From: Escherichia coli | Lineage (GTDB): Bacteria; Pseudomonadota; Gammaproteobacteria; Enterobacterales; Enterobacteriaceae | Reading direction: 5' to 3' (one strand) | Length of the DNA stretch: 64,000 nt | Assembly: GCF_013315695.1 (NCBI RefSeq) | Contig: NZ_CP054353.1 | In this document: piece by piece, positions 1 through 64,000 of the stretch | Numbering within the stretch: position 1 is the stretch's first letter | How the letters are laid out: each line of letters opens with the position of its first letter | The notes under the pieces: model-generated | The model's database searches: none | What the model was told of the DNA's origin: nothing | The model's input: only the letters and a program-made list of their open reading frames with translations | Position numbers and translations under genes: made by a program

Positions 1-428
1 ATCTGGTTATCTGGCGGGGTATTTCAGGAAATGGTCTGGCACCTAACGCGTTTTTGATTCTGATGACCTTTAATCAGCAAGGTCGCCCGTGTGTTTTTCA
101 GTCCGATGGTTTTTATAGCGCAAGTGAAACTGGCATTGATGATTTGCTGGATTTACAAAGGAATGGTCACACGCAATTGCTGGATATGCAGTTTGATTCC
201 GGTTACTGGATAACCAGTCTGTATCAGGTAAAAGACGCCAAATGGCAGCGTGTTCACGGCTGGTTTGGCAAGTTAAGCTATCCCGCGCTCACGCGTTTTA
301 CTTATACCCCCAACCGTAAACTCGTCCTCAAACCCATCGCCGGGCGCGACCCGCAAACGGAAGATCTGGCACTGACGCAGAGTTGCTTGATAAAGGGGGA
401 TGTTCTTGATGGGGTGAACCAGCTCTGA
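1..428 (+). CDS. 3' portion of an unidentified ORF, open from the window edge (frame 3) to the stop at 426-428
   Basis: Frame 3 has no stop from position 3 to 428 (at least 142 codons). No convincing RBS before the internal TTG (54) or ATG (63), so it probably starts upstream of the window. Translation not recognised; it does not resemble the HycI protease that K-12 has in this slot (memory-based). Confidence 0.3.
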   Translation, partial: LVIWRGISGNGLAPNAFLILMTFNQQGRPCVFQSDGFYSASETGIDDLLDLQRNGHTQLLDMQFDSGYWITSLYQVKDAKWQRVHGWFGKLSYPALTRFTYTPNRKLVLKPIAGRDPQTEDLALTQSCLIKGDVLDGVNQL

Positions 429-443
429 TGCCAAACGCCAGAT

Positions 444-470
444 TGCCCGATGCGCTACGCTTATCGGGCC
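444..470. repeat. REP-like palindromic unit (gcccgatgcgctacgcttatcgggcc) between the unidentified ORF and ascB
   Basis: Imperfect palindrome resembling the E. coli REP family, in a convergent intergenic gap. Confidence 0.4.
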
Positions 471-496
471 TTCCTGGTTCGTGCGACGGTAGTTGC

Positions 497-3387
<2,891 letters not shown>

Positions 3388-3645
3388 CGGATTTTATCCT
3401 GTTATCAGTAGGGTAGATGTAGTTGTTATCAGTCGACGTGACGGAAAATGCCGATGCTGAAACGGAATTAGGAAACCGGTTTCACAAAATCATGAATAGT
3501 TGTCACTAAATAAGCAAGAGAGTTAATTGTTCATTTTTTATATTTGTGAAACCGGTCACCTGAATATTTTTCCCGCCGATTGCGCAAGGACAATCGGCAA
3601 ACGGTGCAGTACACTGCGTTGATTGCGTGTAAAGGGATGAAAATG

Positions 3646-4656
3646 ATGACGACGATGCTGGAAGTGGCGAAGCGCGCCGGGGTTTCAAAAGCGACCGTTT
3701 CCCGCGTGCTTTCAGGTAATGGCTACGTCAGCCAGGAGACTAAAGATCGCGTGTTTCAGGCGGTAGAAGAGAGCGGTTACCGCCCAAACTTGCTGGCGCG
3801 CAATCTGTCGGCGAAGAGTACTCAGACGCTGGGGCTGGTAGTGACCAACACGCTTTACCACGGCATTTATTTTAGTGAACTACTGTTTCATGCCGCGCGA
3901 ATGGCGGAAGAGAAAGGGCGACAGTTGCTATTGGCAGATGGTAAACACAGCGCCGAAGAAGAGCGCCAGGCGATTCAGTATCTGCTGGATTTGCGCTGCG
4001 ACGCCATTATGATTTACCCGCGTTTTTTAAGCGTGGATGAGATTGATGACATCATTGACGCACACAGTCAGCCGATAATGGTGCTTAATCGCCGCCTGCG
4101 CAAAAACACCAGCCATAGCGTCTGGTGCGATCATAAACAGACCAGCTTTAACGCCGTGGCAGAGTTGATAAACGCCGGACATCAGGAGATTGCTTTCCTT
4201 ACCGGCTCGATGGATTCCCCCACCAGCATTGAACGTCTTGCCGGGTATAAAGACGCGCTGTCGCAGCATGGTATTGCGCTCAATGAAAAACTTATCGCTA
4301 ACGGTAAATGGACGCCCGCCAGCGGGGCCGAAGGGGTAGAAACGTTGCTCGAACGTGGGGCTAAATTTAGCGCGTTAGTTGCCAGTAACGACGATATGGC
4401 GATAGGTGCGATGAAAGCGTTGCACGAGCGCGGCGTAGCGGTGCCAGAGCAGGTGTCAGTTATCGGATTCGATGATATCGCAATTGCCCCCTATATCGTT
4501 CCGGCGCTCTCCAGCGTAAAAATTCCGGTGACTGAGATGATTCAGGAAATTATTGGACGGCTGATTTTTATGCTCGATGGTGGGGATTTCTCACCGCCGA
4601 AAACCTTCAGCGGAAAACTGATCCGCCGCGGCTCCCTCATTGCTCTTTCGCAATAA
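3646..4656 (+). CDS. ascG: LacI-family transcriptional repressor of the asc operon
   Basis: N-terminal HTH (MLEVAKRAGVSKATVSRVL) and periplasmic-binding-like fold; divergent from ascFB; start chosen at MTTML. Confidence 0.9.
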   Translation: MTTMLEVAKRAGVSKATVSRVLSGNGYVSQETKDRVFQAVEESGYRPNLLARNLSAKSTQTLGLVVTNTLYHGIYFSELLFHAARMAEEKGRQLLLADGKHSAEEERQAIQYLLDLRCDAIMIYPRFLSVDEIDDIIDAHSQPIMVLNRRLRKNTSHSVWCDHKQTSFNAVAELINAGHQEIAFLTGSMDSPTSIERLAGYKDALSQHGIALNEKLIANGKWTPASGAEGVETLLERGAKFSALVASNDDMAIGAMKALHERGVAVPEQVSVIGFDDIAIAPYIVPALSSVKIPVTEMIQEIIGRLIFMLDGGDFSPPKTFSGKLIRRGSLIALSQ

Positions 4657-4670
4657 ACATTGTCATCACA

Positions 4671-4696
4671 TGTCATCGTCACTAGTGTCGATGACA
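4671..4696. promoter_or_regulatory. Imperfect inverted repeat (tgtcatcgt...tcgatgaca) in the ascG-hydN gap; candidate activator site or ascG terminator stem
   Basis: Roughly 9-bp arms with one mismatch, read from the sequence; functional assignment is inference. Confidence 0.3.
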
Positions 4697-4751
4697 TCGT
4701 TTTTCCTGCATTACAGAATTTAATTTCTTTAAATAATAGTAAATTAAAAAC

Positions 4752-4766
4752 TGGCATGATTTGTGA
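4752..4766 (+). promoter_or_regulatory. Candidate sigma54 (-24/-12) promoter for hydN-hypF
   Basis: TGGCAT-N5-TTGTG about 40 bp upstream of the hydN ATG; GG present at -24 but the -12 GC is replaced by GT; the hydN-hypF operon is formate/FhlA regulated in E. coli. Confidence 0.35.
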
Positions 4767-4804
4767 ATGTATCGGCGCATTAACTGTCATTGCTGGAGAA
4801 TTTG

Positions 4805-5332
4805 ATGAACCGTTTCATCATTGCTGACGCGAGTAAATGTATTGGTTGCCGTACCTGTGAAGTGGCGTGCGTGGTTTCTCATCAGGAGAATCAGGACTGT
4901 GCATCGCTGACCCCGGAAACTTTTTTACCGCGAATCCATGTCATTAAAGGTGTGAACATTTCCACGGCAACAGTCTGCCGTCAGTGTGAAGATGCACCGT
5001 GCGCTAACGTCTGCCCGAATGGTGCTATCAGTCGTGATAAAGGGTTTGTTCATGTGATGCAGGAACGTTGTATTGGTTGCAAAACCTGCGTTGTGGCTTG
5101 CCCGTATGGCGCGATGGAAGTGGTGGTACGTCCGGTGATTCGCAACAGCGGCGCGGGGCTGAATGTACGGGCTGACAAAGCCGAAGCCAATAAATGCGAC
5201 CTCTGTAACCATCGTGAAGACGGCCCGGCGTGTATGGCGGCTTGCCCGACCCATGCGCTGATTTGTGTCGATCGTAATAAACTTGAACAACTGAGCGCAG
5301 AAAAACGTCGCCGTACGGCGCTGATGTTCTAA
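4805..5332 (+). CDS. hydN: Ferredoxin-like electron transport protein, multiple 4Fe-4S clusters
   Basis: Four CxxCxxCxxxCP-type cysteine clusters visible in the translation ([22 protein letters not shown]...). Confidence 0.92.
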
Positions 5333-5484
5333 AAATCTTACAGAACTGTTCTGGCATCAAAGGAATTCCCGGAAATATTCGTAGAATACGAAGCGGGCAG
5401 TATCGCCGACCTGTGACTGCCGGATGCGACGCGCTCGTGTCCGGCTGGGCGGGTTACGCAATTCATGATGGCGGGAATAACTCA

Positions 5485-7725
5485 ATGGCAAAAAACACAT
5501 CTTGCGGTGTCCAACTGCGTATTCGTGGCAAAGTGCAGGGCGTCGGTTTTCGTCCGTTTGTCTGGCAACTGGCACAGCAATTAAATCTTCACGGCGATGT
5601 TTGTAATGACGGCGATGGCGTAGAAGTCCGGCTGCTGGAAGCCCCGGAAACGTTTCTTGTTCAATTGCATCAGCACTGCCCGCCACTGGCGCGTATTGAT
5701 AGCGTCGAGCGTGAGCCGTTTATCTGGTCACAACTGCCCACTGAGTTCACCATCCGCCAGAGCGCGGGTGGCGTCATGAATACGCAAATTGTTCCCGATG
5801 CCGCGACTTGCCCTGCTTGCCTTGCCGAAATGAATACCCCAGGCGAACGACGCTGGCGTTATCCGTTTATCAACTGTACCCACTGCGGCCCACGTTTCAC
5901 CATTATTCGCGCGATGCCTTACGACCGCCCGTTTACCGTGATGGCGGCGTTTCCGCTGTGTCCGGCCTGTGACAAAGAATATCGCGACCCGCTCGATCGT
6001 CGCTTCCACGCCCAGCCGGTGGCCTGCCCGGAGTGTGGCCCACATCTTGAATGGGTAAGTCATGGTGAACATGCAGAACAAGAGGCGGCATTACAGGCAG
6101 CTATCGCACAGTTAAAAATGGGCAACATTGTCGCCATCAAAGGGATTGGCGGATTTCATCTCGCCTGCGATGCGCGTAACAGTAACGCGGTGGCGACACT
6201 ACGGGCACGCAAACATCGCCCGGCGAAACCGCTGGCGGTCATGTTGCCAGTGGCTGACGGTTTACCTGACGCTGCGCGCCAGTTGCTTACCACGCCCGCC
6301 GCGCCGATTGTTCTGGTGGATAAAAAATACGTTCCTGAGCTTTGTGATGATATCGCCCCTGGCCTTAACGAAGTTGGGGTGATGTTGCCTGCGAACCCGC
6401 TCCAGCATTTGCTGTTACAGGAACTGCAATGCCCGCTGGTGATGACCTCCGGCAACCTGAGCGGTAAACCACCAGCTATCAGCAACGAACAGGCGCTGGC
6501 GGATTTGCAGGGGATTGCCGACGGATTCTTGATACATAACCGCGACATCGTGCAGCGGATGGATGATTCGGTGGTGCGCGAAAACGGCGAAATGCTGCGC
6601 CGTTCGCGGGGGTATGTGCCGGATGCGCTGGCTTTGCCTCCGGGCTTTAAAAATGTTCCGCCTGTGCTGTGTCTCGGTGCGGATCTGAAAAACACCTTCT
6701 GCCTGGTGCGCGGCGAACAAGCGGTGTTGAGTCAGCATCTGGGCGATTTAAGTGACGATGGCATCCAGATGCAGTGGCGCGAAGCGTTACGCCTGATGCA
6801 AAACATCTACGATTTCACTCCGCAATACGTTGTGCATGACGCGCATCCGGGCTATATCTCCAGCCAGTGGGCGCGCGAAATGAATCTGCCGACGCAAACG
6901 GTACTGCATCATCATGCCCACGCGGCGGCGTGTCTGGCAGAACATCACTGGCCGCTGGATGGCGGTGATGTCATTGCGTTGACGCTCGACGGTATCGGTA
7001 TGGGGGAGAATGGCGCTTTGTGGGGCGGCGAGTGTCTGCGGGTGAACTATCGCGAATGCCAGCATCTGGGCGGCTTGCCTGCGGTGGCGCTTCCGGGTGG
7101 CGATTTTGCGGCGAAGCAGCCGTGGCGTAACCTGCTGGCGCAGTGCCTGCGCTTTGTGCCGGAGTGGCAGAATTACCCTGAAACGGCAAGTGTGCAACAG
7201 CAAAACTGGAGCGTGCTGGCGCGGGCCATTGAGCGTGGAATTAACGCGCCGCTGGCGTCGTCGTGTGGGCGTTTGTTCGATGCTGTGGCGGCGGCACTGG
7301 GCTGTGCGCCAGCCATGTTAAGTTATGAAGGTGAAGCGGCTTGCGCCCTCGAGGCGCTGGCGGCTTCGAGCCAGGGAGTGACGCATCCGGTGACGATACC
7401 GCTGGTGGACAATCAACTGGATCTCGCCACTTTCTGGCAGCAGTGGCTGAACTGGCAGGCACCGGTTAATCAACGCGCGTGGGCGTTTCATGATGCGCTG
7501 GCGCAGGGGTTTGCCGCGTTGATGCGTGAGCAGGCCACGATGCGCGGTATCACTACGCTGGTATTTAGCGGTGGGGTTATTCATAACCGATTGCTGCGTA
7601 CACGCCTGGCGCATTATCTCGCTGATTTCACATTGCTCTTTCCACAGAGTTTACCGGCGGGCGATGGCGGGTTGTCTCTGGGGCAGGGGGTTATTGTTGC
7701 GGCGCGCATCCTGCATGCTGCATAG
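5485..7725 (+). CDS. hypF: [NiFe]-hydrogenase maturation carbamoyltransferase HypF
   Basis: Acylphosphatase-like N-terminus ([10 protein letters not shown]), two CxxC...CxxC zinc-finger pairs, YrdC-like and Kae1-like C-terminal domains; start trimmed to MAKNTSCGV. Confidence 0.92.
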
Positions 7726-7803
7726 TGGCGGATGTGGCGTAACGAAGCGTTAAAAGTAGCGCGGACAGTCCCCTCGCCCTTTGGGCGAGGGAGAAAACCA
7801 TGC

Positions 7804-8937
7804 CTACATCGGCAACGTTTTCAACAATCCAAACGCCTCTTTCATCCGATCCTCACTGACCACAAAGGCGCGAAGCTGGTCACCATCGTCAACACCGCGC
7901 GCCACCATTCCCTGGCGTTCGGTATTAATTTGCCAGCGTAAATCCTGACGCTGGGTTTCGCCTGCCAGATGTAGCGGTAATTCTGGCGTTTTGATTTTCA
8001 CCAGCATCGCCGGGAGTTTCAGCGGCGTGTTATTGCCGAGAAGATTTTTTGCCAGCACCATTGCGCTAAGTTGAATCGGCTGGAGGAACGGCAATACCTG
8101 ACCGTTAATTTCCGCGCAATCGCCCAGCGCATAAATATCGGCATTACTGGTTTGCAGATAGCTATCGACGCAAACGCCACGATTAATCGTCAGCCCGGCG
8201 CGTCGTGCCAGGGCTGTTTCCGGGCGCAGCCCGGTGGCGGCAATTACCGCATCCACTTCGATACTACGCTGGTGGTCCAGCGTTGCCAGAATGCCAGAAT
8301 CCGTTTTTTCCAGCCCCTGTAACTGAGATTTCAACAGCAGATGAACGCCCATCTCCGTCAACCGATGCTGCAAGCGGCTGCTTACTTCCGGTGGCATTAA
8401 CGACGCCAGAATACTGGCAGCGTTGTCGATTAGCGTGACCGCTTTGCCTGCACGACAAAAATCCATCGCCAGTTCGCTACCAATCAAACCACCGCCAACA
8501 ATCAACACGCGTCGGGCATCCCGCAGTTGCGTTTCACAGGCGCGATACTCTTGCTGACTATTTAACGTCAGCATTAACTCACGCCCAGGCACAGGCGGGA
8601 CAAAGGCACTGGCACCGGTTGCCAGTACTAGTTTGTCGTATTGCCACTGATTATTCTGGCTTTTCACCACACGGGCTTCGGCATCGATATCCGTCACCCA
8701 GGTTTGTGGAAACAGGTGCAGATTAAACTGCTCGGCAAATTCACCCGCCGTCTGGCGGGTAAGGTCGTCGGCACGTTGCCCCTGACTGATAACATGGCTG
8801 AGGTCAGGTTTGTTGTACTCATCCATGCTGTCGGCGGCAATCAGAGTTAATGGAATACTGGCGTCCTGTTTGCGAATATTTTTCACCAGTTGGCGGGCGG
8901 CGAAGCCCGAACCAATGATCACAATGCTGTTGCTCAT
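7804..8937 (-). CDS. norW: NADH:flavorubredoxin reductase
   Basis: 377-aa ORF with FAD/NAD(P) dinucleotide-binding motifs ([15 protein letters not shown]); start overlaps the norV stop (ATGA). Confidence 0.93.
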
Positions 8938-10373
8938 TTTGCCTCCGATGCCAGTTCGTCAAAGACGTCTTTGCCGAGAGAGCATTCCGGGCACAGGAAG
9001 TTATCCGGGACTTCACTCCACGGCGTTCCTGGCGCAACGTCCTGCATTGGCTCACCTTTTGCCGGATCGTAAATCCACTGGCAGACGCTGCATTGCATCC
9101 GTGGGCCGAGGTCAGCCGTCGTGGCGGCAGAGGTTTCTTCTTTAACCACCGTATTCACCGTGCTCTGCGGCAGCGGCGCGAGCGCCCACTGACGGGCGAT
9201 TTCGCGACCGTGTTCACGACATAACTCCAGAGCGTCCTGGTCTGGTCGCCATTTGGCTTTCAGGCTAAGCGACATTTCGAAACCCGCATCCTGCAGGCGC
9301 GTGGAAAGACGATCCACCGCACCGCCGCTCCAGCCGTGAGAGCCGAAAGCACTAGCGCGTTTGTTACGGAAGCGTAATCCGGTCATCTCCTCCACCAGCC
9401 CGGCGATTTTCGGCATCATCACATTATTCATCGTAGAGGTGCCGACCAGCACGCCTTTTGAGCGGAAGACATTGGTCAGGATTTCGTTTTTATCGCTTCG
9501 GGCGACGTTGAAAATTTTCACCGCCACGCGTGGGTCGGTTTCCGCAATCCCCTGGGCGATAGCGTCAGCCATCATGCGGGTGTTATTCGACATGGTGTCG
9601 TAGAAAATGGTGATTCTGTCTTCCTGATAATCCGCCGCCCATTTCAGGTACAGCTCGACAATTTGCGTCGGGTTATCGCGCCATACCACGCCGTGAGAGG
9701 TCGCTATCATATCGACTGGCAAGTTAAAGCCTAGGATCTCGGTAATTTTCGGCGTTACCAGGCGGCTGAACGGCGTCAGGATATTGGCGTAGTAACGCTG
9801 GCACTGCTCGAAAAGCTCCGTCTGATCCACTTCATCGTTGAACAGATGCTCGTCGCAGTAGTGCTGACCGAAAGCATCGTTACTGAACAGCACCGCGTCG
9901 CCTGTCAGGTAAGTCATCATGCTGTCCGGCCAGTGCAGCATTGGCGTTTCGACAAAAATGAGCTGTTTGCCGTTGCCGATATCCAGCGTGTCGCCAGTTT
10001 TCACCACATTAAAATTCCACTCCGGATGATGGTGATGACCATTTATCGAGTCGATAGCGTTGGCAGTACAGTAGATCGGCGTATCGGGAATTTGCGCCAT
10101 CAGTTCGGTCAGCGCCCCGGCGTGGTCCTCTTCTGCATGGTTAATCACGATGTAATCGATATCCGCCAGATCGATTTCATTACGCAGGTTCTGCACAAAT
10201 TCGCGGCTGAATTTATGGTCAACGGTGTCGATCAGCACGTTTTTTTCTTCGCGGATGAGGTAGCTGTTGTAGCTGCTGCCGCGCAGCGTTTTATATTCTG
10301 TGCCGTGAAAATCACGCACTTCCCAGTCACGTTGACCAACCCAATGAATGTTATTTTTCACCACAATAGACAT
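8934..10373 (-). CDS. norV: Anaerobic nitric oxide reductase flavorubredoxin
   Basis: 479-aa ORF: metallo-beta-lactamase-like and flavodoxin-like domains plus C-terminal rubredoxin ([10 protein letters not shown]...CPEC). Confidence 0.94.
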
Positions 10374-10418
10374 AGCAACCTCAATTTATTCAGCGTGTTC
10401 TAAAAAGATGTCTTGCTA

Positions 10419-10435
10419 ATTGCAGATTGCGTGCC
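10419..10435 (-). promoter_or_regulatory. sigma54 promoter (-24 TGGCAC / -12 CTGCA) for norVW
   Basis: Reverse complement reads TGGCACgcaatCTGCA, canonical -24/-12 spacing, upstream of the norV start. Confidence 0.8.
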
Positions 10436-10491
10436 AGTTTTTTATCTGATTGATTTTTATGTATAAATTAATTCATGCTCATTAATGAGTA

Positions 10492-10547
10492 GTCAAAATG
10501 ACTATTAATCAAATGGTCGATATGACAATATCTATAGTCAAATTGAC
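10492..10547. promoter_or_regulatory. Three NorR enhancer sites (GT-N7-AC inverted repeats) in the norR-norV divergent region
   Basis: GTCAAAATGAC (10492-10502), GTCGATATGAC (10516-10526), GTCAAATTGAC (10537-10547) match the NorR binding consensus. Confidence 0.8.
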
Positions 10548-10559
10548 AGTGAGGCAAAG

Positions 10560-12074
10560 ATGAGTTTTTCCGTTGATGTGCTGGCGAATATCGCCATCGA
10601 ATTGCAGCGTGGGATTGGTCATCAGGATCGTTTTCAGCGCCTGATCACCACGCTGCGTCAGGTGCTGGAGTGCGATGCGTCTGCATTGCTACGTTACGAC
10701 TCGCGGCAGTTTATTCCGCTTGCCATCGACGGGCTGGCAAAGGATGTACTCGGTAGACGCTTTGCGCTGGAAGGGCATCCACGGCTGGAAGCGATTGCCC
10801 GCGCCGGGGACGTGGTGCGCTTTCCCGCAGACAGCGAATTGCCCGATCCCTATGACGGTTTGATTCCCGGGCAGGAGAGTCTGAAGGTTCACGCCTGCGT
10901 TGGTCTGCCATTGTTTGCCGGGCAAAACCTGATCGGCGCATTGACGCTCGACGGGATGCAGCCCGATCAGTTCGATGTTTTCAGCGACGAAGAGTTACGC
11001 CTGATTGCCGCGCTGGCGGCGGGAGCGTTAAGCAATGCGTTGCTGATTGAACAACTGGAAAGTCAGAATATGCTGCCGGGCGATGCCGCGCCGTTTGAAG
11101 CGCTGAAAGAGACGCAGATGATCGGCCTGTCGCCAGGCATGACGCAATTGAAAAAAGAGATTGAGATTGTGGCGGCGTCCGATCTCAACGTCCTGATTAG
11201 CGGTGAGACGGGAACCGGTAAGGAGCTGGTGGCGAAAGCGATTCATGAAGCCTCGCCAAGGGCGGTGAATCCGTTGGTCTATCTCAACTGTGCCGCACTG
11301 CCGGAAAGTGTGGCGGAAAGTGAGTTGTTCGGGCACGTGAAAGGGGCGTTTACTGGCGCTATCAGTAACCGCAGCGGGAAGTTTGAAATGGCGGATAACG
11401 GCACGCTGTTTCTGGATGAGATCGGCGAGTTGTCGTTGGCATTGCAGGCCAAGCTGCTGAGGGTGTTGCAGTATGGCGATATTCAGCGCGTTGGCGATGA
11501 CCGCAGTTTGCGGGTCGATGTGCGCGTGCTGGCGGCGACTAACCGCGACTTACGCGAAGAGGTGCTGGCAGGGCGATTCCGCGCCGATTTGTTTCATCGC
11601 CTGAGCGTGTTTCCACTTTCGGTGCCGCCGCTGCGTGAGCGGGGCGATGATGTCATTCTGCTGGCGGGGTATTTCTGCGAACAGTGCCGCCTGCGGTTGG
11701 GGCTTTCCCGCGTGGTGTTAAGTTCCGGGGCGCGGAATTTATTGCAACATTATAGTTTCCCGGGGAACGTGCGCGAACTGGAACATGCTATTCATCGGGC
11801 GGTAGTGCTGGCGAGAGCAACCCGCAGCGGCGATGAAGTGATTCTCGAGGCGCAACATTTTGCTTTTCCTGAGGTGACGTTGCCGCCGCGAGAAGCTGCG
11901 GCGGTGCCCGTTGTTAAGCAAAATCTGCGTGAAGCGACAGAAGCGTTCCAGCGTGAAACCATTCGCCAGGCACTGGCACAAAATCATCACAACTGGGCTG
12001 CCTGCGCGCGAATGCTGGAAACTGACGTCGCCAACCTGCATCGGCTGGCGAAACGTCTGGGATTGAAGGATTAA
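10560..12074 (+). CDS. norR: sigma54-dependent NO-responsive transcriptional activator (GAF-AAA+-HTH)
   Basis: 504-aa ORF with Walker [15 protein letters not shown] motif and C-terminal HTH. Confidence 0.94.
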
Positions 12075-13036
12075 ATAATCCCGGCCTGATAGAAATCCTG
12101 CAGGTTAATTGCGCCGGTGAGTTTGCCGTTTTCATCCACCACCGGTGCGGCAGTGATTTTGCGCTTCATCAGGATCTCTTTGGCGTCGATGGCACGGCTT
12201 TGCGATTGCAACGTGGTGCCGCCGACCGTCATCGCTTCATTGACTGGCGTGGTGAGTGCGCCGCCGCCAACCAGCCAGCGACGTAAATCACCGTCGGTAA
12301 AGACGCCTTGTACCTGTTGCTGAGCGTCACATACCGCCACCAGCCCCAGACCGGTGCGGCTGAGTTCCAGCATCGCATCCATCACGCTGGCGGTTAACGC
12401 TACCTGCGGAATAGCGTCATCACGGCGCATCAGATGATGCACTTTATTCAGCAAGCGAGCGCCCAGTGCCCCGGCTGGGTGGGAGCGGGCAAAATCTTCT
12501 TCATTAAAACCACGCGCCTGCATGACTGCCATCGCCAACGCGTCGCCCATCATCAGGGTATTCACGGTGCTGGAGGTCGGCGCAAGATGCATCGGGCAGG
12601 CTTCGCGTTCTACGGAGATATCCAGCACCGCTTTCGCCGCCAGGCCCAGCGGTGACGTCGGTTTGCCGGTCATCGCCAGCAGCGCGATAGATTTATCTTC
12701 CAGACGCGGAATAATCAGATCCAGTTCCTTCGCGCCACCGGAGTAAGAGATAAACAGCATCACATCGCGGCTTTCGATCATCCCCAGGTCGCCGTGCAAT
12801 GCCTCTGCCGGATGGACAAAAAAGGCAGGAGTGCCGGTGCTGGCAAGCGTTGCGGCGATTTTCTTACCAATGTGGCCCGATTTGCCAATTCCCGAAACCA
12901 CCACTTTGCCTTCGCAGTGCAGGATGATATTGGCGGCGCGAACAAAATCATCGCCCAGACGTTCCGGTAAACGGCTTGCTTCCTGTAACTCCAGCATTAA
13001 CGTCTGACGTCCCGCGTTCAGTAGTGCTTCACTCAT
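12071..13036 (-). CDS. gutQ: D-arabinose 5-phosphate isomerase (SIS + tandem CBS domains)
   Basis: 321-aa ORF; SIS-domain motifs; last gene of the srl/gut operon. Confidence 0.9.
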
Positions 13037-13802
13037 TGCTCTCTCCGGTTATGATCACATCGATCCCTTTCTTTTCCAGCGCCTGACGAAACGCCGGATC
13101 GATACCTACGTCGGTAATTAGCTTATCGACGCTTTCAAGACTACAAACCACGTTGGGGCTTTTACGGCCAAACTTTGATGAGTCCGCCATCAAAATCACT
13201 TCGCGCGCGGCATTGCACATTGCCTTACTGACGGTATAAACCTCGTTGAACGTGGTTACGCCCGCATTGAGATCGATGCCGTCGGTGCCCATAAACAATT
13301 TATCGAAGGTGAAATGCTCGAAGGCATTCTCTGCCAGTTGCCCGTGAAATGAGGCCGATTTTTTACGAAATGTTCCGCCTGGCATCAGGATAGTTTGTTC
13401 GTTATCCAGTTCGGATAGCGCATTGACGATATGCAGGCTGTTGGTCATCACTGTGATGTTATTAAAGCGCGAGAGCAGGGGAACCATCTGCAAAACGGTA
13501 CTGCCAGCATCAAGAATGATCGAATCGCCATCATGGATAAAACTAACGGCAGCTTCTGCAATCAGCTCTTTCTTGTGGGTGTTGATGAGTGTTTTATGAT
13601 CGATAGGCGGATCGGATTCCTCTTTATTCAACACCACTCCGCCATAAGTACGAATGACGGTTCCGGCATGTTCCAGAATGACCAGATCTTTGCGAATGGT
13701 TGTGCCTGTGGTGTCAAAGTATTGCGCCAATTCTTCAACCGAGCATTTACCCTGCTTTTGCAGATACTCCAGAATGGCGGCCTGACGCTGACGAGGTTTC
13801 AT
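13029..13802 (-). CDS. srlR: DeoR-family repressor of the glucitol operon
   Basis: 257-aa ORF with N-terminal DeoR HTH; synteny. Confidence 0.9.
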
Positions 13803-13868
13803 GGGCGTGATTACCTGATTTAGGTTTCAAAATGATAACTTCGCAAGCAAGTAACATTCACAACGAAA

Positions 13869-14228
13869 TTATCCACGTTTCAGTTTAAGCGCCAATGATA
13901 GAGCATTCTGTGATAGTGGATCATGGGGAAAGATCACATCGGGCTGTAAATCACCCGCATGCATACCGGTAATTGCGGGAATTTTTTGCGGTCGGGCGAA
14001 GACGGTCAGTCCTTTCATAAACAAGGTGTCGACGATGCGCTGCTGATCGTCCAGGGCGATGGCGACCACGACCCGCGGTTTAAAGCGCCCGCTGGAACGG
14101 CCCACGCCAACCCGCCCTTGCTGGCATAGTGTGTCGAAGGCACGGTTAAAACGAGAAATTTGCCAGCCGCCTAAGGCCAGTTGCGCACACCAGGCGATAA
14201 CGGCGACGGTGATGAGTGCGGATACCAT
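13869..14228 (-). CDS. gutM: Glucitol operon activator
   Basis: 119-aa ORF between srlD and srlR; synteny. Confidence 0.85.
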   Translation of the reverse strand: MVSALITVAVIAWCAQLALGGWQISRFNRAFDTLCQQGRVGVGRSSGRFKPRVVVAIALDDQQRIVDTLFMKGLTVFARPQKIPAITGMHAGDLQPDVIFPHDPLSQNALSLALKLKRG

Positions 14229-14254
14229 AACTTCTCCTTAATGTAGTGGCGGAA

Positions 14255-14333
14255 GTCCTGTAGGCCTGATAAGCGTAGCGCATCAGGCATTCTATTAGTC
14301 TCGCGGAGATCCTTAACGGATCTCCGCTGTTAA
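14255..14333. repeat. REP/BIME-like palindromic element plus stem-loop between srlD and gutM
   Basis: tgtaggcctgataagcgtagcgcatcaggca followed by the stem-loop cgcggagatcc...ggatctccgctg. Confidence 0.55.
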
Positions 14334-15488
<1,155 letters not shown>

Positions 15489-15498
15489 GTTTCAGCCT

Positions 15499-17036
<1,538 letters not shown>

Positions 17037-17274
17037 TTATTGTTTTATTACCAAACGGCAATCTAATCTAATCAGATTGAAAGATTTAAAAGTGTTATTT
17101 TGATCGCAAAATGAAAGATAAATATTTTATTTTGAAAGTTTATATAAAGAAGGTAGTGAGGAGAATGAGTTGAGTTATGTAAAGTCCGTATCGGGCAGTG
17201 ACTACCGCTTCCTTGTGCGGGGCGGGATGCTTTACCATACTTGCCCCTGGTTGAATCTGTTAAATGGACCCCTC

Positions 17275-18360
17275 ATGTTCAAGCGTCGTTATGTAACATT
17301 GCTTCCCCTTTTTGTGTTGCTTGCCGCCTGTAGCAGCAAGCCAAAACCTACTGAGACTGAAACGACCACCGGAACGCCGTCTGGCGGCTTCCTGCTTGAG
17401 CCGCAGCACAATGTGATGCAGATGGGCGGTGACTTCGCCAATAACCCGAATGCCCAGCAGTTCATCGACAAAATGGTGAACAAACACGGTTTCGATCGTC
17501 AGCAGTTGCAGGAAATTCTCTCCCAGGCGAAACGTCTGGATTCGGTACTGCGGCTGATGGATAACCAGGCACCAACCACATCGGTGAAACCGCCATCAGG
17601 TCCGAACGGCGCATGGCTGCGTTATCGCAAAAAATTTATTACGCCGGACAACGTGCAGAACGGTGTGGTTTTCTGGAATCAGTATGAAGATGCGTTGAAT
17701 CGCGCGTGGCAGGTGTATGGTGTACCGCCGGAAATTATCGTCGGGATTATCGGCGTTGAAACCCGCTGGGGGCGCGTGATGGGGAAAACTCGCATCCTCG
17801 ATGCGCTGGCAACGCTGTCATTTAACTACCCACGCCGCGCGGAGTATTTTTCTGGCGAGCTGGAAACCTTCCTGCTGATGGCGCGCGACGAGCAGGACGA
17901 TCCGCTCAATCTGAAAGGTTCCTTTGCCGGGGCGATGGGCTACGGTCAGTTTATGCCGTCGTCTTACAAACAATACGCGGTAGATTTCAGCGGCGACGGG
18001 CATATCAACCTGTGGGATCCGGTTGATGCCATTGGTAGTGTGGCGAACTATTTCAAAGCGCACGGCTGGGTGAAAGGTGATCAGGTTGCGGTGATGGCAA
18101 ACGGTCAGGCTCCAGGCTTGCCAAATGGCTTCAAAACCAAGTACAGCATTTCGCAGCTTGCCGCGGCAGGTTTAACGCCACAGCAGCCGCTGGGCAACCA
18201 TCAACAAGCCAGCCTGCTGCGTCTGGATGTTGGAACAGGTTACCAGTACTGGTACGGTCTGCCGAACTTCTACACCATTACCCGTTATAACCACAGCACC
18301 CATTACGCAATGGCGGTCTGGCAGTTAGGACAAGCCGTGGCGCTGGCGCGCGTGCAGTAA
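17275..18360 (+). CDS. mltB: Membrane-bound lytic murein transglycosylase B (lipoprotein)
   Basis: Lipoprotein signal ending in lipobox LLAAC at MFKRRYVTLLPLFVLLAACSS; start trimmed from the track ORF at 17170. Confidence 0.9.
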   Translation: MFKRRYVTLLPLFVLLAACSSKPKPTETETTTGTPSGGFLLEPQHNVMQMGGDFANNPNAQQFIDKMVNKHGFDRQQLQEILSQAKRLDSVLRLMDNQAPTTSVKPPSGPNGAWLRYRKKFITPDNVQNGVVFWNQYEDALNRAWQVYGVPPEIIVGIIGVETRWGRVMGKTRILDALATLSFNYPRRAEYFSGELETFLLMARDEQDDPLNLKGSFAGAMGYGQFMPSSYKQYAVDFSGDGHINLWDPVDAIGSVANYFKAHGWVKGDQVAVMANGQAPGLPNGFKTKYSISQLAAAGLTPQQPLGNHQQASLLRLDVGTGYQYWYGLPNFYTITRYNHSTHYAMAVWQLGQAVALARVQ

Positions 18361-18504
18361 CTCTTTGCAAGAGGGGGGCGTGAGCTTCCCTCTGGCTAAT
18401 CAGCTTTTTTCTGAATCCTCCTCGTAAAATTGCAACGCCAACACCATCTTCCTGACGAAAGTGCTATCTTGTCCGGCATAAATTTTTGACTGACAGAGGT
18501 TGTG

Positions 18505-19002
18505 ATGACTGACAGTGAACTGATGCAGTTAAGCGAACAGGTTGGGCAGGCGCTGAAAGCCCGTGGCGCAACCGTAACAACTGCTGAGTCTTGTACCGGC
18601 GGTTGGGTAGCGAAAGTGATTACCGATATTGCCGGCAGTTCCGCCTGGTTTGAACGCGGATTTGTCACCTACAGTAACGAAGCCAAAGCGCAAATGATCG
18701 GTGTACGCGAAGAGACGCTGGCGCAGCATGGTGCGGTGAGCGAACCTGTCGTGGTGGAAATGGCGATAGGCGCACTGAAAGCGGCTCGTGCTGATTACGC
18801 CGTGTCTATTAGTGGTATCGCCGGGCCGGATGGCGGCAGTGAAGAGAAGCCTGTCGGCACCGTCTGGTTTGCTTTTGCCACCGCCCGTGGTGAAGGCATT
18901 ACCCGGCGGGAATGCTTCAGCGGTGACCGTGATGCGGTGCGTCGTCAGGCTACTGCGTATGCATTGCAGACCTTGTGGCAACAATTTCTACAAAACACTT
19001 GA
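18505..19002 (+). CDS. pncC: NMN amidohydrolase (CinA C-terminal domain family)
   Basis: 165-aa ORF immediately upstream of recA. Confidence 0.9.
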   Translation: MTDSELMQLSEQVGQALKARGATVTTAESCTGGWVAKVITDIAGSSAWFERGFVTYSNEAKAQMIGVREETLAQHGAVSEPVVVEMAIGALKAARADYAVSISGIAGPDGGSEEKPVGTVWFAFATARGEGITRRECFSGDRDAVRRQATAYALQTLWQQFLQNT

Positions 19003-20143
<1,141 letters not shown>

Positions 20144-20163
20144 TCGTCTTGTTTGATACACAA

Positions 20164-20192
20164 GGGTCGCATCTGCGGCCCTTTTGCTTTTT
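20164..20192 (+). terminator. Rho-independent terminator/attenuator between recA and recX
   Basis: Hairpin gggtcgcatctgcggccc followed by TTTTGCTTTTT. Confidence 0.7.
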
Positions 20193-20210
20193 AAGTTGTA
20201 AGGGTATGCC

Positions 20211-20711
20211 ATGACAGAATCAACATCCCGTCGCCCGGCATATGCTCGCCTGTTGGATCGTGCGGTACGCATTCTGGCGGTGCGCGATCACAGTGAGCAA
20301 GAACTGCGGCGTAAACTCGCGGCACCGATTATGGGCAAAAATGGCCCGGAAGAGATTGATGCCACGGCAGAAGATTACGAGCGTGTTATTGCCTGGTGCC
20401 ATGAACATGGCTATCTTGATGACAGCCGATTTGTTGCGCGCTTTATCGCCAGCCGTAGCCGCAAAGGTTATGGACCTGCGCGTATTCGTCAGGAACTGAA
20501 TCAGAAAGGTATTTCCCGCGAAGCGACAGAAAAAGCGATGCGTGAATGTGACATCGACTGGTGCGCACTGGCGCGCGATCAGGCGACGCGAAAATATGGC
20601 GAACCTTTGCCAACTGTCTTTTCAGAAAAAGTTAAGATCCAGCGTTTTCTGCTCTATCGTGGCTATCTGATGGAAGATATCCAGGATATTTGGCGAAATT
20701 TTGCCGACTGA
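20211..20711 (+). CDS. recX: RecA regulator RecX
   Basis: 166-aa ORF directly downstream of recA. Confidence 0.93.
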
Positions 20712-20839
20712 ACGCATACGGGATTTTACTTCCCAGTCAAGAAAACTTATCTTATTCCCACTTTTCAGTTACCAGCCGGGCGGTTAACGACACGCAACGG
20801 CTGGTAGCGATATTTCGTTAGCTTGATTTCAGGATAATT

Positions 20840-23470
20840 ATGAGCAAGAGCACCGCTGAGATCCGTCAGGCGTTTCTCGACTTTTTCCATAGTAAGGGAC
20901 ATCAGGTAGTTGCCAGCAGCTCCCTGGTACCCCATAACGACCCAACTTTGTTGTTTACCAACGCCGGGATGAACCAGTTCAAGGATGTGTTCCTTGGGCT
21001 CGACAAGCGTAATTATTCCCGCGCTACCACTTCCCAACGCTGCGTGCGTGCGGGTGGTAAACACAACGACCTGGAAAACGTCGGTTACACCGCGCGTCAC
21101 CATACCTTCTTCGAAATGCTGGGCAACTTCAGCTTCGGCGACTATTTCAAACACGATGCCATTCAGTTTGCATGGGAACTGCTGACCAGCGAAAAATGGT
21201 TTGCCCTGCCGAAAGAGCGTCTGTGGGTTACCGTCTATGAAAGCGACGACGAAGCCTACGAAATCTGGGAAAAAGAAGTAGGGATCCCGCGCGAACGTAT
21301 TATTCGCATCGGCGATAACAAAGGTGCGCCATACGCATCTGACAACTTCTGGCAGATGGGTGACACTGGTCCGTGCGGCCCGTGCACCGAAATCTTCTAC
21401 GATCACGGCGACCACATTTGGGGTGGCCCTCCGGGAAGTCCGGAAGAAGACGGCGACCGCTACATTGAGATCTGGAACATCGTCTTCATGCAGTTCAACC
21501 GCCAGGCCGATGGCACGATGGAACCGCTGCCGAAGCCGTCTGTAGATACCGGTATGGGGCTGGAGCGTATTGCTGCGGTGCTGCAACACGTTAACTCTAA
21601 CTATGACATCGACCTGTTCCGTACGCTGATCCAGGCGGTAGCGAAAGTCACTGGCGCGACCGATTTGAGCAACAAATCGCTGCGCGTAATCGCTGACCAC
21701 ATTCGTTCTTGTGCGTTCCTGATCGCGGATGGCGTAATGCCGTCCAACGAAAACCGTGGTTATGTACTGCGTCGTATCATTCGTCGCGCAGTGCGTCACG
21801 GCAATATGCTGGGCGCGAAAGAAACCTTCTTCTACAAACTGGTTGGTCCGCTGATCGACGTTATGGGCTCTGCGGGTGAAGACCTGAAACGCCAGCAGGC
21901 GCAGGTTGAGCAGGTGCTGAAGACTGAAGAAGAGCAGTTTGCCCGTACTCTGGAGCGCGGTCTGGCGCTGCTGGACGAAGAGCTGGCAAAACTTTCTGGT
22001 GATACGCTGGATGGTGAAACGGCTTTCCGTCTGTACGACACCTATGGCTTCCCGGTTGACCTGACGGCTGATGTTTGTCGTGAGCGCAACATCAAAGTTG
22101 ACGAAGCTGGATTTGAAGCAGCAATGGAAGAGCAGCGTCGTCGTGCGCGCGAAGCCAGCGGCTTTGGTGCCGATTACAACGCAATGATCCGTGTTGACAG
22201 TGCATCTGAATTTAAAGGCTATGACCATCTGGAACTGAACGGCAAAGTGACCGCGCTGTTTGTTGATGGTAAAGCGGTTGATGCCATCAATGCAGGCCAG
22301 GAAGCTGTGGTCGTGCTGGATCAAACGCCATTCTATGCGGAATCCGGCGGTCAGGTTGGTGATAAAGGCGAACTGAAAGGCGCTAACTTCTCCTTTGCGG
22401 TGGAAGATACGCAGAAATACGGCCAGGCGATTGGTCACATCGGTAAACTTGCTGCGGGTTCTCTGAAAGTGGGCGACGCGGTGCAGGCGGATGTTGATGA
22501 AGCTCGTCGCGCCCGTATTCGTCTGAATCACTCCGCAACGCACCTGATGCACGCGGCGTTGCGCCAGGTTCTGGGTACTCATGTATCGCAGAAAGGTTCA
22601 CTGGTTAACGACAAAGTGCTGCGCTTCGACTTCTCACACAACGAAGCGATGAAACCAGAAGAGATTCGTGCGGTCGAAGACCTGGTGAACGCACAGATTC
22701 GCCGTAACTTGCCGATCGAAACCAACATCATGGATCTCGAAGCGGCGAAAGCGAAAGGTGCGATGGCGCTGTTTGGCGAGAAGTATGATGAGCGCGTACG
22801 CGTGCTGAGCATGGGTGATTTCTCCACCGAGTTGTGTGGCGGTACTCACGCCAGCCGCACTGGTGATATTGGTCTGTTCCGCATCATCTCTGAATCGGGT
22901 ACTGCTGCAGGCGTTCGTCGTATTGAAGCGGTAACCGGAGAAGGCGCTATCGCCACCGTTCATGCAGACAGTGATCGCTTAAGCGAAGTCGCGCATCTGC
23001 TGAAAGGCGATAGCAATAATCTGGCTGATAAAGTGCGTTCAGTACTGGAACGTACGCGTCAGCTGGAAAAAGAGTTACAACAGCTTAAAGAACAAGCTGC
23101 CGCACAGGAGAGCGCAAATCTTTCCAGTAAGGCAATTGATGTTAATGGTGTTAAGCTGTTGGTTAGCGAGCTTAGCGGTGTTGAGCCGAAAATGTTGCGT
23201 ACCATGGTTGACGATTTAAAAAATCAGCTGGGGTCGACAATTATCGTGCTGGCAACGGTAGTCGAAGGTAAGGTTTCTCTGATTGCAGGCGTATCTAAGG
23301 ACGTCACAGATCGTGTGAAAGCAGGGGAACTGATTGGTATGGTCGCTCAGCAGGTGGGCGGCAAGGGTGGTGGACGTCCTGACATGGCGCAAGCCGGTGG
23401 TACGGATGCTGCGGCCTTACCTGCAGCGTTAGCCAGTGTGAAAGGCTGGGTCAGCGCGAAATTGCAATAA
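20840..23470 (+). CDS. alaS: Alanine--tRNA ligase
   Basis: 876-aa ORF with class II aaRS motifs and the editing-domain HxxxH...CGGTH motif. Confidence 0.97.
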
Positions 23471-23704
23471 TATAAGCGTCAGGCAATGCCGTGGACTCGC
23501 TTCACGGCATTCGCATTAACGCTATCGACAACGATAAAGTCAGGTTGAAGTTGTGTATATCGGCTAAACTTAGGTTTAACAGAATGTAATGCCATGACTG
23601 CTTAGATGTAATGTGTTTGTCATTGCTTACTTTTTGGCGTTATATGATGGATAATGCCGGGATACAGAGAGACCCGACTCTTTTAATCTTTCAAGGAGCA
23701 AAGA

Positions 23705-23890
23705 ATGCTGATTCTGACTCGTCGAGTTGGTGAGACCCTCATGATTGGGGATGAGGTCACCGTGACAGTTTTAGGGGTAAAGGGCAACCAGGTACGTATT
23801 GGCGTAAATGCCCCGAAGGAAGTTTCTGTTCACCGTGAAGAGATCTACCAGCGTATCCAGGCTGAAAAATCCCAGCAGTCCAGTTACTAA
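23705..23890 (+). CDS. csrA: Carbon storage regulator CsrA (RNA-binding global regulator)
   Basis: 61-aa translation [48 protein letters not shown]... recognised as CsrA. Confidence 0.98.
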
Positions 23891-23897
23891 TCTTTCC

Positions 23898-23923
23898 GCG
23901 TCTCATCTTTATCGGTGAGACGC
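23898..23923 (+). terminator. Putative stem-loop terminator after csrA
   Basis: Hairpin gcgtctca...tgagacgc 8 nt after the csrA stop; weak U-tract. Confidence 0.4.
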
Positions 23924-24205
23924 ACCCTCAAAATTTCTCCTTCACTCTATAGTCTTTTCGCTTTACTCCCGTTCATTCAACTTAAGTCTCCATTTTTTTG
24001 CATTACTGCTATCTGTCAGACCTCCGTTTTTCTGTTGATAAAACACTCTTTTTGACGTTTTTACAGACTAATTGAGCGTGAAGTGTGCAAACGATAAAAG
24101 TGTGGGAAAAATTGTTTGACTTATAAGTCTCAGAAAGTAATATGTGCGCCACGCAGCGACGATGAGCGATAAACAAGCTCTTCGAAGCACTCGTAAGAGG
24201 CGTGT

Positions 24206-24298
24206 GGTGAGGTGGCCGAGAGGCTGAAGGCGCTCCCCTGCTAAGGGAGTATGCGGTCAAAAGCTGCATCCGGGGTTCGAATCCCCGCCTCACCGCCA
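24206..24298 (+). tRNA. serV: tRNA-Ser (anticodon GCU), long variable arm
   Basis: 93-nt sequence GGTGAGGTGGCCGAG...GGTTCGAATCCCCGCCTCACCGCCA with anticodon loop CUGCUAA. Confidence 0.95.
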
Positions 24299-24301
24299 TT
24301 T

Positions 24302-24378
24302 GCATCCGTAGCTCAGCTGGATAGAGTACTCGGCTACGAACCGAGCGGTCGGAGGTTCGAATCCTCCCGGATGCACCA
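24302..24378 (+). tRNA. argV: tRNA-Arg (anticodon ACG)
   Basis: 77-nt GCATCCGTAGCTCAG...GGTTCGAATCCTCCCGGATGCACCA with anticodon ACG. Confidence 0.95.
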
Positions 24379-24440
24379 TCTCTTACTTGATATGGCTTTA
24401 GTAGCGGTATCAATATCAGCAGTAAAATAAATTTCCCGAT

Positions 24441-24517
24441 GCATCCGTAGCTCAGCTGGATAGAGTACTCGGCTACGAACCGAGCGGTCGGAGGTTCGAA
24501 TCCTCCCGGATGCACCA
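24441..24517 (+). tRNA. argY: tRNA-Arg (anticodon ACG), identical copy
   Basis: Identical 77-nt tRNA preceded by an identical 62-bp spacer. Confidence 0.95.
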
Positions 24518-24579
24518 TCTCTTACTTGATATGGCTTTAGTAGCGGTATCAATATCAGCAGTAAAATAAATTTCCCGAT

Positions 24580-24656
24580 GCATCCGTAGCTCAGCTGGAT
24601 AGAGTACTCGGCTACGAACCGAGCGGTCGGAGGTTCGAATCCTCCCGGATGCACCA
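24580..24656 (+). tRNA. argZ: tRNA-Arg (anticodon ACG), identical copy
   Basis: Identical 77-nt tRNA preceded by an identical 62-bp spacer. Confidence 0.95.
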
Positions 24657-24718
24657 TCTCTTACTTGATATGGCTTTAGTAGCGGTATCAATATCAGCAG
24701 TAAAATAAATTTCCCGAT

Positions 24719-24795
24719 GCATCCGTAGCTCAGCTGGATAGAGTACTCGGCTACGAACCGAGCGGTCGGAGGTTCGAATCCTCCCGGATGCACCA
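24719..24795 (+). tRNA. argQ: tRNA-Arg (anticodon ACG), identical copy
   Basis: Identical 77-nt tRNA preceded by an identical 62-bp spacer. Confidence 0.95.
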
Positions 24796-24888
24796 TATTC
24801 TCCGAAATCTTCAGCAATGAAGGTATCGAAGAGGTAGCGATATTAACCGCACGCCAGCAGCGGCCCGAAGGGCGAACGCCAGTGAGTC

Positions 24889-24910
24889 ATCCTCCCGGAT
24901 GCACCATATT
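24889..24910 (+). repeat. Direct repeat of the tRNA-Arg 3' end (atcctcccggatgcaccatatt), 93 bp downstream of argQ
   Basis: Exact 22-bp copy of the last 17 nt of argQ plus 5 nt of its 3' flank. Confidence 0.8.
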
Positions 24911-25053
24911 ATCCAAAAAATTTCCTTCAAAAATATCTCATTTCTAAATAACTACTTTATCCATTTCCTGAATTTTCTTCTCCTTCGCCATCAGCGACAA
25001 AATCAAGCAATTACGCTAAAGTAGCGTCATATTTTTCGACTTGCGAGAAGACC

Positions 25054-25620
25054 ATGTACGAGCGTTATGCAGGTTTAATTTTTGATATGGATGGCACCAT
25101 CCTGGATACCGAGCCTACGCACCGTAAAGCGTGGCGCGAAGTATTAGGGCACTACGGTCTTCAGTACGATGTTCAGGCGATGATTGCGCTTAATGGCTCG
25201 CCCACCTGGCGTATTGCTCAGGCAATTATTGAGCTGAATCAGGCCGATCTCGACCCGCATGCGTTAGCGCGTGAAAAAACAGAAGCAGTAAGAAGTATGC
25301 TGCTGGATAGTGTCGAGCCGCTTCCTCTTGTTGAAGTGGTGAAAAGTTGGCATGGTCGTCGCCCAATGGCTGTAGGAACGGGGAGTGAAAGCGCCATCGC
25401 TGAGGCATTGCTGGCGCACCTGGGATTACGCCGTTATTTTGACGCCGTCGTCGCTGCCGATCACGTCAAACACCATAAACCCGCGCCAGACACATTTTTG
25501 TTGTGCGCGCAGCGTATGGGCGTGCAACCGACACAGTGTGTGGTCTTTGAAGATGCCGATTTCGGTATTCAGGCGGCCCGTGCAGCAGGCATGGACGCTG
25601 TGGATGTTCGCTTGCTGTGA
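25054..25620 (+). CDS. yqaB: HAD-superfamily sugar-phosphate phosphatase
   Basis: 188-aa ORF with HAD motif I (IFDMDGTILDT); synteny. Confidence 0.9.
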   Translation: MYERYAGLIFDMDGTILDTEPTHRKAWREVLGHYGLQYDVQAMIALNGSPTWRIAQAIIELNQADLDPHALAREKTEAVRSMLLDSVEPLPLVEVVKSWHGRRPMAVGTGSESAIAEALLAHLGLRRYFDAVVAADHVKHHKPAPDTFLLCAQRMGVQPTQCVVFEDADFGIQAARAAGMDAVDVRLL

Positions 25621-26045
25621 GTGAAGCGTTATCGCTTTTCTCGTTGTTTGCCAGTAGTTTTCTCAGCGCTACACTATTACCCGGCAACTCCGAAGTCGTG
25701 CTGGTGGCAATGTTGCTTTCCGGGATCAGTCATCCCTGGGTTTTAGTTTTAACAGCAACAATGGGTAATAGCCTTGGAGGGTTAACTAACGTTATCCTTG
25801 GGCGTTTCTTTCCATTGCGTAAAACATCGCGCTGGCAAGAGAAAGCTACCGGCTGGCTGAAACGCTATGGTGCAGTCACGCTATTATTAAGCTGGATGCC
25901 CGTGGTTGGCGATTTACTGTGTCTGTTAGCGGGATGGATGCGCATCTCGTGGGGACCGGTAATCTTTTTTTTGTGCCTTGGTAAAGCGTTACGCTATGTT
26001 GCAGTTGCAGCAGCTACCGTTCAGGGCATGATGTGGTGGCACTAA
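25617..26045 (+). CDS. yqaA: Small inner-membrane protein (DedA/SNARE-associated-like)
   Basis: 142-aa hydrophobic ORF overlapping the yqaB stop. Confidence 0.85.
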   Translation: MSEALSLFSLFASSFLSATLLPGNSEVVLVAMLLSGISHPWVLVLTATMGNSLGGLTNVILGRFFPLRKTSRWQEKATGWLKRYGAVTLLLSWMPVVGDLLCLLAGWMRISWGPVIFFLCLGKALRYVAVAAATVQGMMWWH

Positions 26046-26090
26046 TTGTAGGCCTGCACATATGGTCACCATTACAGTTATGCTAATTAA

Positions 26091-27674
<1,584 letters not shown>

Positions 27675-27682
27675 CAGAAAAG

Positions 27683-27755
27683 AAAAAGGCCACTCGTGAG
27701 TGGCCAAAATTTCATCTCTGAATTCAGGGATGATGATAACAAATGCGCGTCTTTC
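27683..27755 (-). ncRNA. micA: MicA (SraD) small RNA, Hfq-dependent repressor of ompA and other envelope mRNAs
   Basis: Reverse complement reads GAAAGACGCGCATTTGTTATCATCATCCCTGAATTCAGAGATGAAATTTTGGCCACTCACGAGTGGCCTTTTT, terminator hairpin included; sits in the gshA-luxS gap. Confidence 0.9.
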
Positions 27756-27823
27756 ATATACTCAGACTCGCCTGGGAAGAAAGAGTTCAGAAAATTTTTA
27801 AAAAAATTACCGGAGGTGGCTAA

Positions 27824-28339
27824 ATGCCGTTGTTAGATAGCTTCACAGTCGATCATACCCGGATGGAAGCGCCTGCAGTTCGGGTGGCGAAAACAATGAA
27901 CACCCCGCATGGCGACGCAATCACCGTGTTCGATCTGCGCTTCTGCGTGCCGAACAAAGAAGTGATGCCAGAAAGAGGGATCCATACCCTGGAGCACCTG
28001 TTTGCTGGTTTTATGCGTAACCATCTTAACGGTAATGGCGTAGAGATTATCGATATCTCGCCAATGGGCTGCCGCACCGGTTTTTATATGAGTCTGATTG
28101 GTACGCCAGATGAGCAGCGTGTCGCTGATGCCTGGAAAGCGGCAATGGAAGACGTGCTGAAAGTGCAGGATCAGAATCAGATCCCGGAACTGAACGTCTA
28201 CCAGTGTGGCACTTACCAGATGCACTCGTTGCAGGAAGCGCAGGATATTGCGCGTAACATTCTGGAACGTGACGTGCGCATCAACAGCAACGAAGAACTG
28301 GCGCTGCCGAAAGAGAAGTTGCAGGAACTGCACATCTAG
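27824..28339 (+). CDS. luxS: S-ribosylhomocysteine lyase (AI-2 synthase)
   Basis: 171-aa translation with the HTLEH metal-binding motif. Confidence 0.97.
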
Positions 28340-28365
28340 TCAGTAAACTATCTTCACAATTAATT

Positions 28366-28400
28366 GAAAAAAGCCAGTTCAAATGAACTGGCTTAGTTGT
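28366..28400. terminator. Bidirectional rho-independent terminator between luxS and emrB
   Basis: Hairpin gccagttc-aaat-gaactggc flanked by an A-run upstream and T-rich sequence downstream. Confidence 0.6.
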
Positions 28401-28402
28401 AC

Positions 28403-29941
28403 TTAGTGCGCACCGCCTCCGCCGCCACCTGCGCCAAATGGCGGTTTAGCAAACCACACCAGCCCCAGCAAGACGAGGAATATCCCGGCTGACATCCAGA
28501 AGATCTCATTGGCGGAAATAATCAGCCCCTGATTGGTGATCTGCTGGGCAATCCAGCCTGATGCCTGCTGTTGCGTCATCCCAAGCCCTTCCAGTTGACT
28601 GTACATCGCCTGGGCATTCGGGTTGAACGGGTTTACCGACTCAGTCAACTGCGCATGGTGCAGCGACTCGTGGTTGGTCCACATAGTCGTGGTTATCGAT
28701 GTGCCGATAGACCCCGCCAGCGTTCGCGTAAAGTTGGAGAGGCTCGATGCTGCCGCCAGTCGTTCCGGTGGCAAACCGGACAGCGTAATGGTGGTTAGCG
28801 GCATAAAGAAGCAGGCCACCGCAAAACCCTGGATAAACTGCGGCCAGGCCGACGCGCCAAAATCCATACCCGGTTCAAAGGTATAGGCACGCCAGTAGAA
28901 GCAGACGGCATACATAATAAAGCTGAAGGTTACCAGCCGCCGCATATCCAGTTTATGCGCGAAGCGGCCGATAATCGGCGACAGGATCACCGGAATAATT
29001 CCTACCGGCGCAGAGGCCAGACCTGCCCACGTTGCCGTGTAACCGTAGACCTCCTGCAACAACTGCGGCAGCAGAACAATCGCGCCGAAGTAGAGCATAT
29101 ACGCGAGGCTGATACACAAGCAGCCGATGGTGAAGTTGCGCGACTTAAACAACGACAGATCGACTATCGGGTTATCGTCGGTCAGCTCCCAGACAATCAG
29201 GAAGCAGATAGCCACCACCGCCACCACGGTGAGGATGATAATTTCCTGTGATGAGAACCAGTCCAGCTCTTTACCGCGGTCGAGCATAATCTGCAGGCTG
29301 CCGATACCAATAACCAGCAGTGCCAGCCCCACGGCATCAATCCGCCGCCGTTCGGTGCGGGTTTCACGTCCGCGCAGAGTTTGCAGTGTCATCAACACCA
29401 CCGCCACGCCAATCGGCACGTTGATGAAGAATATCCAGCCCCAGTGGTAATTATCGCTGATATACCCACCGAGGATCGGGCCGCAAATTGGCGCGACAAT
29501 CACCGTCATTGACCACAACGCCAGCGCGATCGAGCGTTTGGCTGGCGGGTAGTTATTCAGCAATAGACTTTGCGAAAGCGGGATCAGCGGCCCGGCGACA
29601 ATCCCCTGAATCACGCGGAAGAAGATCAGCATATTCAGGCTGCTGGAGACACCACATGCCCACGACGCAATAGCGAAGGCGATGGTGGACCAGAGGAACA
29701 GTTTCACTTCCCCGACGCGCTTTGCCAGCCAGCCGGTAAGCGGGATCGAGATGGCATTCGCCACCCCGAAAGAAGTGATTACCCACGTTCCCTGGCTGAG
29801 CGATGAGCCCAGATTCCCGGCGATAGTGGGGATCGCCACGTTAGCAATGGTGGAGTCCAGCACCTGCATGAATGTCGCCAGTGACAGCGCAATTGTCATA
29901 ATGACCAGTTGTGCGCCTTCCAGCGGTTTTTGCTGTTGCAT
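28403..29941 (-). CDS. emrB: Multidrug efflux MFS transporter EmrB (14-TMS DHA2 family)
   Basis: Polytopic membrane ORF; start trimmed to MQQQKPLEG (512 aa). Confidence 0.93.
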   Translation of the reverse strand: MQQQKPLEGAQLVIMTIALSLATFMQVLDSTIANVAIPTIAGNLGSSLSQGTWVITSFGVANAISIPLTGWLAKRVGEVKLFLWSTIAFAIASWACGVSSSLNMLIFFRVIQGIVAGPLIPLSQSLLLNNYPPAKRSIALALWSMTVIVAPICGPILGGYISDNYHWGWIFFINVPIGVAVVLMTLQTLRGRETRTERRRIDAVGLALLVIGIGSLQIMLDRGKELDWFSSQEIIILTVVAVVAICFLIVWELTDDNPIVDLSLFKSRNFTIGCLCISLAYMLYFGAIVLLPQLLQEVYGYTATWAGLASAPVGIIPVILSPIIGRFAHKLDMRRLVTFSFIMYAVCFYWRAYTFEPGMDFGASAWPQFIQGFAVACFFMPLTTITLSGLPPERLAAASSLSNFTRTLAGSIGTSITTTMWTNHESLHHAQLTESVNPFNPNAQAMYSQLEGLGMTQQQASGWIAQQITNQGLIISANEIFWMSAGIFLVLLGLVWFAKPPFGAGGGGGGAH

Positions 29942-29957
29942 CACACGCACCTCTGGA

Positions 29958-31130
29958 TTAGCCAGCGTTAGCTTTTACGATATCGTCGATCAGTTTATTG
30001 ACAGGTGCCAGGCTGATTTCACGCGCGGTGCTTACCGCGACCGGTGTGGAACGTACTTTGTTTGCCAGTACCTGACCGTCACGGTTAGTGGTATTGACAC
30101 TCACCAGCGTGGATAAACCGATACGCAGCGGGTATTGCTCCAGCTGTTTCTGGTCCAGTTCAATACGCACAGGCAGACGCTGAACGACTTTGATCCAGTT
30201 ACCGGTGGCGTTTTGCGCCGGAAGCAGTGAGAACGCGCTACCTGTGCCCATATCCAGACCAACCACTTTTCCGGTGTATTTCACATCATCGCCGTAAATA
30301 TCGGTGGTGATGGTGACCGGCTGACCGATACGCATATTGGCAATCTGCGTCTCTTTAAAGTTGGCATCCACCCACATATTGGTGGCTGGAACGACCGCCA
30401 TCAGCGGCGTCGTTGGGCTAATTTGCGCCCCAGGCTGTACCGCGCGGCGGGAGACATAACCGGTCATCGGACTGACAATACGGGTACGCTCCAGCGCCAG
30501 CCAGGCGTTACGTACTTCGGTGGCAGCCTGTTGTACGGCAGGCTGATCTTCCAGTTTCGTCCCCAGAATCATCGCCTGATTGGCATTGTATTGTTGAATA
30601 GCGACGTCCAGTTGCGCCTGGGCACTGGTGACGGCGTCGCGGGCGTGTTGCAGCTCTTCGCGACCAATCAGGTTGGCATTGCCCAGCGGCACACGGCGGT
30701 TGTAGTCGCTTTGTGCTTTCGCGAGGGCGATTTTTTGCACCTCAATATTCGCCTGCAACTGTTTGCTGTTAATCATCAGCTGGTGGGTTTGGCGAACGCT
30801 GGAAGCCAGTGCAGTTTTGGCTTTTTCAAACGCCTGGCGAGCATCTGTCGGGTCGAGAGTGACCAGCACGTCGCCTTCTTTTACAAAATCGGTGTTATCG
30901 GCCCAGACTTTCGTCACGCTGCCAGACACCTGAGACATAATTTGAATCTGATTCCCTGCCACGTATGCGTCATCGGTTTCTTCGAAATGACGCAGTACTA
31001 AAAACCAATAAATCCCTATCGCTACGGCAATAATTATAAAGAGCAAGGTGAGAAGGAGGAGCAGACGCTTACGTTTGCCGCTCTTCTTTACCGGTTGCTG
31101 CGGGGTTTGAGTCTCCGCATTTGCGCTCAT
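29958..31130 (-). CDS. emrA: Multidrug efflux membrane fusion protein EmrA
   Basis: Single N-terminal TM segment plus coiled-coil/HlyD-like periplasmic domain; start trimmed to MSANAETQ. Confidence 0.93.
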   Translation of the reverse strand: MSANAETQTPQQPVKKSGKRKRLLLLLTLLFIIIAVAIGIYWFLVLRHFEETDDAYVAGNQIQIMSQVSGSVTKVWADNTDFVKEGDVLVTLDPTDARQAFEKAKTALASSVRQTHQLMINSKQLQANIEVQKIALAKAQSDYNRRVPLGNANLIGREELQHARDAVTSAQAQLDVAIQQYNANQAMILGTKLEDQPAVQQAATEVRNAWLALERTRIVSPMTGYVSRRAVQPGAQISPTTPLMAVVPATNMWVDANFKETQIANMRIGQPVTITTDIYGDDVKYTGKVVGLDMGTGSAFSLLPAQNATGNWIKVVQRLPVRIELDQKQLEQYPLRIGLSTLVSVNTTNRDGQVLANKVRSTPVAVSTAREISLAPVNKLIDDIVKANAG

Positions 31131-31256
31131 ATTGTTCTCCACGATCTTCTTAACTCATCGGCTGAGCCGACCTGCTTGCCAAAAAGGCCAGCATGTTGCG
31201 ATGCTGGCCGGTTATTTTTTCTTTTATAAATCTGGATTTTTGAGCGAGATGACGCG

Positions 31257-31787
31257 TTAGCTCATCGCTTCGAGAACCACACCGTCTTGTTCCATCTGGT
31301 CGAGACGGGAGAGCAATTTGCGGGTGATTTGCTCGAGCTGATCTTTTTCTGTTGTGCTGAGCGCGGACCAGAGTTGATGCAGGCAGTTATGCTGCGGTGG
31401 TAAAACCTCGCGCAAAAACTCGTGACCTTTTTCCGTTAATTGCAGATGCAGGCAGCGGCGATCGTTATCGCTTTCACGACGTTCGATCCAACCGCGTTTT
31501 TCCAGTTCATCGGCAATACGCGTCGCGTTGGTACGGGATGATCCAAGAGCACAACTCAATTCAGAAGGCTGAATACTGTGGTTTTCCTGAGACTCCAGCG
31601 TAATCAACGCCATAAACAACGTCTCGTTAATCCCCTGAGCCTTCAGCATTTTATTGCGGTTCTCCAGCAGCTTGCTTTGCATATGCATGCAAAGACGGGT
31701 CAGAAGGATCTCCTGATAAGGAAAATCTTCGTGGCGGCTGGCGCGAAATTTTAGCATTTGTTCAATGGGCGTAAACGAACTATCCAT
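31257..31787 (-). CDS. mprA: MarR-family repressor of emrAB (EmrR/MprA)
   Basis: 176-aa MarR-type winged-helix ORF upstream of emrA. Confidence 0.93.
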
Positions 31788-31877
31788 TTGGGTATGACCT
31801 CATTAATTTCAGCCGATATAGTAACGACAGTGACAAATAAAGTAAATGTATTGTTTTAGAAAAATGATTCTTGTGGG

Positions 31878-32213
31878 TTATATAATCGCCATCACTTTCC
31901 AGGCGAGCCCGTAGGCCAGCGCACTAAGCAGTGTTGGGATGATAATGCTGCGTGTTTTATAGAAACTGGCACCCAGTACCGCGAAGCCGACCAGCGTGGG
32001 CACGAAACGGCGTGTATCGTGCATCACTTCTGGTGCGGTAGAGACAACCAGCAGAGCGCATATCGAGGCGATGCCAATGGTGTCGAGCAATATGCCTATC
32101 GTGCCACGTTTGGTTGGGCGGGCATTACCCACACGCAGGCGCAGCGGCAAATAGCGGAAGCAATAATTCGCCGTGCCAACCAGTAACCCAAGCAGCAAAA
32201 CCTCATAGCTCAT
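31878..32213 (-). CDS. ygaH: L-valine exporter small subunit (AzlD-like)
   Basis: 111-aa hydrophobic ORF overlapping the ygaZ stop. Confidence 0.88.
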
Positions 32214-32940
32214 CGGGCGCTCCTTGCCAGAATGCCTGGATTAACGCAGTGAGGCAGCCACAGACAATGCCTGCCAGAATGGCGACGGGAATAGAAAATA
32301 GCGTTACGCCTGCAAGGGCACCAACTAACGCTGCGGTAACGCAAAGAGATTGTTTGCGCTGGAAAGAGGCGAGCAGGAAACTCATAAAGAGTGCCGGAAG
32401 CATAAAACCTAATGCTGCTTCAACGGCGGGATATCCTTGCAGCAAGCCGCTGCCGGAGAATGCCCCTATTACCGTACCAAATACCCACGATGACCATGAA
32501 CTGAAGGCAATGCCGATCATCCAGTTTTCGCTCCAGCGGCGATTATTGCGTACCAGTTTTGCGGTTGCGGCGGCAAAAACCTCATCCGTCAGGCCAAACG
32601 CCCACAGGGCGGTTTTCGATTTTTGCAGACGCTGAATAATACGGCTACGCAGTGACGGGCCATACAAAACATGGCGAACATCCATTGCCATGACGGTCAG
32701 TGCAGCAACCCACAAACTACTCCCGGCTGCCAGCATCGCGGTAATGACGAACTGGCTCGCGCCTGCATAAATGATGCAGGAGAAAAAAACGCTTTCGAGA
32801 GGAGAGAATCCCAGACGGGTCGCATTCAGACCGAACGCAAAGGCCACCGGAATATAACTAATAACAATCGGTAAACTGTCTTTGCATCCTTCCATGAAGG
32901 TCGCCGAACCAGGAGCAGGCTGTGGAGTAGGGCTTTCCAT
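32203..32940 (-). CDS. ygaZ: L-valine exporter large subunit (AzlC-like)
   Basis: 245-aa membrane ORF. Confidence 0.88.
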
Positions 32941-33063
32941 AGAGTGTACGCTTAACGATTGTTAATATTATAAATAGACTGAATGAATATCTTAACCTTA
33001 TCAGACTGATGGGCTTCTTAACACCCTTATAAGGGTAAAGCCACGAAAACGGTTGCTGATTGC

Positions 33064-34248
33064 TTAATTTGCGGCTTCCTGACGATGAAAACCTCGCCAC
33101 CAGACCAGTAAGTTAACCAGGGCAATCGTCGCGCCAGCCAGACAAACGCCAGCCCAACCGCCATGTTGCCAGGCTGAGGCTGAAATTAGCGAACCGGCAG
33201 CGCCGCCAATAAAGTAGCTGGTCATGTAACCTGCAGTCAGGCGATTACGCGCATCGGGGTAAATTCGATAAATTACCGTCTGGTTAGTGATGTGCACCCC
33301 CTGTACGGTGAGATCCAGCACCAGGATGCCGATAACCAGCGCCAGTACAGAAGTGTGTCCAAACCAGATAGCCAGCCATGAAAGTAACAGCAGCAGCAGG
33401 CCGAAAGTTGTGGTGAGGTGTGATTTGCCCTTATCGGCAAAACCGCCCGCCGGACGAGCGCCTAACGCCCCGGCAGCTCCTGCAAGTCCGAACAGACCAA
33501 TTACGCCATCGCTGTAGTTAAAAGGTGGAGCGGCAAGCAAAAAGGCCATTGAGGTCCAGAGAATGCTGAAGTTGGCAAAGGTCAGGCAGCCCAGCAACGC
33601 GCGGGTGCGCAGGATTTTATCGCTGATAAACATGCTGAAAACGGAACCCAACAACTGTGGGTAGTTGAGGTGGGTTTCTGATTTCATTTGTGGCAGACCA
33701 CGCCATAATGCCAGCGCCATCAGTGCCATTAACATCGAAGCAACCCAAAAGACGGTGCGCCAGCCGCCGAGATTCGCCAGCAATCCGGCAACGGTCCGTG
33801 CCAGCAAGATCCCCAATAGCAGACCGCTCATAATGGTGCCAACCACTTTGCCGCGTTTGTCCGGTGAAGCCAGCGTCGCTGCCAGTGGAACCAGAATTTG
33901 TGCCACGACTGAGAATAAACCGGTTAATGCCGTACCGAGGATCATCATCGCCAGCGACTGACTGCTGGCAGTGATTAACATGCCGCCTGCCGCCAGTAAG
34001 GTCATCGAGACAATCAGGCGGCGGCGTTCAAACATATCACCGAGGGGAACAAGAAACAGCAGACCTGCGGCATAGCCCAACTGCGCGGCGGTAACAATAA
34101 AGCCTGCCGAACTGGCGGAAAGGGAAAAGTTACGCGCGATGGTGTCGAGCAATGGCTGGGCGTAATAGTTACTGGCTACCGCCAGACCGGTGGCGATAGA
34201 CATCAGCACGATCAGCGCCGGGCTAAGCTCATGATTAGGTTTAGTCAT
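33064..34248 (-). CDS. ygaY: MFS transporter (12 TMS); uninterrupted here
   Basis: 394-aa continuous ORF with MFS topology between ygaZ and proX. Confidence 0.8.
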   Translation of the reverse strand: MTKPNHELSPALIVLMSIATGLAVASNYYAQPLLDTIARNFSLSASSAGFIVTAAQLGYAAGLLFLVPLGDMFERRRLIVSMTLLAAGGMLITASSQSLAMMILGTALTGLFSVVAQILVPLAATLASPDKRGKVVGTIMSGLLLGILLARTVAGLLANLGGWRTVFWVASMLMALMALALWRGLPQMKSETHLNYPQLLGSVFSMFISDKILRTRALLGCLTFANFSILWTSMAFLLAAPPFNYSDGVIGLFGLAGAAGALGARPAGGFADKGKSHLTTTFGLLLLLLSWLAIWFGHTSVLALVIGILVLDLTVQGVHITNQTVIYRIYPDARNRLTAGYMTSYFIGGAAGSLISASAWQHGGWAGVCLAGATIALVNLLVWWRGFHRQEAAN

Positions 34249-34348
34249 TATTTTTGTTCATCAGGTGATGATTAAGCTGGAAATCAATAATAGCGGATGT
34301 TGATGAATATGGGATGAAAGATAGATTGTTGAAATGTGCGGTGTGGTT

Positions 34349-34431
34349 TGTAGGTATGATAAGACGCACCAGCGTCGCATCAGGCATTGCGTACAGAGCG
34401 GCGGATGAGGCAAAAACGCCTTATCCGCCCG
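34349..34431. repeat. BIME (two REP-like palindromic units) between ygaY and proX
   Basis: tgtaggtatgataagacgcaccagcgtcgcatcaggca and ggcggatgaggcaaaaacgccttatccgccc. Confidence 0.6.
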
Positions 34432-34439
34432 AATAAAAA

Positions 34440-35432
34440 TTACTTCTGCGCTGCCAGCGCTTCATTCACCCAGCCATCGAACTGCTGCTGGTGGGCTTTG
34501 ATCCAACCATCAACGTGGCCCTGAATATCGCCTTCTGAGGCTTTGCCGTCATGCATAATGGCGTTCTGGGCGTTAATATCTGCCACTGGTAACTGCATAA
34601 TGGCAAACAGTTTCGCTGCTGCCGGGTTTTTCTCGGCCCAGGCTTTGTTGGCAACGATATGCATGGTACTGACCGGGAAGCCGTAATTCGCGCCATTCGG
34701 CAGCTTAGTATCGGCATTTTTATCGCCCGGCAGCGCAGAGAACGGCACCTGCAACCAGACCACATCTTTCCCCGGTTTCAGTTCGTTACTCACCCAGTAC
34801 GGCGTCCAGGTGTAGTAAAACACCGGCTTACCCTCTTTGTAACGACTGATGGTGTCAGCCATCATCGCTGCGTAGTTCCCCTGATTATGCGTCACGGTAT
34901 TGGTCAGTCCATACGCGGCAAGCTGGTGGTTGATCGCACCTTCGCAGCCCCAGCCTGGGTTACAGCCGGTTAAATCCGCTTTACCGTCGCCGTTGGTATC
35001 GAACAGTTTGGCGATCTTCGGATCTTTAAGTTGCGCGATGTTGGTGATTTTGTACTGGTCGGCGGTTTTCTTATCGATCAGATAACCCTGTGCCGCGCCG
35101 TTAACAAATACTCCTTCACGATAAAATTTCTTATCGCCACCGGCAGCTTCATACATGTTGTCATGCAGCGGCGTCCAGTTCACGGCGGTGAAGGTTGCAT
35201 CGCCGGAAGCAAGTGAGGTGTAGCCAACGTTGTAATCCACTTCGCTGGGTTTATTGACGGTATAACCTAATTTCTCCAGTGCACGACTGACCAGCAGCGT
35301 CTGGAAGGTTTCTTCAGTGATGGTACTCTGAACTGGATTAACAGTAATGCCTTTGCCCGGCAGATCGGCAGCAAAAGTTTGTGTAGAGATAAGCGTGGCA
35401 AACGCTGTCGCAAAAAGTACGCTATGTCGCAT
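34440..35432 (-). CDS. proX: Glycine betaine/proline ABC transporter periplasmic binding protein
   Basis: Signal peptide [21 protein letters not shown]; start trimmed from the track ORF. Confidence 0.93.
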
Positions 35433-35489
35433 TGTTATTCCTTTTTTTGGCAGGGTGATAATGCCCGGCGTCACCGGGCAAGTGCAGAG

Positions 35490-36554
35490 TTACTTAATGA
35501 ATGGGCGGGTCAGCAGACCGACAGGGCCAGTGGTGTACCAGCGACGGTTGCCGCGACTGCGTGAGTCGCGCCCAACGGCCTGCGTCAGGCGGTCGAGGAT
35601 AATGGCGAGGATCACAATCCCGACGCCGCCAACGGTGGCAAGCCCCATATCCAGACGACCGATACCGCGAAGTACCATCTGACCCAGCCCGCCGACGGCA
35701 ATCATCGAGGCGATGACCACCATAGAAAGGGCCAGCATCAGCGTCTGGTTAACGCCCGCCATAATGGTTGGCATCGCCAGTGGTAACTGAACTTTGAACA
35801 GCATCTGGCGCGGGCTGGCACCGAATGAGCGCGAGGCTTCAATCAGATCCGCCGGAACCTGGTTAATTCCCAGAATCGTCAGACGGATAATCGGCGGCAG
35901 CGCAAAGATGATCGTCACCACCACGCCCGGCACGTTACCGATACCAAACAGCATGACGATTGGCACCAGATAAACAAACGCGGGCGTGGTCTGCATGGCA
36001 TCAAGCAGTGGACGAATAATTTTCGCCGCTCGCGGACTTCTCGCCAGCCAGATCCCCAACGGCAAACCTATGACGATACAGAACAGCAGGGCGGTTAACA
36101 CCAGCGCCAGGGTAACCATTGCCTGTGACCAGGCACCGATTGCGCCGATGGCAATCAGCGAAACCAGCGTCGCCACGCCCATTCCGACCCCGGAAATCTG
36201 CCAGGCGATGAGAGCGAAAACGATAATCGCCACTGGCGCTGGCATACCCAGCAGCAATTGCTGGAAACCGTTGAGGATATAATCAACCGGAACGCGCACG
36301 CCCTGGAAGACGGGACGGAAATGGGTAACGACCCAGTCGATCCCTTCAGTGACCCAACTGTCGAGCGGGATCAGTGTTTTATGGAACGGATCGAGAATAT
36401 TAAAATGCTCGACGTTTGGCGCAGGCGTACTGGTCAGCCAGTCAGCGCCACCGCCGTCAGTCGGTGCAGTCGCCGGTGTACCCCAGGCGTCTGCGGATTG
36501 TGCAGCACTGTCCGCCGCTGGCGTGGTATCCCACGGATTATTTTGATCAGCCAT
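35490..36554 (-). CDS. proW: Glycine betaine/proline ABC transporter permease
   Basis: 354-aa membrane ORF; overlaps proV stop. Confidence 0.93.
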
Positions 36555-37749
36555 TATTTACCCCCTCACGATCTAAAGCGCGCAGCAGCATTCCTTTCGA
36601 AATAATGCCGACATACTGTTGGTCCTCGTCGACCACGGGCACCGCACAGGGTGCCTGTCCGACATGAGAGAGCAACTCGCTAAGAGGCGTTTGTGCATCG
36701 ACCGCTAACGGCGCATCAATCAGCGCCGCATCAAGACCTTGCTGCTGCGTTAACGCGGCTTTAAGCGAATCGATAGACACCGCGCCGACAAACTTATTAC
36801 CGCGTTCGATGACGTAGCCATATTCGCGATCTTCATCCTGCAATAATTTCAGTGCTGAACGCGGGCCGAAGCCGGGGGTTTTACGAATTAAGCCGTTCGG
36901 TGTCCGGCGAGCAATATCTTTCGCACTGAACACCTGACTAATATCGACGCCACGGAAGAAGGTACGGACATAATCATTCGCCGGATTATTGAGAATTTCA
37001 TCCGGTGTGCCGACCTGTACCACTTCACCATTTTGCATAATGGCAATTCGGTCGCCAATACGCATAGCTTCATCGAGATCGTGGGAAATAAAGACAATGG
37101 TGCGCTGATGTTTCGCCTGTAATTTTACCAGCTCATCCTGCATCTCGGTGCGAATTAATGGATCGAGTGCTGAGAAGGCTTCGTCCATTAATAATATATC
37201 CGGATTAATCGCTAACGCGCGGGCTAATCCCACACGTTGACGCATCCCGCCAGAGAGTTCATCCGGGTAGCTGTGGGCATAATTTTCCAGCCCGACCTGA
37301 CGCAGTGCATCAAGGGCTTTTTCCCGGCGTTCTTCGGCATTAATTCCGGCCAGTTCCATACCGAACGCAGTATTGTCCAGCACGGTCATATGCGGCATTA
37401 AGGCAAAGGACTGGAATACCATCGCAATCTTTTTTCTGCGCACCTCACGGAGTTCGGCGTCGGATATTTTGGCAATATCCACACCATCAATCAGCACTTG
37501 CCCGCGGGTGGGTTCAATCAGGCGATTGAGAAGGCGTACCATTGTGGATTTACCCGAACCGGATAATCCCATGATGACAAATATCTCGCCTTCTTCAATG
37601 GCCAGACTGGCGTCTTTTACGCCAAGCGATAGCCCAGTTTTTTCCAGAATTTGTTCTTTTGAAAGTCCTAGTTCGATATATTTGAAAGCTCGCTGTGGAT
37701 GCTCACCAAATATTTTATAAAGATTTTTAATTTCTAATTTAATTGCCAT
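36547..37749 (-). CDS. proV: Glycine betaine/proline ABC transporter ATPase (with C-terminal CBS domains)
   Basis: Walker [10 protein letters not shown] and ABC signature LSGGMRQR. Confidence 0.95.
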
Positions 37750-38104
37750 GCAATAGAAAGATTCCTGTTATTTGTTTATGTCGATACATTACCCAATGGA
37801 AATAGTCACTTTTTTCTACCCTAACATACTGAGAATCTGAGGCAACCCCTGATGGCAAATGTGGCATGAATATTGATGTGAGCAAATCGCCGGAATTTCC
37901 CATGATATAAGGGCTGAGAGCAAATCGAGAAAAGTTGATATTTTTTATCAAAGATAGCGAAAAAACGCCTGAATATTGTGGTTTCAGGCGAATAATGCAA
38001 TAGAGTGTCAGTGTAGATCACCACAAAATATTTGCGTGATAAAAAGCTATTTGGCGTGAATTATTTCCCTGCAGCGGGTAGTGATATTTTTGAAAATAAC
38101 CCCC

Positions 38105-39073
<969 letters not shown>

Positions 39074-41218
39074 TTAAAGTGCACAGGAGACGCAGCCTTC
39101 AATTTCAGTGCCTTCCAGCGCCATCTGACGCAGGCGAATGTAATAGAGCGTTTTGATACCCTTGCGCCAGGCGTAAATCTGCGCTTTGTTGATATCGCGA
39201 GTGGTGGCGGTATCGGGGAAAAACAGCGTCAGCGACAGCCCCTGATCGACATGGCGAGTCGCTTCCGCGTAGGTGTCGATGATCTTTTCTGCGCCGATTT
39301 CGTAAGCGTCCTGATACAGCGCCAGATTTTCGTTAGTCATAAACGGGGCAGGGTAGTAAACGCGTCCTGTTTTGCCCTCTTTGCGTATCTCTACTTTCGC
39401 CACAATCGGATGAATACTCGACGTGGCATGGTTGATATAAGAGATAGAACCGGTTGGCGGCACCGCCTGGAGATTCTGGTTGTATATGCCATAGCGCATC
39501 ACGTCGTCGCGCAGCTGCGCCCACATCTCACGGGTAGGTAACGTAATACCACTACGGGCAAACAGTTCGCCAACTTTCGCCGTTTTCGGCTGCCAGTTAC
39601 TTTGCAGATATTGGCTGAAATATTCACCACTGGCATAGCGTGACTGTTTGAACCCGGCGAAGGTTTCACCGCGTTCGCGCGCCAGCAACATCGAGGTACG
39701 CAGTGCGTGCCAGGTGATGGTATAGAAATAGAGATTGGTGAAATCCAGTGCTTCCGGCGAACCATAAGCGATGCCTTCTCGCGCCAGATAACCGTGTAAA
39801 TTCATCTGCCCCAGACCGATGGCGTGTGAGGCGGCATTTCCGGCTTCGATGGACGGCACGCTGCGGATATGACTCATATCTGACACCGCCGTTAAACCGC
39901 GTACGGCAGTCTCTACCGTGCGGGCAAAGTCGGGGGAATCCATGGTGTGGGCAATATTCAACGACCCTAGATTGCAGGAAATATCATGTCCTGTACGAGC
40001 ATAGTCGAGATTCTCGTCATATTCTGAGGCGCTGTTAACCTGCAAAATTTCTGAGCAGAGATTGCTCATATTTATGCGTCCGGCGATAGGGTTAGCACGG
40101 TTAACCGTGTCTTCATACATGATGTACGGATAGCCAGACTCAAACTGGATCTCTGCCAGTCGCTGGAAGAAATCACGGGCGTTGAGGTATTTTTTGCGAA
40201 TGCGTTCATCGGCAACCAGTTCGTCATAGTGTTCACTGATGGCGACATCGGCAAATGGCTTGCCATAAACTCGCTCTACGTCATAAGGCGAAAACAGCGC
40301 CATCTGCGCATTCTCTTTTGCCAGATGGAAAGTGATATCCGGGATCACCACGCCCAGCGACAGTGTTTTAATGCGGATTTTTTCGTCGGCATTTTCCCGT
40401 TTTGTATCGAGAAAACGCAGAATATCGGGATGATGAGCATGTAAATAGACTGCCCCAGCCCCCTGACGCGCGCCGAGTTGGTTGGCATAGGAAAATGCGT
40501 CTTCCAGCATTTTCATCACCGGAATCACGCCAGAAGATTGATTTTCAATACGTTTAATTGGCGCGCCCGCTTCCCGCAGATTCGACAGCAAAAATGCTAC
40601 GCCGCCGCCGCGTTTCGACAGTTGTAGTGCGGAATTCACTGCCCGGCCAATCGACTCCATATTGTCTTCAATACGCAGCAGAAAACAGGAAACCAGTTCG
40701 CCGCGCTGCTGCTTACCGCAGTTGAGGAATGTTGGCGTGGCTGGCTGAAAGCGTCCTGACAGCATCTCATCAGTGAGCTGCGTCGCCAGTGTTTCATCGC
40801 CTTGTGCCAGCGTCAGCGCCACCATCGTGACGCGATCGGCAAAATCTTCCAGATAACGCTTACCGTCGAATGTCTTCAACGTATAGCTGGTGTAAAACTT
40901 CCATGCTCCGAGGAATGTCTGGAAACGAAAACCGCTGGCGTGTGCGTGGGCAAACAGCGTAATGACAAAATCGCGAGAGTAGCGGTTGAGGACGTTTTCA
41001 TCATAGTAACCTTCGTTGACCAGCCAGTTCAGGCGCTGCTGCTGGCTACTGAAGGCCACACTGTTCGGACGCACATGCGTTGTCATAAAGGCGTCTACTG
41101 CCTGGCGATCTTTATCGAACTGAATGCGACCTGCGCTATCGTAAAGGTTAAGCATCGCATTCAGAGCGTGATAATCCATCGTTTCCTGCGTCAGGCGTTC
41201 TGCGGTTGTCGTTGCCAA
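39074..41218 (-). CDS. nrdE: Class Ib ribonucleotide reductase alpha subunit
   Basis: 714-aa ORF with C-terminal Cys pair (EGCVSCAL) typical of RNR alpha. Confidence 0.95.
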
Positions 41219-41601
41219 AATTCGGTTACTCCTTTACGAACGTTTTCGATATCGCTTTGCGTACCCATGAGTTCAAAACGGTACAGCCACGGCACGCCGC
41301 ATTTCCGGGCAATCACATCTCCGGCGCGGCCATATGCCTCACCAAAGTTGCGATTACCCGAAGCAATAACGCCGCGCAGCAACGCCCGGTTATGCTCGTC
41401 GTTTAAAAAGCGAATGACCTGTCGTGGCACCGCGCCAGCCGTACCGCCGCCGCCGTAAGAGGGCACGATCAGGATGTAAGGCTCGTCTACCTGAATCCGT
41501 TCCCGCTCATTGAGCGGGATGCGCACCGCGGGCAGCCCTAAACGTTCGATAAAACGCTGCGTATTTTCGGAGCTGCTGGAAAAGTAGACGAGCTGGCTCA
41601 T
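41191..41601 (-). CDS. nrdI: Flavodoxin-like NrdI (RNR class Ib activation)
   Basis: 136-aa ORF overlapping nrdE start and nrdH stop. Confidence 0.93.
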
Positions 41602-41843
41602 GCACTGGCCGCGTGTGGCGCTGGATGCAGACGATTGATCATGTCCGGGCGGAAACCAGACCAGCTAAGATCGCCTGCAATCACAACCGGCAACTGACGA
41701 AAGCCCTGAGCACGCAGCGCTTCTGCCGCTTCAGGAACGCGATCGACATTAATCATTTCAAAATCAAAGCCCCGGTTTTCCATCGCCCGTTTGGTGGCGT
41801 GGCACTGAACGCAATCGTTACGAGTGTAAATAGTAATGCGCAT
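41598..41843 (-). CDS. nrdH: Glutaredoxin-like protein NrdH
   Basis: 81-aa ORF with CVQC redox motif. Confidence 0.93.
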
Positions 41844-42051
41844 GATTCGTATTTCCGTTTAAGATGAAGATACGGCGCGATGATACGCGTCGGGTTGTCT
41901 CTCTGTTGATACAGAGATACTAGATGTAGTTGAAAAAATATTCAACCACACAAGATATGGGAATTTTAGATTTATTACGCCACCGATGAATGGCTCAACG
42001 GGGTAGGGGATTTTGTGTTTTTTTGCCGGGCGAATACCCGGCATCAAGAAG

Positions 42052-42483
42052 TTACATCCGCATGGAAACGGCCAGACGGTTAAAACAATTCATCAGCCCG
42101 ATGGCAAACGTTAAGTCGCTGATCTCTGCTGCGCTGAAATGCTCAAGCAAAGGCTGATAAACCTCGTCTTCCGCATGGGTTCTGGCAATTTCGGTTACCG
42201 ATTCCGCCCATGCCAGCGCCGCCCGCTCGCGTTCATCAAAATGATGGCTTACGCGCCAACCTGCCAGGGCGTCCAGTTTGTGCTGTGGCACGCCGGATTT
42301 GCGCAATGCTTTGCTGTGCATCTCCAGACAAAATGCGCAGCCGTTGATTTGCGAGACGCGCAAATAAACTAACTCCATCAACGTGGTATCCAGCGTGCTA
42401 TTTTCCAGTGCCGTTTTGGCCTGCACTAGTGCGTTATACACTGCCGGGCTAAGTTCGTAGTAAGGCTGACGTAATGTAGTCAT
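42052..42483 (-). CDS. AhpD-like / carboxymuconolactone decarboxylase family protein
   Basis: 143-aa ORF containing the AhpD-core motif CxxCxxxH (GCAFCLEMH). Confidence 0.75.
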   Translation of the reverse strand: MTTLRQPYYELSPAVYNALVQAKTALENSTLDTTLMELVYLRVSQINGCAFCLEMHSKALRKSGVPQHKLDALAGWRVSHHFDERERAALAWAESVTEIARTHAEDEVYQPLLEHFSAAEISDLTFAIGLMNCFNRLAVSMRM

Positions 42484-42570
42484 ACAGTTTCTCCTCTTAT
42501 TAACGCCCGCAATGTAGCACTATAATGGACTGCTAAAGAGAGCCATAAATTACCTAAAAAAGCAGACCAT

Positions 42571-43905
42571 ATGCCGCGCTATCAGGATATCGCCCGTCAG
42601 TTAAAAACGGCTATTGAGCAAGGGGAACTGAAACCCGGCGCAAGGCTGCCTTCAAGTCGTACCTGGTCGCAGGAGCTGGGGGTGTCTCGTTCCACTGTCG
42701 AAAATGCGTATGCTGAGCTGGTGGCGCAAGGATGGCTGATCAGGCGGGGACAGGCTGGCACATTTGTCAGTGAGCGGATATATCCGCAACAATCTACTGT
42801 ACAAGTTGTAGCTTTTGCCGGTGAAAGTCAGCAACCGTTGCCATTTCAAATGGGATTACCCGCACTCGATCTCTTTCCGCGAGAGCTGTGGGCGCGGGTG
42901 ATGGGGCGTCGCCTTCGTACCCAGACGCGCTTTGATTTGGCGTTAGGCGATGTTTGCGGTGAGGTGGCGTTGCGCGAGGCAATAGTTGATTACTTACGCG
43001 TTTCACGTGGGATTGATTGTCAGCCAGAGCAGGTCTTTATCACTCACGGTTATGCGGCCTCAATAGCTTTAATTCTGCACGCGCTGGCGAAACCGGGAAA
43101 CGGGATGTGGATAGAAGATCCCGGCTTTCCACTGATTCGCCCGATTGTCACTCGCCATGATGTGGAAATTTTGCCTGTGCCGGTTGATGACAATGGACTG
43201 GATATCACAAGCGGAATACAAAATTATCCTGATGCGCGTTTTGCCCTGATAACACCAGCACACCAAAGTCCGTTGGGTGTGGCGCTCTCTTTAGCGCGCA
43301 GGCATCAGATACTGGAATGGGCAGATCGTAGTCAGGCATGGATTATTGAAGATGATTATGACAGTGAGTTTCGCTATCACGGTAAGCCGTTACCGGCGTT
43401 AAAAAGTCTCGACGCACCGCAGCGGGTAATTTATGCCGGAACATTCAGCAAAGCGCTATTTCCTGCATTGCGCTGTGCGTGGCTGGTGGTGCCGGTGAAG
43501 CAAATTGCACAATTCCGCCACCAGGCGTCACTGGCTCCATGTGCGGTACCTGTTCTATGGCAGAACACACTGGCAGACTTTCTTCGCGAGGGGCATTTCT
43601 GGCGGCATCTGAAGAAAATGCGTCAGCATTATGCTCAACGTCGGCAATGGATTGAGCAAGCGTTGACGCAGCAAGGATTTCAGGTTGTGCCGCAGAAAGG
43701 TGGTATCCAGATGGTGATCAGAATGATAGGCGATGATATTGCCCATGCGCGTAAAGCCAATGCTGCAGGCCTTGCGGTGCAGGCACTTAGCGACTGGCGT
43801 ATCCGTTCAAGTGGGGAAGGTGGATTACTGCTTTCGTTTACTAATATCGTTAACGAAGGTATGGCGCGACAGGTAGCACAACAATTACGTAAAGCCTTAA
43901 GCTAA
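42571..43905 (+). CDS. MocR/GabR-type regulator (GntR wHTH fused to a PLP-dependent aminotransferase-like domain)
   Basis: N-terminal GntR HTH (LPSSRTWSQELGVSRSTVENAYAELV) and aminotransferase-fold C-terminus with the likely PLP lysine in AGTFSKALFP; divergent from the AhpD-like gene. Confidence 0.8.
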   Translation: MPRYQDIARQLKTAIEQGELKPGARLPSSRTWSQELGVSRSTVENAYAELVAQGWLIRRGQAGTFVSERIYPQQSTVQVVAFAGESQQPLPFQMGLPALDLFPRELWARVMGRRLRTQTRFDLALGDVCGEVALREAIVDYLRVSRGIDCQPEQVFITHGYAASIALILHALAKPGNGMWIEDPGFPLIRPIVTRHDVEILPVPVDDNGLDITSGIQNYPDARFALITPAHQSPLGVALSLARRHQILEWADRSQAWIIEDDYDSEFRYHGKPLPALKSLDAPQRVIYAGTFSKALFPALRCAWLVVPVKQIAQFRHQASLAPCAVPVLWQNTLADFLREGHFWRHLKKMRQHYAQRRQWIEQALTQQGFQVVPQKGGIQMVIRMIGDDIAHARKANAAGLAVQALSDWRIRSSGEGGLLLSFTNIVNEGMARQVAQQLRKALS

Positions 43906-43935
43906 AAAACCCCGAAGCCAGGCTTCGGGGTCAAA
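43905..43935 (-). terminator. Rho-independent terminator of ygaM (hairpin also abuts the MocR-type gene stop)
   Basis: Hairpin ccccgaagcc-a-ggcttcgggg followed on the minus-strand RNA by a U-run. Confidence 0.65.
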
Positions 43936-43961
43936 GACGCGTATTTATTATCATTTTTGCA

Positions 43962-44291
43962 CTACGATTTGCGCATGCTTAACAGTGCGCCGATAAAAAT
44001 ACCTACCGCAGCTGCTGTACCCACGCTACACCAGGGTCTTTCACGAACAAAAGAATCCGCGCAGCCAACGGCATCGCGCGCGGCTTGCTGGACGCGAGTA
44101 CGACCATGCATTCGCGCTCTGGTTTCTTTCAGTAGAGCCTGCGCTTTACTACGAGCGGCTTCGGCTTCCCCTTTGGCGTCGCTGCCCCAGGACTTCAATA
44201 CAGATTCGAGGCTGTCAGCTAATTGATTGACATCATTCTGGATATCCTGCACGCCATCATCAACGTCGTTGCGGTTCGGTCGGTTAAACAT
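43962..44291 (-). CDS. ygaM: ElaB/YqjD-family (DUF883) tail-anchored membrane protein
   Basis: Translation from MFNRPNRNDV with C-terminal TM segment; start trimmed (109 aa). Confidence 0.88.
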   Translation of the reverse strand: MFNRPNRNDVDDGVQDIQNDVNQLADSLESVLKSWGSDAKGEAEAARSKAQALLKETRARMHGRTRVQQAARDAVGCADSFVRERPWCSVGTAAAVGIFIGALLSMRKS

Positions 44292-44442
44292 ATGATCCCC
44301 CATTAGAATTCGATGTAATTTTCAGTGTAGACCATAATTTTCTTAACTGAGGTTCATCGCGGCTTTATGGACTTTTCTGAAAGCGTTGTGAATGCGCAAT
44401 CAGGTAAGGTAGGCCCGCGGTTGATAATAACGAGGATCAAAT

Positions 44443-44787
44443 ATGTATTTACGACCAGACGAGGTGGCGCGCGTACTTGAAAAAGTCGGTTTTACTGTCG
44501 ATGTGGTAACCCAGAAAGCGTATGGTTACCGCCGTGGGGAAAATTATGTCTATGTTAATCGCGAAGCGCGAATGGGACGTACCGCCCTGGTGATTCATCC
44601 AACATTAAAAGAACGTAGTTCAACACTGGCTGAACCCGCTTCCGATATTAAAACTTGCGATCATTACCAGCAATTTCCGCTCTATTTAGCGGGTGAACGT
44701 CATGAGCATTACGGTATCCCACATGGCTTTAGTTCGCGTGTTGCGCTTGAACGTTATTTGAATGGCTTATTTGGCGAAGCCAGTTAA
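44443..44787 (+). CDS. ygaC: Uncharacterised protein YgaC
   Basis: 114-aa ORF divergent from ygaM; synteny. Confidence 0.85.
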
Positions 44788-44823
44788 AGACGCGACTGGC
44801 GATGCCAGTCGCGAAAAGAAGGG

Positions 44824-45273
44824 TCAGGCTTTTACCTGCTGGTAACGGCTGACTTTAAACAGTCGGCGGCAATAATCGAGGAAGTAACCATAAACCGCCC
44901 CCATCAACATCGAAACAACGATGTTTGAACTGACCGCCGCCATAATCTGATGCCAGTCTGCGCCCACCACTAACAAGATCGCCACATACACCGGTGACTG
45001 GAACGTCACATAAGCCATGATATCCGCCAGATTTTTTATCCAGCCCGACGGGCTAACTTTGCGTGCTGCGCGCATAAACAGATCGCGGTACATACCGTAT
45101 GGCCATGCAATTAAGATGTTCACCGGAATCGCTACCAATCTGGAATAAAAAGACTGTTCGAAGCTCATTCCGGAGAGGAAAACTTCAATACACATGTTCA
45201 CGACAGAACAGTAAACAACCATCGCGAACGTATCTGCAACTGCATGACGCAAGCGTGACTGCGGTGAGAACAT
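44824..45273 (-). CDS. alaE: L-alanine exporter AlaE
   Basis: 149-aa membrane ORF; synteny. Confidence 0.88.
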
Positions 45274-45939
45274 GCTAATGCTCCTTAATAAAAGCGTAAT
45301 GGGATGTTAATGGAGGTGAAAGCAGTGGATCTCATTGCCATCTGCATTTTCGCATAGCGTATATCGCTGGCTATGACTAATCAATTAGTGAAAAATTTTT
45401 ATTTAATCTGTTTTTGTAGATAAAATATTCCGTAACGGCGCGTTTTTTGTACATTGTGGATTTTTACATGCCGATATGATTTATTTTTAATTAAATCAAT
45501 TGGATATGTGTTTACCTTTATTTTCACTCATGAAGGTTTGGGGGGAGGTAACGCTATAAGCGTAGAGAATTCGGTGTATGTCGTGACCGGGTCATTTTCA
45601 GCATTTTTTATGCCAGATAACGTACATTGACAGCAGAAAGCACCAGTGAGTGATGTTTTCTTTTATTCTGTTGAGTTGCATTTTTATTCACTTTGGTTTT
45701 GTCAGGCTTGCGGAATTAGCGAGCAGAGAGCGCCGCTCTGTTCACCAATAACCGAAATTACTCATCAAAATGGCTAATATATAATCTTGAAATTATTCTG
45801 AGAGTTTCAGAAAATAACAGCTGAAATAATCTCGTGCAGGACTGTAAATAGATTAAATTTTGTGGAAATATAATAAGTGATCGCTTACACTACGCGACGA
45901 AATACTTTTTTGTTTTGGCGTTAAAAGGTTTTCTTTATT

Positions 45940-46344
45940 ATGTCCGTAATGTTACAAAGTTTAAATAACATTCGCACTCTCCGTGCGATGGCTCGCGAAT
46001 TCTCCATTGACGTTCTTGAAGAAATGCTCGAAAAATTCAGGGTTGTCACTAAAGAAAGACGTGAAGAAGAAGAACAGCAGCAGCGTGAGCTGGCAGAGCG
46101 CCAGGAAAAAATTAGCACCTGGCTGGAGCTGATGAAAGCTGACGGAATTAACCCGGAAGAGTTATTGGGTAATAACTCTGCGGCTGCCCCACGCGCTGGT
46201 AAAAAACGCCAGCCGCGTCCGGCGAAATATAAATTCACCGATGTTAACGGTGAAACTAAAACCTGGACCGGTCAGGGCCGTACACCGAAGCCAATCGCTC
46301 AGGCGCTGGCAGAAGGTAAATCTCTCGACGATTTCCTGATCTAA
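45940..46344 (+). CDS. stpA: H-NS paralog StpA (nucleoid protein, RNA chaperone)
   Basis: 134-aa translation [36 protein letters not shown]... recognised as StpA. Confidence 0.97.
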
Positions 46345-46390
46345 TTACTGAGGCCGGATGCCGCCGCTATGGCGCGTCCGGCGTCTCTTC

Positions 46391-46915
46391 TCAAGCTCGT
46401 TGGTTCCACGGCATCTTATCTAACAACCTTGCCATCCCACAAAAACCGCTAATTCCTGCAAACAGTAACCCGGCACCAACAAAGCCGCTTAATAAGAAGA
46501 AACCGCTATTTACGGTATAACCCAGTATAACGCCGATTAATATTAAACCACCCGCAGCGATCTGCACCTGGCGCATTAACGGCAAGGGTTGAGATTTATT
46601 TACCGCTACTGGTAATCCTGCTTTTTTCCAGCCATCAATCCCATCTTCGAGTAAAAAGATTTCTGCGGGGGCGGCAATCGCTGCTAATTTATCGGCGTTA
46701 TTACTGGTGCGTTTACCTGCCTGGCAGTGGAATATAATTTGCTCGCGACGTGATTTAGGCGGAAGACCTGACTGTTCCAGTACGGATAATGGAGCCAGAT
46801 CTGCTTCAGGAATATGTTCACGAAGATATTCATCAGCGTCACGAATATCGATTAACTTTGCGCCGCGTGCGATTAATTCTTGTGCATCATGCGGCGAAAT
46901 GGTTGTCAAAGCCAT
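46391..46915 (-). CDS. ygaP: Rhodanese-domain inner membrane sulfurtransferase
   Basis: N-terminal rhodanese domain with active-site Cys (FHCQAGKR) plus two C-terminal TM helices. Confidence 0.88.
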
Positions 46916-46924
46916 AGTGACTCC

Positions 46925-47224
46925 TTACGGACAATAGACATTTTTCAGGGTGGCGATAATGGCATTTACCGCCTCATTTTTAATGGAATATAGAATGCGT
47001 TGGGCATCCCGTTGGCTGTCGATAAGCCCTTCGTCCCGCATACGAGCGAGATGCTGTGATGTCGCAGAGGCACTCAGTCCGGTAATGCGAGTCAGCTCTC
47101 CCGCGCTGGTGCCGGGGGAACCGCTAAGCATGCACAGAATCAGCAACCGTTTAGGGTGGCTCATTGCTTTCAATAAGGCCGCTGCCTGTTCGGCACTGGC
47201 CTGTAATTGCGCGAGTTCAGTCAT
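46925..47224 (-). CDS. ygaV: ArsR/SmtB-family transcriptional repressor
   Basis: 99-aa wHTH ORF co-oriented with ygaP. Confidence 0.88.
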   Translation of the reverse strand: MTELAQLQASAEQAAALLKAMSHPKRLLILCMLSGSPGTSAGELTRITGLSASATSQHLARMRDEGLIDSQRDAQRILYSIKNEAVNAIIATLKNVYCP

Positions 47225-47406
47225 AGTTATTTAAGTATTTTCTAAATTAAGTAAACTCTAAACTAAAAATGCAACATATACCAGCCTCAGCAGCGTAAAT
47301 GAGAGTAAAAGCGTAAGCTGAAACTGGCAGGCTCCGCTAAAATTACTACGCTTAAGAGATAAAATCTCTTTTTAAACAATGAGTAATTTTCTTATAGGGA
47401 GTACAT

Positions 47407-47565
47407 ATGGGTTTCTGGAGAATCGTCATCACCATCATTCTGCCGCCGCTCGGCGTGCTGCTCGGTAAAGGGTTCGGTTGGGCGTTCATTATTAATATTC
47501 TGCTGACACTGCTTGGGTATATCCCCGGTTTGATTCACGCGTTTTGGGTGCAAACCCGCGATTAA
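47407..47565 (+). CDS. yqaE: PMP3/UPF0057-family small membrane protein (52 aa)
   Basis: ATG at 47407 with upstream GGGAG; translation MGFWRIVITIILPPLGVLLGKGFGWAFIINILLTLLGYIPGLIHAFWVQTRD; absent from the ORF track (below its length cut-off). Confidence 0.85.
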   Translation: MGFWRIVITIILPPLGVLLGKGFGWAFIINILLTLLGYIPGLIHAFWVQTRD

Positions 47566-47648
47566 ATCTGTGTTCACCCCCGCGGCGTTAACGCGCCGCG
47601 TTCCTCTGCTACACTTTCTGAGTGTTTCCGTTAACGAATGAGGTAGCT

Positions 47649-48098
47649 ATGGGTCTGTTCAATTTTGTGAAAGATGCCGGAGAAAAACTCTGGGACGCGG
47701 TTACAGGTCAGCACGATAAAGACGATCAGGCGAAGAAGGTGCAGGAGCATCTGAACAAAACCGGTATACCTGATGCCGATAAAGTGAATATTCAAATTGC
47801 CGACGGCAAAGCGACGGTCACGGGTGACGGCCTGAGTCAGGAGGCGAAGGAGAAAATCCTTGTTGCGGTGGGGAATATTTCCGGTATTGCCAGTGTCGAT
47901 GATCAGGTGAAAACGACGACACCAGCCACTGCCAGCCAGTTTTATACCGTTAAGTCTGGCGACACTCTGAGTGCCATTTCCAAACAGGTCTACGGTAACG
48001 CCAATCTGTACAATAAAATCTTCGAAGCGAATAAACCGATGTTAAAAAGCCCGGATAAAATTTACCCGGGGCAAGTGTTGCGTATTCCTGAAGAGTAG
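47649..48098 (+). CDS. kbp: Potassium-binding protein Kbp (BON + LysM domains)
   Basis: 149-aa ORF from [16 protein letters not shown]-terminal LysM ([18 protein letters not shown]). Confidence 0.9.
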
Positions 48099-48761
48099 TT
48101 AATTGCCAGCCATCGCCTGCTGGATAATGGGAATTGGCGTCAGTAAATGCTGGCGCATTAACTCACTGGCGCGCGCGGTATCTCGCGCCAGTACCGCCGC
48201 AGTCAGGGTCTGGTGCTGATCGTGTTTATCTTCCAGCATTTCCACCGAAAGCACTGTTCGCCGCAGCCAGATAAATCGATAACGCGCTGCCAGATCAAAC
48301 AACCGTTCACGCATTTGCAGCAAATAGTAAGAACCACAGCCCGCCACAATTGCAGTATGAAACGCCTGATGACGCAGATCCCACTCATCAAGCATTTTCT
48401 CACTGGCGTCACAGGCCTCAAGCTTACTGAGCAGATGCGCCTTCGCAAGAACGTCTGCCTCCCATTCATCGCCACCGCGGGCAATCGCCAGATTCACCAA
48501 CATCGCTTCCATATTGGCGCGGGCGTCGAAAATATCGAGCAGCTCTTGCTCTGACATAGACGCCACCCGATACCCTTTTTGATTCACCACCGTGACCAGT
48601 CGTTCTGCCACCAGTTGCGAAAGCGCTTCCCGCAACGGCCCAACGCCAAGTGCATAACGCGATGTCAGCAAACTCATCCGTAATTTTTCATCCGGCTGAA
48701 AATTGCCGCGAATAATATCGTTCTTCAGCCAGCGATAGCCATCCAGAGACGTAATGGTCAT
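48099..48761 (-). CDS. csiR: GntR/FadR-family repressor of the csiD-gab operon
   Basis: Start trimmed to MTITSLDGYRWLKNDII (220 aa). Confidence 0.9.
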   Translation of the reverse strand: MTITSLDGYRWLKNDIIRGNFQPDEKLRMSLLTSRYALGVGPLREALSQLVAERLVTVVNQKGYRVASMSEQELLDIFDARANMEAMLVNLAIARGGDEWEADVLAKAHLLSKLEACDASEKMLDEWDLRHQAFHTAIVAGCGSYYLLQMRERLFDLAARYRFIWLRRTVLSVEMLEDKHDQHQTLTAAVLARDTARASELMRQHLLTPIPIIQQAMAGN

Positions 48762-48781
48762 GGTGTGACTCCTGATCATTA

Positions 48782-50182
48782 TCAGCGCGTATTATGAACG
48801 GGTGTTTTTTGCCACAATACCAGCTTTTTCCAGCGAGCCATAATTGGCACGGTACAGATAATCCCTATCGCTAATAAGCCGGTGGAGATCACTTCTAACT
48901 GTTGCGCCGGGCGGAATAGCATCACTACCAACACAAAGGTAATAAAGCCGATGACCAGCCAGGTGAGCCACGGATAAAGCCACATCCGCAGGCGAATTTC
49001 GCTTCCTTCTGCTCGCAGAATTTTGCGCATCCGCAATTGTGAAACGGCGATGACTAAATAAACCAGCAGGGCGATAGCACCGGAGCTGTCGATCAGAAAT
49101 TTAAACACTTTCGCAGGCGCGTAATAATTCACCACCACCGTTAAAAATGCCGCGCCGGTGGAGAGTAATACCGCCACATACGGGGTTTTACTGCGGTTGA
49201 TTTTACCCATTACCGCGGGCGCATCACCGCGACGGCTTAAGGAGTAGAGCATTCTGGAAGCGGTATACAGCGCCGAGTTCAGGCAACTGGTTACGGAAAG
49301 TAATATCACGCAGTCCATGATTAATTTCGCATGGGGAATATTGAGCAACTCCAGAACCGAGCGATAAGATCCAACGGCTTTCAGCCCCGGCATATTCCAC
49401 GGTATTAATGCCACGACGACAAAAATAGAGCACAAATAGAAGATAGAAATACGCCAGATAACCGAGTTGGTGGCGCGGACAATATGTTTTTCCGGCGTGT
49501 CAGATTCCGCGGCGGCAATAGTGACAATTTCTGCGCCCATAAACGAGAACATGGTGATCAACATCGCGCTTAATACCGCACCGAAGCCGTTGGGCATAAA
49601 GCCGCCGCTATCCCACAATCTTGAGATCCCGCTCACTTCGGCATAAGGGTAAAAACCGCTAATTGCGACTGCACCAAGGAAAATAAAGGCCAGGATAGCG
49701 ATGACTTTACACAGCGCCAGCCAGAACTCAAATTCGCCGTAGTTTTTAACGCTTAATAAATTACTGCCGGTTAAGGCGAGGGTAATGACCAGGGAAAATA
49801 ACCAGATGGGAATGCCTGGAACCCACGAGTGCAGGATCATGGCGGCGATGTTGGCTTCAAGTGGGATAACCAGTACCCAAAACCACCAGTACAACCAGCC
49901 GATGGTATAGCCCGCCCAGCGGCCAATGGCTTTATCGGCATAGGTGGAAAAGGAGCCGGTGTCGGGCGTGGCAACCGCCATTTCTGCCAGCATTCGCATA
50001 ATCATAACCACCAGCAATCCGGCGAACAGATAGGCCAGTAACACCGCCGGACCCGCTTCGGCGATGGCGACGCTGGAACCGACAAACAGACTTGCGCCGA
50101 TAACACCGGCAATAGACAACATAGTGACGTGGCGTGACTTCAGCCCGCCGCCTAACTCATGTGGTTGCGATGATTGCCCCAT
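48782..50182 (-). CDS. gabP: Gamma-aminobutyrate permease (APC family)
   Basis: Polytopic membrane ORF; start trimmed to MGQSSQPHEL (466 aa). Confidence 0.93.
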   Translation of the reverse strand: MGQSSQPHELGGGLKSRHVTMLSIAGVIGASLFVGSSVAIAEAGPAVLLAYLFAGLLVVMIMRMLAEMAVATPDTGSFSTYADKAIGRWAGYTIGWLYWWFWVLVIPLEANIAAMILHSWVPGIPIWLFSLVITLALTGSNLLSVKNYGEFEFWLALCKVIAILAFIFLGAVAISGFYPYAEVSGISRLWDSGGFMPNGFGAVLSAMLITMFSFMGAEIVTIAAAESDTPEKHIVRATNSVIWRISIFYLCSIFVVVALIPWNMPGLKAVGSYRSVLELLNIPHAKLIMDCVILLSVTSCLNSALYTASRMLYSLSRRGDAPAVMGKINRSKTPYVAVLLSTGAAFLTVVVNYYAPAKVFKFLIDSSGAIALLVYLVIAVSQLRMRKILRAEGSEIRLRMWLYPWLTWLVIGFITFVLVVMLFRPAQQLEVISTGLLAIGIICTVPIMARWKKLVLWQKTPVHNTR

Positions 50183-50245
50183 CCTGAATCCTCTCGAAAG
50201 TGTGTCACTTGGGAGAGCGCCCCGACATTTCCCGCGTCGGGTCAC

Positions 50246-50418
50246 GCGTTTAATTGTTATTAATTCTTTTTGCCGGAGAGCGGCTCCGCCTTATCCGGCC
50301 GACATAGATTTATTCCTGTTCACGTACAGATTGTCGGATGCGGCGTAAATGCCTTATCCGACCTGGATTCTCGTAGGCCGGACAAGCCGCAAAGCGTCGC
50401 CTCCGGCATGGTGCGGTG
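50246..50418. repeat. BIME/REP cluster between gabT and gabP
   Basis: Several REP-like units (gccttatccggcc, gtcggatgcggcgtaaatgccttatccgacc, gtaggccggacaagccgcaaagcgtcgcctccggca). Confidence 0.65.
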
Positions 50419-51699
50419 CTACAGCTTCGCCTCAGCAAAACACTGGCTGATGATCTCCAGACCCTGACGGATCTGAGCGTCTTCAATGGTGAGCGGTACA
50501 AGGATGCGCAGCACGTTGTAATACGGGCCGCAGGAGAGAAGAATCAGACCCTTATCGCGGGCGCGTGCCACGATCTCGGCGGTGAGTTTTGCGTCCGGTT
50601 TGCTGGGATCGCCATCTTCAAACAGCTCGATGGCGATCATCGCCCCCAGCCCGCGTACGTCGCCGATCTCCGGGTGTTTTTCGGCGATCGCCAGCAATCC
50701 GTCTTTCAGCTTCTGCCCCAGAACGTTGGCTTTTTGCAGCAGATTTTCCTGCTCGAACACCTTCAACACTTCCAGCGCCGCTACGCAGGCAATCGGGTTA
50801 CCGGCATAGGTGCCACCCAGTCCGCCCGGTGCGACGGCGTCCATCACTTCCGCGCGCCCGGTGACGCCTGCCAGCGGGAAACCGCCTGCGATCGATTTCG
50901 CAAAGGTGGTAAGATCCGGCGCAACGCCCATCTGCTCCATCGCAAACAGCGTGCCGGTACGCCCCGCGCCGCTCTGCACTTCATCGGCAATCAGCATGAT
51001 CCCGTGCTCGTCACACAGAGCGCGTAAACGCTGCATAAAGGCTGGCGTCGCGGCGTAGAAACCGCCTTCGCCCTGAACGGGCTCAATCACGATGGCTGCG
51101 ATATCTTCCGGCGCGGCGTCATTTTTAAAGATCCGGTGGATGCTGGCGATAGCGTCATCTTCACTGATGCCGTGCAGCGGGCAAGGATAAAGCGCGCGAT
51201 AAACATGGCCTGGCATCAGCCCCATACCCGCAGAGTACGGATTTACCTTGCCGGTCAGCGCCAGCGTGTAGTGCGTACGCCCGTGATATGCACCGCTAAA
51301 GGCGATAGTGCCGCTGCGTTTGGTGGCGGCGCGGGCGATTTTCACCGCGTTCTCCACCGCTTCAGAACCGGTCGTTACCAGCAGCGTTTTTTTGGCGAAA
51401 TCGCCCGGCACCTTCTGATTCATAATCTCGCACAGCTCCAGATACGGCTCGTAAGCCAGCACCTGGAAGCAGGTGTGCGACAGTTTTTTCAACTGCGCTT
51501 CCACCGCGGCCACCACCTTCGGATGCAGGTGCCCGGTATTGAGCACCGCAATCCCGCCCGCGAAATCAAGATACTCACGGCCTTCAACGTCCCACACCCG
51601 GCAGTTTTCCGCGCGGTCAGCGAAAATCGGGTGAATTTGCCCAACGCCACGGGGAATCGCCTGACTGCGGCGCTGCATTAACTCTTTATTGCTGCTCAT
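50419..51699 (-). CDS. gabT: 4-aminobutyrate aminotransferase (PLP-dependent)
   Basis: 426-aa class III aminotransferase ORF. Confidence 0.95.
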   Translation of the reverse strand: MSSNKELMQRRSQAIPRGVGQIHPIFADRAENCRVWDVEGREYLDFAGGIAVLNTGHLHPKVVAAVEAQLKKLSHTCFQVLAYEPYLELCEIMNQKVPGDFAKKTLLVTTGSEAVENAVKIARAATKRSGTIAFSGAYHGRTHYTLALTGKVNPYSAGMGLMPGHVYRALYPCPLHGISEDDAIASIHRIFKNDAAPEDIAAIVIEPVQGEGGFYAATPAFMQRLRALCDEHGIMLIADEVQSGAGRTGTLFAMEQMGVAPDLTTFAKSIAGGFPLAGVTGRAEVMDAVAPGGLGGTYAGNPIACVAALEVLKVFEQENLLQKANVLGQKLKDGLLAIAEKHPEIGDVRGLGAMIAIELFEDGDPSKPDAKLTAEIVARARDKGLILLSCGPYYNVLRILVPLTIEDAQIRQGLEIISQCFAEAKL

Positions 51700-51712
51700 T
51701 CGCGTTCTCCAG

Positions 51713-53161
51713 TTAAAGACCGATGCACATATATTTGATTTCTAAGTAATCTTCGATGCCATACTTCGAACCTTCACGACCCAGACCCGAGGCTTTAATG
51801 CCGCCGAACGGGGCCACTTCATTGGAAATAATGCCGGTATTGATGCCGACGATGCCGTACTCCAGCGCTTCGCCCACGCGGAAGACGCGGCTTAAATCAC
51901 GGGCGTAGAAATAGGCGGCAAGGCCAAACTCGGTGTCATTGGCTTGCGCAATCACATCGGCTTCATCTTTAAAACGGAACAGTGGGGCGAGGGGGCCGAA
52001 CGTCTCTTCTTTCGACACTTTGGCGTTGGCTGGAACGTCCACCAGAATGGTCGGCTGGAAGAAGTTGCCGCCGCGTTCATCCGCTTTACCGCCGCAAACC
52101 ACACGCGCACCTTTCTCCAGCGCATCGGCAATATGCTCTTCCACTTTTGCTACCGCTTTTTCATCGATCAGCGGCCCGATGGTGACGCCTTTCTCCAGCC
52201 CGTTGCCGATGTGCAGTTTGCTCACCGCCTGCTGCAATTTTTCGGCAAAGCGGTCATACACGCCGTTCTGCACATACAGGCGGTTGGCGCAGACGCAGGT
52301 TTGCCCGGCGTTACGGAATTTCGAGGCCAGCGCGCCTTCCACGGCTTTATCGAGATCGGCATCGTCAAAGACAATAAACGGTGCGTTGCCGCCCAGCTCC
52401 AGCGACACTTTTTTGATGTCTTTCGCGCACTGTTCCATTAACTGACGGCCAATTTCGGTCGAGCCGGTAAACGACAGCTTGCGCACCAGCGGGTTGCTGG
52501 TCAGTTCGTTACCGACCGCGCCCGCCGAACCGGTGACCACGTTAAACACGCCAGCCGGAACGCCCGCGCGAATCGCCAGTTCTGCCAGCGCCAGCGCAGA
52601 GAACGGCGTCTGACTGGCGGGCTTCAGCACCATCGTGCAGCCTGCCGCCAGCGCCGGACCTGCTTTACGGGTAATCATCGCCGCCGGGAAGTTCCACGGC
52701 GTGATAGCCGCGGTGACGCCAATCGGCTGCTTGATAACAATCAGGCGTTTATCGGCCTGATGACCGGGAATGGTGTCGCCATAAATACGTTTGCCTTCTT
52801 CAGCAAACCACTCAATAAATGAGGCGGCGTAGCTGATTTCGCCTTTCGCTTCGGCCAGTGGTTTGCCCTGTTCGAGGGTCATCAGGCGCGCTAAATCGTC
52901 CTGATGCTCCATCATCAAATTGAACCAGTTGCGCAGAATGTTGGCGCGTTCTTTGGCGGTGAGCGCACGCCAGGCGGGCAGAGCGCGGTTGGCGGCGTCG
53001 ATAGCGGCGCGGGTTTCATCAGCGCCCATTTTGGGTACGCTACCCAGCTTGTCGCCGTTCGCCGGATTGGTGACGTCGATGACCTCGCCATTGTTGGCGT
53101 CCAGCCATTCCCCGTTAATCAACGCCTGCTGGCGGAATAAGTTACTGTCGTTAAGTTTCAT
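51713..53161 (-). CDS. gabD: Succinate-semialdehyde dehydrogenase (NADP+)
   Basis: 482-aa aldehyde dehydrogenase with catalytic Cys in the GQTCVCANR region. Confidence 0.95.
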   Translation of the reverse strand: MKLNDSNLFRQQALINGEWLDANNGEVIDVTNPANGDKLGSVPKMGADETRAAIDAANRALPAWRALTAKERANILRNWFNLMMEHQDDLARLMTLEQGKPLAEAKGEISYAASFIEWFAEEGKRIYGDTIPGHQADKRLIVIKQPIGVTAAITPWNFPAAMITRKAGPALAAGCTMVLKPASQTPFSALALAELAIRAGVPAGVFNVVTGSAGAVGNELTSNPLVRKLSFTGSTEIGRQLMEQCAKDIKKVSLELGGNAPFIVFDDADLDKAVEGALASKFRNAGQTCVCANRLYVQNGVYDRFAEKLQQAVSKLHIGNGLEKGVTIGPLIDEKAVAKVEEHIADALEKGARVVCGGKADERGGNFFQPTILVDVPANAKVSKEETFGPLAPLFRFKDEADVIAQANDTEFGLAAYFYARDLSRVFRVGEALEYGIVGINTGIISNEVAPFGGIKASGLGREGSKYGIEDYLEIKYMCIGL

Positions 53162-53183
53162 TGTTACGTCCTGTTTTCAAAGG

Positions 53184-64000: not shown

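Follow-up and report, generated by a model that had tools for sequence, protein, structure and literature searches.

The ascG-hydN spacer of Escherichia coli: a weak-consensus sigma-54 promoter of hydN-hypF and a conserved palindrome that is its probable FhlA enhancer

The ascG-hydN spacer is a 148 bp segment (4657-4804) of the 64,000-nucleotide stretch of Escherichia coli DNA analysed here (NCBI RefSeq assembly GCF_013315695.1, contig NZ_CP054353.1; hereafter the 64-kb window). It separates a LacI-family repressor gene from hydN, which hypF follows, and contains, in order, a short GTC-containing element, a 28-bp palindrome, a run of T, an AT-rich stretch, a sigma-54 promoter element and a Shine-Dalgarno sequence (Table 1). 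Coordinates of ascG were transferred from the RefSeq annotation of a matching E. coli record (offset +2899). The products of the hydN-hypF operon are an electron-transfer protein that serves formate dehydrogenase H and the maturase HypF, which [NiFe] hydrogenases require.

Table 1. Features of the ascG-hydN region in window coordinates
Feature	Position	Strand	Basis
ascG, LacI-family repressor gene (stop TAA 4654-4656)	3646-4656	+	RefSeq annotation, matching E. coli records
GTC-containing element TTGTCATCAC, partly conserved, directly upstream of the palindrome	4660-4669	.	81-species footprint
28-bp palindrome ATGTCATCGTCACT/AGTGTCGATGACAT, probable FhlA upstream activating sequence	4670-4697	.	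Footprint, palindrome scan
T-run CGTTTTTCC, 3' of the palindrome	4698-4706	+	RNA fold, sequence
AT-rich spacer, enhancer to promoter	4707-4750	.	Footprint
Sigma-54 promoter element CTGGCATGATTTGTGAA (GG 4753-4754, GA 4765-4766)	4751-4767	+	Equals ChIP-seq motif OS26
Predicted transcription start (leader 27 nt)	4778	+	Rule: motif centre + 19 bp
Shine-Dalgarno GGAG of hydN	4795-4798	+	Read from sequence
hydN coding sequence, first gene of the operon hydN-hypF	4805-5332	+	RefSeq annotation transfer

Of 5426 complete E. coli genomes, 5425 match a 601-bp query around the spacer, with annotation as ascG and hydN. The palindrome and the sigma-54 motif are identical in the spacer of K-12 MG1655, where a few changes lie in the AT-rich part. 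For 727 of the 5425 genomes (~13%) the match to the query is only partial, and in two of these that were inspected homology starts at the extreme end of ascG (window ~4653-4662). In E. coli DETEC-S566, ascBFG is replaced by hycI and three small unnamed genes, after which comes hydN. Salmonella genomes that encode an identical HydN protein have different DNA upstream of it: in one, hycI adjoins hydN, and in another an extra 269-aa gene with no Pfam match lies between hycI and hydN. A search of 4300-5200 against Rfam returned no RNA family, even with E <= 1.

That hydN-hypF has a formate-inducible FhlA/sigma-54 promoter is already known and established, and the region itself is nothing new. In sigma-54 ChIP-seq of E. 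coli K-12, the motif of site OS26, CTGGCATGATTTGTGAA, has the same sequence as window 4751-4767, with the peak centred 9 bp away from the middle of the motif; the FAT value is 11, the downstream gene is hydN, and the flag 'C' denotes a promoter experimentally confirmed in EcoCyc (Bonocora et al. 2015, PMC4591121). Sigma-54 ChIP-seq was among the checks that the initial annotation had proposed, and on this point the agreement is letter for letter. The same study places predicted starts 19 bp past the motif centre and lists a distance of 27 to the gene for OS26 (PMC4591121 Table 1); in window coordinates the rule gives 4759 + 19 = 4778 and 4805 - 4778 = 27, in exact agreement, and the predicted transcription start used throughout is this rule-based position. 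Reconstituted RpoN holoenzyme also yields a gSELEX peak within the hydN/ascG spacer (Shimada et al. 2021, PMC8743547). Work on Salmonella detected binding to the orthologous site, TGGCACGATTCGTGTATA, by ChIP-chip and a sigma-54-dependent 13-fold rise of hydN-hypF; it lists the operon as FhlA-dependent, with Maier et al. 1996 as source (Samuels et al. 2013, PMC3844500). Formate-FhlA is further reported to enhance hydN-hypF, a member of the formate regulon (PMC11841067). The FhlA-dependent promoter of hydN-hypF that the initial annotation had put forward as a possibility is therefore supported by the published ChIP-seq, gSELEX, Salmonella ChIP-chip and expression data and FhlA/formate control.

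The promoter element requires a correction of register. TGGCAT does occur, at 4752-4757 (53 nt 5' of the hydN ATG at 4805), but the composite TGGCAT-N5-TTGTG that the initial annotation described is absent from the spacer, since TTGTG (4761-4765) begins only 3 nt past TGGCAT. Aligned to the canonical form (TGGCAC-N5-TTGCW, GG-N10-GC), the site reads TGGCAT-GATTT-GTGAA. With the start taken as 4778, GG 4753-4754 occupies -25/-24 and GA 4765-4766 occupies -13/-12, so that the dinucleotide at -12 is GA and not the GT previously assigned there, an error of 2 nt in registration. The GG and the G at 4765 stand 10 nt apart, as in sigma-54 promoters generally; the C expected to complete the -12 GC is replaced by A at 4766, and just before the -12 G the site has GT where the consensus has TT.

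Sigma-54 sites were scored with the Barrios-derived matrix of 186 compiled promoters as reproduced in PMC7658346 (maximum 21.3 bits), in which 173 of the 186 have C at that -12 position. The hydN site scores 10.6 of the possible 21.3 bits, which places it 19th among 127,970 window positions and 39th among the 42 bound E. coli intergenic-sense sites. The relaxed pattern TGGCAY-N6-TGW occurs 4 times in the window, against 2.7 expected, with no enrichment over shuffles. By sequence alone the hydN site is thus unremarkable, a weak match to consensus, and the reality of the promoter follows from published binding data and from conservation, not from the consensus match. A single A-to-C change at the E. 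coli -12 would lift the score to 14.8 bits.

Among the 42 bound intergenic E. coli sites, those without the -12 C are pspA, pspG and ygeW, with T, and hydN, with the sole A. The PspF-dependent promoters of pspA and pspG (-12 GT, TTGTA) are experimentally confirmed and, like that of hydN, are bound in vivo without the -12 C; they differ from it in having T at that position, TT before the G and another activator, whereas hydN has A and GT. Absence of the -12 C is a known, tolerated deviation and does not disqualify a sigma-54 promoter. The initial annotation had called the -12 deviation notable if this is the real promoter; that point rested on the misregistered GT, and bases other than C also occur at the bound pspA, pspG and ygeW sites.

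Two stronger matches elsewhere in the window are also published sites. The top one, TGGCACGCAATCTGCA at 10421-10436 on the minus strand (16.5 bits), is the norV promoter, site OS25. The second best, TGGCATGAATATTGAT at 37862-37877 on the plus strand (14.0 bits), also has GA at -12; it corresponds to the intergenic-antisense ChIP-seq site OA04 (GTGGCATGAATATTGAT), whose nearest downstream gene is ygaC, and a nearly identical bound site is assigned to proV in the Salmonella list. The norR-norV locus resembles hydN in that its sigma-54 promoter is served by upstream sites to which an enhancer-binding protein with a GAF domain binds, but the norV promoter is near-consensus, unlike that of hydN, and three GT-N7-AC NorR sites (PMC4987338 Table 1) stand there in place of the one palindrome at hydN.

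The palindrome is the best near-perfect one in the entire 64-kb window. Its arms (4670-4683 and 4684-4697, 14 nt each) abut without a spacer and are complementary at 13 of 14 positions, and its centre lies ~94.5 bp upstream of the predicted start. The inverted repeat reported by the initial annotation is therefore real, with a conserved 26-mer, TGTCATCGTCACTAGTGTCGATGACA, at 4671-4696, and its reported placement about 70 bp further upstream holds as well (69 bp from the first base of the right arm to the first G of the -24 GG). The E. coli locus was set beside the hydN loci of 80 further species, taking one genome per GTDB species (81 in total; genera include Escherichia, Salmonella, Citrobacter, Klebsiella, Raoultella, Kluyvera, Enterobacter, Lelliottia, Kosakonia, Cedecea, Trabulsiella and others). 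At most two mismatches to TGTCATCGTCA-N4-TGACGATGACA are found in 77 of the 81 species, and the 4-bp centre varies freely. Across the 81 species the arms carry 1.87 bits of information per column. The centre has 0.84, the 5' flank, which is mostly the end of ascG, 0.64, and the 3' flank 0.24. No other strongly conserved block lies at enhancer distance in this footprint. Directly upstream of the palindrome, the element at 4660-4669 has moderate information content (consensus ATGTCGTCAGC) and, judged from this pattern, may provide an extra activator contact; at the other end of the spacer, a CTGGAGA block at the hydN Shine-Dalgarno is conserved among orthologues.

Near-invariance extends to 20 of the 22 arm columns. 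Variation in the arms is limited to the middle base of an inner GWC triplet, which is A in 52 species and T in 29. This base and its partner are complementary in 55 species and form a non-complementary (T,T) pair in the other 26 of 81 (32%), and a Salmonella contig has (A,A) at the same pair; substitutions of this kind indicate that the palindrome does not evolve as an RNA stem would. The published FhlA matrix is A/T-degenerate at positions 3 and 12, which the variable base fits; it also fits the hyc-hyp activating sequences, in which E. coli and Salmonella differ largely by GTC/GAC swaps.

The palindrome is kept, and is perfect, in the ascBFG-less E. coli DETEC-S566, where the nearest upstream gene is divergent and 428 bp away, and it is kept next to other upstream neighbours (hycI or another gene) in Salmonella, Cedecea and E. 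whittamii. Its distance to the -24 GG is 58-61 bp in 31 species and 68-71 bp in 50 species, with nothing between. The means of these two spacing classes are 10 bp apart, and on the gene tree of hydN-hypF there are 8 independent changes of class. Spacing that steps by ~10 bp points to a face-of-helix constraint between an enhancer and the promoter. Within the intervening sequence, a conserved block TTAAATAAYAG...TAAAAA (consensus TTCCTTAAATAACAG...TAAAAA) lies immediately 5' of the -24 element, and TATCAAT-like blocks occur in the spacer of some genera. Inspection of the E. coli spacer by eye gave no convincing match to the IHF consensus WATCAANNNNTTR. By analogy with the hyc/hyp promoters, 4707-4750 is a candidate bend or IHF region.

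Several lines of comparison connect the palindrome with FhlA. Its location and stepped spacing agree with what is expected of an FhlA activating sequence, namely a site some 70-150 bp upstream of the sigma-54 promoter with constant helical phase. Its core, CGWCA-N4-TGWCG, is found at a single place in the window (0.23 expected) and likewise once each in 79 of 80 hydN loci, in every case at the site upstream of hydN. The fdhF upstream region has this core in common with hydN: it is found once in the 2-kb fdhF locus (CGTCAAAACTGACG), against ~0.007 expected, ~81 bp upstream of the fdhF GG. The hyc-hyp sequence shares 9-mers with the palindrome (TGTCGATGA in E. coli, GTCATCGTC in Salmonella), and when the hydN arms are used as a matrix, the best matches there fall inside the conserved GTC/GAC-rich block (p = 0.03 in E. 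coli, p = 0.01 in Salmonella); upstream of fdhF the same matrix gives no significant match (p = 0.43). Compared with the consensus CATTTCGTACGAAATG (Leonhartsberger 2000, as quoted in PMC4987338), the palindrome gives no convincing match, only TCGT/ACGA aligning by eye, with different spacing. The published FhlA matrix (13 sites, 14 positions, TGWC-N6-GWCA) is of low information, has many better chance matches in the window and decides the matter in neither direction; with it the palindrome core, CGTCACTAGTGTCG, reaches only 7.0 bits out of 17.2 and ranks 191st in the window, and the best fdhF match reaches 8.1 in the same register and hyc-hyp 16.0. Read from its sequence, position and conservation, the palindrome at 4670-4697 is nevertheless most likely the FhlA enhancer, a well-supported assignment, and the role of upstream enhancer that the initial annotation had offered for the repeat is in this sense upheld. 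The likely FhlA contact that the 81-species footprint delineates, TGTCATCGWCA-N4-TGWCGATGACA, is sharper than the published consensus or matrix. Within the hycA-hypA activating sequence, several of the differences between E. coli and Salmonella are GTC/GAC swaps (TTTCGTCGC/TTTCGACGC, GTGTCGAC/GTGACGAC, TTTCGACATC/TTTCGTCATC), which suggests that FhlA may read GWC triplets with indifference to the middle base.

The other promoters of the formate regulon (hycA, hypA, fdhF and hyfA) use the same activator and sigma factor as hydN and likewise have an upstream activating sequence ~80-110 bp from the start with GTC/GAC-rich repeats. In other respects hydN stands apart. Its enhancer is one compact 28-bp palindrome, against the longer irregular arrays at hyc-hyp and fdhF; its promoter, alone in the FhlA regulon set, is without GC at -12; and it is the weakest of the set both by matrix score (10.6 bits against 18.8 for hypA, 15.0 for hycA, 13.4 for fdhF and 12.1 for hyfA) and by ChIP FAT (11 against 201, 91, 41 and 16, respectively; PMC4591121).

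An enhancer-dependent sigma-54 promoter of hydN-hypF, with the palindrome as its FhlA enhancer, is the best explanation of these observations and one that we hold with considerable confidence. The initial annotation had also considered that the repeat might be the ascG terminator, and a rho-independent terminator of ascG or of another upstream gene, with no part in hydN activation, would account for several features of the E. coli sequence: as RNA the palindrome forms an 11-12 bp hairpin (-16.1 kcal/mol, z = -2.9; 1 of 200 shuffles as stable), it stands directly after the ascG stop and is followed by CGUUUUUCC (T5), and ascG is the upstream neighbour in most genera. A consensus terminator scan, however, called none in the spacer, and a T-run of at least 4 follows the palindrome in only 15 of the 81 species and is missing from 66. 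The arms are conserved as sequence, without covariation, and pairing is not maintained, as the (T,T) and (A,A) combinations illustrate. Persistence of the palindrome in an E. coli strain that lacks ascG, and in which no nearby co-directional gene ends, would be unexpected of a terminator, as would helically stepped spacing to the promoter, of which a terminator has no need. A terminator as the conserved role is thus unsupported, and this reading is very improbable; the analysis, which corrects the -12 register, assigns the palindrome to hydN and not to ascG. A dual use confined to Escherichia has somewhat more to recommend it. There the palindrome would serve as FhlA enhancer and, at the RNA level and together with the T-run, as a partial terminator that insulates the silent promoter from ascG read-through. 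The E. coli hairpin with T5 is compatible with this, as is the distribution of T-runs, which occur in the Escherichia and Salmonella lineages and few others; the stem is, however, low in G+C with an internal U-U mismatch, the terminator scan is silent here too, and the strain without ascG has kept the T-run as well, though simple inheritance could explain that. We regard such a dual use as possible but on the whole unlikely.

The mismatch of the palindrome with the published FhlA consensus and its weak score with the matrix leave room for a different regulator (AscG, HyfR or an unknown repressor) to use it as an operator while FhlA acts elsewhere. Against this, it is the sole strongly conserved block at enhancer distance, its core is common to the fdhF upstream region, and its GWC swaps are common to the hyc-hyp activating sequence. 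Persistence of the palindrome where ascG is absent led us to reject the AscG operator in particular; the palindrome also seems to lack the central-CG form typical of LacI-family operators. HyfR is a paralogue of FhlA, and sharing of the site between them might be viewed as a variant of the main explanation. An operator of some other regulator is, overall, quite improbable. Lastly, the sigma-54-like motif could be a chance or non-productive occurrence, with hydN transcribed from a sigma-70 promoter or by read-through, and its modest rank in the window and among bound sites, along with two weak sigma-70-like matches in the spacer, might be cited in favour. The ChIP-seq, gSELEX and Salmonella expression data and the fixed position of the element in 81 species argue otherwise. 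The initial annotation had listed a sigma-70-dependent hydN promoter as an outcome that would overturn its proposal; the two spacer matches agree at 9 of 12 positions and their number is within chance (2 found, 0.8 +/- 1.0 expected), and we rejected this candidate. A chance motif is scarcely credible.

Under the enhancer-dependent explanation, sigma-54 RNA polymerase forms a closed complex at TGGCAT-N5-GTGAA (4752-4767), a step that published ChIP-seq and gSELEX data show. Formate-activated FhlA would bind the 28-bp palindrome; dependence of expression on FhlA is published, and binding at this particular site is deduced from the comparisons above. The AT-rich spacer would let the bound activator reach the polymerase by looping on the correct helical face, as the ~10-bp spacing steps suggest, and ATP hydrolysis would open the promoter, with transcription from near 4778 (predicted), 27 nt before the hydN ATG. 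The GA at -12 would lower occupancy, to judge from a correlation in the published numbers. In Escherichia, the palindrome and T-run may also damp read-through from ascG, though not as a conserved role.

The comparison across species suggests that selection keeps the promoter weak and that its weakness is not accidental. The sigma-54 16-mer is present in the same register, 49-54 nt before the ATG (counted from GG), in all 81 species. The bases that never vary among them are TGG (positions 1-3), T (10), TG (13-14) and A (16). Two classes of sequence can be distinguished. Class I (52 species) combines a consensus -24 element, TGGCA[C/T], with a -12 element that has no C, TG[A/T]A; class II (29 species) combines a deviant -24 element (TGGAAC, TGGCTC, TGGCGC or TGGCGT) with the consensus -12 element, TGCA. 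Both elements are consensus, or both deviant, in none of the 81 species, and scores across species range from 9.0 to 13.7 bits. On a neighbour-joining tree built from 2486 aligned hydN-hypF columns, with switches counted by Fitch parsimony, the -24/-12 class changed about three times, with the two elements switching together on the branches concerned; in class I the position of the -12 C went from A to T or back five times, and C or G never arose there. This pattern of exclusivity and switching is suggestive, coming as it does from a gene tree with few events. The mutually exclusive deviations look new and, with the helically locked spacing, amount to minor new comparative observations. The hydN-hypF tree also has a deep split into two groups with no obvious agreement with genus, Kosakonia, Kluyvera and Cedecea, for example, falling apart from Enterobacter, Klebsiella and Escherichia. 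Such a split could arise from the rooting, from unequal rates or from an earlier transfer of the locus.

One interpretation of the two classes is that, across Enterobacteriaceae, two interchangeable defects keep the sigma-54 affinity of the hydN promoter deliberately below the optimum, a proposal to which we give even chances of being correct. If true, it would offer a natural example of stabilising, compensatory selection on the strength of a sigma-54 promoter, coupled to a helically locked enhancer spacing, and a plausible purpose would be strict dependence on cis-bound FhlA, or the setting of hydN-hypF output relative to that of hyc and hyp. Weak activator-dependent sigma-54 promoters such as that of Klebsiella nifH offer a parallel: their sub-consensus elements lead to low occupancy by the closed complex, and their output depends on a correctly phased, cis-bound activator. 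The weakness of nifH lies in the bases between -17 and -15, whereas that of hydN lies, according to lineage, in the -12 C or in positions 4-5 of the -24 hexamer.

Follow-up and report, generated by a model that had tools for sequence, protein, structure and literature searches.

The 186 bp that separate norV from norR in the window, by which we mean the whole stretch of 64,000 nucleotides analysed here, can be regarded with high confidence as the native norR-norVW regulatory region of Escherichia coli, most likely working as described for K-12, and nothing in the sequence speaks against this reading. The whole architecture of enhancer, bend and promoter can be located from sequence alone. This control region is already known in detail, and what our analysis adds is only mildly new: a conserved IHF-like core that can be placed precisely, and a clustered polymorphism of the spacer that, judged by consensus match, improves this core in the lineage of the window.

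The locus and its gene products

The window is E. coli chromosome, and a 341-bp query taken from it (10300-10640) matches 5,425 of the 5,426 complete E. coli genomes, every match falling under a norR/norV annotation. The gene order around the region (hydN-hypF-norW-norV / norR-gutQ-srl-mltB-recA) is the usual one for E. coli. The intergenic region extends from 10374 to 10559, between the norV ATG at 10373 on the minus strand and the norR ATG at 10560 on the plus strand. It thus has exactly the 186 bp that an earlier note on this DNA had given for the divergent region, with a G+C content of 31% (51% for the window), and an Rfam scan found no RNA family within or near it. The three genes that concern us are the following:

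7804-8937, minus strand: norW, NADH:flavorubredoxin reductase, 377 aa, full length
8934-10373, minus strand: norV, anaerobic NO reductase flavorubredoxin, 479 aa, full length
10560-12074, plus strand: norR, NO-sensing sigma54 enhancer-binding protein, 504 aa, full length

Each product scores above the cut-off of an NCBIfam equivalog model: NorW with NF003437 (683 bits against 392, covering residues 1-377), NorV with NF003954 (1047 bits against 711, residues 1-479 of 479) and NorR with NF003451 (825 bits against 476, spanning residues 2-503 and including the C-terminal region). Compared with K-12, lengths are unchanged, and there are nine substitutions in NorR (T177A, V182L, Q184E, C316S, Q380L, A389S, T443P, P444R and V446A), three in NorV and seven in NorW. 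NorR has the Pfam domains GAF (22-154), Sigma54_activat (187-353) and AAA lid (359-420) and keeps the GAFTGA motif at 262, Walker A at 215 and Walker B at 283; its HTH gave no separate Pfam match at E<=1e-5. The GAF residues R75, D96, D99, C113 and D131, which work by Tucker and colleagues from 2008 reportedly implicated in the non-haem iron centre of this domain, are all in place. In NorV, the metallo-beta-lactamase/ODP, flavodoxin and rubredoxin domains are kept. None of the three proteins is truncated, and their catalytic and sensing motifs are kept. The earlier note had held the NO-detoxification module to be probably functional, and from this intact sequence that is a fair conclusion for the source strain. 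That the module is complete in this strain has little import beyond annotation.

Several features lie elsewhere in the window. Strain 2017.09.02CC, identical to it over the 341-bp query, is about 98% identical elsewhere, with indels. It lacks a segment of about 1.7 kb between nrdH and ygaM (41958-43904) that contains two open reading frames, one of 143 aa (42052-42483, minus strand), by eye similar to AhpD/carboxymuconolactone decarboxylases, and one of 444 aa (42571-43905, plus strand), by eye similar to PLP regulators of the MocR/GntR type. The hypF-norW intergenic region (7707-7802) does not align with that strain either; the G+C-rich hairpin found within it, CCCCTCGCCCTTTGGGCGAGGG, is probably a terminator or else a variable element of the REP type. 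At 24206-24792, four tRNA genes with identical scores come after a tRNA-Ser gene and repeat with a period of 139 bp; they are annotated as tRNA-Arg in a related strain and differently arranged in 2017.09.02CC. The MicA sRNA is found at 27684-27755 on the minus strand.

NorR sites, sigma54 promoter and leaders

Read from norV to norR, the control elements flanking the spacer are these, with positions relative to the transcription start of norV where a sign is given:

10374-10410, minus strand: norV 5' leader with the Shine-Dalgarno sequence GAGG, inferred transcription start at about 10410
10421-10437, minus strand: sigma54 promoter CTGGCACGCAATCTGCA, GG at -25/-24 and GC at -13/-12, directed at norV
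10492-10502: NorR site 1, GTCAAAATGAC, centre at about -87
10516-10526: NorR site 2, GTCGATATGAC, centre at about -111
10537-10547: NorR site 3, GTCAAATTGAC, centre at about -132, 13 nt from the norR start codon
10548-10559, plus strand: norR leader with the Shine-Dalgarno sequence GAGG (10552-10555), read from sequence; AGTGAGG is conserved

The three GT-N7-AC sites for NorR that had been claimed are exactly the three matches present in the 186 bp. All of them have the stricter form GTC-N5-GAC, and their centres are separated by 24 bp (sites 1 and 2) and 21 bp (sites 2 and 3). Matches to GT-N7-AC are by themselves unconvincing evidence, the motif being common (209 per 64 kb, or about 0.6 expected in 186 bp). 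Together with the chance frequencies of the loose sigma54 and IHF patterns, this abundance would favour the view that the motifs are accidents of A+T-rich intergenic DNA devoid of any regulatory role, a view to which we give practically no credence in the light of the stricter patterns. GTCA-N3-TGAC occurs five times in the window against 0.69 expected, a number reached in none of 100 shuffles, and three GTC-N5-GAC within 186 bp correspond to a Poisson p of about 3e-6 against a background of nine other matches in the 64 kb. A 19-bp weight matrix for NorR, trained on 217 sites from 73 loci outside Escherichia and run over the whole window, a scan that the earlier note had proposed, gave its three highest scores (25.3, 23.1 and 18.4) to exactly these three sites, with site 3 at the top. 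The strict patterns of NorR and sigma54, this ranking and the fixed positions of the elements across species already refute an origin by chance. Furthermore, the sites are identical to sequences verified by experiment in K-12: sites 1, 2 and 3 match the wild-type sequences of the corresponding mutagenic primers of Tucker et al. 2010 (PMC2831303), who mutated and footprinted the three sites and found all of them essential, and site 1 is also identical to the 21-bp NorR1 oligonucleotide of the same work.

The positional evidence comes from a search with NorR of genome contigs, which yielded 80 Enterobacteriaceae loci with 79-99% protein identity; 78 of them had enough upstream DNA and, with the window, make up a set of 79 sequences. 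In nearly all of these the three NorR sites keep both their distances from the norR ATG and their 24/21-bp spacing. On average, each site is about 0.90 identical to the window, a value that falls to 0.52-0.63 for the linkers separating the sites and to 0.52-0.55 for the distal spacer.

Additional NorR-like palindromes were considered and rejected. The candidate for a fourth site, GTCACGTTGAC (10326-10336), is a perfect GTCA-N3-TGAC that falls in codons 13-16 of norV, 37 nt into the gene, and we take it for a by-product of coding: it survives in only 26 of the 79 orthologs and is not ranked by the NorR matrix, and its loss from most orthologs is explained by the freely varying third base of a Gly codon, the peptide GQRD being invariant. 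The GTCA-N3-TGAC matches at 23756 and 29895, the latter in emrB, were taken as chance, since their best matrix score is 16.5 and shuffled windows reach 21. The emrB palindrome, AATTGTCATAATGACCAGT (29891-29909), stands isolated within that gene, fourth in the window with that score and inside the shuffled range.

The sigma54 promoter was found at the position and in the orientation towards norV that had been predicted, but it is not fully canonical, as its -12 element reads CTGCA, one base off TTGCA. The pattern YTGGCACG-N4-YTGCW has a single match in the window, CTGGCACGCAATCTGCA, against 0.05 expected, whereas TGGCAC-N5-TTGCW with one mismatch allowed also has one match against 3.4 expected and is no rarer than chance. 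TGGCAC (or TGGCAT) occupies the promoter position in 79 of 79 loci. Placing GC at -13/-12 puts the transcription start at about 10410, 37 nt before the norV ATG. In methylation-protection experiments, protected or enhanced G residues extended from -84 to -137 (Tucker et al., PMC2831303), and with +1 at 10410 these two limits coincide with norV-sense G residues of the site-1 GTC and the site-3 GAC, so that the published footprint provides an independent check on the start that we infer. Downstream of it, the norV leader block AGCAACCTCAA is well conserved in the 79 orthologous loci.

A second sigma54-like match, CTGGCATAAAAAATGCT, occurs at 45600-45615 on the minus strand, in the long alaE-stpA intergenic region. 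It is directed at alaE, about 315 nt upstream of the start codon, and its pattern matches the window twice against 0.84 expected, which is not above chance.

The spacer, its putative IHF core and variation within E. coli

Between promoter and enhancer lies the DNA that holds the proposed bend and most of the variation:

10437-10491: A+T-rich looping spacer from promoter to enhancer, 55 bp, 80% A+T
10443-10455, minus strand: AATCAATCAGATA (WATCAANNNNTTR), an IHF-like core with one mismatch that lies 6 nt upstream of TGGCAC
10453-10479: polymorphic patch of the spacer, where 8 of the 10 changes relative to K-12 within 10300-10640 are found

Across the 79 loci the spacer has a median A+T content of 80%, and the distance from TGGCAC to site 1 is 54-56 bp in 74 of 77; with a steady length and a poorly conserved sequence, the length of the loop appears constrained and its sequence free. 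The IHF-like core departs from the consensus by ATA in place of TTR. As a single match it is not significant, the window holding 61 one-mismatch matches to the IHF consensus against 59 expected, and its significance derives from its conservation at a fixed offset across loci. A match with at most one mismatch, on the minus strand and 5-6 nt from TGGCAC, is present in 63 of the 79 loci (perfect in 25 of them), compared with 0.7% of shuffled spacers, which take no account of the relatedness among loci; we nevertheless consider the contrast real because the remainder of the spacer has diverged freely. The TTGAT block of the core reaches 0.8-1.0 in the conservation profile. An A+T-rich stretch suited to an IHF bend had been proposed between the NorR sites and the promoter, and such a stretch is present with a position-conserved core inside it. 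These data support a refinement of that proposal, in which the IHF element would consist of the particular conserved core at 10443-10455 and the A+T tract upstream of it, beyond a general richness in A+T.

Alternatively, the A+T-rich spacer of Escherichia might act as flexible or intrinsically bent DNA of fixed length, with IHF binding weakly or non-specifically and the consensus match of the window being incidental. In addition to the chance frequency of one-mismatch matches, this explanation can draw on the degenerate core of Escherichia, with two mismatches in K-12, E. albertii, E. whittamii and others, on the spacer being the least conserved part of the region and the place where E. coli polymorphisms pile up, and on the formation of open complexes without IHF in vitro at high NorR concentrations (PMC2831303). 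However, IHF has been found to bind in K-12 between the enhancer sites and the start site of norV (PMC2831303), and neither the fixed offset of the core in so many species nor the conserved TTGAT block agrees well with non-specific binding. We consider this alternative unlikely and retain a specific IHF element as the preferred reading.

As for the number of IHF sites, a later paper mentions a 'second' one in K-12 PnorV. The 2004 study of Tucker and colleagues is likewise said to have reported two. The spacer of the window offers only two-mismatch candidates for such a site, at 10458-10470 and 10462-10474 on the plus strand, which we rejected, and a search for a second conserved IHF-like position across the 79 orthologous loci found none, 10443-10455 being the only conserved one.

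Relative to K-12 (MC4100), the window shows ten differences over the 341 bp, nine of them intergenic. The spacer interval 10453-10479 accounts for eight, a clustering with a binomial p of about 6e-8 for an interval picked after the fact; a ninth, at 10506, narrowly misses site 1. The three NorR sites and the sigma54 promoter are invariant across seven E. coli strains. The haplotype of the window is a minority one, about 194 of the 5,426 complete genomes being at least 99% identical over the 341 bp, and its spacer version is common to the window, IAI39, SMS-3-5 and CE10.

Two of the substitutions affect IHF-like sequences. The T-to-A change at 10453 converts the AAACAA of K-12 into AATCAA, that is, the WATCAA core of the IHF consensus, so that the core of the window has one mismatch and that of K-12, AAACAATCAGATA, has two; by consensus match, the former is the better of the two. 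The other Escherichia species examined carry AAACAA as K-12 does, whereas the AATCAA of the window matches the TTGAT block of other genera. The C-to-T change at 10506 abolishes a TATCAA found in K-12 between sites 1 and 2. Although rather speculative and on balance improbable, the haplotype (about 3.6% of complete genomes) could be a natural cis-regulatory variant, in which the restored WATCAA and seven further changes in the loop might make E. coli lineages differ in IHF occupancy and in how strongly, or from what threshold, NO induces norVW. On this view the eight differences in 27 bp, where the operon as a whole shows about 2.9%, are more than simple drift would produce, and the patch may be an allele that is old or was imported. 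The spacer polymorphism thus offers a cheap candidate for learning how the quality of an IHF site tunes a sigma54 promoter, in this case PnorV, a widely used NO biosensor.

A related but broader possibility is that the cis elements are intact and the module nonetheless behaves differently in this strain, with an altered threshold or strength of induction or with induction lost. The nine NorR substitutions and the eight spacer differences could point in this direction, but the substitutions lie mostly in inter-domain linkers, NorR scores far over its equivalog cut-off with GAFTGA, Walker A/B and GAF residues intact, and a haplotype present in some 194 complete genomes, well-known strains included, fits maintained function. 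Such a change of behaviour is quite improbable in our opinion, and we favour a module that works as in K-12, presumably with the variant spacer included.

One genome has a rearranged enhancer. In E. coli AF3 (NZ_OZ547117.1), a 45-bp deletion that matches 10499-10543 of the window has joined NorR sites 1 and 3 through the GTCAAA/TGAC arms that they have in common, leaving a single site on the spacer haplotype of the window. It is the only such case in 5,426 complete genomes. Because all three sites are essential in K-12 (PMC2831303), AF3 is predicted to be unable to induce norVW.

Proposed mechanism and comparison with known systems

In the model established for K-12, three NorR sites scaffold a hexamer, binding of NO at the GAF iron centre frees the AAA+ ATPase, IHF bends the intervening DNA and sigma54-RNA polymerase is remodelled (PMC2831303, PMC2941729). 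Transposed to the window, NorR made from the plus-strand gene would bind the three inverted repeats at 10492-10547 as dimers, and the three sites would jointly scaffold its hexamer. Nitric oxide on the iron centre of the GAF domain would free the AAA+ domain for ATP hydrolysis, while IHF, at the core 10443-10455 and the A+T tract upstream of it, would bend the 55-bp spacer and let the hexamer touch the closed complex of sigma54-RNA polymerase on CTGGCACGCAATCTGCA. This contact would open the promoter, with transcription proceeding from about 10410 through norV and then norW, whose products would reduce NO to N2O. Bound NorR probably also damps the transcription of norR, a plausible autorepression because site 3 ends 13 nt before the norR ATG. 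A sigma70 scan of the region found no plus-strand candidate for norR, its lone minus-strand match equalling expectation, so that norR autoregulation rests on this geometry and on statements in other papers.

The primary footprinting study of the K-12 norR-norVW intergenic region is reportedly that of Tucker and colleagues from 2004. The K-12 region, as described by Tucker et al. 2010 (NAR, PMC2831303), agrees with that of the window in its length of 186 bp and, base for base, in its three NorR sites. The agreement extends to the sigma54 promoter, to both leaders including the Shine-Dalgarno sequences, to the gene order hypF-norW-norV / norR-gutQ and to the numbering of the footprint. It differs by the nine intergenic substitutions, eight of them in the 10453-10479 patch and the other at 10506.

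The same norR-norVW arrangement was predicted in other enterobacteria (Rodionov et al. 2005, PMC1274295). In our comparison, Salmonella, Citrobacter, Klebsiella, Enterobacter and Kosakonia share with the window the divergent genes, the sites at -68/-44/-23 from the norR ATG with 24/21-bp spacing, the A+T-rich spacer of 54-56 bp and the IHF-like core 5-6 nt from TGGCAC, a core that is perfect or has one mismatch in most genera other than Escherichia. The -12 pentamer of norV varies: in 40 of 77 loci (Enterobacter, Klebsiella, Kosakonia, Raoultella and others) it is TTGAT, with GA replacing the usually invariant GC, whereas the window and its close relatives have CTGCA, the form of Escherichia, Citrobacter, Salmonella and Kluyvera. 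This cross-species footprint separates what is constrained (three sites, 24/21-bp spacing, a loop of 54-56 bp and one IHF-like core) from what is free (the sequence of the loop).

The IHF-assisted sigma54 promoters nifH/NifA, Pu/XylR and pspA/PspF combine an enhancer located about 80-140 bp upstream, an IHF bend, a -24/-12 promoter and ATP-driven formation of the open complex. What sets NorR apart from them is that assembly of its hexamer and activation of its ATPase require all three sites to serve as a scaffold (PMC2831303). More distant NorR systems, namely NorR-norAB of Ralstonia eutropha and NorR-hmp of Pseudomonas and Vibrio cholerae (PMC1274295, PMC3345576), share the tandem GT-N7-AC repeats upstream of a sigma54 promoter and, as in the window, an NO-sensing activator of GAF-AAA+-HTH composition; by their published description, they differ in having a haem NO reductase or a flavohaemoglobin as target, and in the number and spacing of their sites.

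Follow-up and report, generated by a model that had tools for sequence, protein, structure and literature searches.

In E. coli, tandem arrays of identical tRNA genes that differ by plus or minus one copy between strains are a general kind of variation that has already been described. The changes seen in glyVXY and other arrays of this kind have been credited to within-genome duplication (PMC4539685). For arginine, the only loci listed for tRNA-Arg2 in strain K-12 are the four genes argVYZQ, located after serV (PMC3378859). Deletion of argYZQ lowers the level of tRNA-Arg2 16.1-fold and duplication of the operon raises it 2.4-fold, and TadA-dependent editing is affected (PMC13170351). A second system of interest is RtT RNA (rttR), which corresponds to the 178-bp repeats of the tyrT-tyrV operon (Bosl and Kersten 1991, as cited in PMC3318445). 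In Klebsiella pneumoniae, four closely spaced loci labelled "RtT RNA" are expressed (PMC4147364).

The window analysed here is a stretch of 64,000 nucleotides of E. coli DNA, and the locus studied in it is the serV-argVYZQ stable-RNA operon. Megablast matches to this locus were obtained in 5,425 of 5,426 complete E. coli genomes. The annotated order in K-12 and the close relatives is alaS-csrA-tRNA-Ser-tRNA-Arg(x4)-yqaB-yqaA-gshA, and the genes are named serV-argV-argY-argZ-argQ in K-12 MG1655 (b2691-b2695). The chromosomal position is the same in K-12 and in the window, with csrA upstream and yqaB downstream, and in both of them serV is followed, after a gap of 3 bp, by four tRNA-Arg(ACG) genes with identical tRNA sequences. 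The window presents serV and then the tandem tRNA-Arg(ACG) genes in the interval from csrA to yqaB, so the statement in the original prediction that this is a known operon is borne out by the synteny with K-12.

Regarding the other RNA genes of the window, the MicA sRNA is located beside luxS (27684-27755, minus strand; 83.9 bits versus a gathering score of 41 in Rfam), being an expected neighbour here that is unrelated to the arg array, and a lone tRNA-Met(CAT) gene is located at 58596-58671 on the plus strand. The Rfam matches to Plastid-ycf2, Plastid-psbl-rps4, HPnc0260, and permuted tmRNA were rejected as tRNA-derived noise since they lie on or antisense to tRNA genes and score far below their gathering scores.

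ARAGORN placed the four tRNA-Arg(ACG) genes on the plus strand, directly 3' of tRNA-Ser(GCU), with the anticodon acg at position 35 in all the copies and a CCA encoded in each of them. Each of them scored 67.1 bits with the Rfam tRNA model RF00005, whose gathering score is 29. String comparison revealed a single distinct 77-nt tRNA sequence and a single distinct 62-nt spacer sequence, and the identity with period 139 extends over 496 bp (24301-24796), that is, 3.57 units. Tandem Repeats Finder agrees with this result (period 139, 3.6 copies, 100% matches, 0% indels). The array is therefore a perfect head-to-tail repeat of a 139-bp unit with zero mismatches, a periodicity far beyond chance. Four identical genes, identical 62-bp spacers, and 139-bp units had been proposed from the sequence at exactly 24302-24795, and both the structure and the limits were confirmed by these analyses. 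The features of the locus are displayed in Table 1.

Table 1. Features of the serV-argVYZQ locus, in positions of the window; the last line gives positions in the K-12 locus (L001).
Feature	Position	Strand	Basis
csrA	23705-23890		translation
Promoter-like site, TTGACT, 16-nt spacer, TAATAT	24116..24143	+	consensus scan, 9/12 matches
serV, tRNA-Ser(GCU), first gene of the operon	24206..24298	+	ARAGORN; Rfam tRNA 56.8 bits; serV in K-12
tRNA-Arg(ACG) copy 1, argV position, CCA encoded	24302..24378	+	ARAGORN, string comparison, Rfam
Spacer 1, 62 bp, variant v1	24379..24440	+	string comparison, relatives compared
Spacer hairpin TTGATATGGCTTTAGTAGCGGTATCAA	24387..24413, repeats 24526-24552, 24665-24691	+	MFE fold
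tRNA-Arg(ACG) copy 2	24441..24517	+	ARAGORN, string comparison, Rfam
Spacer 2, 62 bp, v1, same as the K-12 argY-argZ spacer	24518..24579	+	sequence comparison
tRNA-Arg(ACG) copy 3	24580..24656	+	ARAGORN, string comparison, Rfam
Spacer 3, 62 bp, v1	24657..24718	+	string comparison, relatives compared
tRNA-Arg(ACG) copy 4	24719..24795	+	ARAGORN, string comparison, Rfam
X', degraded RtT-like module of 111 nt with a copied tRNA-Arg 3' end at its terminus	24796..24906	+	alignment, parse
22-nt direct repeat (tRNA 3' end + TATT)	24889..24910 = 24778-24799	+	exact match
Terminator-like hairpin + T run, possible	25013..25037	+	consensus scan; 6-bp stem, 3 G-C pairs, weak
yqaB start codon	25054
K-12 X copies (L001)	1152-1284, 1425-1559, 1840-1973	minus

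Concerning transcription, the promoter-like site is located about 60 nt upstream of serV and is followed by the G+C-rich segment GTGCGCC. Stable-RNA promoters carry a G+C-rich discriminator that is read as a sign of stringent control, and GTGCGCC could have this function here. Matches to the promoter and terminator consensus are no commoner than in shuffles, and the case for the promoter is made by its position and context. The same consensus scan found no promoter-like site inside the array. One upstream site and none within the array would fit a single polycistronic transcript, and this promoter would then drive a precursor containing tRNA-Ser(GCU) and the four tRNA-Arg(ACG). The terminator-like hairpin, placed 17 nt before the start codon of yqaB, could be the end of the tRNA transcript. 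The leader, from the promoter-like site to serV, also contains a window-private base at 24178, which is C in the window and T in K-12, MSB1_4I, AF14, and 1517k.

The differences with K-12 are found between and after the tRNA-Arg genes. The spacers measure 198/62/198 bp in K-12 versus 62/62/62 bp in the window, and the argY-argZ spacer of K-12 is identical to the window variant, v1. The 198-bp spacers are due to RtT-like modules located after argV and argZ. If the locus is parsed into 77-bp tRNA genes (T), spacers of 62-64 bp (S), and elements of 133-135 bp (X), the K-12 array reads T-X-S-T-S-T-X-S-T-X and the window reads T-S-T-S-T-S-T-X'. After the last gene, K-12 has a full module of 133 nt (argQ), whereas the window has a deleted module of 111 nt. 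The window allele is thus rare, compact, and homogenised, all the internal RtT-like modules being absent and all the spacers being v1. The perfect 139-bp array had been presented as a known operon; the operon is indeed known, but the K-12 reference itself is not a perfect array.

The nearest relatives date this state. Over positions 12000-36000 of the window, the five best genomes (MSB1_4I, AF14, OZ547117, OZ546911, and MS 21-1) are 99.9-100.0% identical, and all five have an array 2 bp longer than that of the window, in a non-homogenised form of 1103 bp. When MSB1_4I was compared base by base, 12 differences were counted in 24,001 bp and eight of them fall in spacers 1 and 3. Seven are in spacer 1 (24393, a 2-bp indel at 24411, 24414, 24418, 24427, and 24431) and one is in spacer 3 (24681, A in the window and G in the v4 spacer of the nearest relatives). 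The remaining four lie elsewhere, at positions 18011, 24178, 33034, and 33055. The relatives, two of which were read, carry v2 (64 bp), v1, and v4 versus the three v1 spacers of the window, and v2 differs from v1 by five substitutions and the 2-bp indel. Since eight of the 12 differences fall in the spacers, the homogenisation appears to be real and very recent, and gene conversion, unequal exchange, or the import of an allele that was already homogenised would account for it. The comparison among strains also showed that homogenised arrays are rare in E. coli and that the nearest relatives lack one.

Taken together, we consider it highly likely that this is the serV-argVYZQ operon with a rare compact allele whose spacers were recently homogenised through recombination between the tRNA blocks. 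The identical 77-bp tRNA genes would provide blocks of homology for RecA-type recombination between units, and this recombination would yield the gains, losses, and conversions of units that are found in E. coli. In the lineage of the window, spacer 1 would have been overwritten from v2 to v1 and spacer 3 changed by one base. For the immediate ancestor, a single conversion may be enough, with the adjacent unit as the donor for spacer 1, since the array of CREC-544, which has the same deleted terminal module, is v16 (64 bp), v1, and v1. We infer that the conversion tract in spacer 1 spans no less than 39 bp (24393-24431) and no more than about 216 bp, the upper limit being set by the identical tRNA genes on both sides. 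The homogenisation is compatible with intragenomic conversion, with deletion followed by re-duplication, and with acquisition from another strain.

The population data show how variable this array is. A query with the 77-nt tRNA sequence retrieved 21,500 copies in 5,425 genomes, with one to nine copies per genome, a median of 4, and a mean of about 3.96. Moreover, 21 E. coli loci taken from the ranked match lists, the nearest relatives, and K-12 were parsed, and their architectures stand as examples and not as proportions of the 5,426 genomes. These 21 loci contain two to six tRNA-Arg copies, at least 16 spacer variants, and one hybrid spacer of 102 bp, and X can be present or absent at every array position, including after the last gene. 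The original prediction that the copy number of such an array changes is therefore well supported, with one to nine copies in complete genomes and two to six in resolved loci. Two of the parsed loci mark the extremes of those read: E. coli 2014C-4135 (L009, 984-2434) has six tRNA-Arg copies, with a duplicated block of two units and its RtT-like modules, and the laboratory strain S17-1 (L006, 1853-2203) has two copies.

Homogenisation itself is found in other strains. The triple v1 array was read base by base in the window and in strain 1517k, a triple v4 array was found in DE17, and a triple v6 array with a period of 140 bp in AVS0756. Fully homogenised four-copy arrays have therefore arisen separately with at least three different spacer variants. 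According to identity and length signatures, the triple v1 array of the window is present in only two of the 5,426 genomes, 1517k and WW2, the array of WW2 being known by a query score equal to that of 1517k and not by reading. Signatures of this kind, extrapolated from the three arrays read, suggest that about 15 of the top 60 matches are fully homogenised four-copy arrays, and the estimate for all 5,426 genomes is likewise about 15.

The existence of 1517k brings in a possible, although rather doubtful, explanation, in which the homogenised array was imported as a short tract (up to about 850 bp) from a strain like 1517k or WW2. 1517k belongs to a different lineage and has the identical tRNA-spacer array, and the score of WW2 matches it. 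Between 22.5 and 26.6 kb, the comparison of 1517k with the window gives 10 differing sites to the left of 23952 and nine from 24805 rightwards, and the only difference from 23952 to 24804 is the window-private base 24178. In addition, one import of 853 bp or less would cover spacers 1 and 3, whereas conversion needs one or two events. On the other hand, the spacer positions are the only informative sites in this tract and there is no independent foreign marker in it, and the window keeps the bases of its relatives at 24805 and 24808, adjoining the array. Furthermore, an import would move the homogenisation to an intragenomic process in the donor lineage and would not replace recombination between units as the mechanism.

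A technical origin was also considered and seems quite unlikely. In this case, the perfect identity would be an artefact of assembly or polishing, the true spacers would be 64/62/62 bp, and spacers 1 and 3 would have been built or corrected with spacer-2 reads. It is true that eight of the 12 differences between the window and its nearest relative are in a repeat, where assembly errors concentrate, and both the 139-bp unit and the 496-bp array exceed typical short reads. Nevertheless, the four copies are preserved, while repeat collapse usually loses copies, and the five substitutions and the 2-bp indel that separate v2 from v1 are enough for a unique placement of reads. The triple v1 array also occurs in two other independently assembled genomes, and triple v4 and v6 arrays are found elsewhere, so the homogenised state is biologically attainable.

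To place the array in a broader context, species-representative genomes were scanned for the serV-argV junction, which gave 120 loci from Citrobacter, Enterobacter, Klebsiella, Raoultella, Salmonella, Kosakonia, Erwinia, Pantoea, Serratia, and other genera. Four copies are the mode (47 of the 80 loci with a complete array). The 77-nt tRNA sequence of the window accounts for 309 of 318 copies in about 110 Enterobacterales species. Since purifying selection explains this invariance across species, the identity of the tRNA copies is uninformative about conversion, and only the spacers inform on recent events at the array. The identity of genes and spacers had been taken as a sign of a recent event, which holds for the spacers, given the v2, v1, and v4 spacers of the relatives, and does not hold for the tRNA copies.

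No pair of identical spacers was found in any of the 68 species with three or more copies, the best same-length pairs being 99% identical. Furthermore, a 64-bp variant at position 1 is common to K-12, O157:H7, another E. coli (L047), and Escherichia sp. E1V33 (L095), and ST131 has a near-identical 64-bp form at that position. Hence, the triple spacer identity of the window is a derived and recent state, and homogenisation is sporadic rather than continuous because positional spacer variants persist across lineages; the description of gene conversion as "ongoing" in the original prediction was overstated. It is highly improbable that the identity is kept by continuous concerted evolution, with frequent gene conversion in all E. 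coli: although the tRNA copies are always identical within genomes and some strains share spacer variants between positions, selection suffices for a tRNA that is also invariant between species, the position-1 variant and the lack of identical spacers across species speak against it, and only those approximately 15 of the top 60 matches, three of them read, look fully homogenised. As a separate observation, a record labelled Chryseobacterium sp. 18061 (L059) contains an enterobacterial serV-arg array with spacers of 194/194/196 bp, near-identical to that of a Citrobacter isolate of the same project (L079), so this assembly is probably mislabelled or contaminated.

The spacers also contain a hairpin that recurs at +139 and +278 in the window. 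In an alignment of 42 different short spacers, taken from many genera of Enterobacteriaceae, compensatory changes are present in all seven consensus pairs, the cells of the hairpin are paired in 89.5% versus 14-59% for slid controls, and none of 500 shuffles reaches the observed covariation score. At its 3' side there is a conserved segment, CAG-Y-AGTAAAG...TTTCCCGAT, leading into the next tRNA. The hairpin and this segment probably have a role in precursor processing: the hairpin and the A/U-rich 3' segment would guide cuts by RNase E and RNase P, which would be followed by 3' trimming. No description of the spacer hairpin was found in the searchable literature, where data on argVYZQ structure and processing are limited to dosage and aminoacylation.

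Regarding the RtT-like modules, X starts right after the CCA of the tRNA and terminates with a copy of the final 17-23 nt of the tRNA. The intact X aligns to the full Rfam RtT model (RF00391, positions 1-130) with 22.8-41.9 bits and E values down to 1.8e-5, the gathering score of RtT being 45. Blastn of rttR against the second K-12 module gave 84% identity over 45 nt (E 3.5e-8), and X and the K-12 rttR unit 3' of tyrV share a core and end in the 3' end of their own upstream tRNA. By this homology, X is an RtT-like element. In 16 loci from other species, no RtT match reached the gathering threshold, and for this reason homology is claimed and membership of the RtT family is not. The folding of the intact X is far better than that of shuffles (z-score -4.3), and that of X' less so (-2.6). 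The megablast query with X gave 9,639 matches in 5,251 of the 5,426 complete E. coli genomes; among the 12 matches listed, X never coincides with an annotated RefSeq feature. Long spacers with extra copies of the tRNA 3' end are also found in many other genera. The expressed "RtT RNA" loci of K. pneumoniae might be situated in its arg array.

The terminal module of the window, X', is a decayed version of this element. It has an internal deletion of 22 bp with respect to the 133-nt form of K-12 and ST131, gave no RtT match at E<=1 or E<=10 and so does not reach the gathering threshold of 45 bits, and keeps the 3' core and the position that relate it to RtT. X' is flanked on both sides by the 22-nt direct repeats. 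In genomes without the terminal module, the single-repeat form is found and the distance from the last tRNA to yqaB is 147 bp versus 280 bp. A further form was observed in YL03 (L012), where part of the terminal module has been lost between two GCACCA motifs and the distance to yqaB is 210 bp, not 280. Unlike the clean loss between 22-nt repeats, this deletion looks microhomology-mediated.

Two other readings of the modules were considered. A small peptide comparable to tpr in rttR was rejected because the sole ATG-led frame, ATGAAGGTATCGAAGAGGTAG, has six codons in the window and a different peptide of eight codons is found in the first K-12 module, so it is unconserved. The duplicated 3' end as a remnant of a prophage att site is disfavoured since the sequence between the two copies shows homology to rttR and is found again at several array positions and in many genera. 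Finally, it is unlikely, but worth stating, that the spacer hairpin with its covarying pairs and the RtT-like modules could be functional RNAs, for example processing guides or released small RNAs like rttR, and the homogenised strains without intact modules would then be natural knock-outs. The modules are widespread, fold far better than shuffles, and are unannotated. If this reading were true, the supply of tRNA-Arg2, the substrate load of TadA, or stress signalling would be altered in strains without intact modules.

The array matters for arginine decoding. In tRNA-Arg2, A34 is converted to inosine by TadA, and the tRNA reads CGU, CGC, and CGA. Because the array holds all the copies of the major arginine tRNA, the number of units in it determines the gene dose for the commonest Arg codons as well as the load that the main TadA substrate represents. 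The locus documents, within a short natural sequence, how tandem tRNA genes gain, lose, and convert units, and two thirds of the differences between the window and its nearest sequenced relatives in the 24 kb compared come from the recent event at this array. From a practical point of view, assemblies deserve checking at this array, and an RtT-like family goes unannotated there. Overall, this is ordinary biology and a clear example of gene-array reshuffling that does not overturn the current understanding; further work would perhaps be worthwhile only on the covarying hairpin of the spacers and on the RtT-like modules that lack annotation.

In comparison with glyVXY, the arg array also consists of identical tRNA genes placed head-to-tail in one operon; however, unlike glyVXY, it has optional RtT-like modules interleaved with the genes and a wider range of copies, from one to nine. 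Its modules resemble RtT/rttR in being located directly 3' of a tRNA and in ending in the tRNA 3'-terminal nucleotides, and both have the core AACGTTGC...GCAACGGCCCGAAGGGCGA...GAGTAATCC in common. They differ in length, with 133-135 nt in the arg modules versus 171-178 nt in the RtT units, and in their terminus, since the arg modules carry the 3' end of tRNA-Arg whereas the RtT units carry that of tRNA-Tyr.

Follow-up and report, generated by a model that had tools for sequence, protein, structure and literature searches.

Organization of the serV-argVYZQ Locus

The window in this study is the whole 64-kb stretch (64,000 nucleotides) of Escherichia coli DNA analyzed. Its + strand carries, in this order, alaS-csrA-serV-argV-argY-argZ-argQ-yqaB-yqaA-gshA. 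The five tRNA genes of this cluster were all identified with ARAGORN on the + strand. serV, which is the first gene of the operon, encodes tRNA-Ser(GCU) (24206-24298) and was also recognized by the Rfam tRNA model with 56.8 bits. It is followed by four genes for tRNA-Arg(ACG), which are argV (24302-24378), argY (24441-24517), argZ (24580-24656) and argQ (24719-24795), the last gene of the array. These four genes are all identical and form part of a 139-bp direct repeat family whose members share 100% identity. The three spacers between them are likewise identical (62/62/62 bp), and all are without the tRNA-linked repeat (TLR) described below. The distance from argQ to yqaB is 258 bp. Judged from its sequence, a promoter-like site found by consensus scan upstream of serV (TTGACT, a 16-nt spacer and TAATAT; 24116-24143, +) is likely the promoter of the operon.

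In addition to this cluster, ARAGORN called a tRNA-Met(CAT) gene at 58596-58671 (+) of the window. Judged from the gene order of K-12, this gene may be ileY, presumably encoding tRNA-Ile2. The CAT anticodon of tRNA-Ile2 is modified and reads AUA.

The 22-bp Direct Repeat Downstream of argQ

A pattern search of the window found two exact copies of ATCCTCCCGGATGCACCATATT on the + strand, at 24778-24799 and 24889-24910. The left copy consists of the last 18 nt of argQ, from A59 of the T loop to CCA, and the trailer TATT. The right copy consists of 18 nt of a tRNA-Arg pseudo-3' end, which closes the TLR, followed by the same trailer TATT. The original prediction, in which an exact 22-bp copy of the argQ 3' end and its flank lay 93 bp past argQ, was thus confirmed for both the repeat and its coordinates. 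Its statement that the enclosed 93 bp carry no ORF is also consistent with our results, as the ORFs overlapping this interval were only short mechanical ones of 21-41 aa.

The 3' ends of argV, argY and argZ each differed from the 22-mer at 2 positions, because their trailer is TCTC rather than TATT. No match to the 22-mer was found in dinucleotide-preserving shuffles of the window (0/100), and chance is ruled out as the cause of the repeat. The similarity between the two copies extends past the 22 bp, with 28 of 30 positions being identical between ATCCTCCCGGATGCACCATATTCTCCGAAA and ...TATTATCCAAAA. The right flank of the K-12 element reads TCTT and limits the exact repeat to 19 bp; with TATT in this position, the repeat of the window reaches 22 bp.

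Identification of the Element as raQ

The lead to the family of this element came from a BLAST search of the TLR interior against a phage collection, which returned Salmonella genome contigs, one of them annotated as 'RtT RNA'. TLRs were first seen at tyrT in 1978, and 22 TLRs have been catalogued at ten loci of K-12, including raV, raZ and raQ at the arg locus (PMC8144298). Their hallmark is an 18-19-bp 3' end that is identical to that of the upstream tRNA or rRNA gene (PMC8144298). As cited therein, the catalogue of raQ/raZ/raV goes back to Rudd (1999), and the 178-bp repeats of the tyrT operon, or rttR, to Egan and Landy (1978) and Bosl and Kersten (1991). Moreover, the supplementary table for the strain that lacks all 22 TLRs (delta-22) lists 'argY/Z/Q, raQ/Z/V' among its deletions (PMC8144298). 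Given that raQ/Z/V are named there together with argY/Z/Q, the element following argQ is raQ.

In the window, the raQ-type TLR (RtT family) occupies 24796-24906 on the + strand, as delimited by end-to-end alignment with the terminal TLRs of K-12 and of strain WP4-S17-ESBL-03 (L004), in which there was one 22-nt gap. It starts at the base after the CCA of argQ, lies on the same strand as argQ, and its last 18 nt (24889-24906) are identical to the last 18 nt of argQ, which is the ending expected of a TLR. Similar to raQ, raZ and raV of K-12, the window copy is found at the same locus, starts immediately after the CCA of argQ and ends with the same 18-nt pseudo-3' end. The sequences are also alike, except for a 22-bp deletion and a few substitutions. 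The window allele, which lacks GGCACCAGGGAGGATAACGTTG, is 111 nt long, whereas the K-12 element is 133 nt long.

The explanation of the repeat is therefore an ordinary one that is already in the literature, and the element itself is already known; as the end of a member of a known family (TLR/RtT; raQ), it was overlooked in the first reading of this sequence. The arg-locus TLRs are unannotated in the K-12 RefSeq record, and a literature search on argQ/argZ/serV returned nothing relevant. Rfam searches of the window region at E<=1 returned the tRNAs and chance matches to plastid families, with RtT absent among them. RtT emerged only once intact alleles of other strains were searched. The Rfam model of RtT (RF00391) did span its full length on the intact arg copies of K-12, with 22.8-31 bits (E 0.0033-0.48). 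These scores are below the gathering threshold of 45 bits, so that the arg copies, as a divergent subfamily, fall outside RF00391 when the cut-off of Rfam itself is applied. With the same model, four tyrT copies scored 133-137 bits, and the two copies that follow a Salmonella tRNA-Pro scored 99-100 bits.

From an alignment of 27 distinct Arg-type TLRs (3' domains only), which represent E. coli, Salmonella and about 20 other taxa, we built a covariance model, R1. Its only match in the 64 kb was at 24819-24906 (32.5 bits, E=1.3e-6). R1 also matched the tyrT RtT copies with 30-31 bits (E ~3e-6), the tRNA-Pro copies with 48 bits (E 5e-11), the tRNA-Lys copies with 49-72 bits (E 3e-11 to 5e-18) and the TLR of rrnB (L009 543-627) with 19.4 bits (E=0.0075). 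The homology between the interior of the window copy and other TLRs is partial, as 22 bp of the conserved region have been deleted.

Comparison with Other TLRs

When read directly, the core AACGTTGC-N4-GCAACGGCCCGNAGGGCG was present in Tyr-, Pro-, Lys- and 5S-linked copies. The common core can be written as (A/G)ACGTTGC-loop-GCAACG(G/A)CCCGNAGGG and is followed by a variable third hairpin. Each copy ends in about 18 nt of its own upstream gene, which encodes tRNA-Tyr, -Pro, -Lys, -Arg or 5S rRNA.

Similar to RtT at tyrT (RF00391), the arg-locus element follows a tRNA gene and possesses the core AACGTTGC-loop-GCAACGGCCCGAAGGGCG with a variable third hairpin. In both, the last 18-19 nt of the cognate tRNA form the end of the element and are paired with an internal complementary strand. 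Different from the arg-locus element, however, the cognate tRNA at tyrT is that for Tyr, and a T-arm-like AAGGTTCGA as well as a small extra hairpin are retained at tyrT, both of which are missing from the Arg type of E. coli.

RrA, RrB and RrF, which are located between the dual terminators of rrnA, rrnB and rrnD (PMC8144298), belong to the same family: the core GAACGTTGCGAAGCAACGGCCCGGAGGG is recognizable, and an 18-bp repeat of the end of the upstream gene closes the element. They are linked to 5S rRNA rather than to a tRNA, and their repeat consists of the last 13 nt of 5S rRNA and 5 nt of its trailer. RrA, RrB and RrF bind Hfq and CsrA in vitro, whereas the tRNA-linked TLRs are predicted not to bind CsrA, with all 19 of them scoring < 0.01 with a CsrA-binding predictor (PMC8144298). 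The tRNA-linked TLRs have no known function (PMC8144298).

Conservation and Predicted RNA Structure

The core was searched for in one genome per species with a pattern that included hairpins 1 and 2. It was found in at least 120 loci, nearly all of them in Enterobacterales; the others, also Gammaproteobacteria, were in Orbaceae, Marinobacter, Marinobacterium and Alloalcanivorax. Among the matches listed, 107 of 151 cores had the 3' end of the nearest upstream tRNA repeated within 80 nt downstream, over 10 nt or more and mostly over 18-19 nt. The tRNAs behind these 107 copies were Pro(UGG), Arg(ACG), Lys(UUU), Tyr(GUA), Pro(CGG) and Arg(CCG).

The original prediction had proposed to check whether the repeat is conserved, and it is: the element was also found at this locus in about 20 further enterobacterial taxa that were sampled. 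There, the pseudo-3' end tracks the local variant of tRNA-Arg, which is CCTCCCGGATG, CCTCCTGGATG or CTTCCTGGGTG. In Escherichia, Enterobacter, Citrobacter and Brenneria it was ATCCTCCCGGATG, and in Serratia and Pseudescherichia it was ATCCTCCTGGATG. The third variant, ATCTTCCTGGGTG, was exact in Yersinia and slightly degenerate in Hafnia and Rahnella. It was also observed that, across the 27 Arg-type TLRs with their three variants, the internal pairing strand shifts with the variant of the pseudo-3' end (GGGAGGAT, AGGAGGAT and GGGAAGAT). That the pseudo-3' end and its pairing strand change together implies either selection on the structure or continuing gene conversion.

In the predicted fold, the pseudo-3' end AUCCUCCCGGAUGC pairs with GCACCAGGGAGGAU and thereby closes a junction of three hairpins. 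The z-scores of intact Arg-type TLRs ranged from -4.3 to -5.4, and none of 200 shuffled sequences was as stable (0/200). In the alignment of 27 sequences, 96% of the cells were paired, compared with 29-51% in controls in which the pairing partner was slid. The closing helix contained compensatory GC-to-AU changes in 5 and 2 sequences, and hairpin 3 contained changes on both sides in 5 and 7 sequences. The closing pairing is thereby preserved across genera. As the search pattern had fixed hairpins 1 and 2, their conservation carries no independent weight. The Rfam consensus of RtT pairs the equivalent strands in the tyrT copies.

The Window Copy Is a Deletion Allele

The window copy is the terminal copy of strain WP4-S17-ESBL-03 minus the 22 bp GGCACCAGGGAGGATAACGTTG. 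Alignment placed the junction of this internal deletion at 24851-24852 (+), and the same junction was found in 95 of 5,426 E. coli genomes. The lost segment comprises the 5' strand of the closing helix and the 5' half of hairpin 1. With its 5' strand deleted, the closing helix to the pseudo-3' end is absent from the window copy. The remaining core hairpin 2, GGCCC-GAA-GGGC, was located at 24862-24873 (+) and is invariant in the 27-sequence alignment, but it is part of the search pattern. The z-score of the predicted fold was -1.83 for the window copy, compared with the range given above for intact copies. Thus, the window copy looks like a decaying allele, and if TLR RNA is functional, this function has probably been lost from it.

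A small ORF behind an SD-like AGGGAGGAT in intact copies was also considered and rejected, as its only start gives 2 codons. The segment concerned is deleted in the window.

Variation of the TLR Module among E. coli Genomes

When 5,426 complete E. coli genomes were searched with Megablast, the argQ-yqaB interval proved variable in length. The tRNA-Arg genes of K-12 are separated by spacers of 198/62/198 bp, its argQ and yqaB are 280 bp apart, and a TLR follows three of its four tRNA-Arg genes, namely argV, argZ and argQ. Strain 13TMH22 has spacers of 197/196/198 bp and a TLR after all four. By comparison, the three internal positions are all empty in the window, while K-12 has raV and raZ there. 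Every long interval contained the same module of about 133 bp, which extends from directly after CCA to another copy of ATCCTCCCGGATGCACCA; past the module, the ordinary 62-bp spacer or the yqaB flank picks up again. Given that the module occurs up to four times in the array, the 22-bp repeat is a module boundary and not the mark of a single event at argQ. The copy number and composition of the array vary by recombination between its repeated units.

The frequencies of the terminal alleles were estimated from a score-ranked, evenly spaced sample of 60 genomes, and these percentages are rough. The intact 133-bp TLR was found in about 80% of the sample. About 10% lacked the element precisely, with 147 bp from argQ to yqaB (L010, L011), and about 5% carried a 70-bp deletion at a GCACCA microhomology (L013). 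The window-type 22-bp deletion is the minority allele whose frequency in the full set is given above. The hexamer that opens the internal pairing strand of the TLR is also that of the tRNA 3' end. As for the 70-bp deletion, it is recurrent in raQ; in AR_0114 (L013), the internal GCACCA is fused to the GCACCA of the pseudo-3' end, with 70 bp lost, and 240-bp spans were also seen in the survey.

Insertion by an integrase at tRNA genes leaves direct repeats of the tRNA 3' end that start in the T loop. The original prediction had offered an att-like scar of integration or excision at argQ as one of two readings of the repeat. In such a scenario, an integrase would have inserted DNA into the 3' end of argQ, and most of this insert would since have been lost. 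The intact tRNA would then be attL, the 22-bp copy attR, and the 93 bp between them a residue. The attL/attR pairs of tRNA-integrating phages and islands, such as those of P4-family integrases, do resemble the arg locus in their direct repeat of the tRNA 3' end from the T loop and in their presence/absence polymorphism. The argQ repeat starts at A59 of the T loop, as att repeats do, but so do all tRNA-linked TLRs, and this feature does not discriminate between the two. Similarly, the precise TLR-less sites resemble an unoccupied attB, but deletion between the 19-bp direct repeats, of which precise absence is the expected product, would account for them equally well; an integrase is therefore not required.

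The prediction had also suggested a search for genomes with an island inserted at argQ. The query was the junction of a TLR-less genome, consisting of the last tRNA-Arg and 100 bp of the yqaB-side flank. In 5,423 of 5,425 E. coli genomes, both halves of this junction were found within about 590 bp of each other, and no integrase-bearing island was found at the argQ site in any of the 5,425. The two exceptions are both IS insertions. GPEC1054 (L012) has an IS10-type element with a 9-bp target duplication, TGCACCATA, at the junction of tRNA and TLR, and in KTa005 (L140), an IS1 that is itself interrupted by an IS3 lies downstream of the TLR.

The interior of the element also argues against an att scar. 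Different from the residue between attL and attR, it is a structured core common to other stable-RNA loci, and the module is also found after internal tRNAs of the array; its homologs follow argV, argZ and the genes for tRNA-Tyr, -Pro, -Lys and 5S rRNA. The presence of the element at the same locus in other enterobacterial taxa, with a pseudo-3' end that tracks the local tRNA, is unlike an inert scar, and the covariation of its structure points in the same direction.

BLAST of the TLR interior against plasmids and phages returned bacterial chromosomes or contigs, short unannotated fragment records and short weak matches only. The core itself was found in one viral contig only, where it lies on host flank beside tRNA-Lys. 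The 18-mer of tRNA-Arg was found in 5 viral contigs, in three of which it lies within Arg(TCG)-type tRNA genes of phage tRNA arrays, and no convincing attP candidate for this 18-mer was found in the viral contigs. A recent att event at argQ is close to refuted, and the att scar is highly improbable as an account of this repeat. In contrast, it is very likely that the element after argQ is the raQ TLR, that the repeat is the normal end of this module and that the window carries a minority deletion allele of it, rather than the scar of a phage or island.

Two of the viral contigs deserve a separate description. In one of 92.8 kb (IMGVR_UViG_651053022_000007; L016), a lone tRNA-Arg(ACG) at 6969-7095 has pieces of the spacer of the E. 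coli array on either side (aaatttcccgat ... tctcttacttgatatggctttagtggcggtatcaa), and it sits at the end of an ORF of 1,092 aa that, by eye, resembles a type I restriction R subunit. This unit looks like an arg-array unit captured on a phage or phage-plasmid contig and not like an attP. In the other, of 72.6 kb (L017), the exact 18-mer at 3905-3922 lies outside tRNA genes, with no integrase-sized ORF nearby. This match is probably fortuitous, as, judging roughly from the size of the collection, about one such match would arise by chance.

Proposed Processing and Recombination

The RtT RNA of tyrT and RrA/B/F are reported to be transcribed with their operons and released as discrete RNAs by processing, and the terminal repeat of TLRs was proposed by the authors to be recognized for RNase E cleavage in the same way as the end of the upstream gene (PMC8144298). 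In our analysis, both ends of the TLR repeat the context of CCA followed by a U-rich trailer. By analogy with the TLRs of tyrT and rrn, the arg-locus module is most likely co-transcribed with the tRNAs, and the processing by RNase E and exonucleases that matures the tRNAs would excise the module as a separate small RNA. We base this suggestion on the published work on those TLRs and on the consensus scan, which found no terminator-like site between argQ and the TLR. Owing to the 22-bp deletion, such an RNA from the window allele would lack half of hairpin 1 as well as the strand that pairs with the pseudo-3' end.

At the DNA level, the repeated tRNA ends of 18-19 bp and the repeated tRNA units serve as substrates of recombination. 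Recombination at these ends and units accounts for alleles with a TLR after 0-4 tRNA-Arg genes as well as for precise empty sites.

As a catalogued repeat in a decayed variant, the window copy has little weight as a discovery. It does suggest that, when a tRNA 3' end is found duplicated next to a tRNA or 5S gene of enterobacteria, a TLR should be considered first and an att site only afterwards. The RefSeq record omits the arg-locus copies, and the Rfam RtT model misses them at its threshold.

Anatomy and Possible Origin of TLRs

The other explanation offered in the original prediction was that the second copy is a by-product of the tandem tRNA duplication. In this case, it would be the remnant of a fifth tRNA-Arg cut by unequal crossover, and the 93 bp would be degenerate spacer or tRNA. 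Part of this explanation stands. The units of the array do vary by recombination, as is evident from the spacer lengths of the window, K-12 and 13TMH22, and some TLRs retain recognizable pieces of tRNA. In Yersinia thracica and Y. nurmii (L105, L106), the TLRs contain 23-37 nt that are identical or near-identical to the local tRNA-Arg and end at the T loop with ...GGTTCGA. A core of about 63 nt follows GGTTCGA, after which the tRNA sequence resumes from A59 and continues through CCA. Moreover, many Tyr, Pro, Lys and Arg(CCG) copies have GTTCGA upstream of the core, at a fixed distance of 23-24 nt.

The part that does not stand is the core. The core of about 63 nt is not tRNA-Arg and is common to the TLRs of unrelated tRNAs and of 5S rRNA, and the arg TLR of E. 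coli shows no significant similarity to tRNA-Arg beyond the last 18 nt (best local score 11). A core that is common across loci cannot be explained by a local truncation, and tandem duplication is therefore refuted as a complete explanation. It is nearer to the truth than an att scar, but it is incomplete, and it is very unlikely that the repeat is purely a by-product of this kind.

Based on these sequence comparisons, the tRNA-linked TLRs look like partial copies of tRNAs whose T loop is interrupted by a core common to different tRNA families. In the Arg type that is common among enterobacteria, the core directly adjoins a T-stem-like GGGAGG, and this type appears to have been shortened. An attempt to extend this anatomy to the 5S-linked TLRs, either as interrupted copies of 5S rRNA or through a universal 18-nt rule, was abandoned, as alignment gave no 5S remnant and the repeat there is made of 5S sequence and trailer in the proportions given above.

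One speculative and rather unlikely origin of the family is that TLRs are footprints of a small mobile or templated insertion into copies of stable-RNA genes at a fixed point near the 3' end, which would be the T-loop position 58/59 in the tRNA-linked ones. The product would have been kept as a structured RNA resembling a minihelix of acceptor and T arm. Such an origin is suggested by the break of the Yersinia copies after GGTTCGA, by the fixed T-arm offset in the Tyr, Pro, Lys and Arg(CCG) copies and by the covariation of the closing helix with the local tRNA. If it were true, the argQ repeat would be an old, domesticated product of insertion and not the att scar of a phage.

The evolution of the pseudo-3' end with the local tRNA, the compensatory changes of the closing helix and the interrupted T loop of the Yersinia copies provide handles on the function and spread of TLRs.

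Finally, like those of the two Yersinia species, the TLR of Serratia grimesii (L066) has a stretch of its cognate tRNA-Arg (23-37 nt in this group), from the region of the anticodon arm to GGTTCGA of the T loop, immediately before the core, and its tRNA sequence continues from A59 past the core. Different from E. coli, a terminator hairpin lies between the real tRNA and the TLR in Yersinia and Serratia.

Follow-up and report, generated by a model that had tools for sequence, protein, structure and literature searches.

What does the 149-bp gap between gshA and luxS (27675-27823) encode, and on which transcripts does its product act? The gap lies in a window of 64 kb, the whole stretch of Escherichia coli DNA that was analysed here. 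The original prediction, made from the raw sequence, placed the gene of the small RNA (sRNA) MicA in this gap, on the minus strand, just after the gshA stop codon and upstream of luxS. A covariance-model search for MicA was set as the test beforehand. The Rfam model RF00078 (MicA) matches the minus strand at 27684-27755 over its full length (model positions 1-75 of 75), with 83.9 bits against a gathering score of 41 (E 1.3e-12). This match, the ORF list and the K-12 annotation agree on the predicted strand and position. The coordinates first given are exact for the gap as a whole, whereas the RNA itself covers only 72-73 nt of it (27683/27684-27755). It begins with the G at 27755 (+1) and ends within the U-run at 27683-27687. 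Outside the RNA, the other 68 bp of the gap (27756-27823) are occupied by the micA promoter (minus strand) and the luxS Shine-Dalgarno sequence (plus strand); the former lies within the luxS leader. The micA gene is opposite in strand to both gshA and luxS, a layout equal to that of K-12 (Table 1).

Table 1. Features of the gshA-luxS region, with positions in the window.
Feature	Position	Strand	Basis or remark
gshA (TTG start)	26118-27674	+	ORF list
sigma-S P1 promoter fragment, inside gshA	27454-27492	+	primers KU40 and KU41A match exactly
Long luxS 5' leader (P1 transcript), published; runs through micA, fully complementary to MicA	27492-27823	+	PMC2956633 and sequence
gshA stop codon	27672-27674	+	convergent with micA, the MicA U-run ending 8 nt away
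micA gene (MicA sRNA, 72-73 nt)	27683-27755	-	Rfam RF00078 and mapped K-12 annotation b4442
Rho-independent terminator: stem GGCCACU/AGUGGCC (27705-27688), loop CACG, U-tail	27683-27705	-	terminator scan
A/U-rich linker AAAUUUU, MicA nt 44-50	27706-27712	-	unpaired in Rfam structure and MFE fold
Stem-loop 1, MicA nt 24-43: CAUC-C-CUG / loop AAUU / CAG-A-GAUG	27713-27732	-	Rfam consensus structure, MFE fold
5' targeting region, single-stranded, MicA nt 7-25	27731-27749	-	duplex with K-12 ompA
Sigma-E-type promoter: -35 TGAACTC (27789-27783), 16-nt spacer, -10 TCTGA (27766-27762), 6-nt discriminator	27762-27789	-	sequence motif
AT-rich block gtaatttttttaaaaatttt upstream of the -35 element	27791-27810	-	sequence
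luxS Shine-Dalgarno GGAGG (27812-27816) and start codon (27824-27826)	27812-27826	+	sequence, ORF list
luxS	27824-28339	+	ORF list

In the Rfam scan of the whole window, MicA is the sole non-tRNA family above its gathering score. A scan of 25000-31000 with an E-value threshold returned one match besides MicA, the archaeal C/D-box snoRNA sR39 at 29228-29285 inside emrB, which was dismissed as chance (17.4 bits against a gathering score of 50, E 0.62). The tRNA genes of the window include a cluster at 24206-24795 (+), just upstream of yqaB, in which a tRNA-Ser(GCT) is followed by four tRNA-Arg(ACG) with equal Rfam scores and a spacing of 139 nt; we take this cluster to correspond to serV-argVYZQ of K-12. 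A lone tRNA with a CAT anticodon at 58596-58671 (+) is called tRNA-Met by ARAGORN. The K-12 neighbourhood of this site presumably contains ileY, a tRNA-Ile whose CAU anticodon is lysidine-modified, and the tRNA-Met call may be a misnaming based on the anticodon only.

The stretch 27660-27840 aligns to E. coli K-12 MG1655 with 100% identity and zero differences. The K-12 record annotates an ncRNA there, micA (b4442, 'small regulatory RNA MicA'), between luxS and gshA and on the opposite strand, which maps to 27683-27755. Because the stretch is identical to a K-12 sequence with an annotated micA, the RF00078 match is not due to chance. The flanking 3.5 kb is 98.66% identical to K-12 and has 47 mismatches, none of them inside 27660-27840; with about 2.4 mismatches expected, their absence from these 181 nt is not significant on its own. 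RNA, promoter and terminator are identical to those of MicA (SraD; K-12 micA b4442, RF00078) over this stretch, and flanking genes, strand and structure are the same as in K-12, with no difference within the element. The element at 27683-27755 is the known micA gene, neither a new member of the family nor a variant, as the original prediction had it in calling this a known element.

A stretch of 301 nt around the gene (27600-27900) was found in 5423 of 5426 complete E. coli genomes, with an identity of at least 99% in 5272. No match to it was found in three of the 5426, and at least one genome has three matching places. The PGAP-annotated RefSeq E. coli record NZ_CP025842.1, whose DNA is identical to 27600-27900, carries gshA, luxS and emrB at 1576-1724 and leaves micA unannotated, whereas the K-12 record annotates it. 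A survey based on annotation would miss micA in this record and probably in other PGAP records as well. That PGAP-annotated RefSeq records lack micA at this site could be taken to mean that the locus holds a decayed or silent remnant that resembles MicA and is unexpressed in this strain. Yet gene, promoter and terminator are base for base those of K-12, in which the RNA has been experimentally characterised, and expression of the approximately 70-nt MicA has been demonstrated for the identical K-12 sequence (PMC2956633, PMC4618604, PMC1851643). Since the underlying DNA is identical, the missing annotation is an omission of the pipeline, and we give the idea of a remnant practically no credence.

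From 5' to 3', the micA product comprises an unpaired 5' region, stem-loop 1 (nt 24-43), the AAAUUUU linker (nt 44-50), the terminator (nt 51-68) and a U-run. Its MFE fold (-21.2 kcal/mol, z = -3.05 against shuffles) reproduces stem-loop 1 and the terminator hairpin. This hairpin, which the original prediction described as facing gshA, is found at 27688-27705, where it reads ggccactcgtgagtggcc as plus-strand text. On the minus strand it has a 7-pair stem with 5 G-C pairs and a 4-nt loop, followed by the tail TTTTTCTTTT, and a terminator was called on that strand only. The linker and the 3' U-run are putative Hfq-binding features, and the linker coincides with the published Hfq-protected site as given by the Hfq footprint (MicA review, PMC4618604). 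Two open reading frames were rejected as coding candidates: one of 46 aa that overlaps the gap on the plus strand (27696-27836) and one of 48 aa on the minus strand (27611-27757). The start codon of the latter is absent from the RNA because its ATG (27757-27755) straddles the MicA +1.

To collect related loci, species-representative genomes were scanned with a pattern of the 5' seed, yielding at least 120 loci. These loci belong to Enterobacterales and include Escherichia, Citrobacter, Enterobacter, Klebsiella, Yersinia, Serratia, Pantoea, Erwinia, Dickeya, Pectobacterium, Hafnia, Edwardsiella and Rahnella, among others. Among the matches listed, luxS lies upstream and divergent, and gshA downstream and convergent, of micA in all 110 testable loci; the other 10 of those listed are cut by contig ends and stand outside this count. 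The matches listed comprise 86 distinct MicA sequences, in which 98.5% of cells form standard pairs on the Rfam structure, compared with 29-52% in slid controls. Compensatory changes on both sides occur in 4 of the 14 stem pairs among these sequences, and most other pairs are invariant. For stem-loop 1 the paired share of cells is 98.0%, and both sides have changed in 3 of its 7 pairs. Among the matches listed, the terminator stem has 6 pairs that never vary and shows covariation at the loop-proximal pair (A-U 71, U-A 6, G-C 2, C-G 1). Compensatory changes support both stems, with this support resting on 4 of the 14 pairs; invariant pairs are uninformative on covariation either way. Nucleotides 1-27 are invariant except for positions 2 and 16 in the 86 distinct sequences among the matches listed, but this is mostly fixed by the search pattern: as the loci were collected with an exact 5' seed, seed conservation is not independent evidence. 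The gap between the MicA U-run and the gshA stop codon measures 4-20 nt, with a mode of 8, in the 70 measurable species among the matches listed, and this close convergent packing of micA and gshA is conserved well beyond E. coli. On the other side of micA, nine loci have the luxS start at 124-201 nt from the MicA +1, compared with mostly about 68-90 nt elsewhere, which implies that 50-130 nt have been inserted there between the micA promoter and luxS.

Upstream of the RNA, the arrangement TGAACTC-N16-TCTGA-N6-G agrees at the motif level with the published micA promoter in spacer and discriminator, and with the sigma-E consensus GGAACTTTT / GTCAAA (PMC1804206). The published promoter has a spacer of 16 and a discriminator of 6; the C of its -10 box is invariable, and an AT-rich element farther upstream is conserved (PMC1851643). 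Among the matches listed, 110 distinct promoters could be compared. AAC at -32 to -30 is present in 109-110 of them, G at -12, T at -11, C at -10 and T at -9 in 104-109 (C at -10 itself in 109), and A at -7, T at -1 and G at +1 each in all 110. The A+T content at -58 to -37 averages 82% over these promoters of the matches listed, compared with 49% in the spacer.

For the duplex with ompA, the calculation took the 26 unpaired nt at the 5' end of MicA and the ompA region from -50 to +20. Nucleotides 7-25 of MicA pair with K-12 ompA at -22 to -5, across the Shine-Dalgarno region (-23.1 kcal/mol). Among 2000 shuffled seeds a single one did equally well, and the site is the best one along the whole ompA leader. 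It agrees with the antisense mechanism described for ompA (PMC2956633; PMC4618604). The calculation with full-length MicA and the full ompA leader was discarded, as it gave an unrealistic interaction of 65 nt that was equalled by 6 of 500 shuffles.

The explanation that we favour is that of a sigma-E-induced, Hfq-binding sRNA that acts on ompA and other mRNAs and overlaps the luxS leader. Envelope stress would activate sigma-E, and polymerase carrying sigma-E would use the promoter at 27762-27789 and initiate at the G at 27755. Transcription would terminate at the hairpin and U-tail (27705-27683), 8 nt before the gshA stop codon, and the resulting RNA of 72-73 nt would bind Hfq through its A/U linker and U-tail. 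By pairing of its single-stranded 5' end with ompA and further envelope mRNAs at their ribosome-binding regions, it would then block translation, promote mRNA decay and lower the load of outer-membrane proteins; phoP and lamB are among the published targets. Since the long luxS leader contains micA in antisense orientation, MicA is also fully complementary to the luxS transcripts that start from the sigma-S promoter P1 inside gshA. The identity, boundaries, structure, promoter motif, ompA complementarity, synteny and conservation on which this explanation builds are observed here; sigma-E dependence, Hfq binding, target repression and luxS processing come from the literature on the identical K-12 sequence (PMC2956633, PMC1851643, PMC1804206, PMC4618604). 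Model score, structure, locus, promoter motif and ompA complementarity, the defining features of MicA that can be read from sequence, are all as expected for it. Nothing in the sequence contradicts this explanation, and taken as a whole we regard it as close to certain.

In this role, MicA resembles RybB and MicL, the other sigma-E-dependent, Hfq-binding sRNAs of enterobacteria, with which it shares the type of promoter, a 5' seed that represses mRNAs of outer-membrane proteins or lipoproteins, and a Rho-independent terminator with a U-tail (PMC1804206, PMC4618604). RybB and MicL differ from MicA in sequence, locus and target set, and the Rfam scan gave no match to either of them within the 64-kb window.

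The original prediction further held that antisense overlap with luxS or gshA transcripts can occur. For luxS this overlap is already documented. Udekwu 2010 mapped P1, a luxS start that depends on sigma-S, to a G that lies within gshA at -332 relative to the AUG, and the transcripts from P1 traverse micA (PMC2956633). Position -332 from the luxS AUG corresponds to 27492 in the window and is a G, and the primers KU40 and KU41A, which bound the active 38-bp P1 fragment (PMC2956633), match 27454-27492 exactly. A shorter luxS RNA, R3, overlaps MicA by 14-15 nt; it accumulates on MicA overexpression and is absent in an RNase III mutant (PMC2956633). A sigma-70-like sequence, ATGATA-18-TATACT, is present on the plus strand at 27733-27762, partly inside micA, with its -10 element immediately upstream of the +1 of MicA, which lies on the opposite strand. 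If used, it would give luxS transcripts that begin near 27769; such a pattern is found once where 0.9 matches are expected by chance. The proximal 70 bp upstream of luxS had no promoter activity in the hands of Udekwu 2010, yet the 5' end of R3 was TAP-enhanced, a result termed perplexing in that work itself (PMC2956633). Whether or not this sequence may serve as a proximal luxS promoter, a role that we considered, it was kept out of the explanation.

The arrangement invites the reading that MicA acts mainly in cis, as an antisense RNA or by transcriptional interference on luxS, that it links envelope stress to AI-2 quorum sensing in this way, and that its targets in trans are secondary. MicA is fully complementary to the P1 leader, its promoter, on the other strand, is 20-35 nt ahead of the luxS AUG, formation of R3 needs both MicA and RNase III (PMC2956633), and micA is linked to luxS in every locus examined (110 of 110 testable, among the matches listed). 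Like the cis-antisense RNAs that cover the 5' UTR of a divergent gene, such as those of the pairs micC/ompN and symR/symE (PMC7967276), MicA overlaps the long luxS leader from the opposite strand, and the MicA/luxS duplex is an RNase III substrate as for cis-encoded antisense RNAs (PMC2956633, PMC7967276). However, the level of LuxS protein was unchanged upon MicA overexpression (Udekwu 2010, PMC2956633), and a review from 2015 lists the effect of MicA on luxS as unclear (PMC4618604). The most conserved part of MicA is its 5' seed, which matches the ribosome-binding region of ompA, and the conserved synteny could merely reflect an old gene order that was left undisturbed. The established function of MicA, unlike that of cis-antisense RNAs, is exerted in trans via Hfq. 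A main role in cis is therefore improbable in our judgement, and we retain repression of ompA and other envelope mRNAs in trans as the principal activity, with the luxS overlap as an accompanying property.

For gshA, the overlap is a conjecture, plausible from geometry. MicA stops short of the gshA coding sequence by 8 nt, and the plus strand forms the same hairpin within a fold of -22.8 kcal/mol (z = -3.8). With a gap of 8 nt and no terminator called on the plus strand, the gshA transcript must extend at least into the hairpin. Udekwu 2010 considered an overlap with gshA transcripts and pursued luxS instead (PMC2956633), and the literature searched yielded neither a documented gshA 3' end nor a gshA-MicA interaction.

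It may be asked whether the hairpin at 27688-27705 is a shared, bidirectional terminator that ends both the minus-strand MicA and the plus-strand gshA mRNA, in which case the 3' ends would overlap and the two RNAs could pair. Several observations point that way: the short distance between the gshA stop and the MicA U-run, 8 nt here and 4-20 nt in the 70 species measured among the matches listed; the hairpin that the plus strand folds at the energy and z given above; the lack of any other plus-strand terminator signal between the gshA stop and luxS; and the lack of evidence for a polycistronic gshA-luxS message in E. coli (Udekwu 2010, PMC2956633). A bidirectional intrinsic terminator is defined by an A-tract upstream and a T-tract downstream of the hairpin, and the hairpin at 27688-27705 falls outside this definition. 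After the stem, the minus strand has the tail TTTTTCTTTT, whereas the plus strand continues with AAAATTTCAT instead of a T-run, and the terminator scan gave no call for the plus strand at this site. In addition, luxS transcripts that start from P1 inside gshA read through it (PMC2956633), and no gshA 3'-end map that would place an end here was found in the literature searched. A shared terminator is accordingly doubtful, although it keeps somewhat more weight than a main role of MicA in cis. We regard it as quite unlikely that the MicA terminator hairpin is also the 3'-end structure of the gshA mRNA and that MicA, or its transcription, affects gshA 3'-end formation or stability. We continue to read the hairpin as the terminator of MicA.

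A separate hairpin is found beyond luxS. The 10-pair palindromic sequence AAGCCAGTTCA...TGAACTGGCTT at 28371-28394 lies between the convergent genes luxS (ending at 28339) and emrB (ending at 28403) and looks like a terminator on both strands, with a T-rich tail on the minus strand (TTTTCAATTA) and a weaker one on the plus strand (AGTTGTACTT). It is a candidate shared terminator of luxS and emrB.

The element called in the gap is correct and confirmed, and it is ordinary and already known. The main value of the result is that of a positive control: a small, known sRNA was called correctly from raw sequence alone, including its strand and its terminator. The questions nearby, namely the consequence of the MicA/luxS overlap for LuxS output and the ends of the gshA transcripts, are old ones, and the window offers no special handle on them. 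If the hairpin were the 3'-end structure of the gshA mRNA, envelope stress would have a link to glutathione synthesis in addition to the one with luxS. As it stands, MicA is a textbook representative of the arm of the sigma-E envelope-stress response that represses, and the copy in this E. coli genome is that of the K-12 reference.

Follow-up and report, generated by a model that had tools for sequence, protein, structure and literature searches.

Intact ygaY in Escherichia coli: a conserved gene for a predicted MFS transporter, with the K-12 pseudogene as the exception

The window analysed here, a 64,000-nucleotide stretch of Escherichia coli DNA, carries ygaY as one uninterrupted, ATG-started open reading frame (ORF) of 394 aa on the minus strand (33064..34248), exactly where an intact gene had been predicted. 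The best explanation is that ygaY is a core gene in Escherichia and Citrobacter and that the window has its ancestral allele, which is functional. Integrity does not vary broadly from strain to strain; it is K-12 that stands apart. The joint claim that the gene is ygaY, that it is intact, that the K-12 lesion is private to that strain and that the product is an MFS transporter is made with high confidence.

That ygaY is intact elsewhere and broken in K-12 is not new: thousands of RefSeq genomes have the unbroken gene annotated as an MFS transporter, and the K-12 reference marks a pseudogene. In the literature ΔygaY has been used as a pseudogene control, the 'crypticity' and in-frame stops of ygaY are mentioned, and the locus serves as a neutral site for chromosomal integrations. 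The finding matters little beyond bookkeeping. The present analysis adds precision, in that the K-12 lesion consists of one lost 7-bp repeat unit, private to K-12, in a gene otherwise unchanged with respect to a living wild allele. Wild-type ygaY is under strong constraint; as a conserved orphan transporter, YgaY could be studied in K-12 only once the 7 bases are repaired.

The ygaY locus and the K-12 lesion

The features of the window referred to in the text are as follows.

34440..35432, minus strand: proX (glycine betaine ABC transporter binding protein), upstream neighbour of ygaY, identified from the ORF and the MS 21-1 and K-12 annotation
34249..34439, minus strand: proX-ygaY intergenic region, 191 nt, with REP/BIME-like palindromes
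33064..34248, minus strand: ygaY coding sequence, intact, 394 aa plus stop, identified from the ORF, Pfam MFS_1, identity with MS 21-1, the AlphaFold2 model and Foldseek
33981..33994, minus strand: perfect 7-bp tandem repeat GGCGGCA GGCGGCA at gene nt 255-268, codons 85-90, in TM3
32995..32967, minus strand: promoter-like TTAAGA-17 nt-TATAAT in the ygaY-ygaZ spacer, 10/12 matches
32203..32940, minus strand: ygaZ (L-valine exporter subunit, AzlC family), downstream neighbour, identified from the ORF and annotation
31878-32213, minus strand: ygaH, next after ygaZ
31257-31787, minus strand: emrR/mprA, after ygaH and followed by emrA
24206-24795, plus strand: tRNA array of Ser(GCT) and then four identical Arg(ACG) genes with a 139-bp period
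58596-58671, plus strand: lone tRNA with a CAT anticodon, probably an ileY-type gene
27684-27755, minus strand: the sRNA MicA, adjoining luxS and gshA

The minus-strand order in the window (emrA, emrR/mprA, ygaH, ygaZ, ygaY, proX, proW) is the K-12 order proVWX-ygaY-ygaZH-mprA-emrAB in reverse. The gene thus lies between proX and ygaZ, as in K-12, and its nucleotide identity to the K-12 locus is 96%. An MFS transporter coding sequence of 1185 bp annotated by PGAP in E. coli MS 21-1 (WP_000165687.1) is 100% identical to it. The allele is rare: matches of at least 99% identity occur in 5 of 5418 complete E. coli genomes, and among the matches listed the only one at 100% is MS 21-1 (human colon, USA), the next allele in that spread sample standing at 97.9%.

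The original prediction described ygaY as a disrupted pseudogene in K-12, and this is correct: in K-12 MG1655 (NC_000913.3), b2681 (2808316-2809493, 1178 bp) has pseudogene status. The same intact ORF was looked for in that record and is not present there. The ygaY of a K-12-like record (strain 5A) likewise carries the PGAP note 'frameshifted'. Alignment with the K-12 ygaX/ygaY region, which had been proposed as a check, was run globally against MG1655 ygaY and gave 43 substitutions and a single 7-column gap in K-12, at gene nt 255-261. The gap corresponds to one 7-bp unit of the tandem repeat at 33981..33994. The window allele keeps both units, has no K-12-type deletion and is open to codon 394. 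In K-12 the frame is broken near codon 86 and runs into a stop at codon 89. What remains of the protein can be read in a different frame, and this explains why two genes, ygaX and ygaY, were formerly named here.

The intact alleles nearest to K-12 are those of LC-1302-2020 (human rectal swab) and 51008369SK1 (dog wound), in which the site reads CTG GCG GCA TGC GGC ATG. Their repeat is also perfect, GCGGCAT GCGGCAT, and is phased differently from the two GGCGGCA units of the window. The phasing was made by a change of the Gly88 codon to Cys (GGC to TGC) that preceded the deletion; codon 88 is accordingly GGC (Gly88) in the window allele and TGC (Cys88) in the K-12 haplotype. When one GCGGCAT is put back into K-12 ygaY, 0 differences in 1185 nt remain to LC-1302-2020 and 2 to 51008369SK1, so that K-12 lost one repeat unit and is otherwise unchanged. 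The deletion event is very recent, and replication slippage is its presumed mechanism. It causes the frameshift at about codon 86 and splits the gene into the pair of fragments that used to be listed as ygaX and ygaY. K-12 ygaY (b2681; formerly ygaX/b2680 plus ygaY/b2681) occupies the same locus as the window gene, and after repair of the frame the two proteins differ very little. The repeat is imperfect in the O157 and CI5-type alleles (GGCAGCGGGCGGTA).

Distribution of alleles and selective constraint

In a search with the full ygaY gene, 5418 of the 5426 complete E. coli genomes gave a match, in every case chromosomal. A single piece covering at least 80% of the gene is present in 5413 of the 5426, and the median copy number is one. 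To tell the alleles apart, a query of 120 nt with the K-12 junction at its midpoint was applied to the 5417 complete E. coli genomes with the locus. At least 99% identity, denoting the deletion allele, was found in 353 of these; the band of 95-99% contained 0 of the 5417. A further 5056 genomes fell at 90-95%, and here every match listed spans 127 bp, so that the extra 7 bp are present; the other 8 lay at 80-90%. About 93% of complete genomes therefore retain the 7 bases missing from K-12. A deletion on a non-K-12 haplotype would sit in the empty 95-99% band, and the deletion consequently occurs on K-12 flanks only. All 67 deletion carriers inspected (the best 60 of the 353 and 7 in spread samples) are K-12 laboratory derivatives, those among the best 60 including MG1655, C600, J53, DH5alpha, DH1, HMS174, NCM3722, RR1 and AG100. 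By these sequence comparisons, the 7-bp deletion belongs to the K-12 laboratory lineage alone. Phase variation of the 7-bp repeat was considered as a candidate and rejected, as no unit was lost outside the K-12 haplotype and the 95-99% band was empty among the 5417 genomes.

The pan-genome check of frame integrity suggested with the original prediction was carried out on two systematic samples retrieved with different query alleles. Of 90 distinct non-K-12 full-length matches, 89 are exactly 1185 bp long and one is 1182 bp and in frame, which places a rough upper bound of about 3% on length-changing frameshifts outside K-12. Frame integrity was judged, out of 5418 copies, from alignment spans and from seven fully translated alleles; nonsense mutations were checked in these seven, and all are intact. 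The 1182-bp gene belongs to E. coli OkiPb01688 (NZ_AP042535.1, 3025911-3027092) and has an apparent in-frame 3-bp deletion in an allele otherwise 98.9% identical.

Among eight alleles, dS estimated by the Nei-Gojobori method ranges from 0.07 to 0.20 and dN from 0.000 to 0.0075, with dN/dS of 0.00-0.06 for all divergent pairs. Only 10 of the 394 residues vary among the alleles. Orthologues of 394 aa are found in Shigella, E. marmotae (98%), E. fergusonii (97%), E. albertii (95%) and Citrobacter (93%), and in Citrobacter the gene order is identical (nrdEF-proVWX-ygaY-ygaZ(AzlC)-ygaH(AzlD)-MarR-emrAB). Low dN/dS together with conservation of orthologue length and synteny is the signature of a maintained, functional gene. 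The original prediction had read strain-dependent integrity as the mark of a dispensable transporter. The gene is indeed broken in K-12, but the variability was overstated: the lesion is private to K-12, and intact alleles are constrained. The gene is dispensable in laboratory culture and maintained in nature. Purifying selection this strong, together with the conserved synteny, would be compatible with an unrecognised K-12-specific trait, with YgaY physiologically important and its absence affecting, for example, the transport of an organic anion or osmolyte linked to proU/ygaZH; no specific substrate is indicated, and we regard the idea as a long shot. If true, a function would have been systematically missed by K-12-based studies.

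Lesions other than that of K-12 are rare, sporadic and independent. Strain S115 (urine) has a 19-bp deletion of nt 252-270 that overlaps the K-12 site, and its gene is flagged 'frameshifted' (locus sequence 1307-2472). A query for the S115 junction gave a full-length match in the S115 genome only. Six further records reached at least 95% identity, each covering less than 80% of the query; we infer that these are the six divergent alleles of the full-gene search and not extra lesions. Recurrent lesions at a K-12 hotspot were accordingly rejected as a candidate, the 19-bp deletion being found at full length in S115 only. In strain PCP06021 (seawater), a deletion of about 1.8 kb takes the 3' part of ygaY, the whole of ygaZ and the start of ygaH (locus sequence 4001-4463), leaving the 5' end of ygaY fused to ygaH. 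An exhaustive protein search returned about a dozen representatives of the frameshift or truncation type, with 77-99% identity to part of YgaY, some of which may be assembly errors. One longer protein was also found among the homologues (P0001, from an ENA contig of 5.4 kb), which has 596 aa and scores 1092 bits against the query at 72% identity, versus about 825 bits for near-identical proteins of 394 aa; it is probably a partial tandem duplication of ygaY or an assembly artefact.

Flanking spacers, expression and neighbouring genes

The 191-nt proX-ygaY spacer contains REP/BIME-like palindromes (GGGCGGATAAGGCG...CATCCGCC and GCCTGATGCGACGCTGGTGCGTCTTATCA). A promoter and terminator scan of its minus strand, in which match counts were no higher than in shuffled sequence, found no consensus sigma-70 promoter or terminator, and no obvious Shine-Dalgarno sequence precedes the ygaY ATG. 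The name ygaX is still used for the gene adjoining proX in the description of a high-affinity Hfq-binding genomic aptamer, 'ig-proX/ygaX', with a K1/2 of 11 nM (PMC2887942); this aptamer in the proX/ygaX spacer is all that was found in the literature under the name ygaX. In K-12, H-NS is reported to bridge ygaY and the downstream regulatory element (DRE) of proU. Transcripts of K-12 ygaY, a pseudogene background, are detectable and rise after hyperosmotic shock, especially without StpA.

An intact ORF could nevertheless be effectively silent, that is, cryptic, repressed by H-NS and poorly translated, in which case its intactness would have no functional meaning. The missing upstream consensus promoter and Shine-Dalgarno sequence would fit such a gene, as would the H-NS bridge, some H-NS ChIP signal and low transcript levels reported at K-12 ygaY, and the tolerated loss of the gene in K-12. 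However, dN/dS of 0.01-0.06 at dS of up to 0.20 is unexpected if the gene is unexpressed, and the 93% protein identity to Citrobacter, with the exact length kept and all family-conserved residues retained, also speaks against silence, which we consider very unlikely.

The constancy of the neighbourhood also raises the question of whether YgaY forms one transport module with its conserved neighbours, either the branched-chain amino-acid exporter ygaZH or the osmoprotectant importer proVWX. The order proVWX-ygaY-ygaZH-mprA-emrAB is kept from E. coli to Citrobacter on one strand, with spacers of 191 and 123 nt on either side of ygaY, and one paper uses the wording 'the yga operon'. Synteny among close enterobacteria is, however, expected from common descent alone. 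The promoter-like site just upstream of ygaZ, lying in the ygaY-ygaZ spacer, suggests that ygaZH can be transcribed independently of ygaY, and the K-12 annotation lists ygaZH as a functioning valine exporter despite the broken ygaY. Moreover, the neighbours are wholly different in four relatives with 45-57% identity, from Corticimicrobacter, Gilliamella, Bacillus and Rhodococcus. A shared module is very improbable.

Outside the enterobacteria the genomic context of YgaY is not conserved. A guilt-by-association comparison of the four distant relatives revealed no shared neighbour; that from Bacillus, alone of the four, has a divergent TetR regulator.

Fold of YgaY and comparison with known transporters

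The protein matches Pfam MFS_1 (PF07690) over residues 17-307 with 142.6 bits (cutoff 33.4; E 1.9e-41), well over the curated gathering threshold, and there is a weak match to Pfam MFS_4. An AlphaFold2 model calculated from a 68-sequence alignment has a mean pLDDT of 93.6 and a pTM of 0.91 and is all-helical, with 12 TM helices and a linker helix. The modelled helices comprise the following residues.

10-40, 45-71, 75-94, 99-126, 132-161 and 163-184: helices of the N-terminal half
196-209: linker helix
211-239, 247-272, 276-298, 301-329 and 331-393: helices of the C-terminal half, the last being two helices merged by DSSP

Superposition of the model on crystal structures of 12-TM MFS proteins gives TM-scores of 0.85-0.90 over about 384 columns. 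The full MFS topology that had been predicted thus holds, with the MFS_1 match, the 12-helix model and the superposition in agreement.

The closest fold relatives are members of DHA1, a family of drug:H+ antiporters (TCDB 2.A.1.2). In a Foldseek search of the PDB the top rank is taken by SotB (E 2.8e-12, TMq 0.85-0.86, TMt 0.88-0.90), followed by MdfA and NorA and, after these, by VMAT2, FLVCR, SPNS2, DgoT and GlpT. None of the curated models for the DHA1 subfamilies Bcr/CflA, Cmx/CmrA, EmrD and SotB-like was passed by YgaY (TIGR00710, 47.7 vs 200.9; NF033135, 51 vs 400; NF008654, 36 vs a cutoff of 479). All matches to NCBIfam models are far below cutoff, the best of full length being to SotB-like, Cmx/CmrA and Bcr/CflA models.

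At the level of motifs, a strict form of motif A (G-x3-D-R/K-x-G-R-R/K) was sought in the TM2-TM3 loop and, as a repeat, in the TM8-TM9 loop. The regular expression has no match, and the two sites carry variant sequences: 'PLGDMFERRR', in which D71 (67/68), R75 and R76 are conserved, and the repeat 'GGFADKGK', with D272 in 65/68. The antiporter motif C (G-x8-G-x3-G-P-x2-G-G) was not found in TM5, which reads RGKVVGTIMSGLLLGILLARTVAGLLANLGGW, and there is no G-P dipeptide in the whole protein. Residues conserved in helices across the family include Q31, P32, Q56, D71, R151 (TM5), D272, D312, Q316, N322, Q323 (TM10) and R336; all of these are present in the window protein, and among the polar ones D71, R151, D272, D312, Q316, N322, Q323 and R336 are each found in 60-67 of the 68 sequences. 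A conserved Asp/Arg pair lies buried within the helices of the model.

Relatives of YgaY are numerous. An exhaustive search yielded 1140 clusters (at the 50% identity level) with E of at most 1e-30, from Burkholderiales, Gilliamella, Bacillus, Rhodococcus and metagenomes. A typical member has about 400 aa and aligns with YgaY from end to end at 37-57% identity. When a functional name was sought among homologues and cluster members, only 'MFS transporter' and 'predicted MFS family arabinose efflux permease' were returned. In line with the original prediction, no substrate is indicated by a characterised relative, a conserved neighbour or a specific family model, and the homologue names are generic.

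By analogy with the closest folds, YgaY would be a 12-helix MFS secondary transporter that works by rocker-switch alternating access, most likely driven by the proton gradient and hence proton-coupled. D312 is a likely protonation site, and coupling may run through D312 and R151. As to direction, we lean slightly toward export, with a small organic solute as the best guess for the substrate. Export is favoured on two grounds: efflux proteins come closest to YgaY in full-length sequence and in fold, and the Bacillus relative lies beside the divergent TetR regulator.

Import is the alternative: YgaY would then take up an organic anion, for instance a carboxylic acid of aromatic or other type, by proton-coupled symport. 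The model of the aromatic acid/H+ symporter family (TIGR00895; for example PcaK, MhpT) gives YgaY its best NCBIfam E-value (1.5e-22, residues 20-187). The near-invariant in-helix arginines R151 (TM5) and R336, each in 67/68, would suit the binding of an anion, motif C of the antiporters is absent, and the Foldseek matches with comparable E-values also include two symporters, DgoT and GlpT. Against this, the TIGR00895 match extends over the N-terminal six helices only, at 80 vs 418 bits, and the best matches of full length, in sequence and in fold, are the efflux proteins SotB, MdfA and NorA. Symporters of the PcaK/MhpT type are longer (about 400-450 aa) and lie in catabolic clusters, whereas YgaY does not, and no catabolic genes adjoin it in E. 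coli, in Citrobacter or in the four distant relatives. Import is a serious but less probable alternative, and export remains the reading we prefer.

Among the efflux proteins, the DHA1 multidrug:H+ antiporters MdfA and NorA have a fold in common with YgaY (TMq 0.80-0.84) at 14-17% identity. They differ from it in possessing the antiporter motif C, with its G-P in TM5. Each of the proteins has a membrane-embedded acidic residue that could be protonated, but at different positions; the one in YgaY is D312 (TM10), shared by 61/68 sequences. SotB, the E. coli sugar efflux transporter of the DHA1 family (6KKI/6KKK/6KKL), is the best structural match, with an rmsd of 2.4-2.9 Å, and the sole full-length sequence match in the PDB (E 2e-5). 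The SotB-related sugar-transporter model PRK03545 gives YgaY 63 bits vs a cutoff of 401, and sequence identity between the two proteins is about 17%; both consist of 12 TM helices within about 390-400 aa.

Follow-up and report, generated by a model that had tools for sequence, protein, structure and literature searches.

MocR-type regulators have been connected computationally with AhpD-family genes: the survey of Suvorova and Rodionov (2016) lists 53 predicted MocR regulons with AhpD-family genes and describes in silico regulogs that join a MocR-type transcription factor (MocR-TF) to COG2128, including those of Salmonella STM2803 and of P. aeruginosa PA0268/PA0269 (PMC5320631). The regulog entered there as 'Spro_3719 - Enterobacteriales' brings together STM2803, CKO_04020, KPN_03002, ECA2654 and Spro_3719, with COG2128 as the target, and COG2128 is likewise the target listed for the PA0268 regulog; two direct repeats and one inverted repeat are given as the commonest MocR motif, with TGG present in most motifs (PMC5320631). 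The name PdxR is in use for regulators of Bacillus clausii, Corynebacterium, Streptococcus and Listeria. The PdxR site of approximately 48 bp combines two direct boxes with one inverted box, in a topology that has been solved, contains an A/T-rich bending tract and is recognized through different pairs of boxes by the apo and holo forms of the protein (PMC10450172). On the enzyme side, the AhpD-family protein PA0269 displays a weak peroxidase activity that is blocked by NEM (PMC3141380).

The divergent gene pair described here lies between nrdH and ygaM in a 64,000-nucleotide stretch of Escherichia coli DNA, hereafter termed the window. The pairing of a MocR regulator with an AhpD-like gene was already predicted computationally in 2016 and is not new; what is added here is an E. 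coli member, its deletion polymorphism and the coordinates of its boxes and promoters. Literature searches returned no functional study of the pair and no experimental datum on it in any organism; the sole use made of STM2804 was as a neutral marker, a site 'with no known function'. The reading that we favour, to which we assign a probability of roughly 0.6, is that an autoregulated MocR-type transcription factor controls a single local target, a PA0269-like thiol oxidoreductase of the AhpD family, and that the two form an ancestral module.

The gene pair and its proteins

The AhpD-like gene (CMD family, COG2128) is located on the minus strand at 42052..42483 and encodes a protein of 143 residues, while the gene for the MocR-type regulator, on the plus strand at 42571..43905, encodes 444 residues; the two open reading frames are divergent and are separated by a gap of 87 bp (42484-42570). 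These positions, put forward in a sequence-only reading of the window, were reproduced from the list of open reading frames and the sequence. Nine nucleotides past the CMD stop codon there is a GC-rich hairpin (42025..42042, minus strand; RNA fold −15.3 kcal/mol, z = −2.2), which on the CMD strand is followed by A7 instead of a U-run and is thus not a canonical terminator; a terminator scan of the interval from CMD to nrdH returned zero minus-strand sites. On the other side, the terminator scan found a hairpin for ygaM (43908..43932, minus strand), which the convergent MocR gene shares at its 3' end. No ahpC-like, pdxS or pdxT reading frame is present in the neighbourhood of the pair.

The assignment of the smaller protein, with its CxxCxxxH motif, to the AhpD core was borne out by matches to Pfam PF02627 (CMD; E = 3.5e-21, 75.4 bits with the cutoff at 23) and to TIGR00778, the AhpD core domain of NCBIfam (54.9 bits with the cutoff at 27.8). 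The active-site motif C49-A-F-C52-L-E-M-H56, encoded at 42316-42339, forms together with the relay residue Glu37 the CxxC, His and Glu proton relay of the AhpD type. Cys49, Cys52 and His56 are invariant in all 64 homologues compared, position 37 is Glu in 45 of them and position 51 is either Phe or Tyr. With P. aeruginosa PA0269 (PDB entries 2IJC/2O4D; E = 3e-31) the protein shares 41% identity. The 'peroxidase/decarboxylase' activity ascribed to it by the sequence-only reading survives in its first half, in that PA0269, to which the protein is similar, is a weak peroxidase that depends on Cys, while a decarboxylase is unlikely. A 4-carboxymuconolactone decarboxylase (PcaC) was rejected because the NCBIfam hits include no PcaC model, a redox CxxC is present instead and the neighbours of the gene are nrdH and ygaM, not pca genes. 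A true AhpD was likewise rejected, given a TIGR00777 score of 30.9 bits, where the cutoff is 191.95, and the lack of a nearby ahpC. By analogy with PA0269, whose activity is very weak, the true substrate of the CMD protein may be something other than a peroxide. Protein z3974 of O157 EDL933 has been pulled down with a salicylidene acylhydrazide and, judging from the order of locus tags, might be the CMD protein of the pair.

The larger protein consists of a GntR winged helix–turn–helix (HTH; residues 4-66, nt 42580-42768, plus strand; PF00392, E = 1.4e-17), a linker and an aminotransferase-fold domain (residues 126-386; PF00155, Aminotran_1_2). These matches, and the fact that the top NCBIfam matches are MocR-type models without exception, uphold its earlier classification as a MocR regulator. 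In comparisons with solved structures it matches PdxR (7PQ9) with an E value of 3e-62 and GabR (4N0B) with one of 2e-54, and its PLP lysine, Lys294 (codon 43450-43452, plus strand), aligns with Lys309 of PdxR and Lys312 of GabR. Neither Lys294 nor the EDDYD.E motif varies among 80 homologues, which makes the proposed PLP-based sensor plausible. Arg207 and Arg430 of GabR, which we take to be its contacts with the carboxylate of GABA, align with Pro/Leu and Asp of the regulator; GABA is therefore an unlikely effector, and a GABA-sensing reading was rejected. Both genes of the pair are under purifying selection, with dN/dS values of 0.03-0.07 for CMD and 0.07-0.10 for the regulator.

The intergenic operator and the proposed switch

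The gap had been singled out as the place to look for a MocR direct-repeat operator, and the search of 42484-42570 found a conserved predicted site of 46 bp (42525-42570), ATGGnCT-N7-AnnGCCAT-N17-AGnnCAT, composed of three boxes, of which boxes 2 and 3 are direct and box 1 is inverted relative to them. Box 1 (ATGGACTGC, 42525..42533) contains an invariant ATGG.CT, box 2 (AGAGCCAT, 42539..42546) an invariant A..GCCAT and box 3 (GCAGACCAT, 42562..42570), which abuts the start codon of the MocR gene, an invariant AG..CAT, in each case across 21 species. The spacing of the boxes is fixed in the alignment of 21 Enterobacterales, while the letters of the spacers vary. An A6 tract between boxes 2 and 3 (42556..42561), kept as A5-7 in 18 Enterobacteriaceae, is by analogy probably a bending element. 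The 46-bp pattern has a single match in the 64-kb window when up to two mismatches are allowed, compared with 0.01 expected, and occurs once per locus, every time in the gap, in 26 Enterobacterales loci that include some outside the set used to derive it; the same three boxes are found at the Salmonella locus. An automated repeat search did not pick up the boxes, whose shortness and degeneracy put them beyond its reach, and the repeat that it did return, CGTAATGTAG/CGCAATGTAG, is not conserved in other species and probably arose by chance.

Promoter elements were called for both genes solely from cross-species conservation; a sigma-70 consensus scan of the gap returned no promoter, and no −35 element passed for the regulator. 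The predicted extended −10 of CMD, TGcTACATT (42511..42519, minus strand), is conserved as TGnTAnnnT in 17 of 18 Enterobacteriaceae and as TAnnnT in 21/21 aligned species, and transcription is predicted to start near 42504; a Shine–Dalgarno sequence, AGGAG (42491..42495, minus strand), lies 7 nt before the ATG and appears in the alignment as a conserved TCCTC. For the regulator, TATAAT at 42521..42526 (plus strand) is the predicted −10, conserved as TAnnAT in all 18 Enterobacteriaceae, with a predicted transcription start near 42533; no Shine–Dalgarno sequence is visible before its start codon, which box 3 touches. The operator is situated upstream of the extended −10 of CMD and downstream of the TATAAT of the regulator, with all boxes 21-66 bp, and box 2 approximately 35-42 bp, upstream of the predicted CMD start.

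Of 78 related loci, 60 have a CMD gene close to that for MocR: in 32 it is divergent and adjacent, in 14 divergent with other genes in between and in 14 downstream on the same strand; in every one of the 32 divergent-adjacent loci the divergent gene is CMD/AhpD-like. This linkage, together with the conserved three-box operator, supports the regulator–target divergon recognized in the sequence-only reading.

From the observed domains, the catalytic and PLP residues, the linkage of the genes, the conservation of the operator and of the −10 elements, and the purifying selection on both genes we infer, as the best explanation, a mode of DNA binding, a sign of regulation, a class of effector and a type of substrate. 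A dimer of the regulator probably binds the operator at 42525-42570, in which boxes 1 and 3 form an outer inverted pair and the inner box 2 directly repeats box 3, with the A-tract between them. Autorepression is expected upon occupation of the boxes, since each of the three is situated downstream of the −10 of the regulator itself. If PdxR and GabR are a guide, the PLP site, holding either PLP alone or an external aldimine with an amine-type effector, would according to its state toggle the two HTH domains between the inverted and the direct pair of boxes. The inverted-pair mode would cover the −35 and spacer region of the CMD promoter and keep CMD off, and the direct-pair mode would set the regulator near −38 and −62, with CMD switched on. 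The Cys49, Cys52, His56 and Glu37 residues of the product would then reduce a peroxide or re-reduce a partner peroxiredoxin.

A simpler arrangement, possible although somewhat unlikely, is a repressor divergon in which occupation of the boxes blocks both promoters and the effector merely releases them, with no activation. The position of box 1 in the predicted spacer of the CMD promoter and of box 2 over its −35 position would suit such a repressor, as would the extended −10 of CMD, which should work without an activator and in this respect speaks against a dual switch; moreover, repressors have been described among MocR members, EnuR being one (PMC8739950). However, the well studied divergent regulators GabR, PdxR and OapR combine autorepression with activation, and three boxes offering two alternative pairs suggest a switch over simple release.

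As to the signal, we tentatively suggest, while regarding it as doubtful, that the regulator is a PLP-based sensor of a reactive amine-type toxin and switches on a thiol-dependent detoxifying enzyme. Candidate toxins would be a hydrazine, hydroxylamine, an aminooxy compound or an arylamine, with the aldimine formed at Lys294. If this were true, PLP chemistry would be linked to thiol-redox defence. The GNAT acetyltransferase, FMN azoreductase, Bcp and DsbD-like genes of sister regulons would fit a scheme of 'reduce, then acetylate or repair'.

A regulator that is a true PdxR, sensing PLP and adjusting vitamin B6 homeostasis with CMD in a B6-related role, is decidedly unlikely and was rejected. 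The NCBIfam PdxR model NF052282 scores the regulator at 407 bits against a cutoff of 320, newer RefSeq records name the gene pdxR, B. clausii PdxR comes closest among solved structures and the operator topology is identical to that of PdxR. However, homologues from Pseudomonas and Pectobacterium that are located beside GNAT-azoreductase-CMD operons likewise exceed the cutoff of NF052282 (422-426 bits), and a rhizopine MocR model scores the regulator nearly as high; the cutoff of NF052282 therefore takes in a broad clade, and the name 'pdxR' looks over-inclusive for this regulator and is probably wrong for the clade. The divergent gene is CMD/AhpD-like, not pdxST. E. coli synthesizes PLP by the PdxA/PdxJ route and is not known to possess PdxST. 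The groups concerned are placed outside the PLP-metabolism regulons in the entries of the Suvorova and Rodionov survey (PMC5320631).

Genomic context and history

The CMD gene is co-directional with nrdHIEF and lies 208 bp upstream of it, an adjacency conserved across Enterobacteriaceae, and no canonical terminator is found behind CMD. A functional tie to nrdHIEF, in which CMD would serve the NrdH/NrdI/NrdEF redox chain or its transcript would read into nrdH, is nevertheless very improbable: Pseudomonas, Burkholderiales and others carry the module without nrd genes, and K-12-like strains devoid of the pair still have the portion of the intergenic region closest to nrdH, with its conserved sequence upstream of that gene. 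The proximity of nrdHIEF, offered by the sequence-only reading as a hint of a redox role, is accordingly a weak clue, for which the thiol active site and the azoreductase, Bcp and DsbD-like genes in sister regulons are a better substitute.

The order nrdI-nrdH-CMD-MocR-ygaM-ygaC is kept in E. albertii, Salmonella, Citrobacter, Kluyvera, Cedecea, Pluralibacter, Shimwellia, Enterobacter and Rahnella, and E. fergusonii also has the regulator. The genome scan covered the best 80 loci, Salmonella not being among them, and the Salmonella locus was reached by protein search. In Salmonella enterica the order is ygaC-ygaM-MocR-CMD-nrdHIEF, with a regulator 74% identical to that of E. coli and a divergent PF02627 CMD gene; its gene order, this identity and its boxes place the E. 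coli pair as an orthologue of the Spro_3719 regulog members, with the Salmonella locus as the presumed STM2803.

The full pair is present in 1,276 of 5,426 complete E. coli genomes and a damaged version in about 111, while the remainder have none; in K-12-like strains, which account for approximately 75% of these genomes, the two genes are deleted from stop to stop. The earlier statement that K-12 lacks the pair holds, since the K-12-type strain DH5a has ygaM directly beside nrdH. At the K-12 junction, a diverged copy of the left intergenic sequence extends up to the CMD stop codon and the retained ygaM terminator follows immediately. As reconstructed from synteny and this junction, the module is ancestral at the nrdH–ygaM locus and was deleted in K-12-like E. 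coli, which turns the impression of 'extra genes' in this strain into that of an ancestral enterobacterial module lost from K-12 and most E. coli. A horizontally acquired, strain-specific islet, which the lack of the pair in K-12 and some 75% of E. coli genomes and the 11% divergence of the O157 regulator allele at the DNA level could suggest, is hardly credible, being refuted by synteny across the enterobacterial taxa listed above, with the regulator also in E. fergusonii, and opposed by the intergenic remnant at the K-12 junction and by a locus with no mobile-element features.

In about 111 E. coli genomes the HTH part of the regulator is cleanly deleted and the target gene is intact; natural isolates with a 589-bp deletion occur. 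The regulator exists in E. coli as two deeply diverged alleles. These HTH-deleted genomes and diverged alleles constitute natural experiments. The system is dispensable, since roughly three quarters of E. coli genomes and the truncated-regulator lineage do without it, a point that weighs against the favoured reading. O157 retains the pair, as do strains that carry the label UPEC or poultry isolate; if the toxin-sensing suggestion were true, having kept the pair, which K-12-like E. coli has lost, would be a stress-tolerance trait of particular lineages.

Comparison with known systems

The practical value of the result is modest, the pair being real but ordinary. Predicted operator and promoter coordinates are now available for a MocR regulog that had so far been computer-predicted. 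MocR regulators with AhpD-family genes are common, and pair-positive E. coli would offer an easy system for finding an effector.

Like the Spro_3719 regulog, the locus combines a MocR-type regulator with an AhpD-family gene (COG2128/PF02627) as its one predicted target, although no E. coli member appears among the entries of that group (PMC5320631). PA0268 is similarly a MocR-TF predicted to control PA0269, as MocR is predicted to control CMD here, but its regulon also includes a cupin (COG1917) and it belongs to a different orthologous group.

For the enzyme, PA0269 is the closest solved relative (2IJC, 2O4D, 7XW1) and has the same Glu/Cys/Cys/His relay, its Tyr50 being replaced by Phe51 in the E. 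coli protein. M. tuberculosis AhpD likewise has a CxxC, His and Glu proton relay on a helix hairpin of the CMD fold; however, its motif is in another region of the chain, the TIGR00777 score of the E. coli protein is far below the cutoff, no ahpC is adjacent and nothing here points to a lipoamide-linked partner.

For the regulator, GabR of Bacillus subtilis has the same domain architecture, its PLP lysine and DDYDSEF motif align with those of the E. coli protein and its logic of divergent autorepressor and activator resembles the one proposed here; the GabR operator consists of two direct repeats only. PdxR of B. clausii, the closest solved regulator, is similar in operator topology, in the divergent intergenic position of the site and in combining autorepression with control of the divergent gene, but differs from the E. 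coli system in that the target here is not pdxST, the sequence of the boxes is different and nothing points to the level of PLP as the signal.

The divergent gene pair and its predicted products

Between nrdH (41598-41843, minus strand) and ygaM (from 43962, minus strand) lie two divergent genes separated by a gap of 87 bp (42484-42570): a minus-strand open reading frame of 143 aa (42052-42483), here called the CMD gene, and a plus-strand open reading frame of 444 aa (42571-43905) encoding a MocR-type regulator. On sequence evidence, the two form a real, conserved and selectively maintained pair of a MocR-type regulator and its AhpD-like predicted target, with a clear three-box predicted operator, and K-12-like E. 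coli have lost the pair through a deletion. The sequence-only reading had described the same open reading frames, gap and domains accurately, and its interpretation as a divergon of a MocR regulator and an AhpD-like target agrees with the domains, the conservation and the predicted operator.

The CMD protein matches PF02627 (E 3.5e-21), scores above the cutoff of the NCBIfam AhpD core domain model and carries the motif C49-A-F-C52-L-E-M-H56. The regulator combines a GntR winged HTH (residues 4-66) with a class I/II aminotransferase domain (residues 126-386), and its top NCBIfam matches are all MocR-type models; the AhpD and MocR assignments are thus upheld by Pfam and NCBIfam profile matches. 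Assignment of the CMD protein as a true AhpD was rejected, as it scores far below the cutoffs of the curated NCBIfam AhpD and related models, and no PcaC model occurs among its NCBIfam matches.

In the regulator, Lys294 (TFSKALFPALR) occupies the position of the PLP lysine in alignments with PdxR and GabR, and the EDDYD-E motif, Ser293, Lys294 and, mostly, Arg301 are conserved among 80 homologues. GabR Arg207 and Arg430, the contacts to the GABA carboxylate, are not kept, the aligned positions being occupied by Pro/Leu and Asp. The relay cysteines and histidine of the CMD protein are invariant in 64 homologues. Its relay, E37/C49/F51/C52/H56, differs at the aromatic position from that of P. 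aeruginosa PA0269 (PDB 2IJC/2O4D; 41% identity), Glu36/Cys48/Tyr50/Cys51/His55, an enzyme with weak peroxidase activity that is blocked by NEM (PMC3141380).

Distribution, loss and allelic variation

Presence and absence across E. coli, a check proposed in the sequence-only reading, were surveyed in 5,426 complete genomes: the whole pair occurs in 1,276 and some part of it in 1,387, every copy being chromosomal and at a single place per genome. The regulator was also scanned against one genome per bacterial species, followed by tblastn searches with the proteins encoded on either side. The gene order nrdI-nrdH-CMD-MocR-ygaM-ygaC was recovered in E. albertii, three Citrobacter species, Pseudocitrobacter, Cedecea, Pseudescherichia, Shimwellia, Pluralibacter, several Enterobacter and Rahnella, as well as on a Salmonella enterica contig (regulator 74% identical), and the E. 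fergusonii proteins fall in the same 90% identity cluster. A Kluyvera locus reads CMD-MocR-ygaM-ygaC with no nrd match. The argument from nrd adjacency to a redox role, made in the sequence-only reading, is weak.

The direct adjacency of ygaM and nrdH given for K-12 in the sequence-only reading was seen in its derivative DH5a. K-12 retains diverged nrdH-side intergenic DNA as far as the site of the CMD stop, and its sequence then resumes at the terminator of ygaM, which comes after the MocR stop codon where the pair is present. Given this junction and the gene order kept across genera, the pair is ancestral, and K-12-like strains have lost about 1.85 kb by a deletion running from stop to stop; the same two observations rule out an acquisition. 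The segment from the conserved sequence upstream of nrdH to the CMD stop (41957-42050) aligns only loosely with that of K-12 (L001, about 1855-1940), where ACGGGGTAGGGG(G)ATTTT(T)GTG remains as the conserved core; this agrees with an old deletion event.

For the CMD gene dN/dS is 0.03-0.07, and the regulator gives 0.07-0.10, in comparisons that covered the window, O157, a further E. coli lineage, E. albertii and Citrobacter; these values indicate that both genes are maintained where present. Two allele classes exist in E. coli, one at least 99% identical (1,007 genomes) and an O157-like one at 90-95% (365 genomes). The regulator DNA (42571-43905) differs by 11% from that of O157:H7 (L002, 2472-3806), and regulator dS between the classes is 0.43, against 0.09-0.29 for flanking genes (window versus O157:H7: nrdH, nrdI, ygaC and the CMD gene 0.09-0.15, ygaM 0.29). 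This divergence and the two classes suggest old alleles or imported DNA. The O157 allele also has an extra 94 bp past the shared MocR/ygaM terminator (L002, about 3835-3930, corresponding to 43932/43933), resembling a REP element (…CCCTGATGCGCTATGTTTTTCAGGCCTGTAGG…).

A 589-bp deletion (42570-43158; compare L084, 1310-2065) whose ends share CCAT microhomology is present in about 111 complete E. coli genomes. Lost with it are the regulator start codon and first 196 codons, including the whole HTH; the CMD gene stays intact and the three boxes nearly so, box 3 losing only its final T. Judged from the sequence, these genomes represent a natural regulator-null lineage.

Predicted operator and promoters

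When the gap is aligned across 21 Enterobacterales, columns without variation occur only at both start codons, at the ribosome-binding site of the CMD gene and in three boxes at fixed spacing: box 1 (ATGGaCTgc, 42525-42533), box 2 (AgAGCCAT, 42539-42546) and box 3 (gcAGaCCAT, 42562-42570), of which box 1 is the reverse complement and box 2 a direct repeat of box 3. In the 18 Enterobacteriaceae of the alignment, box 3 is preceded by an A5-7 tract. The operator search proposed for the gap returned a three-box predicted operator, summarized as a 46-bp pattern, ATGGNCT-N7-ANNGCCAT-N17-AGNNCAT. Even with two mismatches allowed, the pattern matches once in the 64-kb window (0.01 expected), and each of 26 loci has exactly one copy, invariably within the CMD-MocR gap; several of these loci had no part in its derivation, and Salmonella has it too.

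A plus-strand TATAAT (42521-42526; TAnnAT in 18/18 Enterobacteriaceae) and a minus-strand TGcTACATT (42519-42511; TGnTAnnnT in 17/18 Enterobacteriaceae, TAnnnT in 21/21 species) would make up back-to-back promoters with -10 elements 4 bp apart. A generic sigma-70 scan of the gap found nothing, owing to the lack of a recognisable -35. The boxes lie at about -8 to +38 relative to the predicted start of the regulator, all downstream of its -10, a placement that would fit autorepression.

A strong AGGAG precedes the CMD gene, and no Shine-Dalgarno was seen for the regulator in the sequence or the gap alignment. Box 3 abuts or overlaps the regulator start codon in every aligned species; here it (GCAGACCAT) immediately precedes the ATG (42562-42573), and several other genera have a likely start codon that overlaps it (CCATG). 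A stable hairpin (42025-42042, -15.3 kcal/mol) lies 9 nt past the CMD stop codon and is followed on the CMD strand by A7, not a U-run, so that no canonical terminator lies between CMD and the promoter region of nrdH; CMD read-through into nrdHIEF is possible.

Relation to known systems

This kind of system has already been described computationally, and the MocR-CMD pair is one member; the novelty implied in the sequence-only reading does not stand, as MocR-COG2128 regulogs were predicted in 2016. In their supplement, Suvorova and Rodionov (2016) give a regulog 'Spro_3719 - Enterobacteriales' (STM2803, CKO_04020, KPN_03002, ECA2654, Ent638_0497 and Spro_3719) with COG2128 as predicted target of each member, likewise list a 'PA0268' group (PA0268 controlling PA0269) and actinobacterial groups, and place COG2128 in 53 predicted regulons overall (PMC5320631). 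Sister regulons of the same orthologous group listed there add a GNAT acetyltransferase, an AcpD-type azoreductase, Bcp and a DsbD-like protein (PMC5320631). Divergent units in Pseudomonas saxonica (L023, 2352-3874; a three-gene operon of GNAT acetyltransferase, FMN azoreductase-like and CMD genes) and Pectobacterium zantedeschiae (L025, 2871-3918; GNAT then CMD) hint that a broader regulon may deal with xenobiotics or redox stress. A literature search found no experiments on any MocR-CMD regulog member, STM2804 being cited solely as a gene of unknown function.

Newer RefSeq records name the E. coli regulator gene pdxR because the protein passes the cutoff of NCBIfam NF052282 (320 bits). Pseudomonas and Pectobacterium homologues in unrelated contexts, beside GNAT-azoreductase-CMD operons, also pass it (422-426 bits), so the name is probably over-inclusive and over-propagated.

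In the 2016 study, two direct repeats and one inverted repeat form the commonest MocR motif type (32% of regulons), and TGG occurs in most motifs (PMC5320631). B. clausii PdxR has been solved on a 48-bp site with two direct repeats, one inverted repeat and an A/T bending tract; holo-PdxR clamps the outer pair of inverted repeats, and apo-PdxR has comparable affinity for all three repeats (PMC10450172). The 46-bp predicted operator has the same box topology as that site, and its boxes lie upstream of the predicted CMD transcription start (about -21 to -66), the arrangement found at the targets of GabR and PdxR.

Follow-up and report, generated by a model that had tools for sequence, protein, structure and literature searches.

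Probable composite control region in the long AT-rich spacer between alaE and stpA of Escherichia coli

The outward-facing genes alaE and stpA of Escherichia coli are separated by 666 bp of AT-rich DNA, and the question that this locus raises is whether so long a gap hides an unannotated gene or serves the two genes that it separates. We examined it in a window of 64,000 nucleotides from E. coli (contig NZ_CP054353.1 of assembly GCF_013315695.1), to which positions refer unless another genome is named. A preliminary description of this DNA had read the gap as an autoregulatory region bound by H-NS and StpA that carries divergent promoters and leaves room for small RNAs (sRNAs) or small proteins. 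Our analysis makes it highly probable that the gap acts as a composite region controlling transcription of alaE and stpA and is not a gene; two separate promoter modules and an AT-rich spacer free of sequence constraint explain its length without hidden genes.

The gap is already known as the stpA-alaE control region, an ordinary H-NS-silenced and Lrp-modulated AT-rich spacer. The K-12 stpA-alaE (ygaW) region has reportedly been studied by Free and Dorman in 1997, Ihara in 2017, Kroner in 2019 and Ziegler in 2023. As a discovery the present reading has little weight, since the locus ranks with the better-studied Lrp/H-NS targets of E. coli, and it has already served to model how Lrp bridges DNA. 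The comparative map given below may aid the design of promoter fusions or of Lrp/H-NS footprinting, with 160 bp owned by alaE and 80 bp owned by stpA.

Length and composition of the gap

The gap lies between the alaE ORF (44824..45273, minus strand, 149 amino acids) and the stpA ORF (45940..46344, plus strand, 134 amino acids). Its description as a long, AT-rich intergenic region was accurate in coordinates and composition: it ranks second by length among the 55 inter-feature gaps of the window (median, 87 bp), and the other two gaps above 500 bp lie on either side of tRNA-Ile, in a variable region. Its GC content is 35.3% versus 50.7% for the whole window, and equal or greater AT-richness occurs in just 3.1% of the 666-bp sections of the window. 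The many A/T tracts ascribed to it were also borne out, with 23 runs of at least four A/T bases versus 10.3 ± 2.8 expected from composition-preserving shuffles. The existence and composition of the gap are thus not a chance fluctuation.

Phasing of AA/TT dinucleotides at 10 to 11 bp was not found in the gap (power not above that of shuffles), so its sequence gives no sign of intrinsic curvature. A-tracts in helical phase are common in regulatory spacers controlled by nucleoid-associated proteins (NAPs) but not obligatory. Other traits of a NAP-controlled divergent sigma-70 spacer are present: the gap is non-coding, has a mapped promoter for stpA and a predicted, conserved one for alaE, and is AT-rich with A/T tracts.

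The RefSeq record NZ_CP042896.1 is 100% identical at the locus and has the same gene calls, and strain CFSAN061771 shows 100% identity across the queried 666-bp gap. In MG1655, the counterpart measures 668 bp and is without any annotated feature in the curated record. Across the gap, identity between K-12 and the window amounts to 95.8%, and the two differ by 1-bp indels near 45546 and near 45909. Of 5,426 complete E. coli genomes, 5,419 have the gap, in a single copy. Among E. coli strains, A1.S1.18 and QL57EC are exceptional, one with an IS1 inside the gap and the other without the alaE-proximal half; the spacer thus tolerates natural disruption.

Conservation divides the gap into three parts

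A scan based on AlaE, with one genome per species, returned 80 enterobacterial loci. In all 58 other loci that have alaE and stpA as neighbours, the gap measures 475 to 790 bp with 31 to 43% GC. We derived a conservation profile from a multiple alignment over these 58 loci, with identity measured against the window. The profile is tripartite, with an alaE module at 45350-45510, an stpA core promoter and leader at 45861-45939 and a variable centre between them. Identity to the window is 0.6 to 0.97 in the alaE module, and conservation of the stpA-proximal part is moderate across loci. The features discussed below are the following.

45274..45939, no strand assigned: whole alaE-stpA spacer, 666 bp, 35% GC, non-coding, with outward-facing flanking genes
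45274..45349, minus strand: predicted alaE 5' leader of about 76 nt, its 5' end placed from the predicted -10 element
45356..45384, minus strand: predicted alaE core promoter, -35 TTGATT (45384-45379), 17-nt spacer, -10 TACGCT (45361-45356)
45385..45510, minus strand: conserved alaE upstream regulatory block, 29% GC, identity 0.6 to 0.97 across 58 loci
45511..45700, no strand assigned: variable centre of the spacer, unconstrained, cross-genus identity 0.2 to 0.4
45530..45559, plus strand: 9-codon ATG ORF (MKVWGEVTL, then a stop), without a Shine-Dalgarno (SD) sequence, not a gene
45694..45780, no strand assigned: Escherichia-specific segment, from the alignment, with the GC-rich hairpin AGCAGAGAGCGCCGCTCTGTT (45722-45742)
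45863..45891, plus strand: promoter-like pair TGGAAA (45863-45868), 17 nt, TACACT (45886-45891), overlapping the mapped TATAAT; a candidate
45869..45874, plus strand: stpA -10 hexamer TATAAT of a mapped promoter (PMC10301672), coordinates moved by alignment to K-12
45880..45939, plus strand: stpA 5' leader from the published start to the ATG, 60 nt here and 61 nt in K-12

The same pattern is found within E. coli. Between the window and K-12, the promoter modules are 98 to 100% identical and 45500-45700 is 87 to 91% identical, i.e., the divergence is about 2% in both promoter modules and about 11% in the centre, compared with 5.5% at the 4-fold degenerate sites of six neighbouring genes. Judged by this yardstick, the centre is evolving within E. 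coli at least as fast as neutral sequence, which argues against a sequence-specific product encoded there. Over about 45500-45700, 2,221 of the 5,419 E. coli genomes are only 80 to 90% identical to the allele of the window, itself a minority allele (at least 99% identity in 76 of 5,419 genomes). Neither this allele nor the 1-bp indels relative to K-12 imply a functional difference.

Between genera, the centre is essentially unalignable. The segment 45694-45780 is an alignment gap in 55 to 81% of other genera and is missing from most non-Escherichia genera; its hairpin is specific to E. coli and the closest relative and is not retained even in E. albertii or the cryptic clades. As a terminator, this hairpin was rejected, as it has no T-run and its fold z-score is -0.6 on both strands. 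Length and AT content of the centre are conserved and its sequence is not, which would fit a role in cooperative binding of nucleoid proteins, as scaffold or insulator, and would fit tolerated filler equally well.

The alaE module

The sequence pattern TTGnnn-N16-18-TAnnCT occurs at a constant distance from the alaE ATG in 79 of the 80 enterobacterial loci. We infer that the alaE promoter lies at 45356..45384, with a transcription start near 45349. Within the leader, the SD sequence AGGAG at 45281-45285 is invariant in 20 genera, and the remainder is poorly conserved. Citrobacter amalonaticus is the only locus of the 80 in which the promoter spacing is broken. Its alaE leader (about positions 2860-2990 of locus L013) carries about 130 bp of inserted DNA, with GC-rich palindromes, between promoter and SD sequence, and the insertion end TATACTCGTTATACTTCAGG is reminiscent of an ERIC/IRU repeat. 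A GcvB target in the C/A-rich alaE leader of E. coli was also considered and is unsupported, as the C/A-richness is not kept in other genera.

Upstream of the predicted core promoter, the conserved block contains the near-invariant TAAATAAAAATTTTT at 45405-45391 (about -43 to -57 of the predicted alaE start), the Lrp-consensus-like GGAATATTTTATCTACAAAA at 45433-45411 (about -63 to -85) and ATTGATTT at about -145. Comparison by hand revealed resemblance of the block to the Lrp consensus YAGHAWATTWTDCTR at 11 to 12 of 15 positions, and these particular bases may be where Lrp binds. In 19 species (Kosakonia, Silvania, Superficieibacter and others), stpA is not adjacent to alaE, and the whole alaE upstream block and promoter are kept. 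The alaE-stpA pairing is thus not universal in the family, and retention of the block in these 19 genomes shows that it belongs to alaE.

The stpA module

The published stpA start site, MG1655 2,798,556, has a perfect -10 hexamer TATAAT (PMC10301672). By alignment of the window with K-12, this start corresponds to base 45880, and an SD sequence, AAAGG, is located at 45924-45928. In K-12, the start is silent in the wild type and active in an hns deletion strain, and sigma-70 holoenzyme by itself suffices for its activity in vitro (PMC10301672). Each of the two genes would thus have its own outward-facing promoter, as supposed beforehand, but the promoters are not arranged back to back: the mapped stpA start and the predicted alaE start lie about 530 bp apart.

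The promoter-like pair TGGAAA-17-TACACT, which overlaps the mapped hexamer, is kept in 44 of 59 enterobacterial loci, compared with just 11 of 59 with TATAAT at the position equivalent to the mapped one. Most loci without the pair have TAGATA-N-TATTCT at the same place. Furthermore, a second perfect TATAAT is present on the plus strand at 45780-45785, roughly 100 bp before the mapped stpA start, with a poor -35; it is conserved in Escherichia and reads TACAAT in E. albertii. This hexamer could mark a cryptic, H-NS-silenced start.

The lineage-specific occurrence of the mapped TATAAT and the wide distribution of the overlapping pair are a mildly new observation and hint, at the level of sequence, at an older or a second stpA promoter. 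The Escherichia/Salmonella-type TATAAT promoter may have arisen inside the spacer of the older TGGAAA-17-TACACT. Cryptic, H-NS-silenced starts within the spacer, for instance that at 45780-45785, may likewise give rise to long stpA leaders or non-coding transcripts, which may appear only upon a change in H-NS/StpA or Lrp occupancy. Taken together, an ancestral TGGAAA-17-TACACT promoter (start near 45898) under the mapped TATAAT plus condition-specific cryptic starts is a combination that we regard as rather unlikely.

Regulation by H-NS, StpA and Lrp

Repression of stpA by its own product is said to have been described by Zhang et al. in 1996 and by Sonden and Uhlin in the same year. For H-NS, genomic SELEX demonstrated binding of both RpoD holoenzyme and H-NS to the stpA-alaE spacer and predicted promoters at 45463-45491 (plus strand) and 45527-45499 (minus strand) (PMC3946193). 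That stpA depends on Lrp and is silenced by H-NS has also been summarised (PMC4668568). Of the proposed H-NS/StpA-bound autoregulatory region, the H-NS part is supported by SELEX binding and hns derepression; the StpA autoregulation belongs to the older reports named above, and the best-documented regulator, Lrp, had gone unmentioned.

Lrp regulates both alaE and stpA, and ChIP-seq revealed one Lrp peak in the alaE-stpA spacer and a second inside ygaP (PMC10127797). In minimal medium, Lrp on the spacer forms a bridge to the ygaP site (PMC10127797). Without the ygaP site, stpA is activated by Lrp more than 5-fold less strongly, and purified Lrp bridges a fragment of this DNA in atomic force microscopy (AFM), with bridging abolished by leucine (PMC10127797). 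Leucine dissolves the bridge between spacer and ygaP and leaves an Lrp peak that strongly activates alaE; in minimal medium, Lrp mildly repressed a PalaE-lacZ fusion, which it strongly activated when leucine, isoleucine and valine were supplied (PMC10127797). Upon addition of valine, alaE is among the strongest-induced genes (>300-fold; PMC7066862), and its induction is genetically Lrp-dependent (PMC10127797, PMC12003319).

In the gap itself, a scan with the Lrp consensus gave two matches at no more than three mismatches and a scan with the H-NS nucleation motif gave one, both at chance level. Given these results and the lack of A-tract phasing, binding cannot be placed from sequence alone; occupancy by H-NS and Lrp and their regulatory effect at the spacer are taken from the K-12 literature (PMC3946193, PMC10301672, PMC10127797).

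Alternative explanations of the gap

An independent sRNA gene, trans-acting or antisense, might be transcribed from a promoter-like AT-rich site in the gap. The gap is long, H-NS-bound AT-rich DNA contains cryptic promoters, and sigma-70-like matches are present (TTGAAA-17-GAAAAT at 45787-45815, the TATAAT at 45780-45785 and the SELEX-predicted promoters), but the number of promoter-like sites, three, compares with 2.9 expected from shuffles, and 45511-45860, the one stretch in which an sRNA gene would fit, shows no constraint. When 44500-46700 was scanned by E-value with Rfam 15 (E ≤ 10), the two matches were CRISPR-DR63 (E = 5.5) and cow-rumen-1 (E = 2.7), each well short of its gathering score and thus a chance match. 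At gathering thresholds, 20 related loci gave no match either, so that covariance models revealed nothing above chance at the locus or in its relatives. No intrinsic terminator was found in the gap on either strand, the sole terminator-like site of the scan being within stpA on the opposite strand, and published tables for LB at OD 0.4, LB at OD 2.0 and M63 list no Term-seq 3' end or Rho-termination region in MG1655 2,798,400-2,799,399 (PMC7815308 supplements). The fold z-scores of both leaders and of the hairpin on both strands, -0.6 to -1.0, are within one standard deviation of shuffles, and no conserved RNA sequence or structure was detected in the gap outside the promoter modules. The gap thus resembles enterobacterial intergenic sRNA genes (Rfam) in its location in a long intergenic gap only and differs from them in having no family match, terminator, mapped 3' end, conservation or structure; MG1655 has no sRNA annotated there, and the room seen for unannotated sRNAs is most improbably occupied by one. 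We give even less credence to an unannotated small protein, either the 9-codon ORF or a 20-codon, regulatory upstream ORF in the alaE leader (45347..45285, minus strand). The gap holds 19 ORFs of at least 10 codons, and the 20-codon ATG ORF begins 2 nt past the predicted alaE start, stops on the alaE SD sequence and is kept whole by K-12, Escherichia sp. MOD1 and E. albertii. In three cryptic-clade genomes, however, premature stops interrupt it, and the alaE leader cannot be aligned codon by codon in other genera. Not one of the 19 ORFs stays intact throughout the six other Escherichia genomes, Pfam and NCBIfam scans of the six longest or most plausible gap ORFs gave no match, no SD sequence could be read ahead of the gap ORFs, and MG1655 has no small protein annotated at the locus; the suggested room for small proteins therefore appears empty. 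The 9-codon ORF, previously noted near 45524, does exist, but at 45530..45559, and it is cut to five codons in K-12 by a 1-bp indel, with a frameshift and premature stop in all five other Escherichia genomes as well.

It is also extremely unlikely that the alaE leader acts in cis as an RNA sensor, i.e., an alanine riboswitch or attenuator, behind the strong amino acid induction. The more than 300-fold response to valine or alanine excess (PMC7066862) would suit such a device, and a short motif, AAA(A/C)GC(T/A)CT, recurs some 45 nt ahead of the alaE ATG. Yet a consensus fold of 20 leaders has only five invariant pairs, at the SD sequence, with no compensatory changes and -2.9 kcal/mol, the single-sequence fold of the alaE leader has a z-score of -1.0, and neither a terminator nor a leader 3' end in Term-seq was found; the Lrp dependence of the induction speaks against a sensor on genetic grounds. 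For the stpA leader, the consensus fold over 17 genera has no predicted pairs (single-sequence z-score, -0.6), and covarying pairs were found in neither the 20 alaE leaders nor the 17 stpA leaders. That the gap centre is what decay has left of a former gene or mobile element, without present function, is very unlikely, albeit compatible with our preferred explanation of both promoter modules. It would agree with the near-neutral or faster evolution of the centre, the Escherichia-only insertion at 45694-45780, the tolerance of the spacer for an IS1 element in one strain and for the absence of its left half in another, and the ERIC-like insertion in the C. amalonaticus leader. On the other hand, Pfam and NCBIfam revealed no protein-family signal in any frame, the gap occurs once per genome and so is not a repeat, and its length and AT-richness, unlike its sequence, are maintained in about 20 genera, which suggests some selection on bulk properties.

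Proposed mode of action and related systems

In the composite control region that we favour, the alaE module of about 240 bp would comprise a weak predicted sigma-70 promoter, an AT-rich conserved block and an unstructured 76-nt leader. Lrp most likely sits on the conserved upstream block; the weak promoter would depend on bound Lrp, and alanine or leucine would alter the Lrp oligomer and thereby cause strong activation. The stpA module would consist of the mapped TATAAT promoter with its start at 45880 and an unstructured 60-nt leader. This promoter, with its strong -10, would be held off by filaments of H-NS (and of StpA, according to the older literature) nucleating on A/T-tract-rich DNA and be switched on by Lrp, which in minimal medium bridges the gap and the ygaP site. 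Between the modules, the A/T-tract-rich centre of about 350 bp would be free in sequence, with length and AT-richness kept, and would hold the promoters about 530 bp apart, possibly as the substrate for spreading H-NS/StpA filaments and Lrp oligomers. A function of the centre beyond spacing is conjectural, and its near-neutral evolution would fit pure filler equally.

The closest counterpart is the K-12 stpA-alaE region, which is the same locus; the stpA start, the -10, the SD sequences and the conserved alaE block are all present here. AT-richness, A/T tracts, H-NS binding and derepression upon hns deletion are shared with proU (proVWX, located in the same window) and ilvIH, which exemplify AT-rich promoter regions silenced by H-NS and countersilenced by Lrp or another activator. 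With proU, the gap also shares a distant auxiliary site and looping, the site being the downstream regulatory element in proU and the ygaP site here. It differs from proU and ilvIH in lacking helically phased A-tracts, in a bridge formed by Lrp rather than H-NS, and in being shared by two outward-facing genes with opposite leucine responses.

Neighbouring features

A PhoB ChIP site lies inside alaE, at codons 5 to 10 (45243-45260, minus strand; AGTCACGCTTGCGTCATG; MG1655 2,799,166), and is intragenic and transcriptionally inert (PMC10294691). Further away, at 42052-43905, the window has a gene of the carboxymuconolactone decarboxylase family and a MocR-like pdxR between nrdH and ygaM; K-12 is without both genes, and nrdH directly follows ygaM there.

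What the first reader, a model, noticed from the sequence alone, without database searches (positions are those of the whole stretch)
47407..47565. Small membrane protein yqaE missed by the ORF track; opposite-strand ORF is spurious
The 52-codon + strand ORF has a good RBS and encodes a two-helix PMP3-family proteolipid. The track instead lists a 61-aa minus-strand ORF (47392-47577) covering the same DNA, which is almost certainly an artefact.
Basis: partly seen in the sequence, partly recalled or inferred. Interest (0 to 1): 0.2.

Follow-up and report, generated by a model that had tools for sequence, protein, structure and literature searches.

The report
Known small membrane protein gene yqaE
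This is the already annotated E. coli gene yqaE, which encodes a 52-residue stress-induced membrane protein of the PMP3 family; a 60-codon length cut-off hid it, and the overlapping opposite-strand ORF is a by-product of it.

Summary
The observation and the interpretation both hold, but nothing here is new. The + strand ORF at 47407-47565 (52 codons, AGGGAG Shine-Dalgarno 5 nt upstream) scores 69.3 bits on Pfam PF01679 Pmp3, against a cut-off of 22.9. It is identical to E. coli YqaE (UniProt YQAE_ECOLI), and RefSeq annotates it at exactly these coordinates.

It was "missed" only because the ORF list starts at 60 aa. Across 46 Enterobacterales orthologs, variable columns by codon position are 26/6/49, and changed codons are 1131 synonymous against 253 non-synonymous.

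The 61-aa minus ORF (47392-47577) is the codon-for-codon complement of yqaE. In its frame the changes are 114 synonymous against 1283 non-synonymous. It is intact in 0 of 46 species, matches no family, and is absent from a collection of about 15 billion proteins.

Surrounding anatomy:
- a conserved CpxR box
- a conserved sigma-S-type -10
- a predicted CyaR pairing site over the ribosome-binding site
- a hairpin downstream of the stop codon

One caveat concerns "two-helix". My AlphaFold model is a plain helical hairpin, but the only solved homologue (PscF/Ric1, 7UEB/8GWA) is described as four short membrane-embedded helices.

The molecular mechanism of the family is unknown. The best reading is a stress-induced inner-membrane proteolipid that modulates membrane potential and cation homeostasis.

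The parts
47407..47565 (+). yqaE coding sequence: 52 codons plus TAA, PMP3/UPF0057 family small membrane protein
   Evidence: ORF. Pfam PF01679 69.3 bits, E 2.7e-19. RefSeq CDS at the same coordinates. Exact match to YQAE_ECOLI. Codon-position variability 26/6/49 and 1131 synonymous vs 253 non-synonymous changes in 46 species.
47396..47401 (+). Shine-Dalgarno sequence AGGGAG, 5 nt upstream of the ATG
   Evidence: Read from the sequence. A GGAG-type core sits at the same distance in all but a few of the 46 orthologs.
47394..47419 (+). Predicted pairing site for the sRNA CyaR, covering the SD, the ATG and codons 2-4
   Evidence: RNAduplex of CyaR nt 34-53 (sequence taken from MG1655) gives dG -21.1 kcal/mol, better than 97.7% of random 51-nt windows. 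Repression of yqaE by CyaR and co-purification with MS2-CyaR are published (PMC5861431, PMC7213987). The exact pairing is inferred here.
47295..47309 (+). CpxR-P binding box GTAAA-N5-GTAAA (GTAAATGAGAGTAAA)
   Evidence: The only match in the 64-kb window; 0.16 expected by chance. An exact box lies at -90 to -118 in 31 of 46 Enterobacterales and is invariant in a 14-species alignment. A CpxR activator site at the yqaE promoter is reported in PMC12133099, and yqaE is listed in the CpxR regulon in PMC7657598, PMC11575346 and PMC5105897.
47324..47329 (+). Candidate -35 element CTGGCA
   Evidence: TGGC is nearly invariant in the 14-species alignment. It lies 17 nt upstream of the candidate -10. Inferred; no TSS data were available.
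47346..47355 (+). Candidate sigma-S-type extended -10, CTACGCTTAA
   Evidence: CTA..CTT is invariant or nearly so in 14 species. It matches the sigma-S -10 consensus KCTAYRCTTAA, which I cite from my own knowledge of the Hengge-lab consensus. The Salmonella yqaE transcript is tightly sigma-S controlled (PMC5437024). No sigma-70 consensus promoter was found in 47100-48200. A less conserved alternative -10, TAAAAT at 47338-47343, is not excluded.
47355..47382 (+). Conserved A/U-rich block in the 5' UTR (AGAGATAAAATCTCTTTTTAAACAATGA)
   Evidence: High column conservation. Its AGAGAT/ATCTCT inverted repeat is not kept by compensatory change in other species, so this is sequence conservation rather than structure. 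Role unknown. Hfq-bound fragments of the yqaE RBS region are reported in PMC7145675.
47581..47600 (+). GC-rich hairpin 16 nt after the stop codon; probable weak terminator of yqaE
   Evidence: 8-bp stem, MFE -19 kcal/mol for 47560-47625, z -2.7. A hairpin of different sequence, with a better T-run, occupies the same position in Citrobacter and Salmonella. The simple terminator scan did not call it, because the following tract is TTCCTCT.
47392..47577 (-). 61-aa antisense ORF; not a gene
   Evidence: It is the codon-for-codon complement of yqaE. No Pfam or NCBIfam match. Absent from the ~15-billion-protein collection. 114 synonymous vs 1283 non-synonymous changes and 0 of 46 intact. 25 of 46 orthologs carry a TTA, CTA or TCA codon, which reads as an antisense stop.

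Best explanation
The + strand ORF is yqaE, a real and expressed gene. It encodes a 52-residue, very hydrophobic protein of the PMP3/RCI2/UPF0057 family; published work places it in the inner membrane.

Shown here: family membership, purifying selection, conserved translation signals, a conserved CpxR box and a conserved sigma-S-like -10.

From the literature:
- Transcription is activated by the Cpx envelope-stress response.
- In Salmonella the transcript is tightly sigma-S controlled.
- Translation and stability are repressed by the cAMP-CRP-dependent sRNA CyaR, with Hfq.
- An E. coli yqaE deletion mutant is sensitive to both lack and excess of NaCl, and expression of the family tends to rise as membrane potential falls (Kwok 2020, as reported in PMC7835403 and PMC9006882).

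Inferred mechanism: when the envelope is stressed or cells enter stationary phase, YqaE accumulates in the inner membrane. There its two proline/glycine-kinked hydrophobic segments sit in the bilayer and damp cation leak or membrane hyperpolarisation. It probably does this by associating with and tuning a larger membrane protein, or the lipid packing around it, rather than by forming a pore alone.

The minus-strand ORF is a passive consequence. A gene rich in NTN codons that lacks TTA, CTA and TCA codons leaves its exact complementary frame open.
For: - Identity and family.
- Family motif: invariant P13 P14 G16 V17 G22 F27 N30 L33 T34 L36 G37 Y38 P40 G41 H44 across 30 sequences from several phyla.
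- Selection: (46 species; 44 keep exactly 52 codons, and two Klebsiella read through the stop position).
- Hydrophobicity: GRAVY 1.22, two hydrophobic maxima around residues 6-15 and 27-36.
- Model: two helices, 3-21 and 25-50, pLDDT 88.7.
- Regulation: CpxR box; sigma-S-like -10; CyaR pairing.
- Literature: PMC5861431, PMC7213987, PMC7145675, PMC12133099, PMC11575346, PMC5105897, PMC5437024, PMC7835403, PMC9006882.
- Partner-subunit behaviour of PMP3 homologues: PscF/Ric1 bound to the green-sulfur reaction centre (PMC9529944), and PMPL-1 required together with PEEL-1 to make a cation channel (PMC12136403).
Against: - No biochemical mechanism is known for any PMP3 protein. The membrane-potential role rests on mutant phenotypes in yeast, plants and E. 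coli that I could read only second-hand; Kwok 2020 and Navarre & Goffeau 2000 were not held.
- A yqaE deletion had no significant effect on CFU survival after TisB expression (PMC11575346).
- Yeast PMP3 and PMPL-2 could not replace PMPL-1 (PMC12136403), so partner functions are not general to the family.
- No conserved gene partner was found: kbp is adjacent only in Escherichia, Salmonella and some Citrobacter, and is missing in E. albertii and C. youngae.
- Structure searches returned only generic helical hairpins.
- The TSS and the sigma factor are inferred from conservation, not measured.
Confidence: 0.97

Rival explanations
1. The minus-strand ORF 47392-47577 is the real gene, or a second overlapping gene, encoding a 61-aa hydrophilic protein.
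For: It is the only ORF of at least 60 aa over this DNA, and it is open in this allele and in E. albertii apart from the start codon.
Against: - Its frame shows 114 synonymous vs 1283 non-synonymous codon changes.
- The GTG start is not kept even in another E. coli (GTA in L003).
- 0 of 46 species keep it intact, and 25 of 46 have an internal stop.
- It has no family match and is not in the ~15-billion-protein collection.
- Its Q/N/D/E/H/K-rich composition (GRAVY -1.43) is what the complement of NTN codons gives.
Confidence: 0.01
2. YqaE is not a two-pass transmembrane hairpin. Instead it is a monotopic or re-entrant protein of four short helices lying in one leaflet, like the solved PMP3 homologue PscF/Ric1. 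On this reading it acts by altering leaflet packing or by docking on a partner, not by spanning the membrane.
For: - YqaE aligns over residues 3-47 with PscF/Ric1 of 7UEB/8GWA. That subunit is described as four membrane helices fully embedded in the bilayer (PMC9529944) and read as monotopic (PMC12136403).
- Invariant helix breakers sit in the middle of each hydrophobic segment: P13-P14-x-G16, and G37-Y-x-P40-G41.
- The first hydrophobic segment is only about 17-19 residues.
- Under this topology all three basic residues (R5, K21, R51) would face the cytoplasm (inference).
Against: - My AlphaFold model gives two continuous helices, 3-21 and 25-50, with pLDDT 88.7.
- DeepTMHMM-type predictors give two passes for the family (PMC12136403).
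- The sequence match to PscF is weak (E 1.3e-3).
Confidence: 0.35
3. yqaE and the downstream K+-binding protein gene kbp form one functional operon, so that YqaE is the membrane partner of Kbp in potassium sensing.
For: - The two genes share an orientation and lie 83 nt apart.
- Both yqaE and ygaU (kbp) are listed in the RegulonDB CpxR regulon (PMC7657598).
- The hairpin between them lacks a good T-run in E. coli, so read-through is plausible.
- YqaE expression responds to KCl (Kwok 2020, via PMC7835403).
Against: - kbp follows yqaE in only 8 of 46 Enterobacterales loci and lies about 1.5 kb downstream in two more.
- It is missing between yqaE and csiR in E. albertii, C. youngae and Citrobacter R56.
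- A hairpin is kept between the genes, and kbp has its own invariant sigma-S-type -10 block, CTCTGCTACACTT.
- No non-enteric yqaE locus has a kbp homologue nearby.
Confidence: 0.1

Closest known systems
E. coli K-12 YqaE (b2666, UniProt YQAE_ECOLI, PMP3 family protein YqaE)
   Same: The amino-acid sequence is identical over all 52 residues. The gene neighbourhood is the same: stpA, ygaP, ygaV, yqaE, kbp, csiR, gabP.
   Different: Nothing. This is that gene, in a strain whose DNA is 100% identical to E. coli MSB1_4I over the 1301 bases compared.
Yeast Pmp3p/Sna1 and plant RCI2/Lti6 proteins (Pfam PF01679)
   Same: Similar size and the same two hydrophobic segments. The profile matches over positions 2-47 of 49. 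Stress induction and salt-related mutant phenotypes are reported for the family (PMC7835403, PMC12136403).
   Different: The E. coli mutant is reported as sensitive to both lack and excess of NaCl, and yqaE expression falls in 200 mM KCl whereas yeast PMP3 rises (PMC7835403). Regulation here is bacterial: CpxR, sigma-S and CyaR.
PscF / Ric1 of the Chlorobaculum tepidum reaction centre-FMO supercomplex (PDB 7UEB chain F, 8GWA)
   Same: It is the only solved homologue. It aligns with YqaE residues 3-47 and shares the ILPP..V and LTL.G.IPG motifs.
   Different: The match is weak (E 1.3e-3, 22 bits). PscF is a peripheral subunit of a photosynthetic complex that E. coli lacks. It is described as four short membrane helices (PMC9529944), whereas my model of YqaE has two long ones.
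C. elegans PMPL-1 (PMP3-like), partner of the toxin PEEL-1
   Same: Same family. It shows that a PMP3 protein can be an obligatory part of a cation-conducting assembly (PMC12136403).
   Different: The activity is specific to PMPL-1: yeast PMP3 and PMPL-2 do not substitute (PMC12136403). No PEEL-1-like partner is known or seen next to yqaE.

Membership tests
PMP3 / UPF0057 (Pfam PF01679) | Score on the family profile above the curated gathering threshold, over nearly the whole profile | tested here: met
   69.3 bits vs 22.9, E 2.7e-19; residues 3-48 on profile positions 2-47 of 49.
PMP3 / UPF0057 (Pfam PF01679) | About 50-60 residues, very hydrophobic, with two hydrophobic segments joined by a short loop | tested here: met
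   52 aa, GRAVY 1.22, hydropathy maxima at residues 6-15 and 27-36 with a minimum at 21-24. AlphaFold helices 3-21 and 25-50.
PMP3 / UPF0057 (Pfam PF01679) | Conserved motifs: PP-x-G-V in segment 1, and N...LT-x-LGY-x-PG-x-x-HA in segment 2 | tested here: met
   Invariant P13 P14 G16 V17 G22 F27 N30 L33 T34 L36 G37 Y38 P40 G41 H44 in 30 sequences from Proteobacteria, Cyanobacteria, Nitrospirae, Actinobacteria and others. The same motifs align with PscF/Ric1.
PMP3 / UPF0057 (Pfam PF01679) | Membrane localisation and an effect on membrane potential or salt tolerance | not testable with these tools
   Literature only. The yqaE deletion mutant is reported as NaCl-sensitive (Kwok 2020, quoted in PMC7835403), and YqaE is called an inner-membrane protein in PMC11575346. 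The primary papers were not held.
Cpx regulon | CpxR-P box GTAAA-N5-GTAAA upstream of the promoter | tested here: met
   Exact box at 47295-47309, the only one in 64 kb. Exact in 31 of 46 species at a similar distance. Published activator site (PMC12133099).
CyaR sRNA targets | Base-pairing of the CyaR single-stranded region with the translation-initiation region | tested here: inconclusive
   Restricted RNAduplex gave -21.1 kcal/mol over 47394-47419, in the best 2.3% of random windows. The unrestricted calculation did not discriminate. The regulation itself is published (PMC5861431, PMC7213987).
Real protein-coding gene (applied to the minus ORF 47392-47577) | Open frame, start codon and synonymous bias conserved across species | tested here: not met
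   0 of 46 intact; 114 synonymous vs 1283 non-synonymous changes; antisense stops in 25 of 46.

The most novel reading that the evidence does not exclude
YqaE may adopt the one-leaflet, four-short-helix architecture seen for PscF/Ric1 rather than a two-pass hairpin. It may also work as a Cpx/sigma-S-induced accessory subunit that tunes a cation-conducting inner-membrane partner, by analogy with PMPL-1 and PEEL-1. That would give the PMP3 family a concrete mechanism in a tractable organism. Nothing in the sequence excludes this. My AlphaFold model does not support the four-helix part.
Probability: 0.2. Interest if true: 0.4.

Novelty: already known. Interest (0 to 1): 0.05.

Why it matters
For the scan, this is a calibration point. 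A fixed 60-aa ORF filter drops real small proteins, and it can show in their place the complementary-frame ORF of a hydrophobic gene. A cheap rule follows: when an ORF is rich in NAN codons (Q, N, D, E, H, K, Y), check the opposite strand for a membrane protein.

Biologically the locus is ordinary. yqaE is annotated in essentially every E. coli genome, and its regulation by CpxR, CyaR and sigma-S is published. The open question is how PMP3 proteins act at the molecular level and what their true topology is. That question belongs to the family, not to this window.

Tried and rejected
- Unrestricted RNAduplex of full-length CyaR against 47340-47440 gave -29.3 kcal/mol, equal to the median of random windows. 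It was uninformative, so I replaced it with a calculation restricted to the CyaR single-stranded region.
- NCBIfam has no model that reaches threshold for this protein; the only hit was a spurious 12.5-bit match to MscL. A similar sub-threshold MscL similarity over the IIxPPLG motif appears in the PDB search (E 0.6-1). I treat it as a compositional or motif coincidence.
- The synteny test for a yqaE-kbp functional pair was negative outside Escherichia, Salmonella and Citrobacter.
- The simple sigma-70 promoter scan found nothing in 47100-48200, and its two terminator-like hits lie inside coding regions. The promoter and terminator proposals therefore rest on phylogenetic footprints.
- The 5' UTR inverted repeat AGAGAT/ATCTCT (47355-47369) is not supported by compensatory changes, so I rejected it as a conserved structure.
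- The primary papers Kwok 2020 and Navarre & Goffeau 2000 were not available.

Full report
**What is there.** The + strand carries an ORF from ATG 47407 to TAA 47563-47565. It encodes MGFWRIVITIILPPLGVLLGKGFGWAFIINILLTLLGYIPGLIHAFWVQTRD, 52 aa. AGGGAG at 47396-47401 lies 5 nt before the ATG. No other ATG, GTG or TTG lies upstream in frame after the preceding stop codon, since the ORF lister starts at the first such codon.

With the default threshold of 60 aa, the ORF list for this stretch shows only the minus-strand ORF 47392-47577 (61 aa, GTG).

**Identity.** The protein scores 69.3 bits (E 2.7e-19) on Pfam PF01679 Pmp3, whose gathering score is 22.9, and it covers profile positions 2-47 of 49. 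A 1301-base stretch around it is 100% identical to E. coli strain MSB1_4I, and 5413 of 5426 complete E. coli genomes hold at least 80% of that stretch. In MSB1_4I, RefSeq annotates yqaE (YqaE/Pmp3 family membrane protein) at exactly the positions corresponding to 47407-47565. Its neighbours are stpA, ygaP and ygaV upstream and kbp, csiR and gabP downstream. The exact sequence is in the protein collection as YQAE_ECOLI, "PMP3 family protein YqaE", seen on at least 1000 contigs. This is a known, annotated gene.

**Which strand codes.** A scan of one genome per species returned 442 relatives, and I used 46 Enterobacterales orthologs.
- All 46 start with ATG at the same position. 44 have exactly 52 codons; two Klebsiella read through the stop position.
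- Variable alignment columns by + frame codon position are 26, 6 and 49 of 52 each.
- Relative to the window, changed codons are 1131 synonymous and 253 non-synonymous.
- Read in the frame of the minus ORF, the same DNA gives 114 synonymous and 1283 non-synonymous changes.
- The GTG start of the minus ORF is absent even in another E. coli (GTA in L003), and none of the 46 species keeps an intact equivalent.

The minus ORF has no Pfam or NCBIfam match and is not among about 15 billion proteins.

Its existence has a simple cause. It is the codon-for-codon complement of yqaE, since (47575-47407) mod 3 = 0. Half of the yqaE codons are NTN, and these read as NAN on the other strand. That explains the Q/N/D/E/H/K-rich sequence, with GRAVY -1.43 against +1.22 for YqaE. 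In that frame, stops can arise only from TTA, CTA or TCA codons. This allele has none, while 25 of 46 orthologs have at least one. The minus ORF is an artefact.

**Protein anatomy.** Hydropathy shows two hydrophobic maxima, at residues 6-15 and 27-36, separated by G20-K-G-F-G24. In 30 homologues from several phyla, the invariant residues are P13 P14 G16 V17 G22 F27 N30 L33 T34 L36 G37 Y38 P40 G41 H44.

By sequence, the only solved relative is PscF, annotated Ric1, of the Chlorobaculum tepidum reaction-centre supercomplex (7UEB chain F, 8GWA; E 1.3e-3, residues 3-47). Its authors describe it as four membrane helices fully embedded in the bilayer, bound at the periphery of the complex next to a lipid and a bacteriochlorophyll (PMC9529944). 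A later study reads this as a monotopic, one-leaflet fold and prefers it for the PMP3 family (PMC12136403).

The invariant prolines and glycines in the middle of each hydrophobic segment fit either picture. The "two-helix" description is therefore the classical model, supported by my prediction but not settled.

**Regulatory surroundings.**
- CpxR box. A perfect GTAAA-N5-GTAAA box lies at 47295-47309. It is the only one in the window, with 0.16 expected by chance. It is exact in 31 of 46 species at -90 to -118 from the ATG.
- Promoter footprints. A 14-species alignment of the upstream region shows the box as invariant, followed by two further footprints: CTGGCA (47324-47329) and CTACGCTTAA (47346-47355), 17 nt apart. 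The second matches the sigma-S extended -10 consensus as I know it (KCTAYRCTTAA; my own knowledge, not a tool result). The sigma-70 consensus scan found no promoter here.
- Agreement with published work. There is a CpxR activator site at the yqaE promoter (PMC12133099). yqaE is induced with cpxP and spy by a LolCDE inhibitor and by the toxin TisB (PMC5105897, PMC11575346). [quoted passage not shown]
- CyaR. This sRNA represses yqaE (PMC5861431, PMC7213987), and Hfq-bound fragments of the yqaE RBS region accumulate without PNPase (PMC7145675). Using the MG1655 CyaR sequence, CyaR nt 34-53 are predicted to pair with 47394-47419, covering the Shine-Dalgarno sequence and the start codon. The energy is -21.1 kcal/mol, better than 97.7% of random windows. 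An unrestricted calculation was uninformative.
- Terminator. Sixteen nucleotides after the stop codon there is a GC hairpin at 47581-47600. A hairpin of different sequence is kept at the same place in Citrobacter and Salmonella, there with a proper T-run. This looks like the yqaE terminator, weak in E. coli.

**Neighbour kbp.** The spacer also contains an invariant block, CTCTGCTACACTT (47604-47616), in all nine Escherichia, Citrobacter and Salmonella sequences. It is a sigma-S-type -10 placed for kbp, whose ATG is at 47649.

kbp lies immediately after yqaE in only 8 of 46 Enterobacterales loci and about 1.5 kb downstream in two more. It is absent between yqaE and csiR in E. albertii, C. youngae and Citrobacter R56, and it is never near the non-enteric homologues. 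The two genes are therefore not an obligate pair, although RegulonDB lists both under CpxR (PMC7657598) and read-through in E. coli is plausible.

**How it most likely works.** The following are shown: family membership, selection, the translation signals and the conserved regulatory motifs. The following come from the literature:
- Cpx, sigma-S and CyaR control.
- Salt-related phenotypes of the E. coli mutant (Kwok 2020, as reported in PMC7835403).
- A tendency of the family to be expressed as membrane potential falls (PMC9006882).

The rest is inferred. Under envelope stress or in stationary phase, YqaE accumulates in the inner membrane and limits cation leak or hyperpolarisation. It most likely does so by docking on a larger membrane protein or its annular lipids. 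PscF in the reaction centre and PMPL-1 with PEEL-1 (PMC9529944, PMC12136403) are examples of such partner roles.

No biochemical mechanism is known for any member. A yqaE deletion had no significant effect on CFU survival after TisB expression (PMC11575346).

**Verdict.** The feature is an already known gene, and the interest of the finding is low. The only open points concern the family as a whole: its topology and its molecular mechanism.

Noticed in passing
window 47604-47616 (+): The block CTCTGCTACACTT is invariant in all nine Escherichia, Citrobacter and Salmonella yqaE-kbp spacers. It looks like a sigma-S-type -10 (TG-C-TACACT) giving kbp its own promoter about 30 nt upstream of its ATG at 47649.
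   Followed up: partly
window 47581-47600 (+): A GC hairpin lies after the yqaE stop codon. A hairpin is kept at the same place in other genera with different sequence and a better T-run. In E. coli the tail is TTCCTCT, so termination is probably leaky and kbp may be partly co-transcribed.
   Followed up: partly
L002, L005, L042 (about +170 to +900 from the yqaE start): kbp is absent between yqaE and csiR in Escherichia albertii, Citrobacter youngae and Citrobacter sp. R56, although E. coli, Salmonella and other Citrobacter have it. This points to gain or loss of a single gene at this junction.
   Followed up: partly
window 47622-48098 (+), 48099-48779 (-), 48782-50245 (-): The longest-ORF starts in the ORF list overshoot the RefSeq starts. 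kbp: GTG 47622 vs annotated ATG 47649, which has a GAGG Shine-Dalgarno sequence. csiR: 226 vs 220 aa. gabP: 487 vs 466 aa.
   Followed up: no
window 47355-47382 (+): A strongly conserved A/U-rich block lies in the yqaE 5' UTR and has no assigned role. It may be an Hfq or sRNA contact, given the Hfq-bound yqaE RBS fragments reported in PMC7145675.
   Followed up: no
window 27684-27755 (-), 24206-24792 (+), 58596-58668 (+): Rfam finds the sRNA MicA, a cluster of five tRNA genes and a single tRNA. Together with the gene order, this places the window in the gab-stpA-micA-tRNA region of the E. coli chromosome.
   Followed up: no
YqaE residues 6-46: There is a sub-threshold similarity to the first transmembrane helix region of MscL, sharing an IIxPPLG motif (NCBIfam 12.5 bits; PDB E 0.6-1). 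It is probably a coincidence of motif and composition.
   Followed up: no
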